Shown: positions 1-32,000 of the stretch, piece by piece | Layout: every line of letters begins with the position of its first letter | Numbering within the stretch: position 1 is the stretch's first letter | Origin: Promethearchaeota archaeon | GTDB taxonomy: Archaea; Asgardarchaeota; Lokiarchaeia; Sigyniarchaeales; SOKP01 | Length of the DNA: 32,000 nt | Direction of reading: 5' to 3' | Assembly (NCBI GenBank): GCA_030606485.1 | Contig: JAUWGH010000003.1 | Location: 120,001-152,000 of the forward strand | The notes under the pieces: model-generated | What the model was told of the DNA's origin: nothing | The model's input: only the letters and a program-made list of their open reading frames with translations | Database searches by the model: none | Translations under genes and position numbers: made by a program

Positions 1-15
1 TGGCTTTAATGTAAA

Positions 16-3000
16 ATGCAACAAAACCTTTATATAGAAAAAGTTCGCATATTATATACGACAATAATTATTAAATTTTATTTATTTAATTTCTATTTTA
101 AAAAATCAAGGGCGATTATCATAAAAGGAAAAAACATATTTTTTATATTGATCTTATTAAATTTCACAATAGTACCATATTGTTATAATAAAGGGATAAT
201 TCTTAATCCAAAAGAACAACCTATAGAACAATCAATTGGAAGTTTAATAAAATTAACAAAGAAATTACAGGATAATTCTTTAAATGAAACATCAGATTTA
301 ATTGAAAATCTTGAAATTAAAGCAATTAATAATCAAACAACTCAAAAGGACCATAATTCTAGAGATCCTTCAAGTTTAACACCAAAAAATGCTTATGCTA
401 TTGTTGTGGGGATTGCAGATTATCCCGGATCTAGTAGCGACTTATCTTATACTGATAATGATGCAAACGATGTATATTCTTTATTAATTAATGATTATAA
501 TTTTAAGCCTGAAAATGTGATATATCTCCAAGATTCAAGCGCTGGAAAGAGCGAAATTAGCAATGCATTTGATCAAATCGCTTCTCAAATAAGCGAGGAT
601 GATATTTTTTTCTTCTATTATTCAGGGCATGGGGGACTTGATCTTGAAGAAGAGGGACCTTTTTCATGGGATGCAGAAACCCCTCATTCTTATTCAAATA
701 ATTATGATCATACATGGAGTGTCTCACACCCAGGAGCTATATATATGAGAGTTCATTTTTATCGATTTGACTGTGAATACTATTGGGATTATGCTTTATG
801 TGGTGATTCAGATGTGGCTTCAGGATGGTATTATGAAATGTACTCTGGAGATTATGGATATAATTTTTGGTCGGCGTATATTCCTGTAAATGAATATTAT
901 ATAAGATTTAAATCCGATGATTCAATTACTGATTATGGTTTTAAAATTGATTCATATGAAGCTTTACTTCCTAATGGTACTCATTATTTATGCTCATATG
1001 ACTGTATTCCTGATAATCCAGATAATTATTATTTAGATACATTACTTGACTCAAAATTAGATAATTTTAATTGTGCCGAAAAATATATTGTAATGGATTC
1101 ATGCTTTAGTGGGGGGATGATCCCAGAGGTTGAAGATATCGGAAGGTATATAATGTCAGCATGTGATGATAATGAGTCAAGTTTAGAGTCACCATCTTTG
1201 CAACATGGAGTTTTTAGTTATTATTTCCTTAGATCGTTAGATTATGCAAACGATGCAAATGAAGATGGAGTGAAATCGATGGAAGAATGTTTTTCATATA
1301 CTTATTCAAATACAGTTTCATATTCAGGATCTTTAGGTTATACACATCATCCACAGGAATATGATGGAATAACGGGAGAATCTGTTTTATATCCTTCATT
1401 TGGCTCTGTTTCTTATAATTTATCTGGTAATGAGTTATCATATAATTTTACGATGTACGGGACTGGTTTAATAGAAGAATTGAATGTTGGAATATGTTTC
1501 GTTTCTCAAGAGATTAATTTTGAAATAGATGATTTATTGGAAAATCCAGCTTCAGAGACAGGATTTGGGAATTATTCAGGAATAATCCAATTAGAAGATA
1601 GTGATAATATTACAAGTTATGGTATTGTTGCTGAAATTAGGGGGAATAATTTAATTAAATTAAATGATACTTTGTTTAATGATACAGATTCTGACGGTCT
1701 TGATGATATATTTGAAATTATGAATGGATTAAATCCAATATTAATGGATACAGATATCGATGGATTGAGTGATGGAGAAGAATATTATGGAGATTCTGAC
1801 CCTTTACTACCAGACACTGATTATGATGGATTATTAGATGGGTTAGAATTAAATGTTTATAATACAGATTTTTTAAATCCAGATACAGATGGAGACGGGA
1901 TTTATGATGGGTATGAGGTTAACTGTTATCTAAATCCTTTAATTAACGATTCATACCTTGATTCTGATAATGATGGGTTAAGCAATTTATTAGAATTTCA
2001 ACTTGGGTCTAATGCAAATAATACTGATTCAGATGGTGATGGTATAACTGATGGATATGAGGTTTTTAATAGTTTAGATTTGTTAAATGATGATGCAGAT
2101 CTTGATTTTGATAATGATGGGTTAATTAATATTTTAGAATTTCAAATAGGGTCGAGTGCAAACAATACTGATTCAGATTTTGACCAAATGCCAGATTTTT
2201 GGGAATACAATAATGGTTTAAATTTAATTTATAACGACGCACAAGCTGACCTTGATAATGATGGGTTAAATAACTATTTAGAATTTCAAATAGGGTCGAG
2301 TGCAAACAACACTGATTCAGATTTTGACCAAATGCCAGATTATTGGGAATATAATAATAATTTAAATTTAACTTATAATGATACACAGCTTGATCCTGAC
2401 AATGATGGATTAATTAATATTGATGAATATCTTTACCAAACAGATCCTCAAGATTATGATACAGATGGTGATTTATATTCAGATGGAATTGAAGTCTTGT
2501 GGGGTACAGATCCATTAAACCCACTCTACTCGCTAAATTCAATTTTTTTAAATTTGGCTGGAATAACATTAATGTGTGTTTTGGGATATTATACTTTCAA
2601 TACAGTTATTAAGAAGAATTTGAAAATTATTGAGAAAGAAAAATTAAATAGAAAGTTTAAGATAAATCAAAATACAATTAATTATAATTCTCTAAGAGTG
2701 GAAACTAAAGTTAAGCCAATTCCCGTAATAACATATAAACAAAGACCTCCTTATTCTCAATATGCTATTCCAAGTACGACTTCAGCATACACCCCTAGCA
2801 CCCCTTATGAACGGATATCAAGTTATGGAATACCTTCTAATTTAGAGTTAAATAAAATGAGAATTATTGCAAGGGATTTCATCCAGAATAAATTACCTCC
2901 ACCAAAACCAAGTTTTTCATCTGATGGACAACGAGCTATGCAAATAGCAATGGCATCTCTTAAATTACTTGCAGAGGGGAGAATTGATGAAAGCATTAAA

Positions 3001-3207
3001 TCTATGATTTTAGCTTTACAATTAGGAGTCCCAGAACCCATAAATAGCCAAATAAAAAGAACTTTATTAAATTTATTAGATCAAAATATTGATAATTCAA
3101 CTATAACCTCAATGGATAAAGTAGTATCCCATAAAAAATGTATGTGGTGCGGAACTTTGAATAAATCTACTAATAATTTTTGTATAAAATGTGGGAGGTC
3201 GTTTTAA
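16..3207 (+). CDS. Type I membrane caspase-like (peptidase C14) protein: signal/TM, C14 domain with CUB-like insert, Asp-rich DxDxDG Ca-binding repeats, TM helix, cytoplasmic Pro/Ser/Thr/Tyr-rich region and C-terminal Zn ribbon; true start probably near 121
   Basis: AIVVGIADY..L.YTDNDA, FFFYYSGHG (His codon 628-630) and IVMDSCFSGG (Cys codon 1102-1104); ETPHSY.NN...W...RVHF..F.....D...F.SD.S....GF CUB-like pattern; many D.D.DGL.D..E...G.DP repeats; TM ~2539-2600; CMWC..CIKC at the end. Confidence 0.85.
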   Translation: MQQNLYIEKVRILYTTIIIKFYLFNFYFKKSRAIIIKGKNIFFILILLNFTIVPYCYNKGIILNPKEQPIEQSIGSLIKLTKKLQDNSLNETSDLIENLEIKAINNQTTQKDHNSRDPSSLTPKNAYAIVVGIADYPGSSSDLSYTDNDANDVYSLLINDYNFKPENVIYLQDSSAGKSEISNAFDQIASQISEDDIFFFYYSGHGGLDLEEEGPFSWDAETPHSYSNNYDHTWSVSHPGAIYMRVHFYRFDCEYYWDYALCGDSDVASGWYYEMYSGDYGYNFWSAYIPVNEYYIRFKSDDSITDYGFKIDSYEALLPNGTHYLCSYDCIPDNPDNYYLDTLLDSKLDNFNCAEKYIVMDSCFSGGMIPEVEDIGRYIMSACDDNESSLESPSLQHGVFSYYFLRSLDYANDANEDGVKSMEECFSYTYSNTVSYSGSLGYTHHPQEYDGITGESVLYPSFGSVSYNLSGNELSYNFTMYGTGLIEELNVGICFVSQEINFEIDDLLENPASETGFGNYSGIIQLEDSDNITSYGIVAEIRGNNLIKLNDTLFNDTDSDGLDDIFEIMNGLNPILMDTDIDGLSDGEEYYGDSDPLLPDTDYDGLLDGLELNVYNTDFLNPDTDGDGIYDGYEVNCYLNPLINDSYLDSDNDGLSNLLEFQLGSNANNTDSDGDGITDGYEVFNSLDLLNDDADLDFDNDGLINILEFQIGSSANNTDSDFDQMPDFWEYNNGLNLIYNDAQADLDNDGLNNYLEFQIGSSANNTDSDFDQMPDYWEYNNNLNLTYNDTQLDPDNDGLINIDEYLYQTDPQDYDTDGDLYSDGIEVLWGTDPLNPLYSLNSIFLNLAGITLMCVLGYYTFNTVIKKNLKIIEKEKLNRKFKINQNTINYNSLRVETKVKPIPVITYKQRPPYSQYAIPSTTSAYTPSTPYERISSYGIPSNLELNKMRIIARDFIQNKLPPPKPSFSSDGQRAMQIAMASLKLLAEGRIDESIKSMILALQLGVPEPINSQIKRTLLNLLDQNIDNSTITSMDKVVSHKKCMWCGTLNKSTNNFCIKCGRSF
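1966..2540 (+). repeat. Intragenic tandem repeat, 144-bp (48-aa) period, about 4 units; the two central units are nearly identical
   Basis: gataatgatggg recurs at 1966, 2110 and 2254, and gacaatgatgga at 2398; unit DNDGL.N.LEFQIGSSANNTDSDFDQMPD.WEYNN.LNL.YND. Confidence 0.9.
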
Positions 3208-3267
3208 ATTACGGAATTAACAAGTAGTGAAGATAGTAAAAAAAAAATTAACCTTAATAAAAATTTA

Positions 3268-4212
3268 ATGGAATTTTATGATGTTAAAGAGATATACTTT
3301 CCTAACGTATGTATCATCTGCGGTCAGACAACTAATAACACAATTAGAAGAACTAAACTCGGGTCTTATTCTTATATGACGAATTCGAAAAATGATTATC
3401 AATTCACCTTACCAATATGTGAAAAGTGTAATAATTATCTTAAAATTAAAACAGGAGTTTTTGGTAAAGAAGGCTTCAAAGTCTTATTTTTTTCAATTTT
3501 AGGCTTAATTACATCAATATTGGTAGGATATTTTACATTTTCAATTTTTATCGGTATAGCAATATTTTCACTGTTTTTTATATTTCCATATTTAAATTAT
3601 AGGGCTAAAACACAAAAAAAAATTAGATTAGATCAATTTTTAAAAATTAACATAAAAAAGGACCTTAGAAATACAATACAAATGACATTTGTGAATCAAA
3701 ATTATGCTGATTACATCAATGAGATCAATTTAAAAAAGTATAGGGATATAGATAAATCTAAAGAACTAATAAAATCAACTGCACTTGCACTTGAAACAAA
3801 ATTATCAGATTTTGAAATAAAAGATCATGAAAAATCAACAGATCATAAACTAATTGAGAAAGAGAAAGCCATTGAAATTCAAAATGAGAAACGTGTACAG
3901 GATGAGAGTATATTTGAATTAACATTACCTAAAGAAGAACAAATAATACAAGAGAAAAATTCTGAACAGAATAATTTATCTAATAATGAAAAGATCAAAA
4001 AACAAGTGGATTTACTAGAAAAACCTGTTGAAAAGACTGAATATTCAAGTGAAGACGTTTTGGATCAAAAGATTGAAAAAGAAAAGATGATTTTAACAGA
4101 AATTCCCAAAGACGATGTATTCAAATTAGAAGTCCCAAAAAAAATTGAAGATGAGGGCAAAAAAGATAATAATAATTTAGACGTCAATGAAGAATCTGAA
4201 AAAAAAAAGTAA
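3268..4212 (+). CDS. Hypothetical membrane protein: N-terminal CxxC...CxxC Zn-binding motif, 2 TM helices, long Glu/Lys-rich tail
   Basis: CIICG and CEKC motifs; hydrophobic VLFFSILGLITSILVGYFTFSIFIGIAIFSLFFIFPYL; charged C-terminal half. Confidence 0.75.
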   Translation: MEFYDVKEIYFPNVCIICGQTTNNTIRRTKLGSYSYMTNSKNDYQFTLPICEKCNNYLKIKTGVFGKEGFKVLFFSILGLITSILVGYFTFSIFIGIAIFSLFFIFPYLNYRAKTQKKIRLDQFLKINIKKDLRNTIQMTFVNQNYADYINEINLKKYRDIDKSKELIKSTALALETKLSDFEIKDHEKSTDHKLIEKEKAIEIQNEKRVQDESIFELTLPKEEQIIQEKNSEQNNLSNNEKIKKQVDLLEKPVEKTEYSSEDVLDQKIEKEKMILTEIPKDDVFKLEVPKKIEDEGKKDNNNLDVNEESEKKK

Positions 4213-4335
4213 ATAAAGCAAGATACTTATTAAATTGATGAAATTTCGGAATTTTGAACTAAAATAGTTAAAATTAATTGTCTTTTTTCTTAAAAGACGT
4301 AATCATTAAATATGTGATTATTCTAGAAACTATTT

Positions 4336-4767
4336 ATGAAACTTATAAGTAATGATTTTAAACACAATGAAATGATGGATAGTAAATTTACTTGTGATGG
4401 AGGAGATATATCCCCACATTTAAAGTGGGATGATGTTCCTGATGATACTAAAAGTTTTGCAATTTCTTGTAATGATCCCGATGCACCAATTGGAGATTGG
4501 ATACACTGGTATATTCACGATATCCCCATAGAGATAAATGAAATTCAGCAAGGAGGTCAAATACCGGGAATAGAAGTTAAGAATGATTTTGGAAAAACTT
4601 CATATGGTGGACCTTGCCCTCCAAGTGGAACCCATAGATATTTTTTTAGAGTTTACGCTATTAATGTAGAAAAATTGGAAGGTGTTAAGAAAAAAAATTT
4701 TAGAGAAAAAATAAAAGAACATATTATTGAATATGCAGAGCTTATTGGACTATATAAAAGAAGATGA
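4336..4767 (+). CDS. YbhB/YbcL family PEBP (Raf kinase inhibitor-like) protein
   Basis: DGGDISPHLKW, DPDAP...W.HW, NDFG..SYGGPCPP.GTHRYFF motifs. Confidence 0.92.
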   Translation: MKLISNDFKHNEMMDSKFTCDGGDISPHLKWDDVPDDTKSFAISCNDPDAPIGDWIHWYIHDIPIEINEIQQGGQIPGIEVKNDFGKTSYGGPCPPSGTHRYFFRVYAINVEKLEGVKKKNFREKIKEHIIEYAELIGLYKRR

Positions 4768-4819
4768 TTGAAAGAATAATTTATTATTTTTACATACTTT
4801 TTTTAAATAGATAACTTTT

Positions 4820-5455
4820 ATGGTAAAAAAAGATCGTCCTAAATTTCCAGATTCCTATATAGGGAAACAAGCAAAAGAGTATGACACATCTAATTGGATG
4901 GAGAGAAATCAAAAAAACACTACGGCTAGATGTGTAGAGCTTTTATTTGATTCTAACTTAGGTCCGTTCCCAGAATTTGATAATAGTGAATTGTTGGTAT
5001 TAGATTTAGGATGTGGAACTGGGTTTTCAACAGAGATTCTACTTGAAGAACGATTTAATGTTATTAGTATTGATATTCTATCGGATATGATATATTTATT
5101 TCGTGAAAAAAATATTGATACTTTTAACTTGGTCTTGGCTGATATTCGTAATTTACCGATAAGAGAAAATAAAATTGATCATATTATTTCTGTCTCTTCT
5201 TTTAACTTTATTTATGAAGATATTTTAGATAATAATGAAAAAAATAAGATTTTACAGCAAACTGTTGAAATTTTTAAAGAAGTTTTAAATAATAATGGGA
5301 GAGTAATTTTAGAATTTTATCCCGAAACAGAAGTTGATACTAAATTACTTATGAGATATTTCAAATCAGCAGGTTTTAATGGCTTTTTAGTTCAAGACAA
5401 TCCAGGTTTACGTAAAGAACAGAATTTTTTAATTTTAAAGAAAGAGGAAAATTAA
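4820..5455 (+). CDS. Class I SAM-dependent methyltransferase, Bud23/WBSCR22-like
   Basis: LDLGCGTGFS motif I, plus RP..P..Y...A..Y, Q...T.R..ELL, ISVSS, EFYP and AGF.G.LV.D.P...K segments that follow yeast Bud23 as recalled. Confidence 0.8.
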   Translation: MVKKDRPKFPDSYIGKQAKEYDTSNWMERNQKNTTARCVELLFDSNLGPFPEFDNSELLVLDLGCGTGFSTEILLEERFNVISIDILSDMIYLFREKNIDTFNLVLADIRNLPIRENKIDHIISVSSFNFIYEDILDNNEKNKILQQTVEIFKEVLNNNGRVILEFYPETEVDTKLLMRYFKSAGFNGFLVQDNPGLRKEQNFLILKKEEN

Positions 5456-5481
5456 TTAAAAATAAATGGAGTAAGAATCTT

Positions 5482-6618
5482 TTGGGAACATGTAAATTTT
5501 GTGGAAAAACGGGTACGCTGATATCAGAGGTATTACAAATATGCAGAGATTGTATTTTAAATAAAGATAGAAAAAAAGTAGAAGAGCATGTATTACATAT
5601 ACATAAACAAATTAGAAGAACAGAGGGCTTACCTGAAATAGCTCCAAATATTGATGATTCTAAAAAAAGATTTTCTTGTAATTTATGCATAAATGAATGT
5701 TCATTAGAGGAAGGGGATATTAGTTATTGTGGTTTGAGAATGATTAATATAGATAAATCTAAAGAGATTCCTATGCCTTCAAGAGCCTTATCATATATGC
5801 ATGGGTATTTAGATATGAATCCAACCAATTGTTGTAATGCATGGTTTTGTCCTGCGGGAACGGCTTATGGCTATCCGAAATATTCAAATTTTCCTGGTCC
5901 AGAGATTGGAACATATAGTTATGCTGCGTTTATGTATGGATGCTCTTTCGATTGCTTATTTTGTCAAAATGCGTCTCATAAACACTTTTCTAAAGACAAC
6001 ATTAAAAGAATTGATGATTATGTGAATGAATTCATTAAAAATAAAAAAATTACATGTGTATGCTACTTTGGAGGGACTCCAGAATGCCAATTTCTATTTA
6101 CAATTGCTGCCTCAGAAAAAATTTTAAAAAGACTACAACAAACAGATCCCAAACGAAAAATGCGTATATGCTGGGAATGGAATGGGAGTGGAAATAAAAA
6201 ACAGGTTGAGAAATGCATGCAAATTGCACTTAAAAGTGGTGGGAATATAAAATTTGATTTAAAGAGTTATCATGAAATTTTAAATCTAGCACTTTGTGGC
6301 GTATCCAATAAACGCACTTATGAAAATTTCAAATTCTTGGCAGAAAAATACTTTGGAACTCGTCCAAATGTTCCAGAAATGAGCGGATGCACATTATTAG
6401 TACCAGGTTATACGACGGTCGAGGAAGTGGAAAAAATTGCAGAATTTATAGCATCGATAAATAAAGAGATTCCCTATAGTTTATTAGTTTTTCATCCGGA
6501 TTATATGATGAGAGATTTACCCATAACCCCAAAAGAGCAAGCACTCGAATGTTTAGAAATCGCCCAAAAAAATTTAAATAATGTTCATTTAGGAAATCAA
6601 TTTCTTTTAAGATTTTAA
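5482..6618 (+). CDS. Radical SAM protein (PflA/AmmeMemoRadiSam-like) with N-terminal Cys motifs
   Basis: CSFDCLFCQN (CxxxCxxC); YFGGTP; DLKS; TLLVPGY; FHPDY; CKFC..CRDC and CNLC..C at the N-terminus; TTG start. Confidence 0.9.
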   Translation: MGTCKFCGKTGTLISEVLQICRDCILNKDRKKVEEHVLHIHKQIRRTEGLPEIAPNIDDSKKRFSCNLCINECSLEEGDISYCGLRMINIDKSKEIPMPSRALSYMHGYLDMNPTNCCNAWFCPAGTAYGYPKYSNFPGPEIGTYSYAAFMYGCSFDCLFCQNASHKHFSKDNIKRIDDYVNEFIKNKKITCVCYFGGTPECQFLFTIAASEKILKRLQQTDPKRKMRICWEWNGSGNKKQVEKCMQIALKSGGNIKFDLKSYHEILNLALCGVSNKRTYENFKFLAEKYFGTRPNVPEMSGCTLLVPGYTTVEEVEKIAEFIASINKEIPYSLLVFHPDYMMRDLPITPKEQALECLEIAQKNLNNVHLGNQFLLRF

Positions 6619-6722
6619 AAAACTACGAATATCCTTTACTGAACTATTTAATATGAAATCAAACAATATGATATTAAAATAATCTAAAAAAGGAGAAATC
6701 TAATAAAAGAACATTTGGAGAA

Positions 6723-7529
6723 GTGTTTAATTTGCCTAAAGTAAAAGTCAATGATATAAATATGTATTATGAAATTCACGGAGAAGGTTTTCCTCTCGTG
6801 ATGATAATGGGATTATCTCTTAGTCTTGAAGAGTGGGATGTCCCGTTCATAAATGAGTTATCAAAAAAATTTAAAACCATAATCTTCGATAACAGAGGAG
6901 CAGGGCGAACTGATAAACCTAATGTTGAATATTCAATAAAAATGTTTGCTGTTGATACAATTGGCTTGATGAATGCTTTAAACATTCAAAGGGCACATCT
7001 GCTCGGAGTTTCCATGGGAGGAATGATTGCTCAGGAACTTGTTCTTAATTATCCTGAAAGGGTTGAAAAACTCATTCTTTGGGGGACAAATTGTGGGGGA
7101 ACGAAATCAATACCACCATCACTAGTAGCATTTCGATTACTATTAGGTGCAATTGAAGGGTTGACTCCTGAGAAGATTACCAAAGCCTCCATCCCACTGA
7201 TATTAACCAAGGAGTTCAGGAAAAATAATCCAGATTATGTTGAAGATAAAATTCGAAGATTCCTCAAATTTCCAATCCCATTAAACATCTATAACCGACA
7301 ACTTAGGGCGATAATGAACTTTAATACATATAGAAGAATCAAGAACATTAACACTCCTACTTTAATAATGCAAGGAAAAAAAGATATTCTCAATCCGTAT
7401 CAAAACGCAAAAATATTAGCTGAGAAAATACCTGGAGCAAATGTTTCCTTATTCGATAATAGCGGTCATGCAATATACCCCCACGAACCAGAAAAATTTA
7501 TTAAAACTATTCTTGATTTTCTCAAATGA
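6723..7529 (+). CDS. Alpha/beta hydrolase (enol-lactonase/MenH-like fold)
   Basis: FDNRGAG, nucleophile elbow GVSMGG, QGKKD (Asp), SGH (His). Confidence 0.92.
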   Translation: MFNLPKVKVNDINMYYEIHGEGFPLVMIMGLSLSLEEWDVPFINELSKKFKTIIFDNRGAGRTDKPNVEYSIKMFAVDTIGLMNALNIQRAHLLGVSMGGMIAQELVLNYPERVEKLILWGTNCGGTKSIPPSLVAFRLLLGAIEGLTPEKITKASIPLILTKEFRKNNPDYVEDKIRRFLKFPIPLNIYNRQLRAIMNFNTYRRIKNINTPTLIMQGKKDILNPYQNAKILAEKIPGANVSLFDNSGHAIYPHEPEKFIKTILDFLK

Positions 7530-7785
7530 TTTTCCATTTTTTATATTTATTCTAATTAATTTTCTCAGTTTTTCTTATTCTCTTTTTTTTTATTTATAAA
7601 TAATTTTAATTTATTTAAGTTCAAATTGTTTTTAGAAGAGAAATCAAAATTAATTCAAGTTAGAATGAATCAAAAATTCCAATTTCTTAAATGTTGTAAA
7701 ACTAGGATGCATGAAGAAAGATAAAATTTAATTAAAAATAATTATTAGAATATTTACAAATTAATTTGTAATTTTGGGATTAAGT

Positions 7786-8091
7786 TTGCAAAAAGCAAGG
7801 ATACGTTTGTCTTCTAATGACTTGGATGATTTAAAAAATGTCTGTCAACAAATAGAGGAAGTCTGTAAGCAAACTGGAATAAAAAAGTTTGGTCCAATTC
7901 CTCTACCTACTAAAAGGCTCGTTGTCCCCGTTCGGAAGAGTCCTTGCGGTGAGGGTACAAATACTTGGGCAAAATATGAGATGCGTCTACATAAGAGATT
8001 AATAGATATCATCGCAGGAGAGCGTTCAATGCATTTAATTATGAAGATTCAGATTCCCGAGACTGTTTTAGTGGAAATAGAACTGATGTAA
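7786..8091 (+). CDS. rps10: 30S ribosomal protein uS10 (likely TTG start at 7786; ORF track start 7774)
   Basis: QKARIRL, GPIPLPTKRL..PVRKSPCGEG..TW..YEMR.HKRLIDI signature. Confidence 0.97.
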   Translation: MQKARIRLSSNDLDDLKNVCQQIEEVCKQTGIKKFGPIPLPTKRLVVPVRKSPCGEGTNTWAKYEMRLHKRLIDIIAGERSMHLIMKIQIPETVLVEIELM

Positions 8092-8219
8092 AATTATATT
8101 AAGATATAAGAAATTTATTTTTCGGCTTATTGGGTATCATTTTTTGATTTTTTATTGAAAGATTATTTTGAAAAATGAGTAAATTTTTTTATTATAATGA
8201 TTTAATTGAGAGAGAAATT

Positions 8220-9065
8220 ATGTCTATTGAATGGATTGATATTTTAAAAAAGGCAGTAAAATTTGCATATGATAAGGTGCATACTCTTTTAGGAACACTG
8301 GAAGGGGCAGAGATTACTGATGAAAAGGGAGCGGGTGGTGATATTACCACTAAGATAGATTCAATTGCAGAGCAAGCCTTAATAGAGATGATTAAAAAAC
8401 AGAATATAGATTTTCATTTAGTAAGTGAAGAAATTGGTGAAAAATATTATGGAGATAAAAAGAACTATGATAAGTGTAAGGATTATATTATTATGGATCC
8501 TATTGATGGATCTTTAAATGCAAACCGGGGAATCTCATTTTGTTGTATTTCAGTGGCTCATGCGAACGGACCAAACTCTCGAAATATAATAGAAGGAGTA
8601 ATTCTTAATTTATACACTGAAGCCATCTACTGGGCGATTAAAGGAAAAGGAGCTTATCTCAATAATAAACAAATCTCTGTTTCTAAACTCGATGATATAG
8701 ATAGAGCTGTGGCTGGAGTAGCATTAAATTCTTCCGAGCCATTTTCAAGGGCTGTACAGAGGTATAAACCCATTATCGACGAAGTGTATAAAGTTCGTAC
8801 GATGGGATCTGTCGCCTTAGAATTATGCCAAGTTGCAGAGGGGGCACTTGATTTGTTTTTAGATGTAAGAGGAACTCTAAGAATATTAGATTGTGCTGCA
8901 GGTATTTTAATTGTTCAAGAAGCAGGGGGAACAATTCTCTCAAATGAGGGATTACTCCTGGAATTACCTCTTAAAATTGAATCGAAATGCTCGATTATTG
9001 CATCTAACCAAAATTTGGCAAAATACATTAAAAAAAATTTGTCTAAATTAAATAAATTATTGTAG
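8220..9065 (+). CDS. suhB: Inositol monophosphatase / FBPase-family phosphatase (likely ATG at 8220; ORF track start 8175)
   Basis: GDITTKID, SEE, DPIDGS, R..GS.ALELC.VAEG, D.AAG motifs. Confidence 0.9.
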   Translation: MSIEWIDILKKAVKFAYDKVHTLLGTLEGAEITDEKGAGGDITTKIDSIAEQALIEMIKKQNIDFHLVSEEIGEKYYGDKKNYDKCKDYIIMDPIDGSLNANRGISFCCISVAHANGPNSRNIIEGVILNLYTEAIYWAIKGKGAYLNNKQISVSKLDDIDRAVAGVALNSSEPFSRAVQRYKPIIDEVYKVRTMGSVALELCQVAEGALDLFLDVRGTLRILDCAAGILIVQEAGGTILSNEGLLLELPLKIESKCSIIASNQNLAKYIKKNLSKLNKLL

Positions 9066-9133
9066 GTTAACATATTTTTAAAATGAACTTAAAATTATCA
9101 AAAATGAGAATAAGTTAGTTAATTTACGTAATA

Positions 9134-9274
9134 TTAACTTGGAATTGAAATAATAGCGATATATATACCTACAATAACAGCGATAAAAAAAATCATTATA
9201 AGGAAAAAACTTAACCATTGCCTTTTTTTTTCTTTTTTCCGAATAATTCTTGCTTTTCGCCTTCTATAGGTCAT
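9134..9274 (-). CDS. Small 46-aa polybasic, C-terminally anchored membrane protein (not in ORF track): MTYRRRKARIIRKKEKKRQWLSFFLIMIFFIAVIVGIYIAIISIPS
   Basis: Hand translation from ATG 9274 to TAA 9136-9134; 23 bp after the gelsolin stop on the same strand; GGAG upstream; clean basic-then-hydrophobic layout. Confidence 0.65.
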   Translation of the reverse strand: MTYRRRKARIIRKKEKKRQWLSFFLIMIFFIAVIVGIYIAIISIPS

Positions 9275-9297
9275 ATTATTATTAAAGACTCCAAAAT

Positions 9298-10047
9298 TTA
9301 TTGATTTACTTCATTTATTGTTGATATTTGAGTATTAGGCCCATTAGGCTTTTTTTTTAAGAGTTCAGTTAGTACGACAGAATTAAAACTAAACAACATT
9401 CTAGGAATATAATCTTCAGCTAAATATGGACCATCTGGGACCGCTTCTTTTAAAGGGAATAATTTTTTCTCTTTTATTGTAGAACCTACCGTGTCATACT
9501 CCCTATAGGCATAAAGCTGATTTTTAACAATTACTAAATCTCTTTCATAGCCCTGTGGAAGTCCTGATTTTTCTAATATTAATATTATCTTCTCATGAGA
9601 TAATTCTTCAAGTAATTCAAGATCTTCTTTTTTCCCTACATAAGCAGGGCCCAATTCCTCAGCTTCAAAATCCTCCTCCTCTTCTAAACCTACAAATATT
9701 TTAAAGCCTTTAGTTTCATCACCCTCATCCACGGAGGTTATTTTATACGATAATCCATACTGATCTCTTAAACTTGGAGCAGTCTTTGCTGAAATAAACT
9801 TCATTCTGGTTGTCGTTTCAGATCCTTGCCAAATCCAAACTCGGAAATGATCTGGGTCCATAAATAATATTATAAACTCTGGATTAAGCAATTCAAACAA
9901 TTCTAAATCTTCTTCAATTTCTAATTCTTCATATTCCCCTAATTCATCATTAAATTGGAACACCTTTAATTCTTGTTTTATAATTGGAGGAATTCCATTA
10001 TCTTCTTTTTTAACTTCTTTCTGTGGATTTTCTTGTTTGTCAGACAT
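9298..10047 (-). CDS. Asgard gelsolin-domain protein with acidic linker and additional C-terminal domain
   Basis: IILFMD....VWIWQGS..TTRMKF.SA..A...RD...ITSVDEGDET..F gelsolin-repeat pattern; second domain GLPQGYERDLVIV.. Confidence 0.8.
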   Translation of the reverse strand: MSDKQENPQKEVKKEDNGIPPIIKQELKVFQFNDELGEYEELEIEEDLELFELLNPEFIILFMDPDHFRVWIWQGSETTTRMKFISAKTAPSLRDQYGLSYKITSVDEGDETKGFKIFVGLEEEEDFEAEELGPAYVGKKEDLELLEELSHEKIILILEKSGLPQGYERDLVIVKNQLYAYREYDTVGSTIKEKKLFPLKEAVPDGPYLAEDYIPRMLFSFNSVVLTELLKKKPNGPNTQISTINEVNQ

Positions 10048-10250
10048 TTAACTTAACTCTTAATTAATGATTCAGATTAATTATTATAATATTATATAGA
10101 ATATAGACAATAAAATAATTTCATATTCAACTATGAAGTTAAGTTAGAAAATATTAAAAAAAAGAAAAAATCGAATTTTTTCAATTATATTTGAAATGAT
10201 GTCAGTAATAAATTTCTTTGAATTAATTTTTTATGGTTTTGTAGAGGAAG

Positions 10251-10335
10251 TGCAGGAAGAGAGATTTGAACTCTCGAAGGCCTACGCCACTGGATTCTGA
10301 GTCCAGCACCTTTGACCAGACTTGGCGATTCCCGC
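10251..10335 (-). tRNA. tRNA-Leu(CAG), CCA not encoded
   Basis: Acceptor GCGGGAA/TTCCTGC, anticodon arm CTGGA-CT-CAG-AA-TCCAG, long variable arm, T arm GAGAG-TTCAAAT-CTCTC, discriminator A. Confidence 0.97.
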
Positions 10336-10431
10336 TATTTTATAAATTAAATAATATAAAAAGATTTTCTATGTAATAAATAATCTAAGAAATAATAATT
10401 TTTGAAATTAATTCAAGTTAAAATTGTGTTT

Positions 10432-10710
10432 TTAAATTTTAGAATATAGTTGTCTCACTAACATCGCACTAAGATCCTCCTTAGGCATAAACCCAACAAT
10501 ATTTTTTCCACCATTTATTCTTATGGTGGGCAATTTTAAAATATCTTTTGTTGGAATTTTATCTACATCCACTTTTTTTATACGGAAATTATAAAATTTT
10601 TGTAAATCTAATAGAATTTCTTCCATTTTTCCGCAAAAATAACAATGCTCGGAAGTAAATATCTCAACTTGAGGGATTCTTTTTTGTTTTTTTGAGGCTT
10701 CGCTTGCCAA
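10432..10710 (-). CDS. Thioredoxin/glutaredoxin-like protein
   Basis: VEIFTSEHCYFC (CxxC), LPT cis-Pro region, IVG. Confidence 0.85.
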   Translation of the reverse strand: MASEASKKQKRIPQVEIFTSEHCYFCGKMEEILLDLQKFYNFRIKKVDVDKIPTKDILKLPTIRINGGKNIVGFMPKEDLSAMLVRQLYSKI

Positions 10711-10843
10711 TCTAATTCCTTAAATTTAGAATAAAATAACCTGCTTAATAGAGGTATCTAAAGGGAAATTGACAATAAATAAATGAAAAAATAGTGTGTT
10801 ATGAGGATAATATTATATTGAATCTAAGAAGAGAGACATTTGA

Positions 10844-12178
10844 TTAAAAAAAGCTATCAATAGTTTTTTGAGTTTTAATAAAATTGATTAATTTACTGTA
10901 TTTTTTCCAATATTTTAAATCAACCATTAATCCTTCAGACATTTTATTTAGAGCTGTATCGAAATTATCTATAATTAAAGGTTTGTTGAAATCCATTGCA
11001 TTTTTAACGGTTTCTCTAATGACCCATACTCCCAATGGGACATTATATCCCGCTGAAACTTCGCGAAATACCAAAACTCTTGCTTGTCTTTTTATTTTAT
11101 AAAGATATTCACATATTGATTTAAGTGCTGAATAATATGCCCCGGTTATATTACTTGCGTAATTTTTCCTACCACGATAAAATTCCATATCACTTGCAAT
11201 TTGGGGTTGCAGAGGTATTTTTTTCCCCGAAAGAGAGGTATTCCATAGAGAATTTGGAGCCCATACTTCATTCATTTCATATAAAAATTTTCCGGGAAAT
11301 AATAAAATTTTGAAGTGGTTATCAAGATAAATTGATTCAAAAATTTGAAAATTATTAATTTCAGGGAATTTTTTAATCTCTTTAATCAATCGTTTAGATA
11401 TAATATCATCAATGGCTGTTATAGACCATCTTGTTGGAACTAACTTACGTTTTTTTTCTTCACCTAGCAATCCAGCTGAAAATACTCTTTGAATTGTTGA
11501 AAATGGAACGCGTCCCTTTAAGAATAAGTAATCCCCTATTGCCTCACTTGCTTTCAAATCCGTATCCGAAACGCAATATTCAACTTTAGGATGGACTTTT
11601 ACATTCTCAGTAATTCTTATTTTTGTAGTTGTTCCAGATGGTCCAATCGGCAAGGCATGGTTATCCATTATAAGATTAAGATTTAATTTTTCTATGTATG
11701 TTTCAGTATCTACAGGTCTAGCCGCCATTGAAAGTTCTTGTGAAGTCTCTAGTAATTTTTTAACTTGAGTTGGGGGGGTTGTTTTGGATTTTTTACTCCG
11801 ATAATTAACATTTATCTTAAAATTACTCCGAACTAAGCTACTTCGATAACTTATGACATCGTCAGATTGCTTTCCATACCATAATTCTGGAGCATCAAGA
11901 ATATGAAAATCACTAAGATTTAATTTTTCTACATATTCTCTAAACGGGACTAAAGGTCCAACAAATACTTTCGGATAATTGTACCTTCCTACGAAGAAGC
12001 CGGGAGGACTGGGACCAAATACATCTATATTATGTAAGGTTTTACCCAATTCAAAAGGTAAAATGGATTTTAAAATAGATGTTTTCTTTAAAATCGGACA
12101 AGTCTTTTTTCCACATAAGAGTCTTGCTCCTTTGCATCGGATACAAATATTTTTTTCTGTCGGAGGGGGACGTACCAA
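10844..12178 (-). CDS. nreA: Archaeal Nre-family DNA repair protein with C-terminal PIP box
   Basis: C.RCKG.R.LCG...CPIL; GPSPPGFFVGRYNYP; LVPTRWSITAIDD; C-terminal QKTIDSFF (Qxx[ILM]xxFF). Confidence 0.93.
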   Translation of the reverse strand: MVRPPPTEKNICIRCKGARLLCGKKTCPILKKTSILKSILPFELGKTLHNIDVFGPSPPGFFVGRYNYPKVFVGPLVPFREYVEKLNLSDFHILDAPELWYGKQSDDVISYRSSLVRSNFKINVNYRSKKSKTTPPTQVKKLLETSQELSMAARPVDTETYIEKLNLNLIMDNHALPIGPSGTTTKIRITENVKVHPKVEYCVSDTDLKASEAIGDYLFLKGRVPFSTIQRVFSAGLLGEEKKRKLVPTRWSITAIDDIISKRLIKEIKKFPEINNFQIFESIYLDNHFKILLFPGKFLYEMNEVWAPNSLWNTSLSGKKIPLQPQIASDMEFYRGRKNYASNITGAYYSALKSICEYLYKIKRQARVLVFREVSAGYNVPLGVWVIRETVKNAMDFNKPLIIDNFDTALNKMSEGLMVDLKYWKKYSKLINFIKTQKTIDSFF

Positions 12179-12318
12179 TCTATTTTATCTCGAAATGAGT
12201 TAATGTTATTATGAAAAGATTATCTTTTAATTTATAAAAAAAGAATAGGTGTAAAAAATTTTCCTAAATAAAATTTATACTTCTTGAACAAAAGAAATTT
12301 TTTAAAAGAATGATATAA

Positions 12319-12537
12319 TTAAATTTTTTCATTAGAATATTTTTCAATTATATAATTTTGCAAACTCCACGCGTATTTTTTCATATTTAAAGTTAAAACT
12401 TTTTGATGAACTTCTCTCAGGAAATTCACATCTAATTTATTTAAAAGTGATTCAAAATGATCAATTGTATCAAATATTTCAACAATTAATTTCCAATCTT
12501 CAGCCCATTCCTCATCTTGGGCATTAATACATTCCAT
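12319..12537 (-). CDS. Small hypothetical helical protein (72 aa)
   Basis: Fills the intergenic gap; GAGGT Shine-Dalgarno-like motif 9 nt before ATG; natural-looking composition. Confidence 0.7.
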   Translation of the reverse strand: MECINAQDEEWAEDWKLIVEIFDTIDHFESLLNKLDVNFLREVHQKVLTLNMKKYAWSLQNYIIEKYSNEKI

Positions 12538-12690
12538 ATTATATTAACCTCTAATAATTTTTCATTCTTCCTAAATTTCGTATAGATTCGAGTATATAAA
12601 TAATCTTATATTTTAGACAATTTAAAACTAATATCACACTATGTTTATTATAAAAATATAAATAAATTTCAATTTTTTAATATTTAAATT

Positions 12691-14652
12691 ATGGGAAACG
12701 GATTTTTTGGTAAGATTTTATGGATAGACTTTTCTGATGAGACATTTAAGGAAGAAAACTTATCTGAAAGTATTTATCGGCAATATCTTGGCGGTTATGG
12801 ATTGGGTTGTAAATTAATTTATGAGAATACTCCAATAAAATATGATCCTTTAGGTCCAGATTCAATATTCGGTTTTTTTCCAGGTTTATTAACTGGATCT
12901 ACAGCTCCTTGTTCTGGTCGATATATGGTTGCCGGGAAGTCTCCTCTAACGGGAACATGGGGAGATGCCAATTCGGGAGGCACTTTTGGTCCAGAGATTA
13001 AAAAATGTGGGTATGATGCAATTTTGTTTAAAGGAATTGCTGAAAGTCCAAAATATGTAACAATTATTGAAGATGAAAAGAGTATTCATGATGCCAATGA
13101 TATTTGGGGTCTTGATGTCATCAAAGCAGAGGAAAAATTAAAGAAAAAGCATGGTAAATTTGTTAAAACGGCGGGTATAGGCAAAGCAGGAGAAAATATT
13201 TCCTTAATTTCAGGAATTGTGAATGATAGAGGTCGAATCGCAGCAAGATCTGGAATAGGAGCAATAATGGGTTCAAAAAAGGTTAAGATGTTAGTTCTTA
13301 AAGGAAATAAACAAATGTCTTTAGCAAATAAAAGAGATTTATTAAAATATACCAAATCATATAATAGTGAAAAAAACCCATCACCAGGAAAATTTAGAAA
13401 ATCTTTAATAAAGAAGATCCCTGGGATCCCTAAGTTATTAAGAAGGTTACATATTCCATTTAAAGGTCCTGGCAAAATATTAACTCAAATTTATCAAGTT
13501 TTTGGGACATCTATAGGAAATACATTATTAGCTGAAATTGGAGATTCTCCAGTTAAAAATTGGGGTGGTATTGGACAATTTGATTTTCCACCAAACAGAT
13601 CTACAGAAATATCCACAGTAAGAATAAACAACTATAAACAAAGGGATTATGGATGTCTTACTTGCCCAATTCAGTGTGGAGCAATTTTAAAAGTTCCAGA
13701 ACTTGGATTAGAAGAAACGTATCTCCCAGAATATGAAACTTGTTGTGCTTTTGGGACACTTTTACTTAATAATGATCTTTTATCAATAATCACACTTAAC
13801 GATTTATGCAATCGTGCGAGTATAGATACGATATCTACTGGTGTAACTGTAGCTTTTGCAATTGAATGTTTTGAGAATGGAATTATTACAATAGATGATA
13901 CAAATGGACTTGAATTAGGGTGGGGGAAGTCAGATTCTATTGTAGAACTAGTTAAACTGATGATAAATCGGGAAGGTATTGGAGATATTTTAGCTGATGG
14001 TGTAAAAAAGGCATCAGAAAAAATTGGTAGAGGGAGTGAGAAGTTTGCCATGCATTCATTCGGACAAGAAATTGCAATGCATGATCCGAAATTTATCGAA
14101 TCTCTTGGTTGTACTTATGCATTTGACCCAACCCCCGGAAGACATACAGCGGCAAGTATAGATTTCATGAATCTTGGACCTATCAATAAATACATGAAAG
14201 GGTTTTCTTTACCAAAAAAATGGAAAAAGAATAAGGAAGCAAAATATAAAGGACAAATGCTTGTCAGTGGTTTACAGCAAGTTATAAATTGCCTAGGTTT
14301 ATGCACATTTACTACATTGTTTGGCTCGTATCCCTCAAAAGAGATAATAGAATCAATTACTGGTTGGGATATCTCTACTGATGAGCTAATTAAAACGGGT
14401 TTAAGAATTCAAACATTAAGACAATCCTTTACAATTCGAGAGGGGGTTAAGATTGCTGAAAATTATTTACCATCAAGGGTAATTGGAGAGCCACCTTTTG
14501 AGAAAGGGCCTACTAAAGGAATAACTGTAGATTATCGAGAATTTTATGAAGGTGTTTGCAAAGAAATGGGTTGGAATCCACAAAATGGATATCCTTTAAA
14601 AGAAACTCTCGTTGATTTAAATTTGGATTTTGTTATAAAGGATCTTTATTAA
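12691..14652 (+). CDS. aor: Aldehyde:ferredoxin oxidoreductase family (W-pterin, 4Fe-4S)
   Basis: KSPLTG.WGDANSGG, GR.A.RSGIGAIMGSK..K, CLTCPIQC, PEYET, DTISTG, GLCTF motifs. Confidence 0.95.
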   Translation: MGNGFFGKILWIDFSDETFKEENLSESIYRQYLGGYGLGCKLIYENTPIKYDPLGPDSIFGFFPGLLTGSTAPCSGRYMVAGKSPLTGTWGDANSGGTFGPEIKKCGYDAILFKGIAESPKYVTIIEDEKSIHDANDIWGLDVIKAEEKLKKKHGKFVKTAGIGKAGENISLISGIVNDRGRIAARSGIGAIMGSKKVKMLVLKGNKQMSLANKRDLLKYTKSYNSEKNPSPGKFRKSLIKKIPGIPKLLRRLHIPFKGPGKILTQIYQVFGTSIGNTLLAEIGDSPVKNWGGIGQFDFPPNRSTEISTVRINNYKQRDYGCLTCPIQCGAILKVPELGLEETYLPEYETCCAFGTLLLNNDLLSIITLNDLCNRASIDTISTGVTVAFAIECFENGIITIDDTNGLELGWGKSDSIVELVKLMINREGIGDILADGVKKASEKIGRGSEKFAMHSFGQEIAMHDPKFIESLGCTYAFDPTPGRHTAASIDFMNLGPINKYMKGFSLPKKWKKNKEAKYKGQMLVSGLQQVINCLGLCTFTTLFGSYPSKEIIESITGWDISTDELIKTGLRIQTLRQSFTIREGVKIAENYLPSRVIGEPPFEKGPTKGITVDYREFYEGVCKEMGWNPQNGYPLKETLVDLNLDFVIKDLY

Positions 14653-14691
14653 TTTAATTTTTTTCAAAAAAGAATAATAAAAATTTTAAAT

Positions 14692-15246
14692 TTAACTGGT
14701 CCAAAATATTGATCTGCCTTCTTTTTTCGTTCTTTTAATTTGGTGAGCACTCTCAAGGTCATTCATGATTTTCCAAATTTGGGAATTACTTAATTTGAAA
14801 TATCTCCTCAATTCTGGTGTTGACATTTCTGTTCCCTTTAAGAGATTCGTGAGAATTCTTTTAACTTCATCGATATCTTCCTCTACATTGTCTACTTTAT
14901 CATCAAGATCATCATTTTCTTCGGATTCAATATCAGTTATCATTTTAATTGCAATTTTATTTAATTCTTTTATATTTTTTTCAATTCCAATAGGTTTCAT
15001 GAAAAGACAACACAATTCTAAACCTTTTGGAAAAGCTACAATGTAAAAATTATCATATAAAATAGCTCTTGGTTTTTTTCCTGCATTTCCACCACGAAAA
15101 GATAAATAAAAGTTAGTTGCGAATTCATCCAAATTAATTTTTAAAGGAGTTTTCACAAATTCCGATTTCCATTTTAGAAATGGACCACTAATCATATCAA
15201 AACCGATTAATGCTGCACTTATTAATTCATTTTTTACAAATTTCAT
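14692..15246 (-). CDS. Longin/uDENN-like N-terminal domain + acidic linker + C-terminal winged-helix domain
   Basis: AALIGFDMISGP (FD..xGP) start, beta/alpha pattern; MSTPELRRYFKLSNSQIWKIMNDLE....IKRTKKEGRSIFW wHTH pattern. Confidence 0.65.
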   Translation of the reverse strand: MKFVKNELISAALIGFDMISGPFLKWKSEFVKTPLKINLDEFATNFYLSFRGGNAGKKPRAILYDNFYIVAFPKGLELCCLFMKPIGIEKNIKELNKIAIKMITDIESEENDDLDDKVDNVEEDIDEVKRILTNLLKGTEMSTPELRRYFKLSNSQIWKIMNDLESAHQIKRTKKEGRSIFWTS

Positions 15247-15249
15247 TTA

Positions 15250-15795
15250 TTATCTCATCCTTTTTCTTATTGAAGCTTTATCTAATTCATTTTTAATAAC
15301 ATTAAATATTTTTTCTCTTTCATTAGAATCAATAGCAGTGCATCCATAAGTTTTTACTTGGAGTACATTCTCAACTCTATTAGTTTCCATATGTCCAGGT
15401 AAATCTTGTTTATTTGCGAGAGCAATGATATGACTCTCACTATCAATGTTTTTATTCGCTATTTTAATTAATTTCTTAGAATTAAGGACATTCCTAGGTG
15501 TCGAATCAGTTACTACAAAAATGAGATCACTTCCAAATATAAAACTTTTTAAATTCATTTTCAGATAAGATTTCTGGCCTCCAAAATCCCATAAACTAAT
15601 AATATTGTTACCGAATCTAACGGTTTTAAAATCAAATCCTTGTGTTGGGAAATAATGTTGAGTTATTGTATTTTCTGTTAAAAGTTTTAACAGAGTTGTT
15701 TTACCTGTTGCAGGATATCCGATAAAAGAGATTTTTATTGGCATCTCATTTAATTTTTGAACTCTTTGAACTTTAAATGAGTTTAAGTTTATCAT
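15250..15795 (-). CDS. Small Ras-superfamily (Arf/Rab-like) GTPase
   Basis: G1 GYPATGKTT, G2 PTQG, G3 WDFGGQ, G4 NKQD, G5 CTAI. Confidence 0.95.
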   Translation of the reverse strand: MINLNSFKVQRVQKLNEMPIKISFIGYPATGKTTLLKLLTENTITQHYFPTQGFDFKTVRFGNNIISLWDFGGQKSYLKMNLKSFIFGSDLIFVVTDSTPRNVLNSKKLIKIANKNIDSESHIIALANKQDLPGHMETNRVENVLQVKTYGCTAIDSNEREKIFNVIKNELDKASIRKRMR

Positions 15796-16018
15796 ATAAA
15801 AGCCTCAAAATATGTGAATAAATTAATTAAGATCAAAACTATTAATTTGCGTAACATCCAAGTAATATGATGTTCTAAGAAGTAATTTTTTTTCCAACGT
15901 TATATCTTTATAAAATAGATTCTTCCAAATCCTTTAATAATAAAAAGAAAGAAGTTATTGATATTATTGATTAAATAATGGGAATTAAAAAAAACATTAA
16001 TTACAAAGTGATGTCATA

Positions 16019-17221
16019 ATGAAGAATATTGAAAATTTGTTGAAAACAGCATTGGAAAAAGGAGAAGGTATTCTTCGTTTGTTTCCCAACTGGGTACCAC
16101 GGGCATTTACCATACCTGGAAGACGTCTAAAATTGCATCCTAATGATTATTATTCATTTGGGGCTCATAGGGGAGGTATAGATGAAAGATGGTTCGCGTC
16201 AACAATTAATGCAGATAACGGACCAGAAACCTTGCCAGATGAAGGATTGAGTTATATTTACATAGAAGATGGCACTCAAAAAGAAAAAATTCTATTAAAA
16301 GATGCAATTGAATGTATGGGCGATAAGATATTAGGAAAAAAAGTAATGAAAAAGTTCAGTGGATGGGTAATGTTTGCTAAATTTTTTGACAATATGGAAC
16401 CAATACCGCTTCACTTACATCAAAATGATAAGCTTGCGGCTCTCGTTGGGCAAAAGGGGAAACCTGAAGGTTATTATTTTCCCAAACAATTAAATAATCA
16501 TTCCGGATACTTCCCCTATACTTATTTTGGTTTAAATCCAGGAACAACCAAAGATGATGTAAAGTTGTGCTTGAAAAATTGGGATAATGGTGATAATGGG
16601 ATATTATCATTTTCCAAAGCTTATAAACTTGAACTTGGAACTGGATGGGATGTCCCTCCAGGAGTTTTACATGCACCTGGATCACTTCTCACTTATGAAC
16701 CTCAGAAAGCATCAGATGTATTTGCAATGTTTCAATCATTAGCAGGGGATAAATTTATTCCTAAAGATCTACTTGTGAAAGATGTACCTGAAGAATATAA
16801 AAAAGATCTTGATTACATAGTTGATATGATAGATTGGGAACTAAATCTGGATCCAGATTTTCATAAGAATAGATTTTTAGAACCGAAACCGGTTAAGCCT
16901 ATTGAAGAAATGAGAGAAGAAGGATATGAGGAATATTGGATCGTGTATAATTCCGACTTCTTTGCTGCAAAAGAATTAACAATACACCCAAAAAAATCCA
17001 TTATTACAAAAGAAAAAGGTGCATATGGATTAATCGTGATTCAAGGGAAAGGGAAATTTGGAGTATTAGATATTGAATCACCTGCAATAATTAGGTTTGG
17101 GCAGATGACTAATGATGAATTATTTATTACATTTAATGCTGCCCTTAAAGGAATTGAAATAAAAAATGAAAGCAATTCAGATGACCTAGTAATGCTTAAA
17201 CACATAGGACCTGAAGTTTAA
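16019..17221 (+). CDS. Cupin-fold protein, type I phosphomannose-isomerase-like
   Basis: Putative metal ligands LHLHQ, GKPEGYY, GVLHAPG, YEPQKASD; ERW near the N-terminus. Confidence 0.65.
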   Translation: MKNIENLLKTALEKGEGILRLFPNWVPRAFTIPGRRLKLHPNDYYSFGAHRGGIDERWFASTINADNGPETLPDEGLSYIYIEDGTQKEKILLKDAIECMGDKILGKKVMKKFSGWVMFAKFFDNMEPIPLHLHQNDKLAALVGQKGKPEGYYFPKQLNNHSGYFPYTYFGLNPGTTKDDVKLCLKNWDNGDNGILSFSKAYKLELGTGWDVPPGVLHAPGSLLTYEPQKASDVFAMFQSLAGDKFIPKDLLVKDVPEEYKKDLDYIVDMIDWELNLDPDFHKNRFLEPKPVKPIEEMREEGYEEYWIVYNSDFFAAKELTIHPKKSIITKEKGAYGLIVIQGKGKFGVLDIESPAIIRFGQMTNDELFITFNAALKGIEIKNESNSDDLVMLKHIGPEV

Positions 17222-17267
17222 TTCATTTGAAATATAAAATTTAGGAAGTCTATTTTTAGGAAAATTC

Positions 17268-17858
17268 TTATTTTATTTTTACAACTACAGTATTCGAAGC
17301 ATTTTGCATAATTCTAAGTCTATTTCCCTTAATTTCATAGTTTGCAATATACCCAACAATTAAATCAATTAAAAATAGTAAGTTGCTTCCTCTTAAGAGG
17401 TTATTAATTGCATACTTTTCTTTAGATGTTGTTTCAAATGAATTCGCATCTACTGTTCTTAATCCTAAAATCTTCTTACCAATAGTCTGTCCTTTGTTAT
17501 ATGTTTCAAACAACCAATAATAACTAAAACCAACAATCCAATTGATTAGATCTATAAAATTTGGAATAAATAAGTCTAATACAGTTTGTCTTCTTAGTAT
17601 TGGAAATGGTAATGCGATTATATATCCAATTATGGTGATAAACATCATATCAATAATAAATGCAATTAAACGCTCCCAAGTTCTCGCAAAAATTATTCCT
17701 TTTCCAGGAATTCTAGCGCTTTTTTTAAGGTCAATATAAGATTCTTCTTTCTTTCGACGAATTCTTTCTTCTTCAGTTATTTCATAACCACAAGCACAAA
17801 AATGGACTCCAATACCTAATTGTGCTCCACATTTTGGGCAATATTTCATAAATTCCAA
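17268..17858 (-). CDS. Zn-ribbon + RDD family membrane protein (probable start ATG 17849)
   Basis: CPKCG..HFCACG; WERLIAFIID; GQTIGKKILGLRTVD; R..Q.ASNTVVVK. Confidence 0.88.
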   Translation of the reverse strand: MEFMKYCPKCGAQLGIGVHFCACGYEITEEERIRRKKEESYIDLKKSARIPGKGIIFARTWERLIAFIIDMMFITIIGYIIALPFPILRRQTVLDLFIPNFIDLINWIVGFSYYWLFETYNKGQTIGKKILGLRTVDANSFETTSKEKYAINNLLRGSNLLFLIDLIVGYIANYEIKGNRLRIMQNASNTVVVKIK

Positions 17859-18035
17859 TCTATATTTAAAATTCTATGAATAATTCAATTTTAATTGAAA
17901 TATGAGTTTTATCATATTCTATTTTCTTTAATTAAAACCATTGATCCATCATAGTTATAATAATAATTAGTATTATATTCGAAATTAAGAAATTTTGTGA
18001 CCCCAACAAATAAAAAAAAAGAAAAAACTATAGTT

Positions 18036-18608
18036 TTAACTGGTCTTAATAACAGCAGTTCTTGATAAGTTCTGTAAAATTCTTATACGTTTATTTTCCT
18101 CGCCAGAATTAACCAAGATGCCAATAATAAAATCTATTAAAAGCCAGACTGTCCCTCTAGCGAGATTATTGACAGCGTATTGACCTGGTGTTGCAACATC
18201 GAGTGATTCCTCATCGACTGTCCTTAAATGTAGGGCAATTTTTCCTATAGTTTGTCCTTTATTAAAAGCCTCAAGAATAAAAAAGTATCCAAAACCAATC
18301 ACCCAATTTAGTAGATCATTAAAAAAAAGATAGTCAAGAGCAAAGGATAAACCCCACCGGAATGGTATAAAGAAACCTATAACCGTAATAATAATAATAT
18401 CAACAAGATAAGCAAAGAAACGTTCCCAAAATCCAGCATATATATGTGGTCCTTTTATAATTTCCGCAGGTTTTTGAACAGTAGCTTGAGGTTGAGATAC
18501 TTTCGCCTTCGATATCTCTCTAGCACCCATTTTTTTTCCACAGGAGGGACACAATTTAGCACCTGGTTCTAATTTTTCACCACAACTTGGACAAAAATTA
18601 GTAGACAT
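18036..18608 (-). CDS. Zn-ribbon + RDD family membrane protein (paralog of 17268-17858)
   Basis: CPSCG..CPSCG; WERFFAYLVD; GQTIGKIALHLRTVD. Confidence 0.88.
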   Translation of the reverse strand: MSTNFCPSCGEKLEPGAKLCPSCGKKMGAREISKAKVSQPQATVQKPAEIIKGPHIYAGFWERFFAYLVDIIIITVIGFFIPFRWGLSFALDYLFFNDLLNWVIGFGYFFILEAFNKGQTIGKIALHLRTVDEESLDVATPGQYAVNNLARGTVWLLIDFIIGILVNSGEENKRIRILQNLSRTAVIKTS

Positions 18609-18719
18609 ATTTAATCAAATTCAAATTTTTTGTATATTTAGTCTTAATAGAGAATTTTTTATTAAAATGTTATCCTTTTAAAATAAAACTTTTAAAGTAT
18701 TATTAATTAGAGAAGAATT

Positions 18720-19760
18720 ATGATAAGAAAGATTCCCGTATCTATTGTTGGCGTAGGAAATTTATGTTCTAGTTTAGTTCAAGGCATATATAGCGAAGGG
18801 AAAGGATTACTTCATAAAAATTTAGCTGGATATAAATTCTCAGATATAGAAATAGTATCGGCTATCGACATTGATTCAAGAAAAGTGGGGAAGAATCTTT
18901 CTGAAGCAATTTTTGCTGAGCCCAATGTTGCCTTAAAATTTAATTTAGAGCTCCCTAAATCGAATGTAGTTGTGAAAATGGGAGATGTTTTAGACGGAAT
19001 CGCAGAAGAAGTAAAGGAAGATATTGAAATATCTGATAAACAACCAGATGATATTGTTGAGGAATTTAAAAAGGGATTAATTGTTTTATGTTTATTGCCA
19101 TCTGGAGCAGATAAAGCTGTAAAATTTTATGCTGATAAAGCCTTAAAAGCAAATTGTGGATTTATAAATGCAACTCCATCAAATTTAGCTAACGACTTAG
19201 AATATAGTAAGAAATTTTCGGAGAAAAAACTACCACTTATTGGAGACGACATTCAAGACCAAATGGGAGCAACAATTTTACATAAATTAATACTTAAATC
19301 AATGAAAGAAAGAGGAGTAATCATTGATGAGTCATATGCGTTGGATGTTGGAGGTGGTTTGGAAAGTAAAAACTCATTATTTAGATCTAGAGAGATAAAA
19401 AGAGAAATAAAATCGAGGTCAGTAACTGAAGCATTGCATATTGATGCACCTATTATAGCAGGAACTTCAGATTATGTTGAACATATGAATAATAGTAGAA
19501 ACACTTTCATATGGATTAAAGGGAAATATTTCAATTCAGCCCCAATCATGATTGATATGAAGATATCAACGGAGGATGGTCCAAATGGAGGGTCAGTTTT
19601 GTTTGATGTAATAAGAGCAACATATGTGGCAATGCTTCAGGGTTCTTCTGGGGCTATCAAACCCATTTGTGCTTTTGGTTTTAAGAATCCTCCAGGTCAA
19701 GTTAAAGACCCAAGTGTAGCGAGTAGAGAACTATCTGAATTCATTTTGGGTGATATTTAA
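18720..19760 (+). CDS. ino1: Myo-inositol-1-phosphate synthase
   Basis: IVGVGN..SSLVQG, FINATP, GDDIQDQMGAT, KSRSV, EDGPNGG..FD..R. Confidence 0.9.
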   Translation: MIRKIPVSIVGVGNLCSSLVQGIYSEGKGLLHKNLAGYKFSDIEIVSAIDIDSRKVGKNLSEAIFAEPNVALKFNLELPKSNVVVKMGDVLDGIAEEVKEDIEISDKQPDDIVEEFKKGLIVLCLLPSGADKAVKFYADKALKANCGFINATPSNLANDLEYSKKFSEKKLPLIGDDIQDQMGATILHKLILKSMKERGVIIDESYALDVGGGLESKNSLFRSREIKREIKSRSVTEALHIDAPIIAGTSDYVEHMNNSRNTFIWIKGKYFNSAPIMIDMKISTEDGPNGGSVLFDVIRATYVAMLQGSSGAIKPICAFGFKNPPGQVKDPSVASRELSEFILGDI

Positions 19761-19792
19761 AATTGGAGAACATTCAACAAAAAAATTAAATT

Positions 19793-20923
19793 TTATTTAT
19801 TACTATTATTACTTAAAGAAGGAACGAATTCAAACGTTTTAAGCAATATATTATTTGCATCATCAAAAGCAGATGTATCAATTGCAGTATTTAAATCCAT
19901 ATAAGATTTTAGTTCATTTTTATATTTCTCAATAAACTGCTCCATGAATGACTGCGTAGCTTTTTTGAAAACAGTGGTACTCTTATTTACTATGAGGAGA
20001 ATAGCAAATCCATACTCTCTATTATATTCTAAGATTATCTCTCGATCTTTTAATGTAATCGAAGTAATCTGATCTTTTGCAGTGCTGAATTCTGAGAGAA
20101 TGTGATTTATTCCGATAAGGACAGCCCCCTTTATAGTTGATGTTTCTTTTCTCTCGCTTTTTTCAAAATCATAACTAAATAACATTATCCCCGATTTATG
20201 AAAAACAACAAATTCATAAGCAATATTGAAGAATGATAAATACTTAGTATAATATTTTAAAAAAACATAGTAGCTAAAAAGAACTCCAATCCAATTAAAC
20301 AAAAGAGAAAAACTTGAAAATAAATACGGATTTAAATATTGTAGAATTAGATAAAATGTTATCATTAAAATAATCATTGTATTGGGAATTATATAATACA
20401 CCCTTAATCTTCTCTTTTTCGTTTTAAATTTTAATACAGATAAAAAATTATAATTAAGTTTTAGAAGAATAAAAATTAAGAGAATAAGTCCGCTAATAAG
20501 GTAATTAAAACTTATTTCTACTACATAATATGAAAGTGAATCAATTATTACTGTAGAAATAATGAAAGTTTCATTCATAAGAGTAAGTGAAATAATGTAG
20601 CCACTTAGGGAAAAAATTATTAAATTAAGAAAAAGATTAAATCTTTTAAGATCTAAAGTTTCAATTCCAATAATTATCAAAATTCCAGAACATATAAGTA
20701 AATTTGAACTAATTCTCCATAAAAACAGTGTAAAATCTTCATTAAAAATTGCTATTAAACTAATATATTTAAGTAAGGGATAGATAATTCCAAAATTAAT
20801 AAGAAAAATAGTTGAAATAATGAGGAATTTAATTTTTAAATTATAAAATCTCTTTATGTGAGAATAAATTGTTATAACTGAGATAACTATACTTAAAATT
20901 ACTCCGATTAAATAAATGATCAT
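19793..20923 (-). CDS. 7-TM membrane protein fused to C-terminal longin/roadblock-like domain
   Basis: About 7 hydrophobic segments in the first ~225 aa; VVFHKSGIMLFSYDF...GAVLIGINHILSEF...IILEY...AILLI...F...F...Y longin-like pattern. Confidence 0.7.
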   Translation of the reverse strand: MIIYLIGVILSIVISVITIYSHIKRFYNLKIKFLIISTIFLINFGIIYPLLKYISLIAIFNEDFTLFLWRISSNLLICSGILIIIGIETLDLKRFNLFLNLIIFSLSGYIISLTLMNETFIISTVIIDSLSYYVVEISFNYLISGLILLIFILLKLNYNFLSVLKFKTKKRRLRVYYIIPNTMIILMITFYLILQYLNPYLFSSFSLLFNWIGVLFSYYVFLKYYTKYLSFFNIAYEFVVFHKSGIMLFSYDFEKSERKETSTIKGAVLIGINHILSEFSTAKDQITSITLKDREIILEYNREYGFAILLIVNKSTTVFKKATQSFMEQFIEKYKNELKSYMDLNTAIDTSAFDDANNILLKTFEFVPSLSNNSNK

Positions 20924-21157
20924 CGTTCTTTACGTAATTCGACTACTTTATAACATTGTAATAGATTTCTATATATTATTAAGATATATCATATATTTAA
21001 ATAAATGCATTATAAATTTTTTTATAGCTTTAATTGTTTTTAGAAAAAATTAATAAAAATAATAAGATTTTCGAAATATTATTAGCTTTTATTTAAAAAA
21101 AAAGTTAAATTTTTAACTAAATTGTGAAATGAATTAAAGAAAGCAAAAATACTTATA

Positions 21158-22102
21158 ATGAAAGTAGTAATTACAGGAATATCATCCTTTCTTGCATCAG
21201 AATTAGTTCCAAGAATTGAATCTGATAAAGAGATTACTGAAATTTTGGGATTAGACATAATAGAACCAAAATATACTTCACAAAAGATTAAATTCATTAA
21301 AAAAGACATTCGAGATAAGAGAATTTTTGAAGATTTAAGAGGATATGACGCAATCATACATTTAGCATTTATTGTAAGCCCAATATCTAATAGGAGAGAG
21401 ATGTATTCTATAAATTTAGATGGAAGTAAAAATGTTTTCAATTGCGCAATAAAAGCTGGCATAAAAAAGATTATTCATGCAAGCTCAGTTGCTGCCTATG
21501 GTGCCTTCCCAGAAAATCCGATTCCTATTACTGAAGAACACCCAATTAGATTAATGAAAAAACATTTTTATTATAATGAAACAAAATATTATGTAGAAAA
21601 ACATCTGGATGAGCTTTCAAAAAAATACCCAGATGTAATTATTACACGAATTCGTCCCAGTATTTTTTTAGGCCCCAATATTAACAATTTTTTTCGAACT
21701 TATTTTCTTGGTAAAAGAATTTATACATTTTCGCCTGAGGTTTTGGTACAATTAGCTTGGATTGATGATGTTGCAGAAGCATTTTATTTGGTTTTAAAGA
21801 AAGACGTCTCTGGAGCATTTAATATTGGAGCCGATAATCCTATAAGTTCAAGGGAGATTGCTGAAAAATTAGGAATTAATTGCGTTAAATTACCATATCA
21901 TTTTGGATTATTATTAATAAACGCTTTATATAAACTTCATATCCTAAGATCTTTAACACCTGGTTGGATACGTGCTACAAGATATCCAATAATTGTTGAT
22001 TCAAGCAAGGCAAAACAAGTTTTGGGCTGGACTCCAAAATATGATACTTATGGATCTGTAAAAGCATTATATGATGCTCTAAAAGAGAGTGGAGAAATTT
22101 AA
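21158..22102 (+). CDS. NAD-dependent epimerase/dehydratase (extended SDR)
   Basis: KDIRD, HLAF, N..GS.NV, HASSVAAYG, YNETK (YxxxK), R P..FLG; degenerate Gly motif TGISSFLA. Confidence 0.88.
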   Translation: MKVVITGISSFLASELVPRIESDKEITEILGLDIIEPKYTSQKIKFIKKDIRDKRIFEDLRGYDAIIHLAFIVSPISNRREMYSINLDGSKNVFNCAIKAGIKKIIHASSVAAYGAFPENPIPITEEHPIRLMKKHFYYNETKYYVEKHLDELSKKYPDVIITRIRPSIFLGPNINNFFRTYFLGKRIYTFSPEVLVQLAWIDDVAEAFYLVLKKDVSGAFNIGADNPISSREIAEKLGINCVKLPYHFGLLLINALYKLHILRSLTPGWIRATRYPIIVDSSKAKQVLGWTPKYDTYGSVKALYDALKESGEI

Positions 22103-22107
22103 TAATT

Positions 22108-23169
22108 TTATTTTGATTTCTTTTTTCCTTCGAGGATGGCCATTCCCATTTCAATTACCTTGTTAAAAGGCTCCTCTCCGTCTTCTCTTAATTGTAAAGT
22201 TATTGCTTCTTCAGGACAAACTCTATAACATAGTCCGCAACCAAGGCATTTTTCTCTATTTACAATAGCAATATCTTCTAGATCGATTGCTCCAACTGGA
22301 CATCTTTCCACACAGGATCCACAACCAATACATTTTTCTGGATCAATAATAGATTCAAACATTGCGTTCATATATCTATGTTTATCGTGCCCCATTTTTG
22401 TTATCCCTTGCATTGATGCGCAACAGCATGGACAACAATTGCATAGATTGGATAAATGTTTGGAATTAGCACTAGCATGAACTAAACCAGCCTCATCAGC
22501 TTCTTCTATGATTTTTATTGCCTCCTCTGCAGTTATTTCTCGACCTATTCCATTTTCGATATAATACTCTGCTGCTACTCCGAAGCTAAGGCATGTCTCT
22601 ATAGGATAATCACAGCCTTCTCCATTTAACCTCGCTTCCTTACGGCAAATACAATCCGTGACAGAAATTATTCTAACTTTTTTAATGCTCTCCTTGAGTT
22701 TATGATATGGGTAAAGAGTAGTGTTTATAGGAATTGTTTCATCTACGGGAATAACTTTAAAACCCGGAACATTGCTAACACCAATTTCATTTAAATATGC
22801 AGTATCATAATATTCTTTATACATTTTGGCAAGTTCCTTATCGATTTTTTTAACTGAGTATTCATATAAACCGATCATGAAAGGTGCAGCATTATAAAGC
22901 GTTCTTCCATCCCGGTGAACTCGAAAGATAAGTCCTTTTTTCGCCATATGCTCAAATTTTTTTTCCAATTCTTTTTCTTCCAGATTATGTCGTCGCGTTA
23001 TTCGAGCAACTGTTTCTGGAATGTGTGTTAACAATGGAACCAATTCTGCTTCATTATCTGTAAAAAGTTTCTTTAAAATCTTAATTTCTATTCCAGATGG
23101 TGTTTTGGGAAAACCTAATGGGAATTGATTTAAAAATTCTTGTAACTTCTCATAAACTTCTTCATTCAA
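22108..23169 (-). CDS. Multi-domain 4Fe-4S protein (N-terminal HTH-like region, Cys-rich core, C-terminal 2x[4Fe-4S] ferredoxin)
   Basis: CICRK..C..C, CNCCPCCC, CIGCGSCVERCP, CLGCGLCYRVCP; TTG start overlapping the upstream TGA. Confidence 0.9.
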   Translation of the reverse strand: MNEEVYEKLQEFLNQFPLGFPKTPSGIEIKILKKLFTDNEAELVPLLTHIPETVARITRRHNLEEKELEKKFEHMAKKGLIFRVHRDGRTLYNAAPFMIGLYEYSVKKIDKELAKMYKEYYDTAYLNEIGVSNVPGFKVIPVDETIPINTTLYPYHKLKESIKKVRIISVTDCICRKEARLNGEGCDYPIETCLSFGVAAEYYIENGIGREITAEEAIKIIEEADEAGLVHASANSKHLSNLCNCCPCCCASMQGITKMGHDKHRYMNAMFESIIDPEKCIGCGSCVERCPVGAIDLEDIAIVNREKCLGCGLCYRVCPEEAITLQLREDGEEPFNKVIEMGMAILEGKKKSK

Positions 23170-24977
23170 TCTTTTTTTACACCGCGTTTATATTGTAAAT
23201 TCATACTAAGTAAAATAAAAAAATCAAAAATAAAATTTCCAATAATTAAAAGCGGAAAAAAATACGCAGTTAATAAGCTTCCTAATAAACTTAGATTTTT
23301 AACTTTTCTTTGTTCATTCACTATCTCAGGAAACAATTTTGTTATCAATTTTCGTTCATTTTTTTCACTAACTATACCTTTCCGGTTGTAGCCTTGCTGA
23401 TATTGATTTGTTCTCATCAAAGAACGAAAATCTCGATAAATCCAGATAAACCAACCCGCAATATAATCTTTTGAATTAAGTGTGCGAATGGTATAGTCGA
23501 GCACTCTAACCTGTCTTTCTTCGCTAAATTTTACTTGATTTTTCCACCCAGCCTTAAACTCGATTTTCGCACCAGCGCCGAACTCAGTAAAAATCCATGG
23601 CTTCTTGGGGGCTATTGCTCTCATAGCGTCTGCCATAAAATTAAGTTGGTTAACTCTTGCATAATACCATCCAAGATAAACATTTACTGCAGCAATATCA
23701 GCCTTCCTTTGAGTTAAATCAATGAAAAACTTATATGAAACATAAGTTACAAGTCTTGTATCATCATGCATTCTTACCCATTCCATTAAGCGTCTTATAA
23801 ATCGTGAACAGTTTGGTTGTTGTATTGGAACTTCGTTTCCGACACTCCACCAGATAACACTTGGATGATTATAATCCCGTCCAATTAATCCTTTTAACAT
23901 TTTCGCAGCTAACTTAAATGTTTTTGAATTTCCGAAATCACAAAAGCCCCAAAGAGGAATTTCCTCTAAAATTAATATCCCTAACTTATCAGCGGCATCC
24001 ATTAATTTTTCATCATGAGAATAATGTGCTGTTCTTAAAGCATTGAATCCGAAAGATTTCATATTCTTAACATCTTCTTCACGCTTTTCATACGGAATAG
24101 TTCTCCCGTATGTCATATACTCTTCATGTAATGAAGCACCCTTAATTTTAATTCGTTGCTTATTCAAATAGAGATATATTCCATTAGTTTCAATTTGTCG
24201 AATTCCAAATTTAGTTTGAAATAGAATTTCTCTTTCATTCCCACTATCTATTGGTTTAATTATCAATTTATATAATTTTGGTGAATCTGGAGACCACAAC
24301 TTTGGATTATTTATCGTGATTGCTATATTATCTTGATTTTGTTTTGTTCCAGAAGCTATTGGAATATTATCATCTTTTTTATCTGGTTCAATTATTGACC
24401 ATTTGAAATTTAAAGAACCTTTAATTCTATAGGAAATCCGAATTAGAGACTTTTTTCGTGAAGGTAGTAGTGTCTTAATTCTTACTTTCTCTAATCGATT
24501 TTTTTTTAAAATAATTAAATTGACATCCCGATAAATACCACCCCAATTAAACCAATCAAAAAATAGACCGGGAATTCCATCTTTTCTTCTAATATTATCT
24601 ACTCTAACTGTTAAAAAATTCGATTTTGATTTTAATAGTCCTATTTTTTTTATTTTAAACTTAAAGGGAAGAAAACCCCCCTCATTATCACCAAGGAATT
24701 TATTATTTAACCACACTTCAGTAAAGTAATTACTTCCCTCGAATTCAATAAAAACATCCATATCTTTATTCTGTTGATCAAAATCAAATAAATAATAATG
24801 CCAAAAAATACCCTCAAAATTCTCGTACTCTTTCAAAGTGTTAAAACTAATAGGGATTTTTATTTCAGTTAGATTTTTTTTAGATTCAAAAGAGTTATAA
24901 TTAAACCAATTTTCTTTCTTACCAATATCTTTTTTATCAACTTCACAAAACCAATTCCCATTTAAAGAGATTTTCAT
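23166..24977 (-). CDS. Glycoside hydrolase family 2, probable beta-glucuronidase, with C-terminal hydrophobic helix
   Basis: DWFNWGGIYRDV, RTAHY, WSVGNE (acid/base), FTEFG (nucleophile), NRKG matching the GUS NxKG motif. Confidence 0.9.
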   Translation of the reverse strand: MKISLNGNWFCEVDKKDIGKKENWFNYNSFESKKNLTEIKIPISFNTLKEYENFEGIFWHYYLFDFDQQNKDMDVFIEFEGSNYFTEVWLNNKFLGDNEGGFLPFKFKIKKIGLLKSKSNFLTVRVDNIRRKDGIPGLFFDWFNWGGIYRDVNLIILKKNRLEKVRIKTLLPSRKKSLIRISYRIKGSLNFKWSIIEPDKKDDNIPIASGTKQNQDNIAITINNPKLWSPDSPKLYKLIIKPIDSGNEREILFQTKFGIRQIETNGIYLYLNKQRIKIKGASLHEEYMTYGRTIPYEKREEDVKNMKSFGFNALRTAHYSHDEKLMDAADKLGILILEEIPLWGFCDFGNSKTFKLAAKMLKGLIGRDYNHPSVIWWSVGNEVPIQQPNCSRFIRRLMEWVRMHDDTRLVTYVSYKFFIDLTQRKADIAAVNVYLGWYYARVNQLNFMADAMRAIAPKKPWIFTEFGAGAKIEFKAGWKNQVKFSEERQVRVLDYTIRTLNSKDYIAGWFIWIYRDFRSLMRTNQYQQGYNRKGIVSEKNERKLITKLFPEIVNEQRKVKNLSLLGSLLTAYFFPLLIIGNFIFDFFILLSMNLQYKRGVKKD

Positions 24978-25031
24978 AATTTATTTATCATAATGAATTT
25001 TTCTATATTATTATTTAAGAAGTAATATGAG

Positions 25032-25133
25032 GGCCCTCTGCGGGAATTGAACCCGCCTCTAGGGATGACTCCGTAATTCTGAAGTAGAATTTACTTCACA
25101 GTCCCCAATACTAACCGCTGTACCAAGAGGGCC
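25032..25133 (-). tRNA. tRNA-His(GUG) with genome-encoded G-1 and a 29-nt intron at 37/38 (25067-25095)
   Basis: G-1 + GCCCTCT/AGAGGGC + C73; GGGGA-CT-GTG-A^A-TCCCT after intron removal; T arm GCGGG-TTCAATT-CCCGC; BHB-like fold with 3-nt bulges. Confidence 0.9.
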
Positions 25134-25282
25134 ATAACTAATAACTACTACATTTAAGAATGTATTCTACTTAAAAAATTTTTTTAGAATGAATAGAAGA
25201 ATCACTGTATTTATCTTATTAAATTTAAGAGAAATATACTTAATAAAAACTTGCGTGAATATTTAAAGAAAAAAGAAAATTA

Positions 25283-26140
25283 TTAATATTTCCTTGGAAG
25301 TTTCATAATTTCTTTGGCTTCATCCAAATCTGCAATTTCCCGATCCAATTCTTTTGCTAGGCGAACACATTTTTCTACCATTTGCTTATTACTTTCTGCG
25401 AGAACTCCTCTCGAAATATAGATATTGTCTTCGAGACCGCATCTTACATTACCTCCTAAAAGGATAGCTTGAGTAATTAACCGCCATTGATGTCTGCCAA
25501 TCCCAGTGATACACCATGTAGCCCTTGGAATTTTTTCAATAAGATTCTTCATATACATGAGATTTTCCATTGTCGGAGCTGCTCCTCCTAAAACGCCGAG
25601 TACAATATTATAATTTAAAGGATCATGGAAATGTCCTTGTTCTCTTACAAAGAGGATATTATTTATTTGTCCAACATCATATACTTCAAATTCAGGGGCG
25701 GTTCCCGCTTCTTTAAATGTATCTCCAAAATGTCCTAAAGTTTCAAATTTATTTGGAAATATAATTTCCTTTAAAATTGTTGTTCCTCTTGCAAGAGCAA
25801 AATTCATTGATCCAGAATTTAGGGATCCCATCTCAGGTTTGCATATAGGGATATGTCCCAATCTTTGCTCAAGAGTCATGCCAGGAGCCCCCCCAGTAGA
25901 TAAACATAGAAGTAGATCACATTTTTCTTTTACTCTTTTGACAATGTCCTGAAACACTTCAGGAGAAGCAGTTGGTGTACCATCAGGCATTCTAGCATGT
26001 ATATGGACCATTGTCGCCCCTGCTTCATAACAAGCATAAGCGTCATTTGCTAATTCTTCCGGAGTATGTGGAAGCGCAGGATTCTGTGCTCGTGAAGTGA
26101 GTGAACCTGTCAAAGCGCAAGTTATAACTAATTTTTCCAA
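25283..26140 (-). CDS. Beta-keto acid cleavage enzyme (BKACE/DUF849, Kce family); likely TTG start 26140 after GGTGAT (ORF track start 26149)
   Basis: ITCALTG, P.TPEE, HIH, STGG, PEFEVYD, R.GLED. Confidence 0.92.
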   Translation of the reverse strand: MEKLVITCALTGSLTSRAQNPALPHTPEELANDAYACYEAGATMVHIHARMPDGTPTASPEVFQDIVKRVKEKCDLLLCLSTGGAPGMTLEQRLGHIPICKPEMGSLNSGSMNFALARGTTILKEIIFPNKFETLGHFGDTFKEAGTAPEFEVYDVGQINNILFVREQGHFHDPLNYNIVLGVLGGAAPTMENLMYMKNLIEKIPRATWCITGIGRHQWRLITQAILLGGNVRCGLEDNIYISRGVLAESNKQMVEKCVRLAKELDREIADLDEAKEIMKLPRKY

Positions 26141-26351
26141 TATTATCACCTTATGATTTCAAATTTTTGTAGTTAAATTTCGTTATTTAAATTATGATTT
26201 TTTTTTATTAAATTTATTTTTCATTTATTTCATATAAATATTGTCTTGTTTTATCTGGTTAAAATTAAGATTGTTGTGAAATTCTGTTTATTAGATACTC
26301 AACTTTTTACTAGATAACAGAACTAATTAAAAATAAAAAATAAAAAAATAA

Positions 26352-27302
26352 TTATATTGGTCTGAAATATTCAATATCCGTAATTCTCTTTCTTGGTTTA
26401 TCTTTAAAAACAGCTTCAACTCTCATCCCCAGTTTCAACTTTTTTGGATCGCTTTCTTTTATTATATGCACTATTTCCGTGTTAGAACCATCAAGTGTGA
26501 TTAATGCATAAGCAAAGGGCGGTTCTAAAGGCATAACGGGGGTAGAATGCGTTACAACTGTAAAACCCTTAACTGAGCCTTGATTACTAACTTCAACCCA
26601 CTCATCCATTTTTTCAAAGCAATTAAAGCATATCATCTTGGGCGGAACATAAACCTTTCCACACTTTGGGCACTTAACCCCCATGATTTTATTATTTTTT
26701 CCAATTTCAGTTATAAATTTTTCAACATATGCTCCCGCGACATGCTTATAAGGAACCTTTATTCTGCCTCTAAAAACTTTCTCTTCAATATCTTCAACCA
26801 TTTTTTCAACCTTTTTTGGTTTTGGCTCTTCTTTAATTATTTCATAATATAGAATATCTCCTAAATTACCTTCTCTCTCTTCTTTGAAAACTGCTTTAAC
26901 TCGCATCCCAACCCTTAATTTTGTATGATCTACCTCATCAATGAAATGCATGGTATAAGTATCGACACCATCTAATTTAAACAGTCCATATCCGTAAGGA
27001 AAAGGTCTTAATCCACCTGTTTGAGGATCTACAAATGGATAGTTAACCACAGTGAATCCTACAAGAGTCCCAGTGTCATATAATTCGATAAGTCGTGTCA
27101 TTTCCACCATACAATCCGCACAGACTGCTCGAGGCGGGAAATATACTTTCCCACATTTTGGGCATTTACTTCCGTGTAATTTTTTATTCTCCTTTAGTTC
27201 TTTAAAAAATTGTACTGATAATTTCCCCATAGAATATCTGTAAGGAAGGTCTGTTTTCCATTTAATTTGAAATACTTTTTCTTTATCTTTACCTCTACTC
27301 AT
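26352..27302 (-). CDS. Tandem double DUF35 (Zn ribbon + OB fold) acyl-CoA-binding scaffold; likely ATG 27302 (ORF track start 27350)
   Basis: Two units: CPKCGKVYFPPRAVCADC and CPKCGKVYVPPKMICFNC, each followed by G....FTVV...P...LI.LDG..T..H...GMRV.AVF. Confidence 0.92.
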   Translation of the reverse strand: MSRGKDKEKVFQIKWKTDLPYRYSMGKLSVQFFKELKENKKLHGSKCPKCGKVYFPPRAVCADCMVEMTRLIELYDTGTLVGFTVVNYPFVDPQTGGLRPFPYGYGLFKLDGVDTYTMHFIDEVDHTKLRVGMRVKAVFKEEREGNLGDILYYEIIKEEPKPKKVEKMVEDIEEKVFRGRIKVPYKHVAGAYVEKFITEIGKNNKIMGVKCPKCGKVYVPPKMICFNCFEKMDEWVEVSNQGSVKGFTVVTHSTPVMPLEPPFAYALITLDGSNTEIVHIIKESDPKKLKLGMRVEAVFKDKPRKRITDIEYFRPI

Positions 27303-27306
27303 GATA

Positions 27307-27314
27307 ATCACCTC
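27307..27314 (-). promoter_or_regulatory. Shine-Dalgarno-like GAGGTGAT overlapping the upstream stop codon (translational coupling to the DUF35 gene)
   Basis: Minus strand reads TTG AGG TGA TTATC ATG. Confidence 0.7.
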
Positions 27315-28474
27315 AAGGGTTCCTTTCCTAATATTAGAATTTCTGTCCATAGACTGCCACCGAATCCCATAGCTAAGGATTTTTCTACATCAGGAATTTG
27401 TCGTTTATCCCCTCGCCCCATAACTTGGATTGCCGCCTCTGCAACACGAATTAATGCAGTAGCTCCAATGGGATTAGTGCTCAATACACCTCCTGATGGA
27501 TTTACTGGTAATTCGCCACTCATTTGAGTAATACCCTCATCCAGTAATTTTCCACCTTCTCCAAATTTACAAAAACCTAATGCTTCAGTCCAAGCAAGCT
27601 CACTCCAAGAAGTGGGTTCATATATTTCTGCAACATCTAAATCCTTTACCGGATCTGTGATTCCAACCTTCTTATAAGCTTTTTTAGATGCCATTGTCGC
27701 AGTTGGAAGATTATACATTGCATCATCAGTACCAAAAGTATAATAATGGGCAGTTTCTACAGCTTGAATCCATGCTGGATTATCAGTTATATTTTTCGTC
27801 TCTTCTTCATTAGCATAAATAACTGCACATGCACCTTCACTCTGCGGACAACAATCATGAAGCCTTAATGGATGTGAAATAGTTTGGGATTTCATAACAT
27901 CTTCGACTGTTAGATCAGGCATTTTTAAATGAGCAAATGGATTATTCGCAGCATTTCGACGATTTTTTACGGTAACCCTTGCAGCTTGTTCAGCAGTTAT
28001 ACCATATTTATGTTGATACATACTAGCCATAAGAGCGAGTGGTCCTAAAGCTCCTGCTAAAGAAGGTCTTTCCCATACTGGATCGAAAGCTGTGATAATG
28101 CCAGTTGTGGCGCCACCTTCTTGTAATTTCTCCCAGCCTACGATTAAAATTTTATTATATATTCCTGACGCCACATTATGATATCCACATATCGCTAATG
28201 ATGATCCTGTAGTTCCTCCTGTTGCAACCTTAACAACTGGTTTTAAATAGCCTGGTGCCGCTTCTATTCCGCACCACATCTCCGAGAAGTTGATTCCTTC
28301 AAAATGATCCATATTTCCGATTATTACGGCATCTATATCAGCGGGTGCAAGTTGAGCATCATCAAGAGCCATTTTTACAGATTCATATATCATTTCTGGG
28401 ATATTAACATCTCTTCTTTTGCTTTTATGCTTTGTTTGACCTATACCTACTATTGCAACATCATGTTTTGTCAT
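27308..28474 (-). CDS. Thiolase-fold protein lacking the catalytic Cys, Ltp3-like
   Basis: VGIGQTK, KVATGGTTG at the usual Cys site, NP.AHL, EIYEP, NPSGGVLSTNPIGA (N in place of GHP His). Confidence 0.85.
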   Translation of the reverse strand: MTKHDVAIVGIGQTKHKSKRRDVNIPEMIYESVKMALDDAQLAPADIDAVIIGNMDHFEGINFSEMWCGIEAAPGYLKPVVKVATGGTTGSSLAICGYHNVASGIYNKILIVGWEKLQEGGATTGIITAFDPVWERPSLAGALGPLALMASMYQHKYGITAEQAARVTVKNRRNAANNPFAHLKMPDLTVEDVMKSQTISHPLRLHDCCPQSEGACAVIYANEEETKNITDNPAWIQAVETAHYYTFGTDDAMYNLPTATMASKKAYKKVGITDPVKDLDVAEIYEPTSWSELAWTEALGFCKFGEGGKLLDEGITQMSGELPVNPSGGVLSTNPIGATALIRVAEAAIQVMGRGDKRQIPDVEKSLAMGFGGSLWTEILILGKEPLR

Positions 28475-28477
28475 ATT

Positions 28478-29629
28478 TTATACACCTCCATCATTTCCAA
28501 ATATAAGTACACAGTTTCCTTGGGAGCATATTCCATTCATTCCATTTGCTAAACCAACTTTAGCGTTGGGGATTTGCCTTTTATCTGCTTTACCCATTAA
28601 TTGTAGAGCAATTTCAGCCACGCGAATTAAACCATTTGCCATGGTTGGATTACTTGATAAAACACCTCCAGAAGGATTAACGGGTATATTTCCGGTCATT
28701 TCAGTTTCACCACTTTCAATAAAGTTTCCACCTTCTCCTTTCCCACAGAATCCCAATGCTTCGTAGCTCATTAATTCATGATATGAAAACAGATCATAAA
28801 CTTCTGCTACATCAATTTCTCTGATTGGATCAATAATTCCAGCCATTTTATAAGCTTCTTTGGCTGCATGTTCTAATCCAATTAAATCCGTCATTGTTCT
28901 ATGCCCTAAATAATAAGCATCAGTGCAACTACCGTATCCCATAAGCCAAACAGGTGAATCTGTGAATTTTTTAGATATATCTTCTTTTGTTAAGAGCATC
29001 GCAACTGCACCATCAGAGAGTGGTGGTAAATCAAGCTCTTTTAAAGGATATGCTATCATTGGAGAGAAAAGGATGTCCTCAATCGCAACTGCTTCTTGTA
29101 AATGTGCATATGGGTTATTGAGTGCATTTTTTCGATTTTTTATAACAACCTTGGCTGCTTGATCCTCGGTAATTCCATACTTATTTGCATACATATTAGC
29201 CATTAAACCTGCAGCGGATATTTGATCTAATCCTAAAGCTCTTTGATAAAATGGATCAAAAATGGAATTATTTATAAGATATTGATCTCCTTCAGAACAT
29301 TTGCAGTGGGATACAACCATTACTGTATCATAATATTCTGACAGAATTCTCATAGCTCCATAAATATATGCAAAAGCTCCGTCTCCCGAAACTCTTGATT
29401 CTGATTTTCCAATAGATCCAACTGCGTCTTGGATTGCCATATCAGCGATCGTCCTTCCATCGTTGAAATCGTTAGAACTTGTTATTACACTTCCAATATC
29501 TTCTTTGGTGATTCCTAGATCATCCATAAGCTTCTTAACAACCTCAAAAACAAGTTCTGAATATGTCTGATCGATTTTATCTGCTTCATACTTTGTTTGG
29601 GCAATTCCTACAATTGCTACTTTATCCAT
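28478..29629 (-). CDS. Thiolase-fold protein lacking the catalytic Cys, Ltp4-like
   Basis: LGITKEDIG..SSNDF..GR, ESRVSGDGAFA at the usual Cys site, DGAVA, EVYDLF, NPSGGVLSSNP. Confidence 0.85.
   Translation of the reverse strand: MDKVAIVGIAQTKYEADKIDQTYSELVFEVVKKLMDDLGITKEDIGSVITSSNDFNDGRTIADMAIQDAVGSIGKSESRVSGDGAFAYIYGAMRILSEYYDTVMVVSHCKCSEGDQYLINNSIFDPFYQRALGLDQISAAGLMANMYANKYGITEDQAAKVVIKNRKNALNNPYAHLQEAVAIEDILFSPMIAYPLKELDLPPLSDGAVAMLLTKEDISKKFTDSPVWLMGYGSCTDAYYLGHRTMTDLIGLEHAAKEAYKMAGIIDPIREIDVAEVYDLFSYHELMSYEALGFCGKGEGGNFIESGETEMTGNIPVNPSGGVLSSNPTMANGLIRVAEIALQLMGKADKRQIPNAKVGLANGMNGICSQGNCVLIFGNDGGV
28483..28489 (-). promoter_or_regulatory. Shine-Dalgarno-like GGAGGTG inside the end of the Ltp4-like gene
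   Basis: GGAGGTG 8 nt before the ATG at 28474. Confidence 0.7.
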
Positions 29630-29965
29630 ATATTATAACCTCTATTTGTATTTGAAATTTAAATTATCAAATCAATGAAACTTCTATTTCTATGAGTTTC
29701 AAATGATTTGTAGTGATTAGAACTTTCATTTATCCAAGTCTAAATTAATTTTAATATATTATTTTAAAATTAAATTAATTAGATAAGAGTTAAAAAATTT
29801 ATAAAGTTTTCAACTTAAGCATAATGACTTTTAGATATTTCTAATATAACAATCTAAATTTACCCATTTATTCTATTATGGATGTTCTTAAAAAAATGAA
29901 AAATATAAGATATGAAATATAAATTAGAAATAAGGAATTATGGATAAAATTTAGGTATATCTAAA

Positions 29966-30787
29966 ATGAGTGAATTTGATTTTCAGGATATCCTTTATGA
30001 GAAGGAAGATAATGGTATTTGCACTATTACATTCAACAGACCTGAAAGAAGAAATGCAGTAACTTACTTAACCTTTTATGAAATTGGGCTGGTTCTAGAA
30101 GATATGGAAAAAGATAAAAATGCTAAAGTTTTAATAATTACTGGAAATCCAGAAGGGAGAGCCTTTTCATCAGGGGGTTATTTCAAACCATCAATATTGA
30201 ATAATATAAGAGATGAAATTAAGCAAGAGATCGATTTAATGGATATCGCTCAAAAAAAAATCTGCATGAAACTATGGAAATTTAATAAGCCGGTTATTGC
30301 AGCAATTAATGGATTAGCTATAGGAGGAGGAATAACTATGCCCTTATCAGGTGCAGATCTAATTTTTATGGCTGAAGATGCTTGGCTAGGATTTTATTTT
30401 GGAAAGAGAGCCATTATACCAGAATTTGGTTCCTCTTTTATTTTGCCATTTTATGTAGGGTTTCAAAAAGCAAAAGAAATAGTATATTTTGGCGAAAAAA
30501 TATATGCTCAAGAAGCTTATGAACTTGGACTTGTAAATAAAGTCTTGCCTAAGGAGGAGCTAATTCCCTACGCTCGAGAGCAAGCTTTACGGCTGATCCC
30601 TCCTAAGGGTCCAAGTTTGTCAATAAAATTAATGAAAAAAACTATGCATGCTTATTTCCTTGAGATCTTAGATAAAACTTTAGATTTGGAAAATAGAGGT
30701 CTTAGAAAAGCTTTTACTTCATATGATTTTAGAGAATCGATGAACGCACTTAAGGAAAAAAGAGACCCAGTATTTAAAGGGAAATAA
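29966..30787 (+). CDS. Crotonase-superfamily enoyl-CoA hydratase/isomerase (ECI2/PaaG-like)
   Basis: ITFNRPERRNA, FSSGG, KPVIAAINGLAIGGG, IIPEFGSS, A.EA.ELGLVNKV. Confidence 0.93.
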   Translation: MSEFDFQDILYEKEDNGICTITFNRPERRNAVTYLTFYEIGLVLEDMEKDKNAKVLIITGNPEGRAFSSGGYFKPSILNNIRDEIKQEIDLMDIAQKKICMKLWKFNKPVIAAINGLAIGGGITMPLSGADLIFMAEDAWLGFYFGKRAIIPEFGSSFILPFYVGFQKAKEIVYFGEKIYAQEAYELGLVNKVLPKEELIPYAREQALRLIPPKGPSLSIKLMKKTMHAYFLEILDKTLDLENRGLRKAFTSYDFRESMNALKEKRDPVFKGK

Positions 30788-30933
30788 ATTAATTGAATTG
30801 AATATTCAATATTTCTATTTCTAATTATCAAAATCATTTAATATAAATGAAATAATACTCTAATTTTAAAAAAAATATTAAAACGAGAATAAATTAATTA
30901 TGACAAAAAATATATTACTGGTAATAAAAAATA

Positions 30934-31344
30934 ATGACAAAGATTAAAATTTTATCGGAAGAATGGGTTGAAGCTTTTGGTAAAGCAATCAATGCGAATC
31001 CAAATTATAAGCCATCAGCGCTTACTTGGGAAGGGGATATGCTTCTCGCAATTGAACCTAGTGGGAAATTAGATCATGAAGTAAGGATCCTTATTGGCCT
31101 TTACCACGGTGAATGTACAGGAACTAGACTATTAAAAGAAGGAGAAGAGGTTGACACTCCATATATTCTATCTGGTCCTTATACTAATTTTGTGAGAGTT
31201 ATGAATAAAGAATTTGACCCGATTCAAGGAGTTATGTCTGGTAAGTTAAAACTAACTGGTGATATGGCAAAATTGATGAGACATGTTCAAGCAGCTAAAG
31301 AAATTGTGAATAGTCTTCTAACGTTCGAAACAGAATTTTTATAA
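30934..31344 (+). CDS. SCP2 sterol/lipid-binding domain protein
   Basis: SEEW...F..AIN.N..Y, G.Y.NF..V.N...DPIQ.VMSGKLKL.GDMAKLMR. Confidence 0.88.
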   Translation: MTKIKILSEEWVEAFGKAINANPNYKPSALTWEGDMLLAIEPSGKLDHEVRILIGLYHGECTGTRLLKEGEEVDTPYILSGPYTNFVRVMNKEFDPIQGVMSGKLKLTGDMAKLMRHVQAAKEIVNSLLTFETEFL

Positions 31345-31415
31345 AAAGTAATAGAATTTTCATTTATTTTTTTTAAAATTTAATAGAACAATAAGAAACA
31401 TTATAGGGAAAAAAG

Positions 31416-32000
31416 ATGTGGTATTTTTATAGTCCTAATATTATATATGGTGAGGATGCACTAAATTTCTTAGAAAATATTCCGGGAGATAAATGTTTTA
31501 TTGTCACTGATAAAGTAATGGAGGAGTTGGATTATTTAAAAATTTTAACAGATAAACTGGAAAAATACGGAAAACAGTATAATGTATATAATGGAGTACT
31601 CCCTGATCCTCGAGAAACTCACGTAGCAGAAGCAAGAGAAATGTGCAATTCTTATACTCCTGATTTAATTCTTGCTTTAGGAGGAGGTTCGGTTATAGAT
31701 GTTGCAAAAATGATTTGGTGTTTCTATGAATTTCCAGAGCTTTCACTCGATGATATCCATCCATTTAGACCCGACCTTCATAATATGGGCAAAAAAGTAA
31801 AATTAATAGCCATACCAACAACTTCAGGAACTGGAGCAGAAACAACATATGCTGCACTTATATCAAAATTTGAAAATGATATCTGGAAAAAGTTTTTATA
31901 TGCTCATAAAGGACTAGTTCCTACCTACGCTATAGTAGATCCAGTTTTTCCCGTAGGAATGCCTTCAAATTTAACTGCTGATACAGGTTTTGATGCATTA
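31416..32000 (+). CDS. Iron-containing alcohol dehydrogenase, truncated by the window end (not in ORF track)
   Basis: Hand translation MWYFYSPNIIYGEDAL..., GGGSVIDVAK, IPTTSGTGAE, AIVDP, ADTGFDAL. Confidence 0.93.
   Translation, partial: MWYFYSPNIIYGEDALNFLENIPGDKCFIVTDKVMEELDYLKILTDKLEKYGKQYNVYNGVLPDPRETHVAEAREMCNSYTPDLILALGGGSVIDVAKMIWCFYEFPELSLDDIHPFRPDLHNMGKKVKLIAIPTTSGTGAETTYAALISKFENDIWKKFLYAHKGLVPTYAIVDPVFPVGMPSNLTADTGFDAL

What the first reader, a model, noticed from the sequence alone, without database searches (positions are those of the whole stretch)
16..3207. Receptor-like surface caspase homolog with a CUB-like domain inserted between catalytic His and Cys
His205 and Cys363 are 158 residues apart, far more than the roughly 40-60 typical of caspase-like folds. 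The gap (~661-975) holds a CUB-like module. Downstream are Ca-binding Asp repeats (stalk), one TM helix, and a cytoplasmic Pro/Tyr-rich, helical and Zn-ribbon tail. Inference: an extracellular C14 protease gated by a ligand-binding module and linked to an intracellular signalling tail, which is unusual for a typically cytosolic family.
Basis: partly seen in the sequence, partly recalled or inferred. Interest (0 to 1): 0.7.

Follow-up and report, generated by a model that had tools for sequence, protein, structure and literature searches.

The report
Asgard surface metacaspase with nested CUB
This Asgard-archaeal gene encodes a membrane-anchored, outward-facing caspase-type protease with a genuine calcium-type CUB domain spliced into its catalytic domain, and it is paired with a small zinc-ribbon membrane protein predicted to clamp its inner tail; the layout is real and undescribed, but what it cuts or senses is unknown.

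Summary
ORF 16-3207 (1063 aa) has the catalytic His205 and Cys363 158 residues apart. The interval holds a true CUB domain: the profile matches cubilin at 1.9e-32, and the top 50 structural matches of the insert model are all CUB domains. The two protease halves still model as one metacaspase-like fold (Z 25.2, rmsd 2.2 A to Arabidopsis metacaspase 4).

The CUB sits in loop L3, beside the substrate cleft. It keeps the calcium-site residues Y226, E254, D258 and D301. After the catalytic domain come a beta-sandwich, about ten calcium-binding TSP3 repeats, one membrane helix and a conserved 200-aa cytoplasmic tail ending in a zinc ribbon.

More than 120 Asgard proteins share the module, but its distribution is patchy. 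Close relatives lack the insert.

New here: the downstream gene (3268-4212) encodes a two-helix zinc-ribbon membrane protein. It co-occurs with a juxtamembrane motif of the tail and is predicted to bind it (score 0.67, best control 0.01).

Extracellular C14 proteases are not unusual in prokaryotes.

The scan had already found this family on other DNA (Promethearchaeum syntrophicum, e1-2537004). I found no publication describing it.

The parts
16..3207 (+). Whole gene, 1063 aa: signal anchor, caspase with nested CUB, beta-sandwich, TSP3 stalk, TM helix, cytoplasmic tail
   Evidence: an identical protein is in the public collection (P0002)
112..186 (+). N-terminal signal peptide or signal anchor (aa 33-57), preceded by a Lys/Arg-rich stretch
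   Evidence: Hydropathy segment 33-53. Homologues start with classical signal peptides. The exact start codon is uncertain: ATG at 16 here, TTG in the closest relative L002.
394..651 (+). Caspase domain, N-terminal half (aa 127-212), with S1-pocket Asp149 and catalytic His205 (nt 628-630)
   Evidence: PF00656 E 4.5e-14. Aligns to AtMC4 residues 5-89. H205 is kept in 63/66 and D149 in 66/66 relatives.
652..981 (+). CUB domain (aa 213-322) inserted in loop L3, directly after His205-Gly206
   Evidence: Profile against PDB: cubilin 1.9e-32, enteropeptidase 2.4e-12. AF2 model pLDDT 96.3. The top 50 Foldseek PDB hits are all CUB domains, TM 0.61-0.76. Ca-site residues: Y226 63/66, E254 59/66, D258 64/66, D301 62/66.
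982..1455 (+). Caspase domain, C-terminal half (aa 323-480), with Asp361 and catalytic Cys363 (nt 1102-1104)
   Evidence: PF01650 partial match at 340-427. Aligns to AtMC4 residues 111-151. C363 is kept in 63/66 and D361 in 66/66 relatives. The model spans the insert: Z 25.2, rmsd 2.2 A, 213 residues aligned to 6w8r.
1456..1785 (+). Conserved all-beta domain after the protease (aa 481-590)
   Evidence: Strands at model residues 347-438, pLDDT about 90-97. Conserved with the protease in about 150 relatives. Foldseek's best matches are MALT1 caspase-Ig3 constructs.
1786..2520 (+). Stalk of bacterial-type thrombospondin type 3 (Ca-binding) repeats (aa 591-835)
   Evidence: PF18884 E 1.8e-18, 6 stretches; ten DxDxDG-type motifs
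2530..2598 (+). Transmembrane helix (aa 839-861), followed by Lys-rich sequence
   Evidence: Hydropathy. Conserved in tails. Predicted to pack against TM2 of the partner.
2647..2715 (+). Juxtamembrane cytoplasmic segment (aa 878-900) with invariant Asn891; predicted docking site of the partner
   Evidence: N62 of alignment A4 is invariant. The lowest-error contacts of the predicted complex are tail residues 59-69 with partner residues 8-13 and 41-47. The motif co-occurs with the partner gene in 8 of 8 loci against 0 of 8.
2833..3090 (+). Conserved cytoplasmic domain of unknown fold (aa ~940-1025) with the invariant LGVPEPxN motif
   Evidence: Alignment A4, invariant G142, A145, L172, G175, V176, P177, P179, N181. 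No Pfam, PDB or Atlas match.
3136..3201 (+). C-terminal Cys4 zinc ribbon (aa 1041-1062)
   Evidence: PF13240 23.5 bits against a cut-off of 25. All four Cys are invariant in 38 tails.
3268..4212 (+). Partner gene, 314 aa: N-terminal CxxC...CxxC zinc ribbon, two-helix membrane hairpin, conserved post-membrane segment, Lys/Glu-rich tail
   Evidence: Homologue directly downstream of the caspase gene in L002, L004 (34% identity, starts 1 nt after the stop), L006, L007, L008, L010 and L017. No Pfam family. Predicted complex with the tail scores 0.67 against a best control of 0.01.

Best explanation
The gene encodes a cell-surface, type I membrane-anchored cysteine protease of the metacaspase/orthocaspase kind (C14).

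Shown:
- The catalytic domain is intact. It keeps the His-Cys dyad and both acidic S1-pocket positions.
- A bona fide CUB domain is inserted in loop L3, immediately after the catalytic His-Gly.
- The CUB keeps the Tyr/Glu/Asp/Asp set that forms the Ca2+ site in animal CUB domains.
- The head is followed by a beta-sandwich, a Ca-binding TSP3 stalk, one membrane helix and a conserved cytoplasmic tail.
- A co-encoded two-helix zinc-ribbon membrane protein goes with one type of tail.

Inferred:
- The enzyme cleaves after Arg or Lys outside the cell.
- The CUB acts as a Ca2+-dependent capture site (exosite) next to the cleft. Loop L3 contributes to substrate pockets in clan CD enzymes, and Ca-CUB domains typically grip a Lys side chain of their ligand. 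This would make the enzyme a selective processing protease for particular extracellular or surface proteins rather than a bulk digestive one.
- The partner protein binds the membrane helix and the juxtamembrane strand (aa 887-900) from the cytoplasmic side. It may fix, sort or regulate the enzyme in the membrane.
For: Fold and dyad:
- The AF2 model of residues 115-590 has pLDDT 94.3 and pTM 0.87.
- It matches AtMC4 and AtMC9 at Z 24-25, rmsd 2.2 A, over model range 11-347, which spans the insert.
- The profile matches AtMC4 in two pieces that flank a cubilin-CUB match.
- H205 and C363 are each kept in 63/66 relatives; D149 and D361 in 66/66.
- D149 aligns with the Asp of the metacaspase GC.ND motif and D361 with the Asp of DSCHSG. 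These are the TbMCA2 Asp95 and Asp211 S1 positions (PMC4357240).

CUB identity. Ca-site residues. A ligand lysine enters the Ca site of CUB domains (PMC5789954).

L3 is listed among the substrate-pocket regions of clan CD (PMC4357240).

The insertion is discrete:
- Sister proteins with 50-56% identity in the C half have contiguous halves.
- His-Cys spacing is bimodal.

CUB and caspase keep company in other layouts: CUB before the caspase (P0222, and Heimdall L054), CUB after it (P0205, P0220, P0239), and free tandem CUBs.

Outward topology.

Partner:
- Conserved adjacency down to 34% identity.
- Co-occurrence with the juxtamembrane motif, 8/8 against 0/8 loci.
- Predicted complex ipSAE 0.67, best of 3 controls 0.01. 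That mark was reached by 58 of 80 solved complexes and 2 of 110 mismatched pairs. The runs agree in at least 87% of contacts, and partner pLDDT is at least 78.
- The interface holds the invariant residues of both proteins and is topologically consistent.
Against: - No activity, substrate, localisation or expression data exist for any member.
- The geometry of the CUB relative to the cleft could not be measured, because model coordinates are not exposed. The exosite role rests on the position of L3 alone.
- The gene is patchy: about 10 of 41 genomes sampled in its own family carry the full module, and 0 of 3 other genomes of the same genus. It is therefore accessory, which also fits a nutritional or conflict role.
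- Three of 66 relatives have lost His or Cys.
- The N-terminus of this particular copy has a second, weakly hydrophobic stretch (aa 12-28) if translation starts at ATG 16, so its own topology is slightly less certain than the family's.
- Loci sharing the partner are related to each other, so the 8/8 against 0/8 count overstates independence.
- The complex score is a model's confidence, not a measurement, and used my own shallow alignment of 8 partner rows.
Confidence: 0.5

Rival explanations
1. Transmembrane proteolytic sensor. Ligand binding to the CUB opens or blocks the active site, and the event is passed through the membrane helix to the conserved tail, zinc ribbon and partner protein.
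For: - The 200-aa cytoplasmic tail is conserved end to end in more than 90 homologues, with invariant motifs.
- A dedicated partner is predicted to clamp the juxtamembrane strand.
- The CUB sits directly at the catalytic His.
- There is precedent for CUB domains holding a protease latent, in ADAMTS13 (PMC8051872).
Against: - No known signalling domain (kinase, cyclase, HTH, receiver) is present in the tail or partner.
- There is no evidence of gating.
- Single-pass proteins with zinc-ribbon tails are common in Asgard archaea without known signalling (Atlas neighbours).
- MK-D1-type members have a different, short tail and no partner, so the ectodomain works without this tail.
Confidence: 0.15
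2. Bulk nutrient-scavenging exopeptidase. It would be a cell-attached Arg/Lys-specific protease that degrades detrital protein for a peptide-fermenting sediment archaeon, with the CUB serving only as a generic binding module.
For: - Outward topology and an intact active site.
- Habitat is cold-seep and marine-sediment metagenomes in 9 studies.
- The patchy, accessory distribution fits a nutritional gene.
- A heparinase-like membrane protein and a GH172 glycosidase lie upstream, here and in L002.
Against: - The ectodomain is unusually conserved (50-80% identity over 476 aa across Loki, Thor, Hermod and Hod lineages).
- The conserved tail and partner are hard to explain for a simple digestive enzyme.
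- Neighbours differ in the distant locus L004.
Confidence: 0.2
3. Toxin/immunity-like conflict cassette. The caspase domain would be a releasing peptidase, the C-terminal part an effector, and the downstream membrane protein its immunity factor. Earlier notes of this scan propose this for other Asgard caspase-headed gene pairs.
For: - A small membrane-protein gene follows the caspase gene, and the pair is predicted to bind.
- Tail types differ between subfamilies, and the partner follows one tail type.
- Patchy distribution.
Against: - The tail lies on the cytoplasmic side of the membrane helix in the producer (positive-inside rule), so it is not exported.
- The tail is conserved, not polymorphic, across more than 90 members.
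- The predicted interface is the helix and juxtamembrane strand, not a globular effector.
- No toxin-like domain was detected.
Confidence: 0.05
4. Non-catalytic surface adhesin that merely retains a caspase-fold scaffold. The CUB and TSP3 repeats would do the work, in cell-cell or cell-matrix contact.
For: - TSP3 repeats match the Myxococcus adhesion and motility proteins CglD and MtsD.
- CUB domains are protein-binding modules.
- A few relatives have lost the dyad.
Against: The dyad, the Gly next to His and both S1 Asp residues are kept in 63-66 of 66 relatives. This indicates selection for catalysis.
Confidence: 0.05

Closest known systems
Metacaspases and orthocaspases (MEROPS C14B: AtMC4, AtMC9, Yca1, TbMCA2, bacterial GSU0716)
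   Same: - Caspase-hemoglobinase fold: Z 24-25, rmsd 2.2 A, 21-22% identity.
- SGHG and DSCxSGG dyad motifs.
- Acidic S1 positions equivalent to TbMCA2 Asp95 and Asp211.
- Best sequence matches in the PDB.
   Different: - A whole ~105-residue CUB domain replaces the ~20-residue stretch after the catalytic His (AtMC4 residues 90-110).
- Exported and membrane-anchored, with a stalk and cytoplasmic tail.
- No N-terminal prodomain and no type II linker was seen.
Animal Ca2+-binding CUB domains (cubilin, C1r/C1s, MASP-1/2, PCPE-1, enteropeptidase, TSG-6, neuropilin)
   Same: - Jelly-roll fold.
- Profile similarity, E 1.9e-32 to 1e-5.
- The Tyr/Glu/Asp/Asp calcium-site set is kept.
- Association with an extracellular protease.
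   Different: - The canonical disulfide Cys are missing.
- The domain is nested inside a catalytic domain rather than strung beside it.
- The protease is a cysteine protease, not a serine or metallo-protease.
- The host is an archaeon.
MALT1 paracaspase (caspase-Ig3)
   Same: A caspase domain is followed directly by a beta-sandwich domain. It is the best Foldseek match of the whole model (E 1.7e-11) and gives Z 22.8.
   Different: - MALT1 is cytosolic, has no nested domain and is activated by dimerisation.
- Sequence identity is only 16-17%.
- The second-domain match was not verified separately.
Bacterial secreted caspase-domain proteins with Big_7, cadherin-like or InlB-repeat domains (ESM Atlas clusters)
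   Same: They are C14 domains exported together with extracellular beta-sandwich modules. A subset of prokaryotic metacaspases was predicted to be membrane-associated or extracellular in a 2012 survey (PMC3501461).
   Different: Only the caspase part aligns (about 230-270 residues, TM 0.44-0.51). None of the listed clusters has the nested CUB, this tail or the partner.
Legumain and GPI8/PIGK (C13)
   Same: - Clan CD enzymes that act on the non-cytosolic side.
- GPI8 has the same signal peptide, catalytic domain and C-terminal helix layout (from memory).
- The C half gives a partial Pfam C13 match.
- Z 22.6 to legumain.
   Different: - The structural score is lower than to metacaspases.
- Sequence profiles find metacaspases, not C13.
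- The N-terminal S1 motif is the metacaspase type.

Membership tests
Peptidase C14 (caspase/metacaspase; Pfam PF00656) | Pfam model scored above the gathering cut-off | tested here: met
   53.1 bits against 21.4, but only profile positions 3-83 of 233 align because of the insert
Peptidase C14 (caspase/metacaspase; Pfam PF00656) | Caspase-hemoglobinase fold with both halves forming one domain | tested here: met
   AF2 pLDDT 94.3. AtMC4 6w8r gives Z 25.2, rmsd 2.2 A, 213 residues aligned, model range 11-347 across the insert.
Peptidase C14 (caspase/metacaspase; Pfam PF00656) | Catalytic His-Gly and Cys at the ends of strands 3 and 4 | tested here: met
   SGHG with His205 and DSC with Cys363. H is kept in 63/66, G206 in 66/66 and C in 63/66 relatives. 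The His-Cys distance in the model could not be measured.
Peptidase C14 (caspase/metacaspase; Pfam PF00656) | Canonical His-to-Cys interval (about 30-60 residues) | tested here: not met
   158 residues here. Relatives fall at 30-59 or 140-169.
Metacaspase/orthocaspase subfamily (C14B) | Acidic S1 pocket (TbMCA2 Asp95 and Asp211 equivalents) giving Arg/Lys specificity | tested here: met
   D149 and D361 are invariant in 66/66 relatives and align with the AtMC4 motifs. Residue roles are from PMC4357240. Specificity itself was not assayed.
Metacaspase/orthocaspase subfamily (C14B) | Ca2+-dependent activation through the metacaspase Asp cluster | not testable with these tools
   D329 is conserved in 62/66, but equivalence to the TbMCA2 Ca site was not established
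CUB domain (Pfam PF00431) | Pfam model above the gathering cut-off | tested here: inconclusive
   16.6 bits in the whole protein and 21.6 bits against a cut-off of 21.4 for the insert alone. Many homologues carry precomputed PF00431 hits.
CUB domain (Pfam PF00431) | Sequence-profile similarity to solved CUB domains | tested here: met
   Cubilin 1.9e-32 (four domains), enteropeptidase 2.4e-12, PCPE-1 8.7e-12, MASP-2 2.3e-10
CUB domain (Pfam PF00431) | CUB jelly-roll fold | tested here: met
   Insert model pLDDT 96.3. The top 50 Foldseek PDB matches are all CUB domains, TM by query 0.61-0.76.
CUB domain (Pfam PF00431) | Conserved disulfide cysteines of canonical CUB | tested here: not met
   The family consensus has no conserved Cys in the insert. 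C253 of this copy is Cys in only 4/66 relatives.
Ca2+-binding CUB subtype | Tyr/Glu/Asp/Asp calcium-site residues | tested here: met
   Y226 63/66, E254 59/66, D258 64/66, D301 62/66. E and D align with those of cubilin. Metal binding itself is untested.
Bacterial TSP3 repeat (PF18884) | Repeated DxDxDG Ca-binding motif above the cut-off | tested here: met
   66.5 bits against 25, 6 stretches; ten motifs
Zinc ribbon (PF13240) | Two CxxC knuckles | tested here: met
   23.5 bits against a cut-off of 25, just under, but all four Cys are invariant in 38 tails
Legumain/GPI8 (C13, PF01650) | Full-length match and C13-type S1 motif | tested here: inconclusive
   23.3 bits against 22.8, but only profile positions 137-228. 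Structural Z 22.6, below the metacaspases. The profile search of the PDB returns metacaspases, not C13.
Polymorphic toxin with releasing caspase-like peptidase plus immunity gene | Variable exported C-terminal toxin domain with matching immunity protein | tested here: not met
   The tail is conserved in more than 90 members, lies on the cytoplasmic side and has no toxin domain. A partner gene is present.

The most novel reading that the evidence does not exclude
A two-protein transmembrane proteolytic sensor in Asgard archaea. Ca2+-dependent capture of a lysine-bearing ligand by the nested CUB would switch the metacaspase head on or off. The state would be relayed through the membrane helix and juxtamembrane strand to the zinc-ribbon partner and the LGVPEP/zinc-ribbon tail. 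That would be an archaeal counterpart of the CUB-guided protease cascades of animals (C1r/C1s, MASP, tolloid).
Probability: 0.12. Interest if true: 0.85.

Novelty: new variant of a known kind. Interest (0 to 1): 0.6.

Why it matters
- Clan CD proteases are well mapped structurally. I found no description of a complete domain inserted into loop L3 at the catalytic histidine, either in the clan CD review (PMC4357240) or in six literature searches. The variant offers a natural experiment on how an exosite can be grafted onto the caspase fold.
- It places a calcium-type CUB domain, best known as an animal ligand-recognition unit attached to extracellular proteases, next to a protease in the archaeal lineage closest to eukaryotes. 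The same CUB type also occurs in a methanogen protein, so it is not an Asgard-only module.
- The predicted complex with a dedicated zinc-ribbon membrane partner gives a concrete, testable handle on how Asgard surface proteins connect to the cytoplasm.
- A homologue exists in the cultured Promethearchaeum syntrophicum MK-D1. Localisation and substrates could be studied there, although that copy lacks the partner-type tail.

Tried and rejected
- Expression: no RNA holder listed for this gene. I did not lay reads.
- Swapped inserts: I searched 252 relatives for other domains between His and Cys. Spacing is bimodal. The few odd cases (P0207 and P0225 at 131 residues, P0103 at 86) have no Pfam match, and the first two align weakly to the CUB profile (hhalign 64% and 93% probability). 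They are degenerate CUBs, not swaps.
- Tail domain 940-1025: only the zinc ribbon is recognised by Pfam, a profile search of the PDB or the ESM Atlas. The best Atlas score is 0.84, below the trust level.
- Partner protein: no Pfam family. The word-indexed protein search found only its own cluster and one relative, so the partner alignment was built from neighbouring loci instead.
- Literature: six searches for Asgard caspases, orthocaspases, prokaryotic CUB domains and extracellular peptidases of Lokiarchaeota returned nothing on this architecture.
- His-Cys distance and CUB-to-cleft geometry could not be measured, because the tools do not expose model coordinates.
- Housekeeping role: rejected after the phylum survey showed a patchy distribution.
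- GPI8-like transamidase idea: considered because of the shared topology, and set aside because sequence and structure both favour metacaspases.
- One homologue is labelled as bacterial (P0050, Neomarinimicrobiota; 3.9-kb contig, 63% identity). I read it as probable mis-binning, not as evidence of bacterial members.

Full report
**The gene and the observation**

A single open frame runs from 16 to 3207 on the + strand and gives 1063 residues.

Pfam sees the protease in two pieces. Peptidase_C14 aligns only to residues 127-208 (profile positions 3-83 of 233, 53.1 bits). The Cys-bearing half aligns to the related Peptidase_C13 model at 340-427. CUB aligns weakly to 221-311 in between. Scanned alone, the insert just passes the CUB cut-off, 21.6 against 21.4 bits.

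The window lies in a 3.75-Mb, 13-contig Asgard genome. That genome has only this one C14 gene.

**Is the insert really a CUB domain?**

Yes. I aligned 44 copies of the insert and of related free-standing copies (A2). The profile finds cubilin at E 1.9e-32 (four CUB domains), enteropeptidase at 2.4e-12, PCPE-1, MASP-1/2, TSG-6, neuropilins, Kremen, C1s and C1r in the PDB.

An AlphaFold2 model of the insert alone has pLDDT 96.3. Its 50 best Foldseek matches in the PDB are all CUB domains, with TM by query 0.61-0.76.

The family keeps the tyrosine and three acidic residues that align with the calcium site of animal CUB domains: Y226 in 63/66, E254 in 59/66, D258 in 64/66 and D301 in 62/66. The canonical CUB disulfide cysteines are absent.

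In animal CUB domains this calcium site is the ligand site, and a ligand lysine inserts into it (PMC5789954; PMC8051872).

**Is the protease domain still whole?**

Yes, as far as a model can show. With a 66-sequence alignment (A1), residues 115-590 model at pLDDT 94.3 and pTM 0.87.

VIA-align superposes the model on Arabidopsis metacaspases 4 and 9 at Z 24-25, rmsd 2.2 A, over 213 residues. The model range is 11-347, which crosses the insert. MALT1, legumain and caspases follow at Z about 22.

The A1 profile matches AtMC4 in two segments: profile 14-94 to AtMC4 5-89, and profile 220-259 to AtMC4 111-151. It matches cubilin's CUB at profile 104-195. So the CUB replaces the roughly 20 residues that follow the catalytic His-Gly in metacaspases.

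That stretch is loop L3 of the clan CD nomenclature. L3 is among the regions forming the S1-S4 pockets, and TbMCA2 Ser156 and RgpB Gly210/212 lie on it (PMC4357240).

His205 and Cys363 are each kept in 63 of 66 relatives. Gly206, Asp149 and Asp361 are kept in all 66. Asp149 and Asp361 align with the metacaspase GC.ND and DSCHSG aspartates, which are TbMCA2 Asp95 and Asp211. I therefore infer, and have not shown, cleavage after Arg or Lys.

**The insertion is a discrete evolutionary event**

A search of 1.8 billion representative proteins returned four kinds of relative:
- Insert-bearing relatives down to about 30% identity.
- A sister group, 50-56% identical in the C half, whose two halves are contiguous.
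- Proteins made of 3-9 tandem copies of the same CUB type. One is a Methanosarcina protein named only 'PKD domain-containing'.
- Proteins with this CUB after the caspase (P0205, P0220, P0239) or before it (P0222).

A Heimdallarchaeum locus encodes a secreted CUB, PPC-like and caspase protein with normal dyad spacing.

Across 182 dyads the His-Cys spacing is 30-59 residues (59 cases) or 140-169 residues (119 cases). The rare intermediate cases are degenerate CUBs. I found no swapped inserts.

**Rest of the protein and topology**

After the protease comes a conserved all-beta domain (aa 481-590). Then come about ten DxDxDG calcium-binding TSP3 repeats, a hydrophobic helix at 839-861 followed by lysines, and a tail of about 200 residues.

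Homologues begin with classical signal peptides. This copy has a Lys-rich stretch and a hydrophobic segment at 33-53.

Its start codon is uncertain. The closest relative must use a TTG further in. A weakly hydrophobic stretch at residues 12-28 would be translated if ATG 16 is used.

Signal peptide, extracellular-type domains, the positive-inside rule and a Cys4 zinc ribbon at the C-terminus all point to a type I protein with the protease outside. This is inference, not measurement.

**The tail is a conserved module, not just an anchor**

More than 90 homologues align over the whole 234 residues from the helix to the end. Invariant positions include:
- Asn891 in a juxtamembrane YN-x-L-x-V motif.
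- An LGVPEPxN motif.
- The four zinc-ribbon cysteines.

Apart from the zinc ribbon, nothing in Pfam, the PDB or the ESM Atlas resembles it.

The next gene (3268-4212, 314 aa) encodes an N-terminal CxxC...CxxC zinc ribbon, a two-helix membrane hairpin with basic flanks on both sides, a conserved segment after the hairpin, and a Lys/Glu-rich tail. It has no Pfam family.

A homologue lies directly downstream of the caspase gene in seven further loci: L002, L004, L006, L007, L008, L010 and L017. This holds down to 34% identity. In L004 it starts one base after the caspase stop.

All eight loci whose caspase tail has the juxtamembrane motif have the partner. L017 has lost the LGVPEP domain but keeps the motif and the partner. 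None of eight loci without the motif has the partner, the cultured MK-D1 included. These loci are related to each other, so the count is suggestive only.

A complex prediction of tail (A4) with partner (A5) gave ipSAE 0.67 (median of three runs), with a best control of 0.01 among three:
- That mark was reached by 58 of 80 solved complexes and 2 of 110 mismatched pairs.
- The runs share at least 87% of contacts, and the partner's pLDDT is at least 78.
- The alignments were my own, so the calibration holds only roughly.
- No similar complex is known, so the pass is unlikely to come from memory.

In the predicted interface the receptor helix packs against partner TM2. Tail residues 58-71 (P0001 887-900, with the invariant Asn891) lie as a strand against partner residues 6-14, 39-49 and 137-157, which hold that protein's invariant positions. 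The arrangement is topologically consistent, because all of these segments are cytoplasmic. The model supports binding; it does not show it.

**Distribution**

More than 120 proteins at 50-81% identity over the head come from Loki/Promethearchaeota, Thor-, Hermod- and Hodarchaeota. Where named at all, they are called 'caspase family protein'.

Among 201 genomes sampled from the phylum, full-length insert-bearing matches occur in about 10 of 41 genomes of the window's family and one genome of a second family. None occurs in three other genomes of the same genus. Other families show only CUB matches, in proteins of roughly 270-740 residues. The gene is therefore accessory and patchy, not housekeeping.

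Promethearchaeum syntrophicum MK-D1 has a 720-aa member with the same head, stalk, helix and zinc ribbon, but a different short tail and no partner.

The DNA occurs in cold-seep and marine-sediment metagenomes of nine studies.

**What it most likely does**

Shown:
- The architecture.
- The intact catalytic and S1 residues.
- The calcium-type CUB in L3.
- The conserved tail.
- The conserved adjacent partner.

Inferred:
- An extracellular, Ca2+-dependent, Arg/Lys-directed processing protease whose nested CUB captures particular substrates beside the cleft.
- The enzyme is held in the membrane together with the zinc-ribbon partner.

I put this at about 0.5.

**Comparison with what is known, and novelty**

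The protein is a member of family C14 by fold, motifs and Pfam score, and it is closest to metacaspases and orthocaspases. It fails only the canonical dyad spacing.

Extracellular or membrane-bound prokaryotic C14 proteins were already known (PMC3501461).

What appears undescribed is the domain nested in L3, its identity as a calcium-type CUB, the conserved tail and the partner. I found no paper on any of these.

The scan itself had already met the family in MK-D1 (note e1-2537004). My independent look at that locus agrees with that note. Other notes on Asgard caspase-headed gene pairs suggested the toxin/immunity rival, which the evidence here mostly excludes.

I rate it a new variant of a known kind, interest 0.6.

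Noticed in passing
L054:5869-7359 (Heimdallarchaeum endolithica chromosome): A secreted 496-aa protein has the same CUB type at the N-terminus, then a PPC-like domain, then a caspase domain with normal His-Cys spacing. CUB and caspase therefore travel together in Asgard archaea in several arrangements. Many CUB-only matches in ~500-aa proteins of other Asgard families look like this.
   Followed up: partly
P0182 (Methanosarcina sp., 700 aa): This protein carries five tandem copies of the same CUB-type domain and is annotated only as 'PKD domain-containing protein'. The calcium-type CUB module is thus not confined to Asgard archaea.
   Followed up: partly
window 16-130 and L002:5899-6003: The start of the gene is uncertain. 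The window has an ATG at 16 giving a 30-residue extension before the signal sequence. The closest relative has a stop there and only a TTG further in, and public gene calls for it start after the signal peptide, at an internal Met.
   Followed up: partly
L001:7205-10582 (-) and L001:10709-11902 (+), just upstream of the window: A 1125-aa multi-pass membrane protein with heparinase II/III-like domains and a GH172/DUF2961 protein lie upstream. The same two genes precede the caspase gene in the related locus L002, but not in the distant L004.
   Followed up: no
window 2126-2386 (-): An 86-aa reverse-strand ORF lies inside the TSP3 repeat region. Its repetitive translation looks like a shadow of the near-identical repeat units on the + strand, not a gene.
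   Followed up: no
L004:9268-10035 and L006:4961-5782: Some partner proteins end in an extra Cys4 zinc ribbon of the same type as the one at the end of the caspase protein. The window's partner instead has a long Lys/Glu-rich tail.
   Followed up: no
P0053, P0061, P0064, P0072, P0074, P0123-P0127 (1600-3300 aa): Giant relatives carry the same caspase-CUB head in the middle of the protein, behind long N-terminal regions (SBBP repeats, beta-helix). The head is thus reused as a cassette in much larger surface proteins.
   Followed up: no
P0050 (contig of 3.9 kb): One 63%-identical family member is labelled 'Candidatus Neomarinimicrobiota bacterium'. This is probably a mis-binned Asgard contig.
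   Followed up: no

Follow-up and report, generated by a model that had tools for sequence, protein, structure and literature searches.

A candidate retro-aldol lyase of two Cys-less thiolase folds, linked to a tandem DUF35 protein and a BKACE, in an Asgard archaeon

What reaction could be carried out by two thiolase-fold proteins that lack the residues of a thiolase and are encoded beside a tandem DUF35 protein and a BKACE in an Asgard genome? The window, a 32,000-nucleotide stretch of contig JAUWGH010000003.1, contains all seven genes that a first-pass annotation had placed there, as confirmed by open reading frames and Pfam domains. Four of them are on the minus strand: the BKACE (25283-26149, 288 aa; PF05853, E 4e-103, 345 bits), the tandem DUF35 protein (26352-27350), which has two zinc ribbons (C63-C80 and C227-C244) and two OB domains, a B-type (Ltp3-like) thiolase fold, ThlB (27308-28474, 388 aa), and an A-type (Ltp4-like) thiolase fold, ThlA (28478-29629, 383 aa). 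A divergent spacer of 336 nt separates ThlA from the plus-strand genes, which encode a crotonase-fold protein (29966-30787, 273 aa), a stand-alone SCP2 lipid-binding protein (30934-31344, 136 aa) and an iron-containing alcohol dehydrogenase (Fe-ADH; 31416-32000, truncated at the window end; its counterpart in G001 has 399 aa). ThlA and ThlB are 3 nt apart and the gap from DUF35 to BKACE is 202 nt. The ThlB and DUF35 genes overlap by 43 nt, or are separated by 5 nt if the DUF35 protein starts at Met17; its true start may be this Met17, at 27302.

The active-site residues of ThlA and ThlB were read off an alignment to solved thiolases. In ThlB, Gly87 occupies the nucleophile position, Y285-E-P-T replaces the HDCF motif and Asn334 replaces the His of the GHP motif. 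In ThlA, three residues are deleted at the nucleophile (SGDGAF), the HDCF motif has become Y278-D-L-F, and Asn327 stands where GHP has its His. The earlier description of both folds as Cys-less holds and extends to the His and Cys of HDCF and to the GHP His; judged by these residues, ThlA and ThlB cannot be thiolases. Eight of the 12 SCP-x-type thiolase-fold genes in the genome lack the nucleophilic Cys, and Cys-bearing members are found elsewhere (C1, C4 and C6). Many polar residues of both subunits are strictly conserved across phyla, and Gly87, Tyr285, Pro287 and Asn334 of ThlB are each at least 95% conserved among 126 B-type sequences. Tyr285 is at the position of the catalytic base of Ltp2 and Sal, the Tyr that opens their YDHF/YDCY motif (PMC12329534). 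ThlA has Tyr278 at the same motif position, but 123 A-type sequences show no conservation of this Tyr. At the third motif position, Ltp2 needs its His and Sal its Cys (PMC12329534); ThlB has Pro there and ThlA has Leu. Read from these motifs, ThlB is the probable catalytic subunit of a retro-aldolase and ThlA is probably a non-catalytic or auxiliary partner.

Phylogenetic analysis grouped ThlA with a Nocardioides PRK07937-family protein in an A clade (98/93) and ThlB with a PRK08313-family protein in a B clade (100/99). An Ltp2-type protein and the Cys-bearing thiolases fell outside the A/B clade; neither ThlA nor ThlB clusters with Cys-dependent thiolases. The Nocardioides proteins pass the PRK07937 and PRK08313 models and adjoin a tandem DUF35 gene and an EchA19 equivalog. 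The best NCBIfam model for ThlB is PRK08313 (376 bits versus a cut-off of 514), and both archaeal proteins score under the curated cut-offs of the Ltp4/Ltp3 models. The proposed ltp4-like and ltp3-like assignment is nonetheless borne out, as the A and B clades hold the actinobacterial proteins and these share their active-site motifs with the archaeal ones. The Nocardioides locus (L009) likewise encodes two adjacent paralogous Cys-less thiolase folds and a tandem DUF35 protein; its A type shares the deletion with D-G/A, its B type shares Y-x-P-x-S-W and S/T-N-P-I-G-A, and Ltp3/Ltp4 and ThlB/ThlA are ~30% identical. The settings differ: the actinobacterial locus is linked to a P450, a FadA5-type thiolase and other steroid genes and contains no BKACE, whereas the archaeal set belongs to an anaerobic host and is linked to a BKACE, SCP2, a CrtI-family protein and an Fe-ADH. 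We take Rv3523, Rv3522 and Rv3521 to be the Ltp3, Ltp4 and tandem-DUF35 proteins of actinobacterial sterol catabolism. To our knowledge, Ltp3 and Ltp4 are known from genetics only and no A/B-type enzyme has been assayed. The aldol-lyase genes ltp3 and ltp4 are reportedly needed for sterol side chains with a C24 branch (Wilbrink 2012, as cited in PMC6593523).

The steroid and bile-acid side-chain retro-aldolases Ltp2-ChsH2(DUF35) (PDB 6ok1) and Sal-Shy(DUF35) (PDB 9myr), which are among the PDB matches, have in common with the archaeal set a Cys-less thiolase fold, the first-motif Tyr and DUF35 docking (PMC12329534), the last of which is expected for the tandem DUF35 protein on the ThlA/ThlB pair. 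They differ from it in being homodimers instead of an A/B pair, in having a second catalytic residue (Tyr344 and the motif His in Ltp2, Cys304 in Sal) that is absent from ThlA and ThlB, and in a DUF35 that is fused to a MaoC hydratase and not to a BKACE. The SCP-x-type fold is also found in thiolase/DUF35 systems in which DUF35 recruits a second enzyme; their Cys-bearing thiolases keep the Cys, HDCF/HDAF and GHP and perform Claisen chemistry, unlike ThlA and ThlB. The A and B genes always form an adjacent pair accompanied by two DUF35 modules, both in the three sets of this genome and in 49 of 49 long bacterial loci, and two to three distinct A/B sets are kept per genome. The tandem-DUF35 gene called by the first-pass annotation is present in the window, but the fusion is limited to genus g1; in other genera each DUF35 has a gene of its own.

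A related gene set occurs in Spirochaetota, Smithella and Syntrophaceae as a strictly conserved operon, ThlA-ThlB-[SCP2-DUF35]-[DUF35-BKACE]-ECH-ligase-CoA-transferase-DUF35-ThlA-ThlB-DUF35, in which SCP2-DUF35 and DUF35-BKACE are fusion proteins. Its acyl-CoA dehydrogenases, ligases, CoA-transferases and YsiA-like TetR regulator give it a catabolic make-up. The archaeon and the operon have in common the A/B families, DUF35, a BKACE lineage (that of set 3), SCP2 and crotonase, and the DUF35 part of the DUF35-BKACE fusion in bacteria shares 48% identity with the C-terminal half of the tandem DUF35 protein. In the archaeon the parts are encoded by separate genes at three loci of one contig, except that the two DUF35 are fused to each other, unlike in the operon. 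Homologs of the operon's PHP protein, TetR regulator and 296-aa protein were not found in the archaeal genome. The combination, flagged earlier as undescribed in archaea, is new in the searchable literature, yet it corresponds to a widespread operon of bacteria in split form, and no paper on that operon was found in the literature searched. This uncharacterised gene set, which many anaerobic bacteria conserve, probably cuts carbon chains beyond the reach of ordinary beta-oxidation.

The window BKACE keeps the metal motifs H49-x-H51 and E240 and is one of five BKACE paralogs in the genome. It was rejected as the Kce of lysine fermentation (302 versus an equivalog cut-off of 382); a paralog on contig C10 passes that cut-off and lies inside a lysine-fermentation cluster. 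By its place in the tree and these scores, we class the window protein as a genus-level paralog and not Kce. The characterised BKACEs, which comprise Kce and the triacetate (3,5-dioxohexanoate) and 3-oxoadipate acetyl-CoA transferases, share with it the full-length domain and metal motifs and are its best NCBIfam matches, but it falls under every equivalog cut-off of these families; no report of a characterised BKACE with a DUF35 or thiolase-like partner was found in the literature searched. The proposed linkage of BKACE to the set stands in broad terms: at least 11 genomes from at least nine Asgard genera have a BKACE within ~6 kb of DUF35 genes of this kind, a lineage other than the window's adjoins such sets in at least nine Asgard genera, and this set-linked clade is sister to the bacterial DUF35-fused BKACE (99/99). 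It does not stand for the window paralog, whose orthologs adjoin the DUF35 gene in G000 and G001 only, two genomes of the genus; G002 has a near-identical BKACE on another contig, and G024 and G005 have a canonical enoyl-CoA hydratase at the same position. The set-3 BKACE of the genome has a divergent acetoacetate-CoA ligase gene (735 bits versus a cut-off of 521), such ligases occur near BKACE in G001, G002 and G008, and 43 of 49 bacterial operons contain CoA_trans genes. These neighbours, a ligase in archaea and a CoA-transferase in bacteria, point to acetoacetate as a product.

The reading that we favour, with moderate confidence, is that ThlA and ThlB assemble into a heteromer that breaks carbon-carbon bonds without thiolysis, a lyase of the Ltp4/Ltp3 retro-aldol type, onto which the tandem DUF35 protein docks and with which the BKACE cooperates. 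Tyr285 of ThlB would deprotonate the 3-hydroxyl of a 3-hydroxyacyl-CoA and the C2-C3 bond would break, releasing a ketone or aldehyde together with acetyl-CoA (or propionyl-CoA). Most likely, the substrate would be a lipophilic acyl-CoA that does not permit oxidation and thiolysis at its beta-carbon, such as a beta-branched isoprenoid-like chain. From acetyl-CoA and a free beta-keto acid, the BKACE would form a shortened acyl-CoA and acetoacetate, which would be re-activated by the acetoacetate-CoA ligase in archaea and by the CoA-transferase in bacteria. Two points count against this reading as the origin of the beta-keto acid: a plain retro-aldol step produces a ketone or aldehyde instead, and the genome, whose marker-based completeness is 100%, has no Carboxyl_trans domain with which a carboxylated branch could be made, whereas matches occur in 12 of 14 control genomes.

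A source of this acid would be at hand if the lyase cleaved a carboxylated branch of the 3-hydroxy-3-alkylglutaryl-CoA type, as proposed for C24-branched sterols: cleavage would supply the BKACE with its two substrates, a free beta-keto acid and acetyl-CoA, and the net result would be a shorter acyl-CoA and acetoacetate. Such chemistry follows the established reactions of HMG-CoA lyase and BKACE, agrees with the Ltp3/Ltp4 homology and the acetoacetate-activating enzymes, and would readily explain why a BKACE is tethered to the lyase. We nevertheless consider it rather unlikely. Without an acyl-CoA carboxyltransferase in the genome the sterol-type route is unsupported, the conserved bacterial operon has no carboxylase gene either, and the actinobacterial locus does without a BKACE. 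The first-pass proposals of a free 3-oxo acid from a sterol-type retro-aldol step, which needs the carboxylated branch, and of a sterol or hopanoid substrate, to which nothing points and for which no genes lie nearby, are not sustained. Should the window BKACE instead be a chance neighbour serving a separate keto-acid pathway, for example in amino-acid or ketone-body metabolism, the unit would be ThlA-ThlB-DUF35 only. The 202-nt gap, the number of paralogs and the patchy adjacency described above, with a hydratase in its place in two genomes, fit this; we judge it unlikely, given that many genera have such sets linked to a BKACE of a different lineage, which in bacteria is fused to DUF35, and that set 1 of the genus, 60 kb from the set-linked BKACE lineage, again has an adjoining BKACE.

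ThlA and ThlB themselves could be read in two other ways. A preprint takes the 'ketothiolase/DUF35' pairs of Asgard genomes, of which it counts a mean of 3.8 per genome, as a sign of fatty-acid synthesis capacity (10.1101/2024.07.05.601840); ThlA/ThlB might be such a pair, condensing acyl units for fatty-acid or branched-lipid synthesis, and an aldol reaction is reversible in principle. That both proteins, like most of the SCP-x-type folds in this genome, lack the Cys and that the bacterial operon is catabolic in content make this highly improbable. Claisen condensation requires a nucleophilic Cys. Reportedly, Saci_1121/1120 of Sulfolobus do condense acyl units for synthesis. The loss of every thiolase catalytic residue, the SCP2 modules attached in bacteria and the known scaffold role of DUF35 (PMC12329534) would also suit dead scaffolds whose only part is to bind CoA esters or lipids and to anchor the BKACE as sole catalyst. 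We find this very unlikely in view of the strictly conserved polar residues, including the aldolase Tyr in ThlB, the upkeep of several distinct sets per genome and the activity of relatives with the same Tyr as aldolases (PMC12329534).

Under the favoured lyase reading, the neighbouring genes bear on the substrate. Past the window, the genes that follow Fe-ADH in the plus-strand operon encode a CrtI-family FAD protein, a PaaE-like reductase and a long-chain acyl-CoA ligase. Of 11 relatives, nine keep the first two of these genes close to the ThlA/ThlB core, and SCP2 is near the core in G001, G002, G005, G006 and G016. The conserved CrtI-family protein, SCP2 and the ligase mildly favour an isoprenoid-like lipid; of the substrates suggested earlier, the methyl-branched isoprenoid thereby gains mild support. 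The crotonase called in the first pass does have the crotonase fold but is not a canonical hydratase: both hydratase glutamates are missing, and Glu153 occupies the single-carboxylate position of PaaG-type isomerases, so that it is possibly an isomerase rather than a hydratase and the cluster has no clear hydration enzyme. Its orthologs (69-98% identity) lie near the core in all 10 relatives whose stretch reaches that far; in the eleventh, G020, none was found within the 20 kb fetched. The Asgard origin of the host, an archaeon from cold-seep sediment, is supported by the ESCRT-II and ESCRT-III genes of its genome, which score over the Pfam cut-offs.

The candidate pathway genes in the window fall into two divergent groups. 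On the minus strand, open reading frame and Pfam analysis identified an A-type, Ltp4-like thiolase-fold gene (ThlA, 28478-29629), a B-type, Ltp3-like thiolase-fold gene (ThlB, 27308-28474), a tandem DUF35 gene (26352-27350), and, after a gap of 202 nt, a gene for a β-keto acid cleavage enzyme (BKACE, 25283-26149). Across a 336-nt spacer the plus strand carries a crotonase-fold gene (29966-30787), an SCP2 gene (30934-31344), and an iron alcohol dehydrogenase gene that runs past the window end. The plus-strand operon continues outside the window with genes for an FAD protein of the CrtI family, a PaaE-like FAD/2Fe-2S reductase, and a long-chain acyl-CoA ligase. The window covers positions 120001-152000 of contig C8 in the source genome (G000; 3.75 Mb, 13 contigs). 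Proteins of this genome pass the Pfam cut-offs for ESCRT-II (EAP30) and ESCRT-III (Snf7), as no control archaeon does, and an archaeal Nre gene lies inside the window; together these support an Asgard origin. Near-identical DNA is present in metagenomes from nine studies of cold-seep, marine-sediment, subsurface, and vent sites. Two metatranscriptome runs of the source study yielded no matches, and a third run that might be RNA is probably DNA, so these runs speak neither for nor against expression.

ThlA and ThlB were aligned to solved thiolases (6esq, 7yvy, and 6hsj) and to the Cys-bearing thiolases of the same genome. The alignment places Gly87 of ThlB at the nucleophile position in the N-β3/N-α3 loop and reveals a three-residue deletion at this position in ThlA, bearing out the first-pass annotation of the pair as Cys-less. 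The HDCF (or HDAF) loop of SCP-x thiolases is replaced by Y285-E-P-T in ThlB and Y278-D-L-F in ThlA, and the histidine of the GHP motif by Asn334 and Asn327, respectively. As the nucleophilic Cys, the HDCF loop, and the GHP histidine are all missing, neither protein belongs with the canonical thiolases, and these catalytic residues rule out a canonical thiolase or mevalonate-pathway role. Two more thiolase-fold genes of the genome, G000:C8:196503-198228 (on the contig of the window, C8, and paired with a single DUF35) and G000:C12:6503-7672, also lack the nucleophilic Cys and keep HDAF and the GH(P/A) histidine, a pattern also seen in the best PDB match, 4yzo. Judged by their motifs, these are a third kind of Cys-less thiolase-like protein.

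The aldolases Ltp2 and Sal use the Tyr that opens their YDHF or YDCY motif as the base in retro-aldol catalysis, and the second catalytic residue is Tyr344 with the motif His in Ltp2 and the motif Cys304 in Sal (PMC12329534). Tyr285 of ThlB matches the catalytic-base Tyr, and Gly87, Tyr285, Pro287, and Asn334 are each at least 95% conserved in 126 B-type sequences drawn from archaea, bacteria, and one actinobacterium. In contrast, the Tyr equivalent to Tyr278 of ThlA is not conserved in 123 A-type sequences, in which other polar residues are. Because the base Tyr is conserved in the B-type and not in the A-type proteins, we infer that ThlB carries the predicted lyase site and that ThlA is its partner. 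However, the third motif position is Pro in ThlB and Leu in ThlA rather than His or Cys, and neither protein has the GHP-loop Tyr of Ltp2. The second catalytic residue of Ltp2 and Sal therefore has no counterpart here, and their mechanism cannot simply be copied.

The genome contains three ThlA/ThlB-type pairs, all on contig C8 and each with two DUF35 modules. Searching with the tandem DUF35 protein as query returned actinobacterial tandem DUF35 proteins. At a Nocardioides locus the tandem DUF35 gene is followed by thiolase-fold genes of 351 and 387 aa, with an EchA19 equivalog, acyl-CoA ligases, a P450, and a FadA5-like thiolase as neighbours. This thiolase-fold pair passes the NCBIfam models PRK07937 and PRK08313, and from gene order and lengths we take it to be the probable counterpart of Rv3522 and Rv3523. 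The Nocardioides genome also encodes a third protein, which carries the Ltp2 motif YDHF and passes PRK07855. The window and the Nocardioides locus thus have in common a pair of neighbouring, paralogous thiolase-fold genes that lack the Cys, next to two DUF35 modules.

In a maximum-likelihood tree of 30 rows that included one actinobacterial genome only, ThlA and all other A-type proteins grouped with the PRK07937-family protein (support 98/93), and ThlB and the B-type proteins with the PRK08313-family protein (support 100/99). Neither clade took in the Ltp2-type protein or the Cys-bearing thiolases. The motif signatures agree with this placement, so the earlier ltp4-like and ltp3-like reading withstands phylogenetic analysis, at an identity to the actinobacterial Ltp3/Ltp4-type proteins of only ~30%. 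ThlB scores 376 bits on PRK08313 (cut-off 514), and ThlA scores 186 bits on PRK07937 (cut-off 419) and 278 bits on PRK08313 (cut-off 514). As these scores lie under the curated cut-offs, we class ThlA and ThlB as distant relatives of Ltp4 and Ltp3, not as members of those families. The literature searched describes no Ltp3 or Ltp4 structure. Among relatives of the same taxonomic family the ThlA-ThlB-DUF35-DUF35 core is ~80% identical. This genus alone has the two DUF35 genes fused; in all other genera of the family they are adjacent, separate genes. The tandem form has been reached by Actinobacteria too.

The BKACE of the window is a full-length PF05853 protein (345 bits, cut-off 24.8) in which H49, H51, and E240 are present; by comparison with Kce, these residues (HxH and the glutamate) are the metal ligands. 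On the Kce equivalog model it scores 302 bits against a cut-off of 382. A paralog on contig C10 passes this model (441 bits) and is clustered with genes for lysine 2,3- and 5,6-aminomutase (kamA, kamD) and 3,5-diaminohexanoate dehydrogenase (kdd). We rejected the window BKACE as the Kce of lysine fermentation, a role that the C10 paralog fills. The C10 locus (L130, G000:C10:619001-629000) itself looks like a full cluster for lysine fermentation in an Asgard archaeon, with lysine 2,3-aminomutase, lysine 5,6-aminomutase alpha, 3,5-diaminohexanoate dehydrogenase, and Kce all above equivalog cut-offs.

Linkage of BKACE to the ltp3/4-DUF35 genes, as expected from the first-pass annotation, holds in relatives for a different BKACE lineage. 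The ortholog of the window BKACE is adjacent to the core only in the source genome and in G001; G002 has a near-identical BKACE on another contig. A second BKACE lineage lies beside A/B sets in the relatives G005, G008, G009, G011, G013, G015, G018, G020, and G024, and beside the third set of the source genome. This lineage is sister to the BKACE that is fused to DUF35 in bacteria (support 99/99). The coupling of BKACE to the predicted Ltp3/Ltp4-type lyase is therefore old and conserved, and the window's own BKACE was recruited recently.

Among species-representative genomes the bacterial DUF35-BKACE fusion has 267 relatives, most of them in Spirochaetota and Smithella/Syntrophaceae, and each of the 49 loci that span 15 kb or more has it within one operon. 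This operon encodes, in order, ThlA, ThlB, SCP2-DUF35, DUF35-BKACE, in many cases a canonical hydratase, and next a FadD11-like ligase and two CoA-transferase subunits. These are followed by DUF35, ThlA, ThlB, and DUF35, and frequently by acyl-CoA dehydrogenases. A small PHP protein is encoded upstream and a YsiA-like TetR regulator downstream; the PHP, TetR, and 296-aa genes of the operon have no homolog in the source genome. The same operon parts occur unfused on a metagenomic contig with a tandem DUF35. In the literature searched, no paper treats BKACE (or DUF849) together with DUF35.

BKACEs convert a free β-keto acid and acetyl-CoA to an acyl-CoA and acetoacetate, as established for Kce and its relatives. 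An acetoacetate-CoA ligase gene (L013:3043-4863; G000:C8:203543-205363, minus strand; TIGR01217, 735 bits, cut-off 521) is divergent from the set-3 BKACE gene at a distance of 250 bp. The ligase and BKACE genes lie within 2.4 kb of each other in G001 and G002 and are adjacent in G008, and the ligase is present in 12 of the 15 genomes searched in the family versus one of nine in the rest of the order. In the bacteria, CoA-transferase genes take the place of the ligase; the only class I CoA-transferase of the source genome is on contig C12, away from the cluster. With one or the other activating enzyme encoded beside BKACE, these data fit acetoacetate as a product that is then re-activated.

The first-pass annotation had proposed a sterol-type route, in which a carboxylated branch undergoes retro-aldol cleavage to a free 3-oxo acid. 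The kinship of ThlA, ThlB, and the tandem DUF35 to the actinobacterial module speaks for such a route, and the model requires a carboxylated branch because the retro-aldol step must leave a free 3-oxo acid. However, the Carboxyl_trans domain (PF01039) of biotin-dependent acyl-CoA carboxylases, detected in 12 of 14 control genomes, was not found anywhere in the source genome, and no carboxylase was found in the bacterial operon. No steroid catabolic genes were found in the cluster neighbourhood. Unlike the actinobacterial module, with its role in C24-branched sterol degradation, the archaeal genes thus have neither the steroid genes nor the carboxylation step, and a sterol or hopanoid substrate was rejected as no gene supporting it was found. 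A hydantoinase-B-type gene is located far off on contig C10. The crotonase cannot be read as a canonical enoyl-CoA hydratase either, since it lacks both hydratase glutamates (Glu144 and Glu164 in rat enzyme numbering), having Thr124 and a Phe at these positions. Its Glu153 lies at the position of the PaaG-type isomerase carboxylate, and the protein resembles PaaG-type isomerases in these predicted active-site residues. In G024 and G005 a canonical hydratase gene follows the DUF35 genes, where the source genome has BKACE.

The gene module is real, conserved, and undescribed, and is best read as a predicted Ltp3/Ltp4-type lyase complex with BKACE, for the anaerobic breakdown of a lipid-like substrate. 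The SCP2 modules, the long-chain ligases, and the CrtI-family gene and reductase, conserved beside the core in nine of 11 relatives, hint at a long hydrophobic chain that may be isoprenoid. Alcohol dehydrogenase genes are found with sets 1 and 3, and an aldehyde:ferredoxin oxidoreductase (AFOR_N, AFOR_C) is encoded ~11 kb from the cluster (12691-14652, plus strand); by similar hints, these are candidates that could handle a carbonyl product, the oxidoreductase by oxidising an aldehyde. A bolder and rather doubtful extension is that Asgard archaea and syntrophic bacteria have a common oxygen- and carboxylase-independent route past the β-branches of isoprenoid-type lipids, for example phytanyl-derived acids. 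The Ltp3/Ltp4-type lyase complex would cleave the blocked 3-hydroxyacyl-CoA, and a docked BKACE would then remake the thioester on the remaining chain, with the branch carbons leaving as acetoacetate. Were this so, many Asgard 'ketothiolase/DUF35' pairs would be lipid-breakdown lyases and not evidence of fatty-acid synthesis.

To our knowledge, all thiolase-fold aldolases described so far come from aerobic organisms that degrade steroids and bile acids. Proteins of this kind now appear in an Asgard archaeon of cold seeps and marine sediments and, in fused form, in syntrophs of the Smithella type and in uncultured spirochaetes, and the BKACE coupling is present in all of them. If the predicted chemistry is correct, it would represent an unstudied, non-thiolytic means of carbon-chain cleavage for degrading lipids or isoprenoids under anoxia. 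The findings also bear on the debate over Asgard lipid metabolism. One preprint reports that Asgard genomes carry several ketothiolase/DUF35 pairs each and interprets these as fatty-acid synthesis capacity (10.1101/2024.07.05.601840). Such counts overstate condensation capacity, since eight of the 12 SCP-x-type thiolase-fold genes in the genome studied here lack the catalytic Cys.

Several other genes were observed on contig C8. A gene directly downstream of the second ThlA/ThlB/DUF35/DUF35 set, with an acyl-CoA dehydrogenase gene on the other side, encodes a glycyl radical enzyme of 798 aa that belongs to the PFL2/glycerol-dehydratase family (L012:1278-3674; G000:C8:187278-189674, minus strand). 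It scores 752 bits on TIGR01774 (cut-off 678) and reaches none of the specific equivalog models. Between the lipid-type gene sets lie a nucleotidyltransferase/HEPN pair and two PIN-domain genes (L011:5478-6234; L012:13000-13407; L013:2512-3012). Within the window, a plus-strand gene at 16-3207 encodes a protein of 1063 aa that combines a caspase (Peptidase_C14) domain with bacterial TSP3 repeats, and the same strand carries an inositol monophosphatase-family gene (8175-9065) and a myo-inositol-1-phosphate synthase-like gene (18720-19760).
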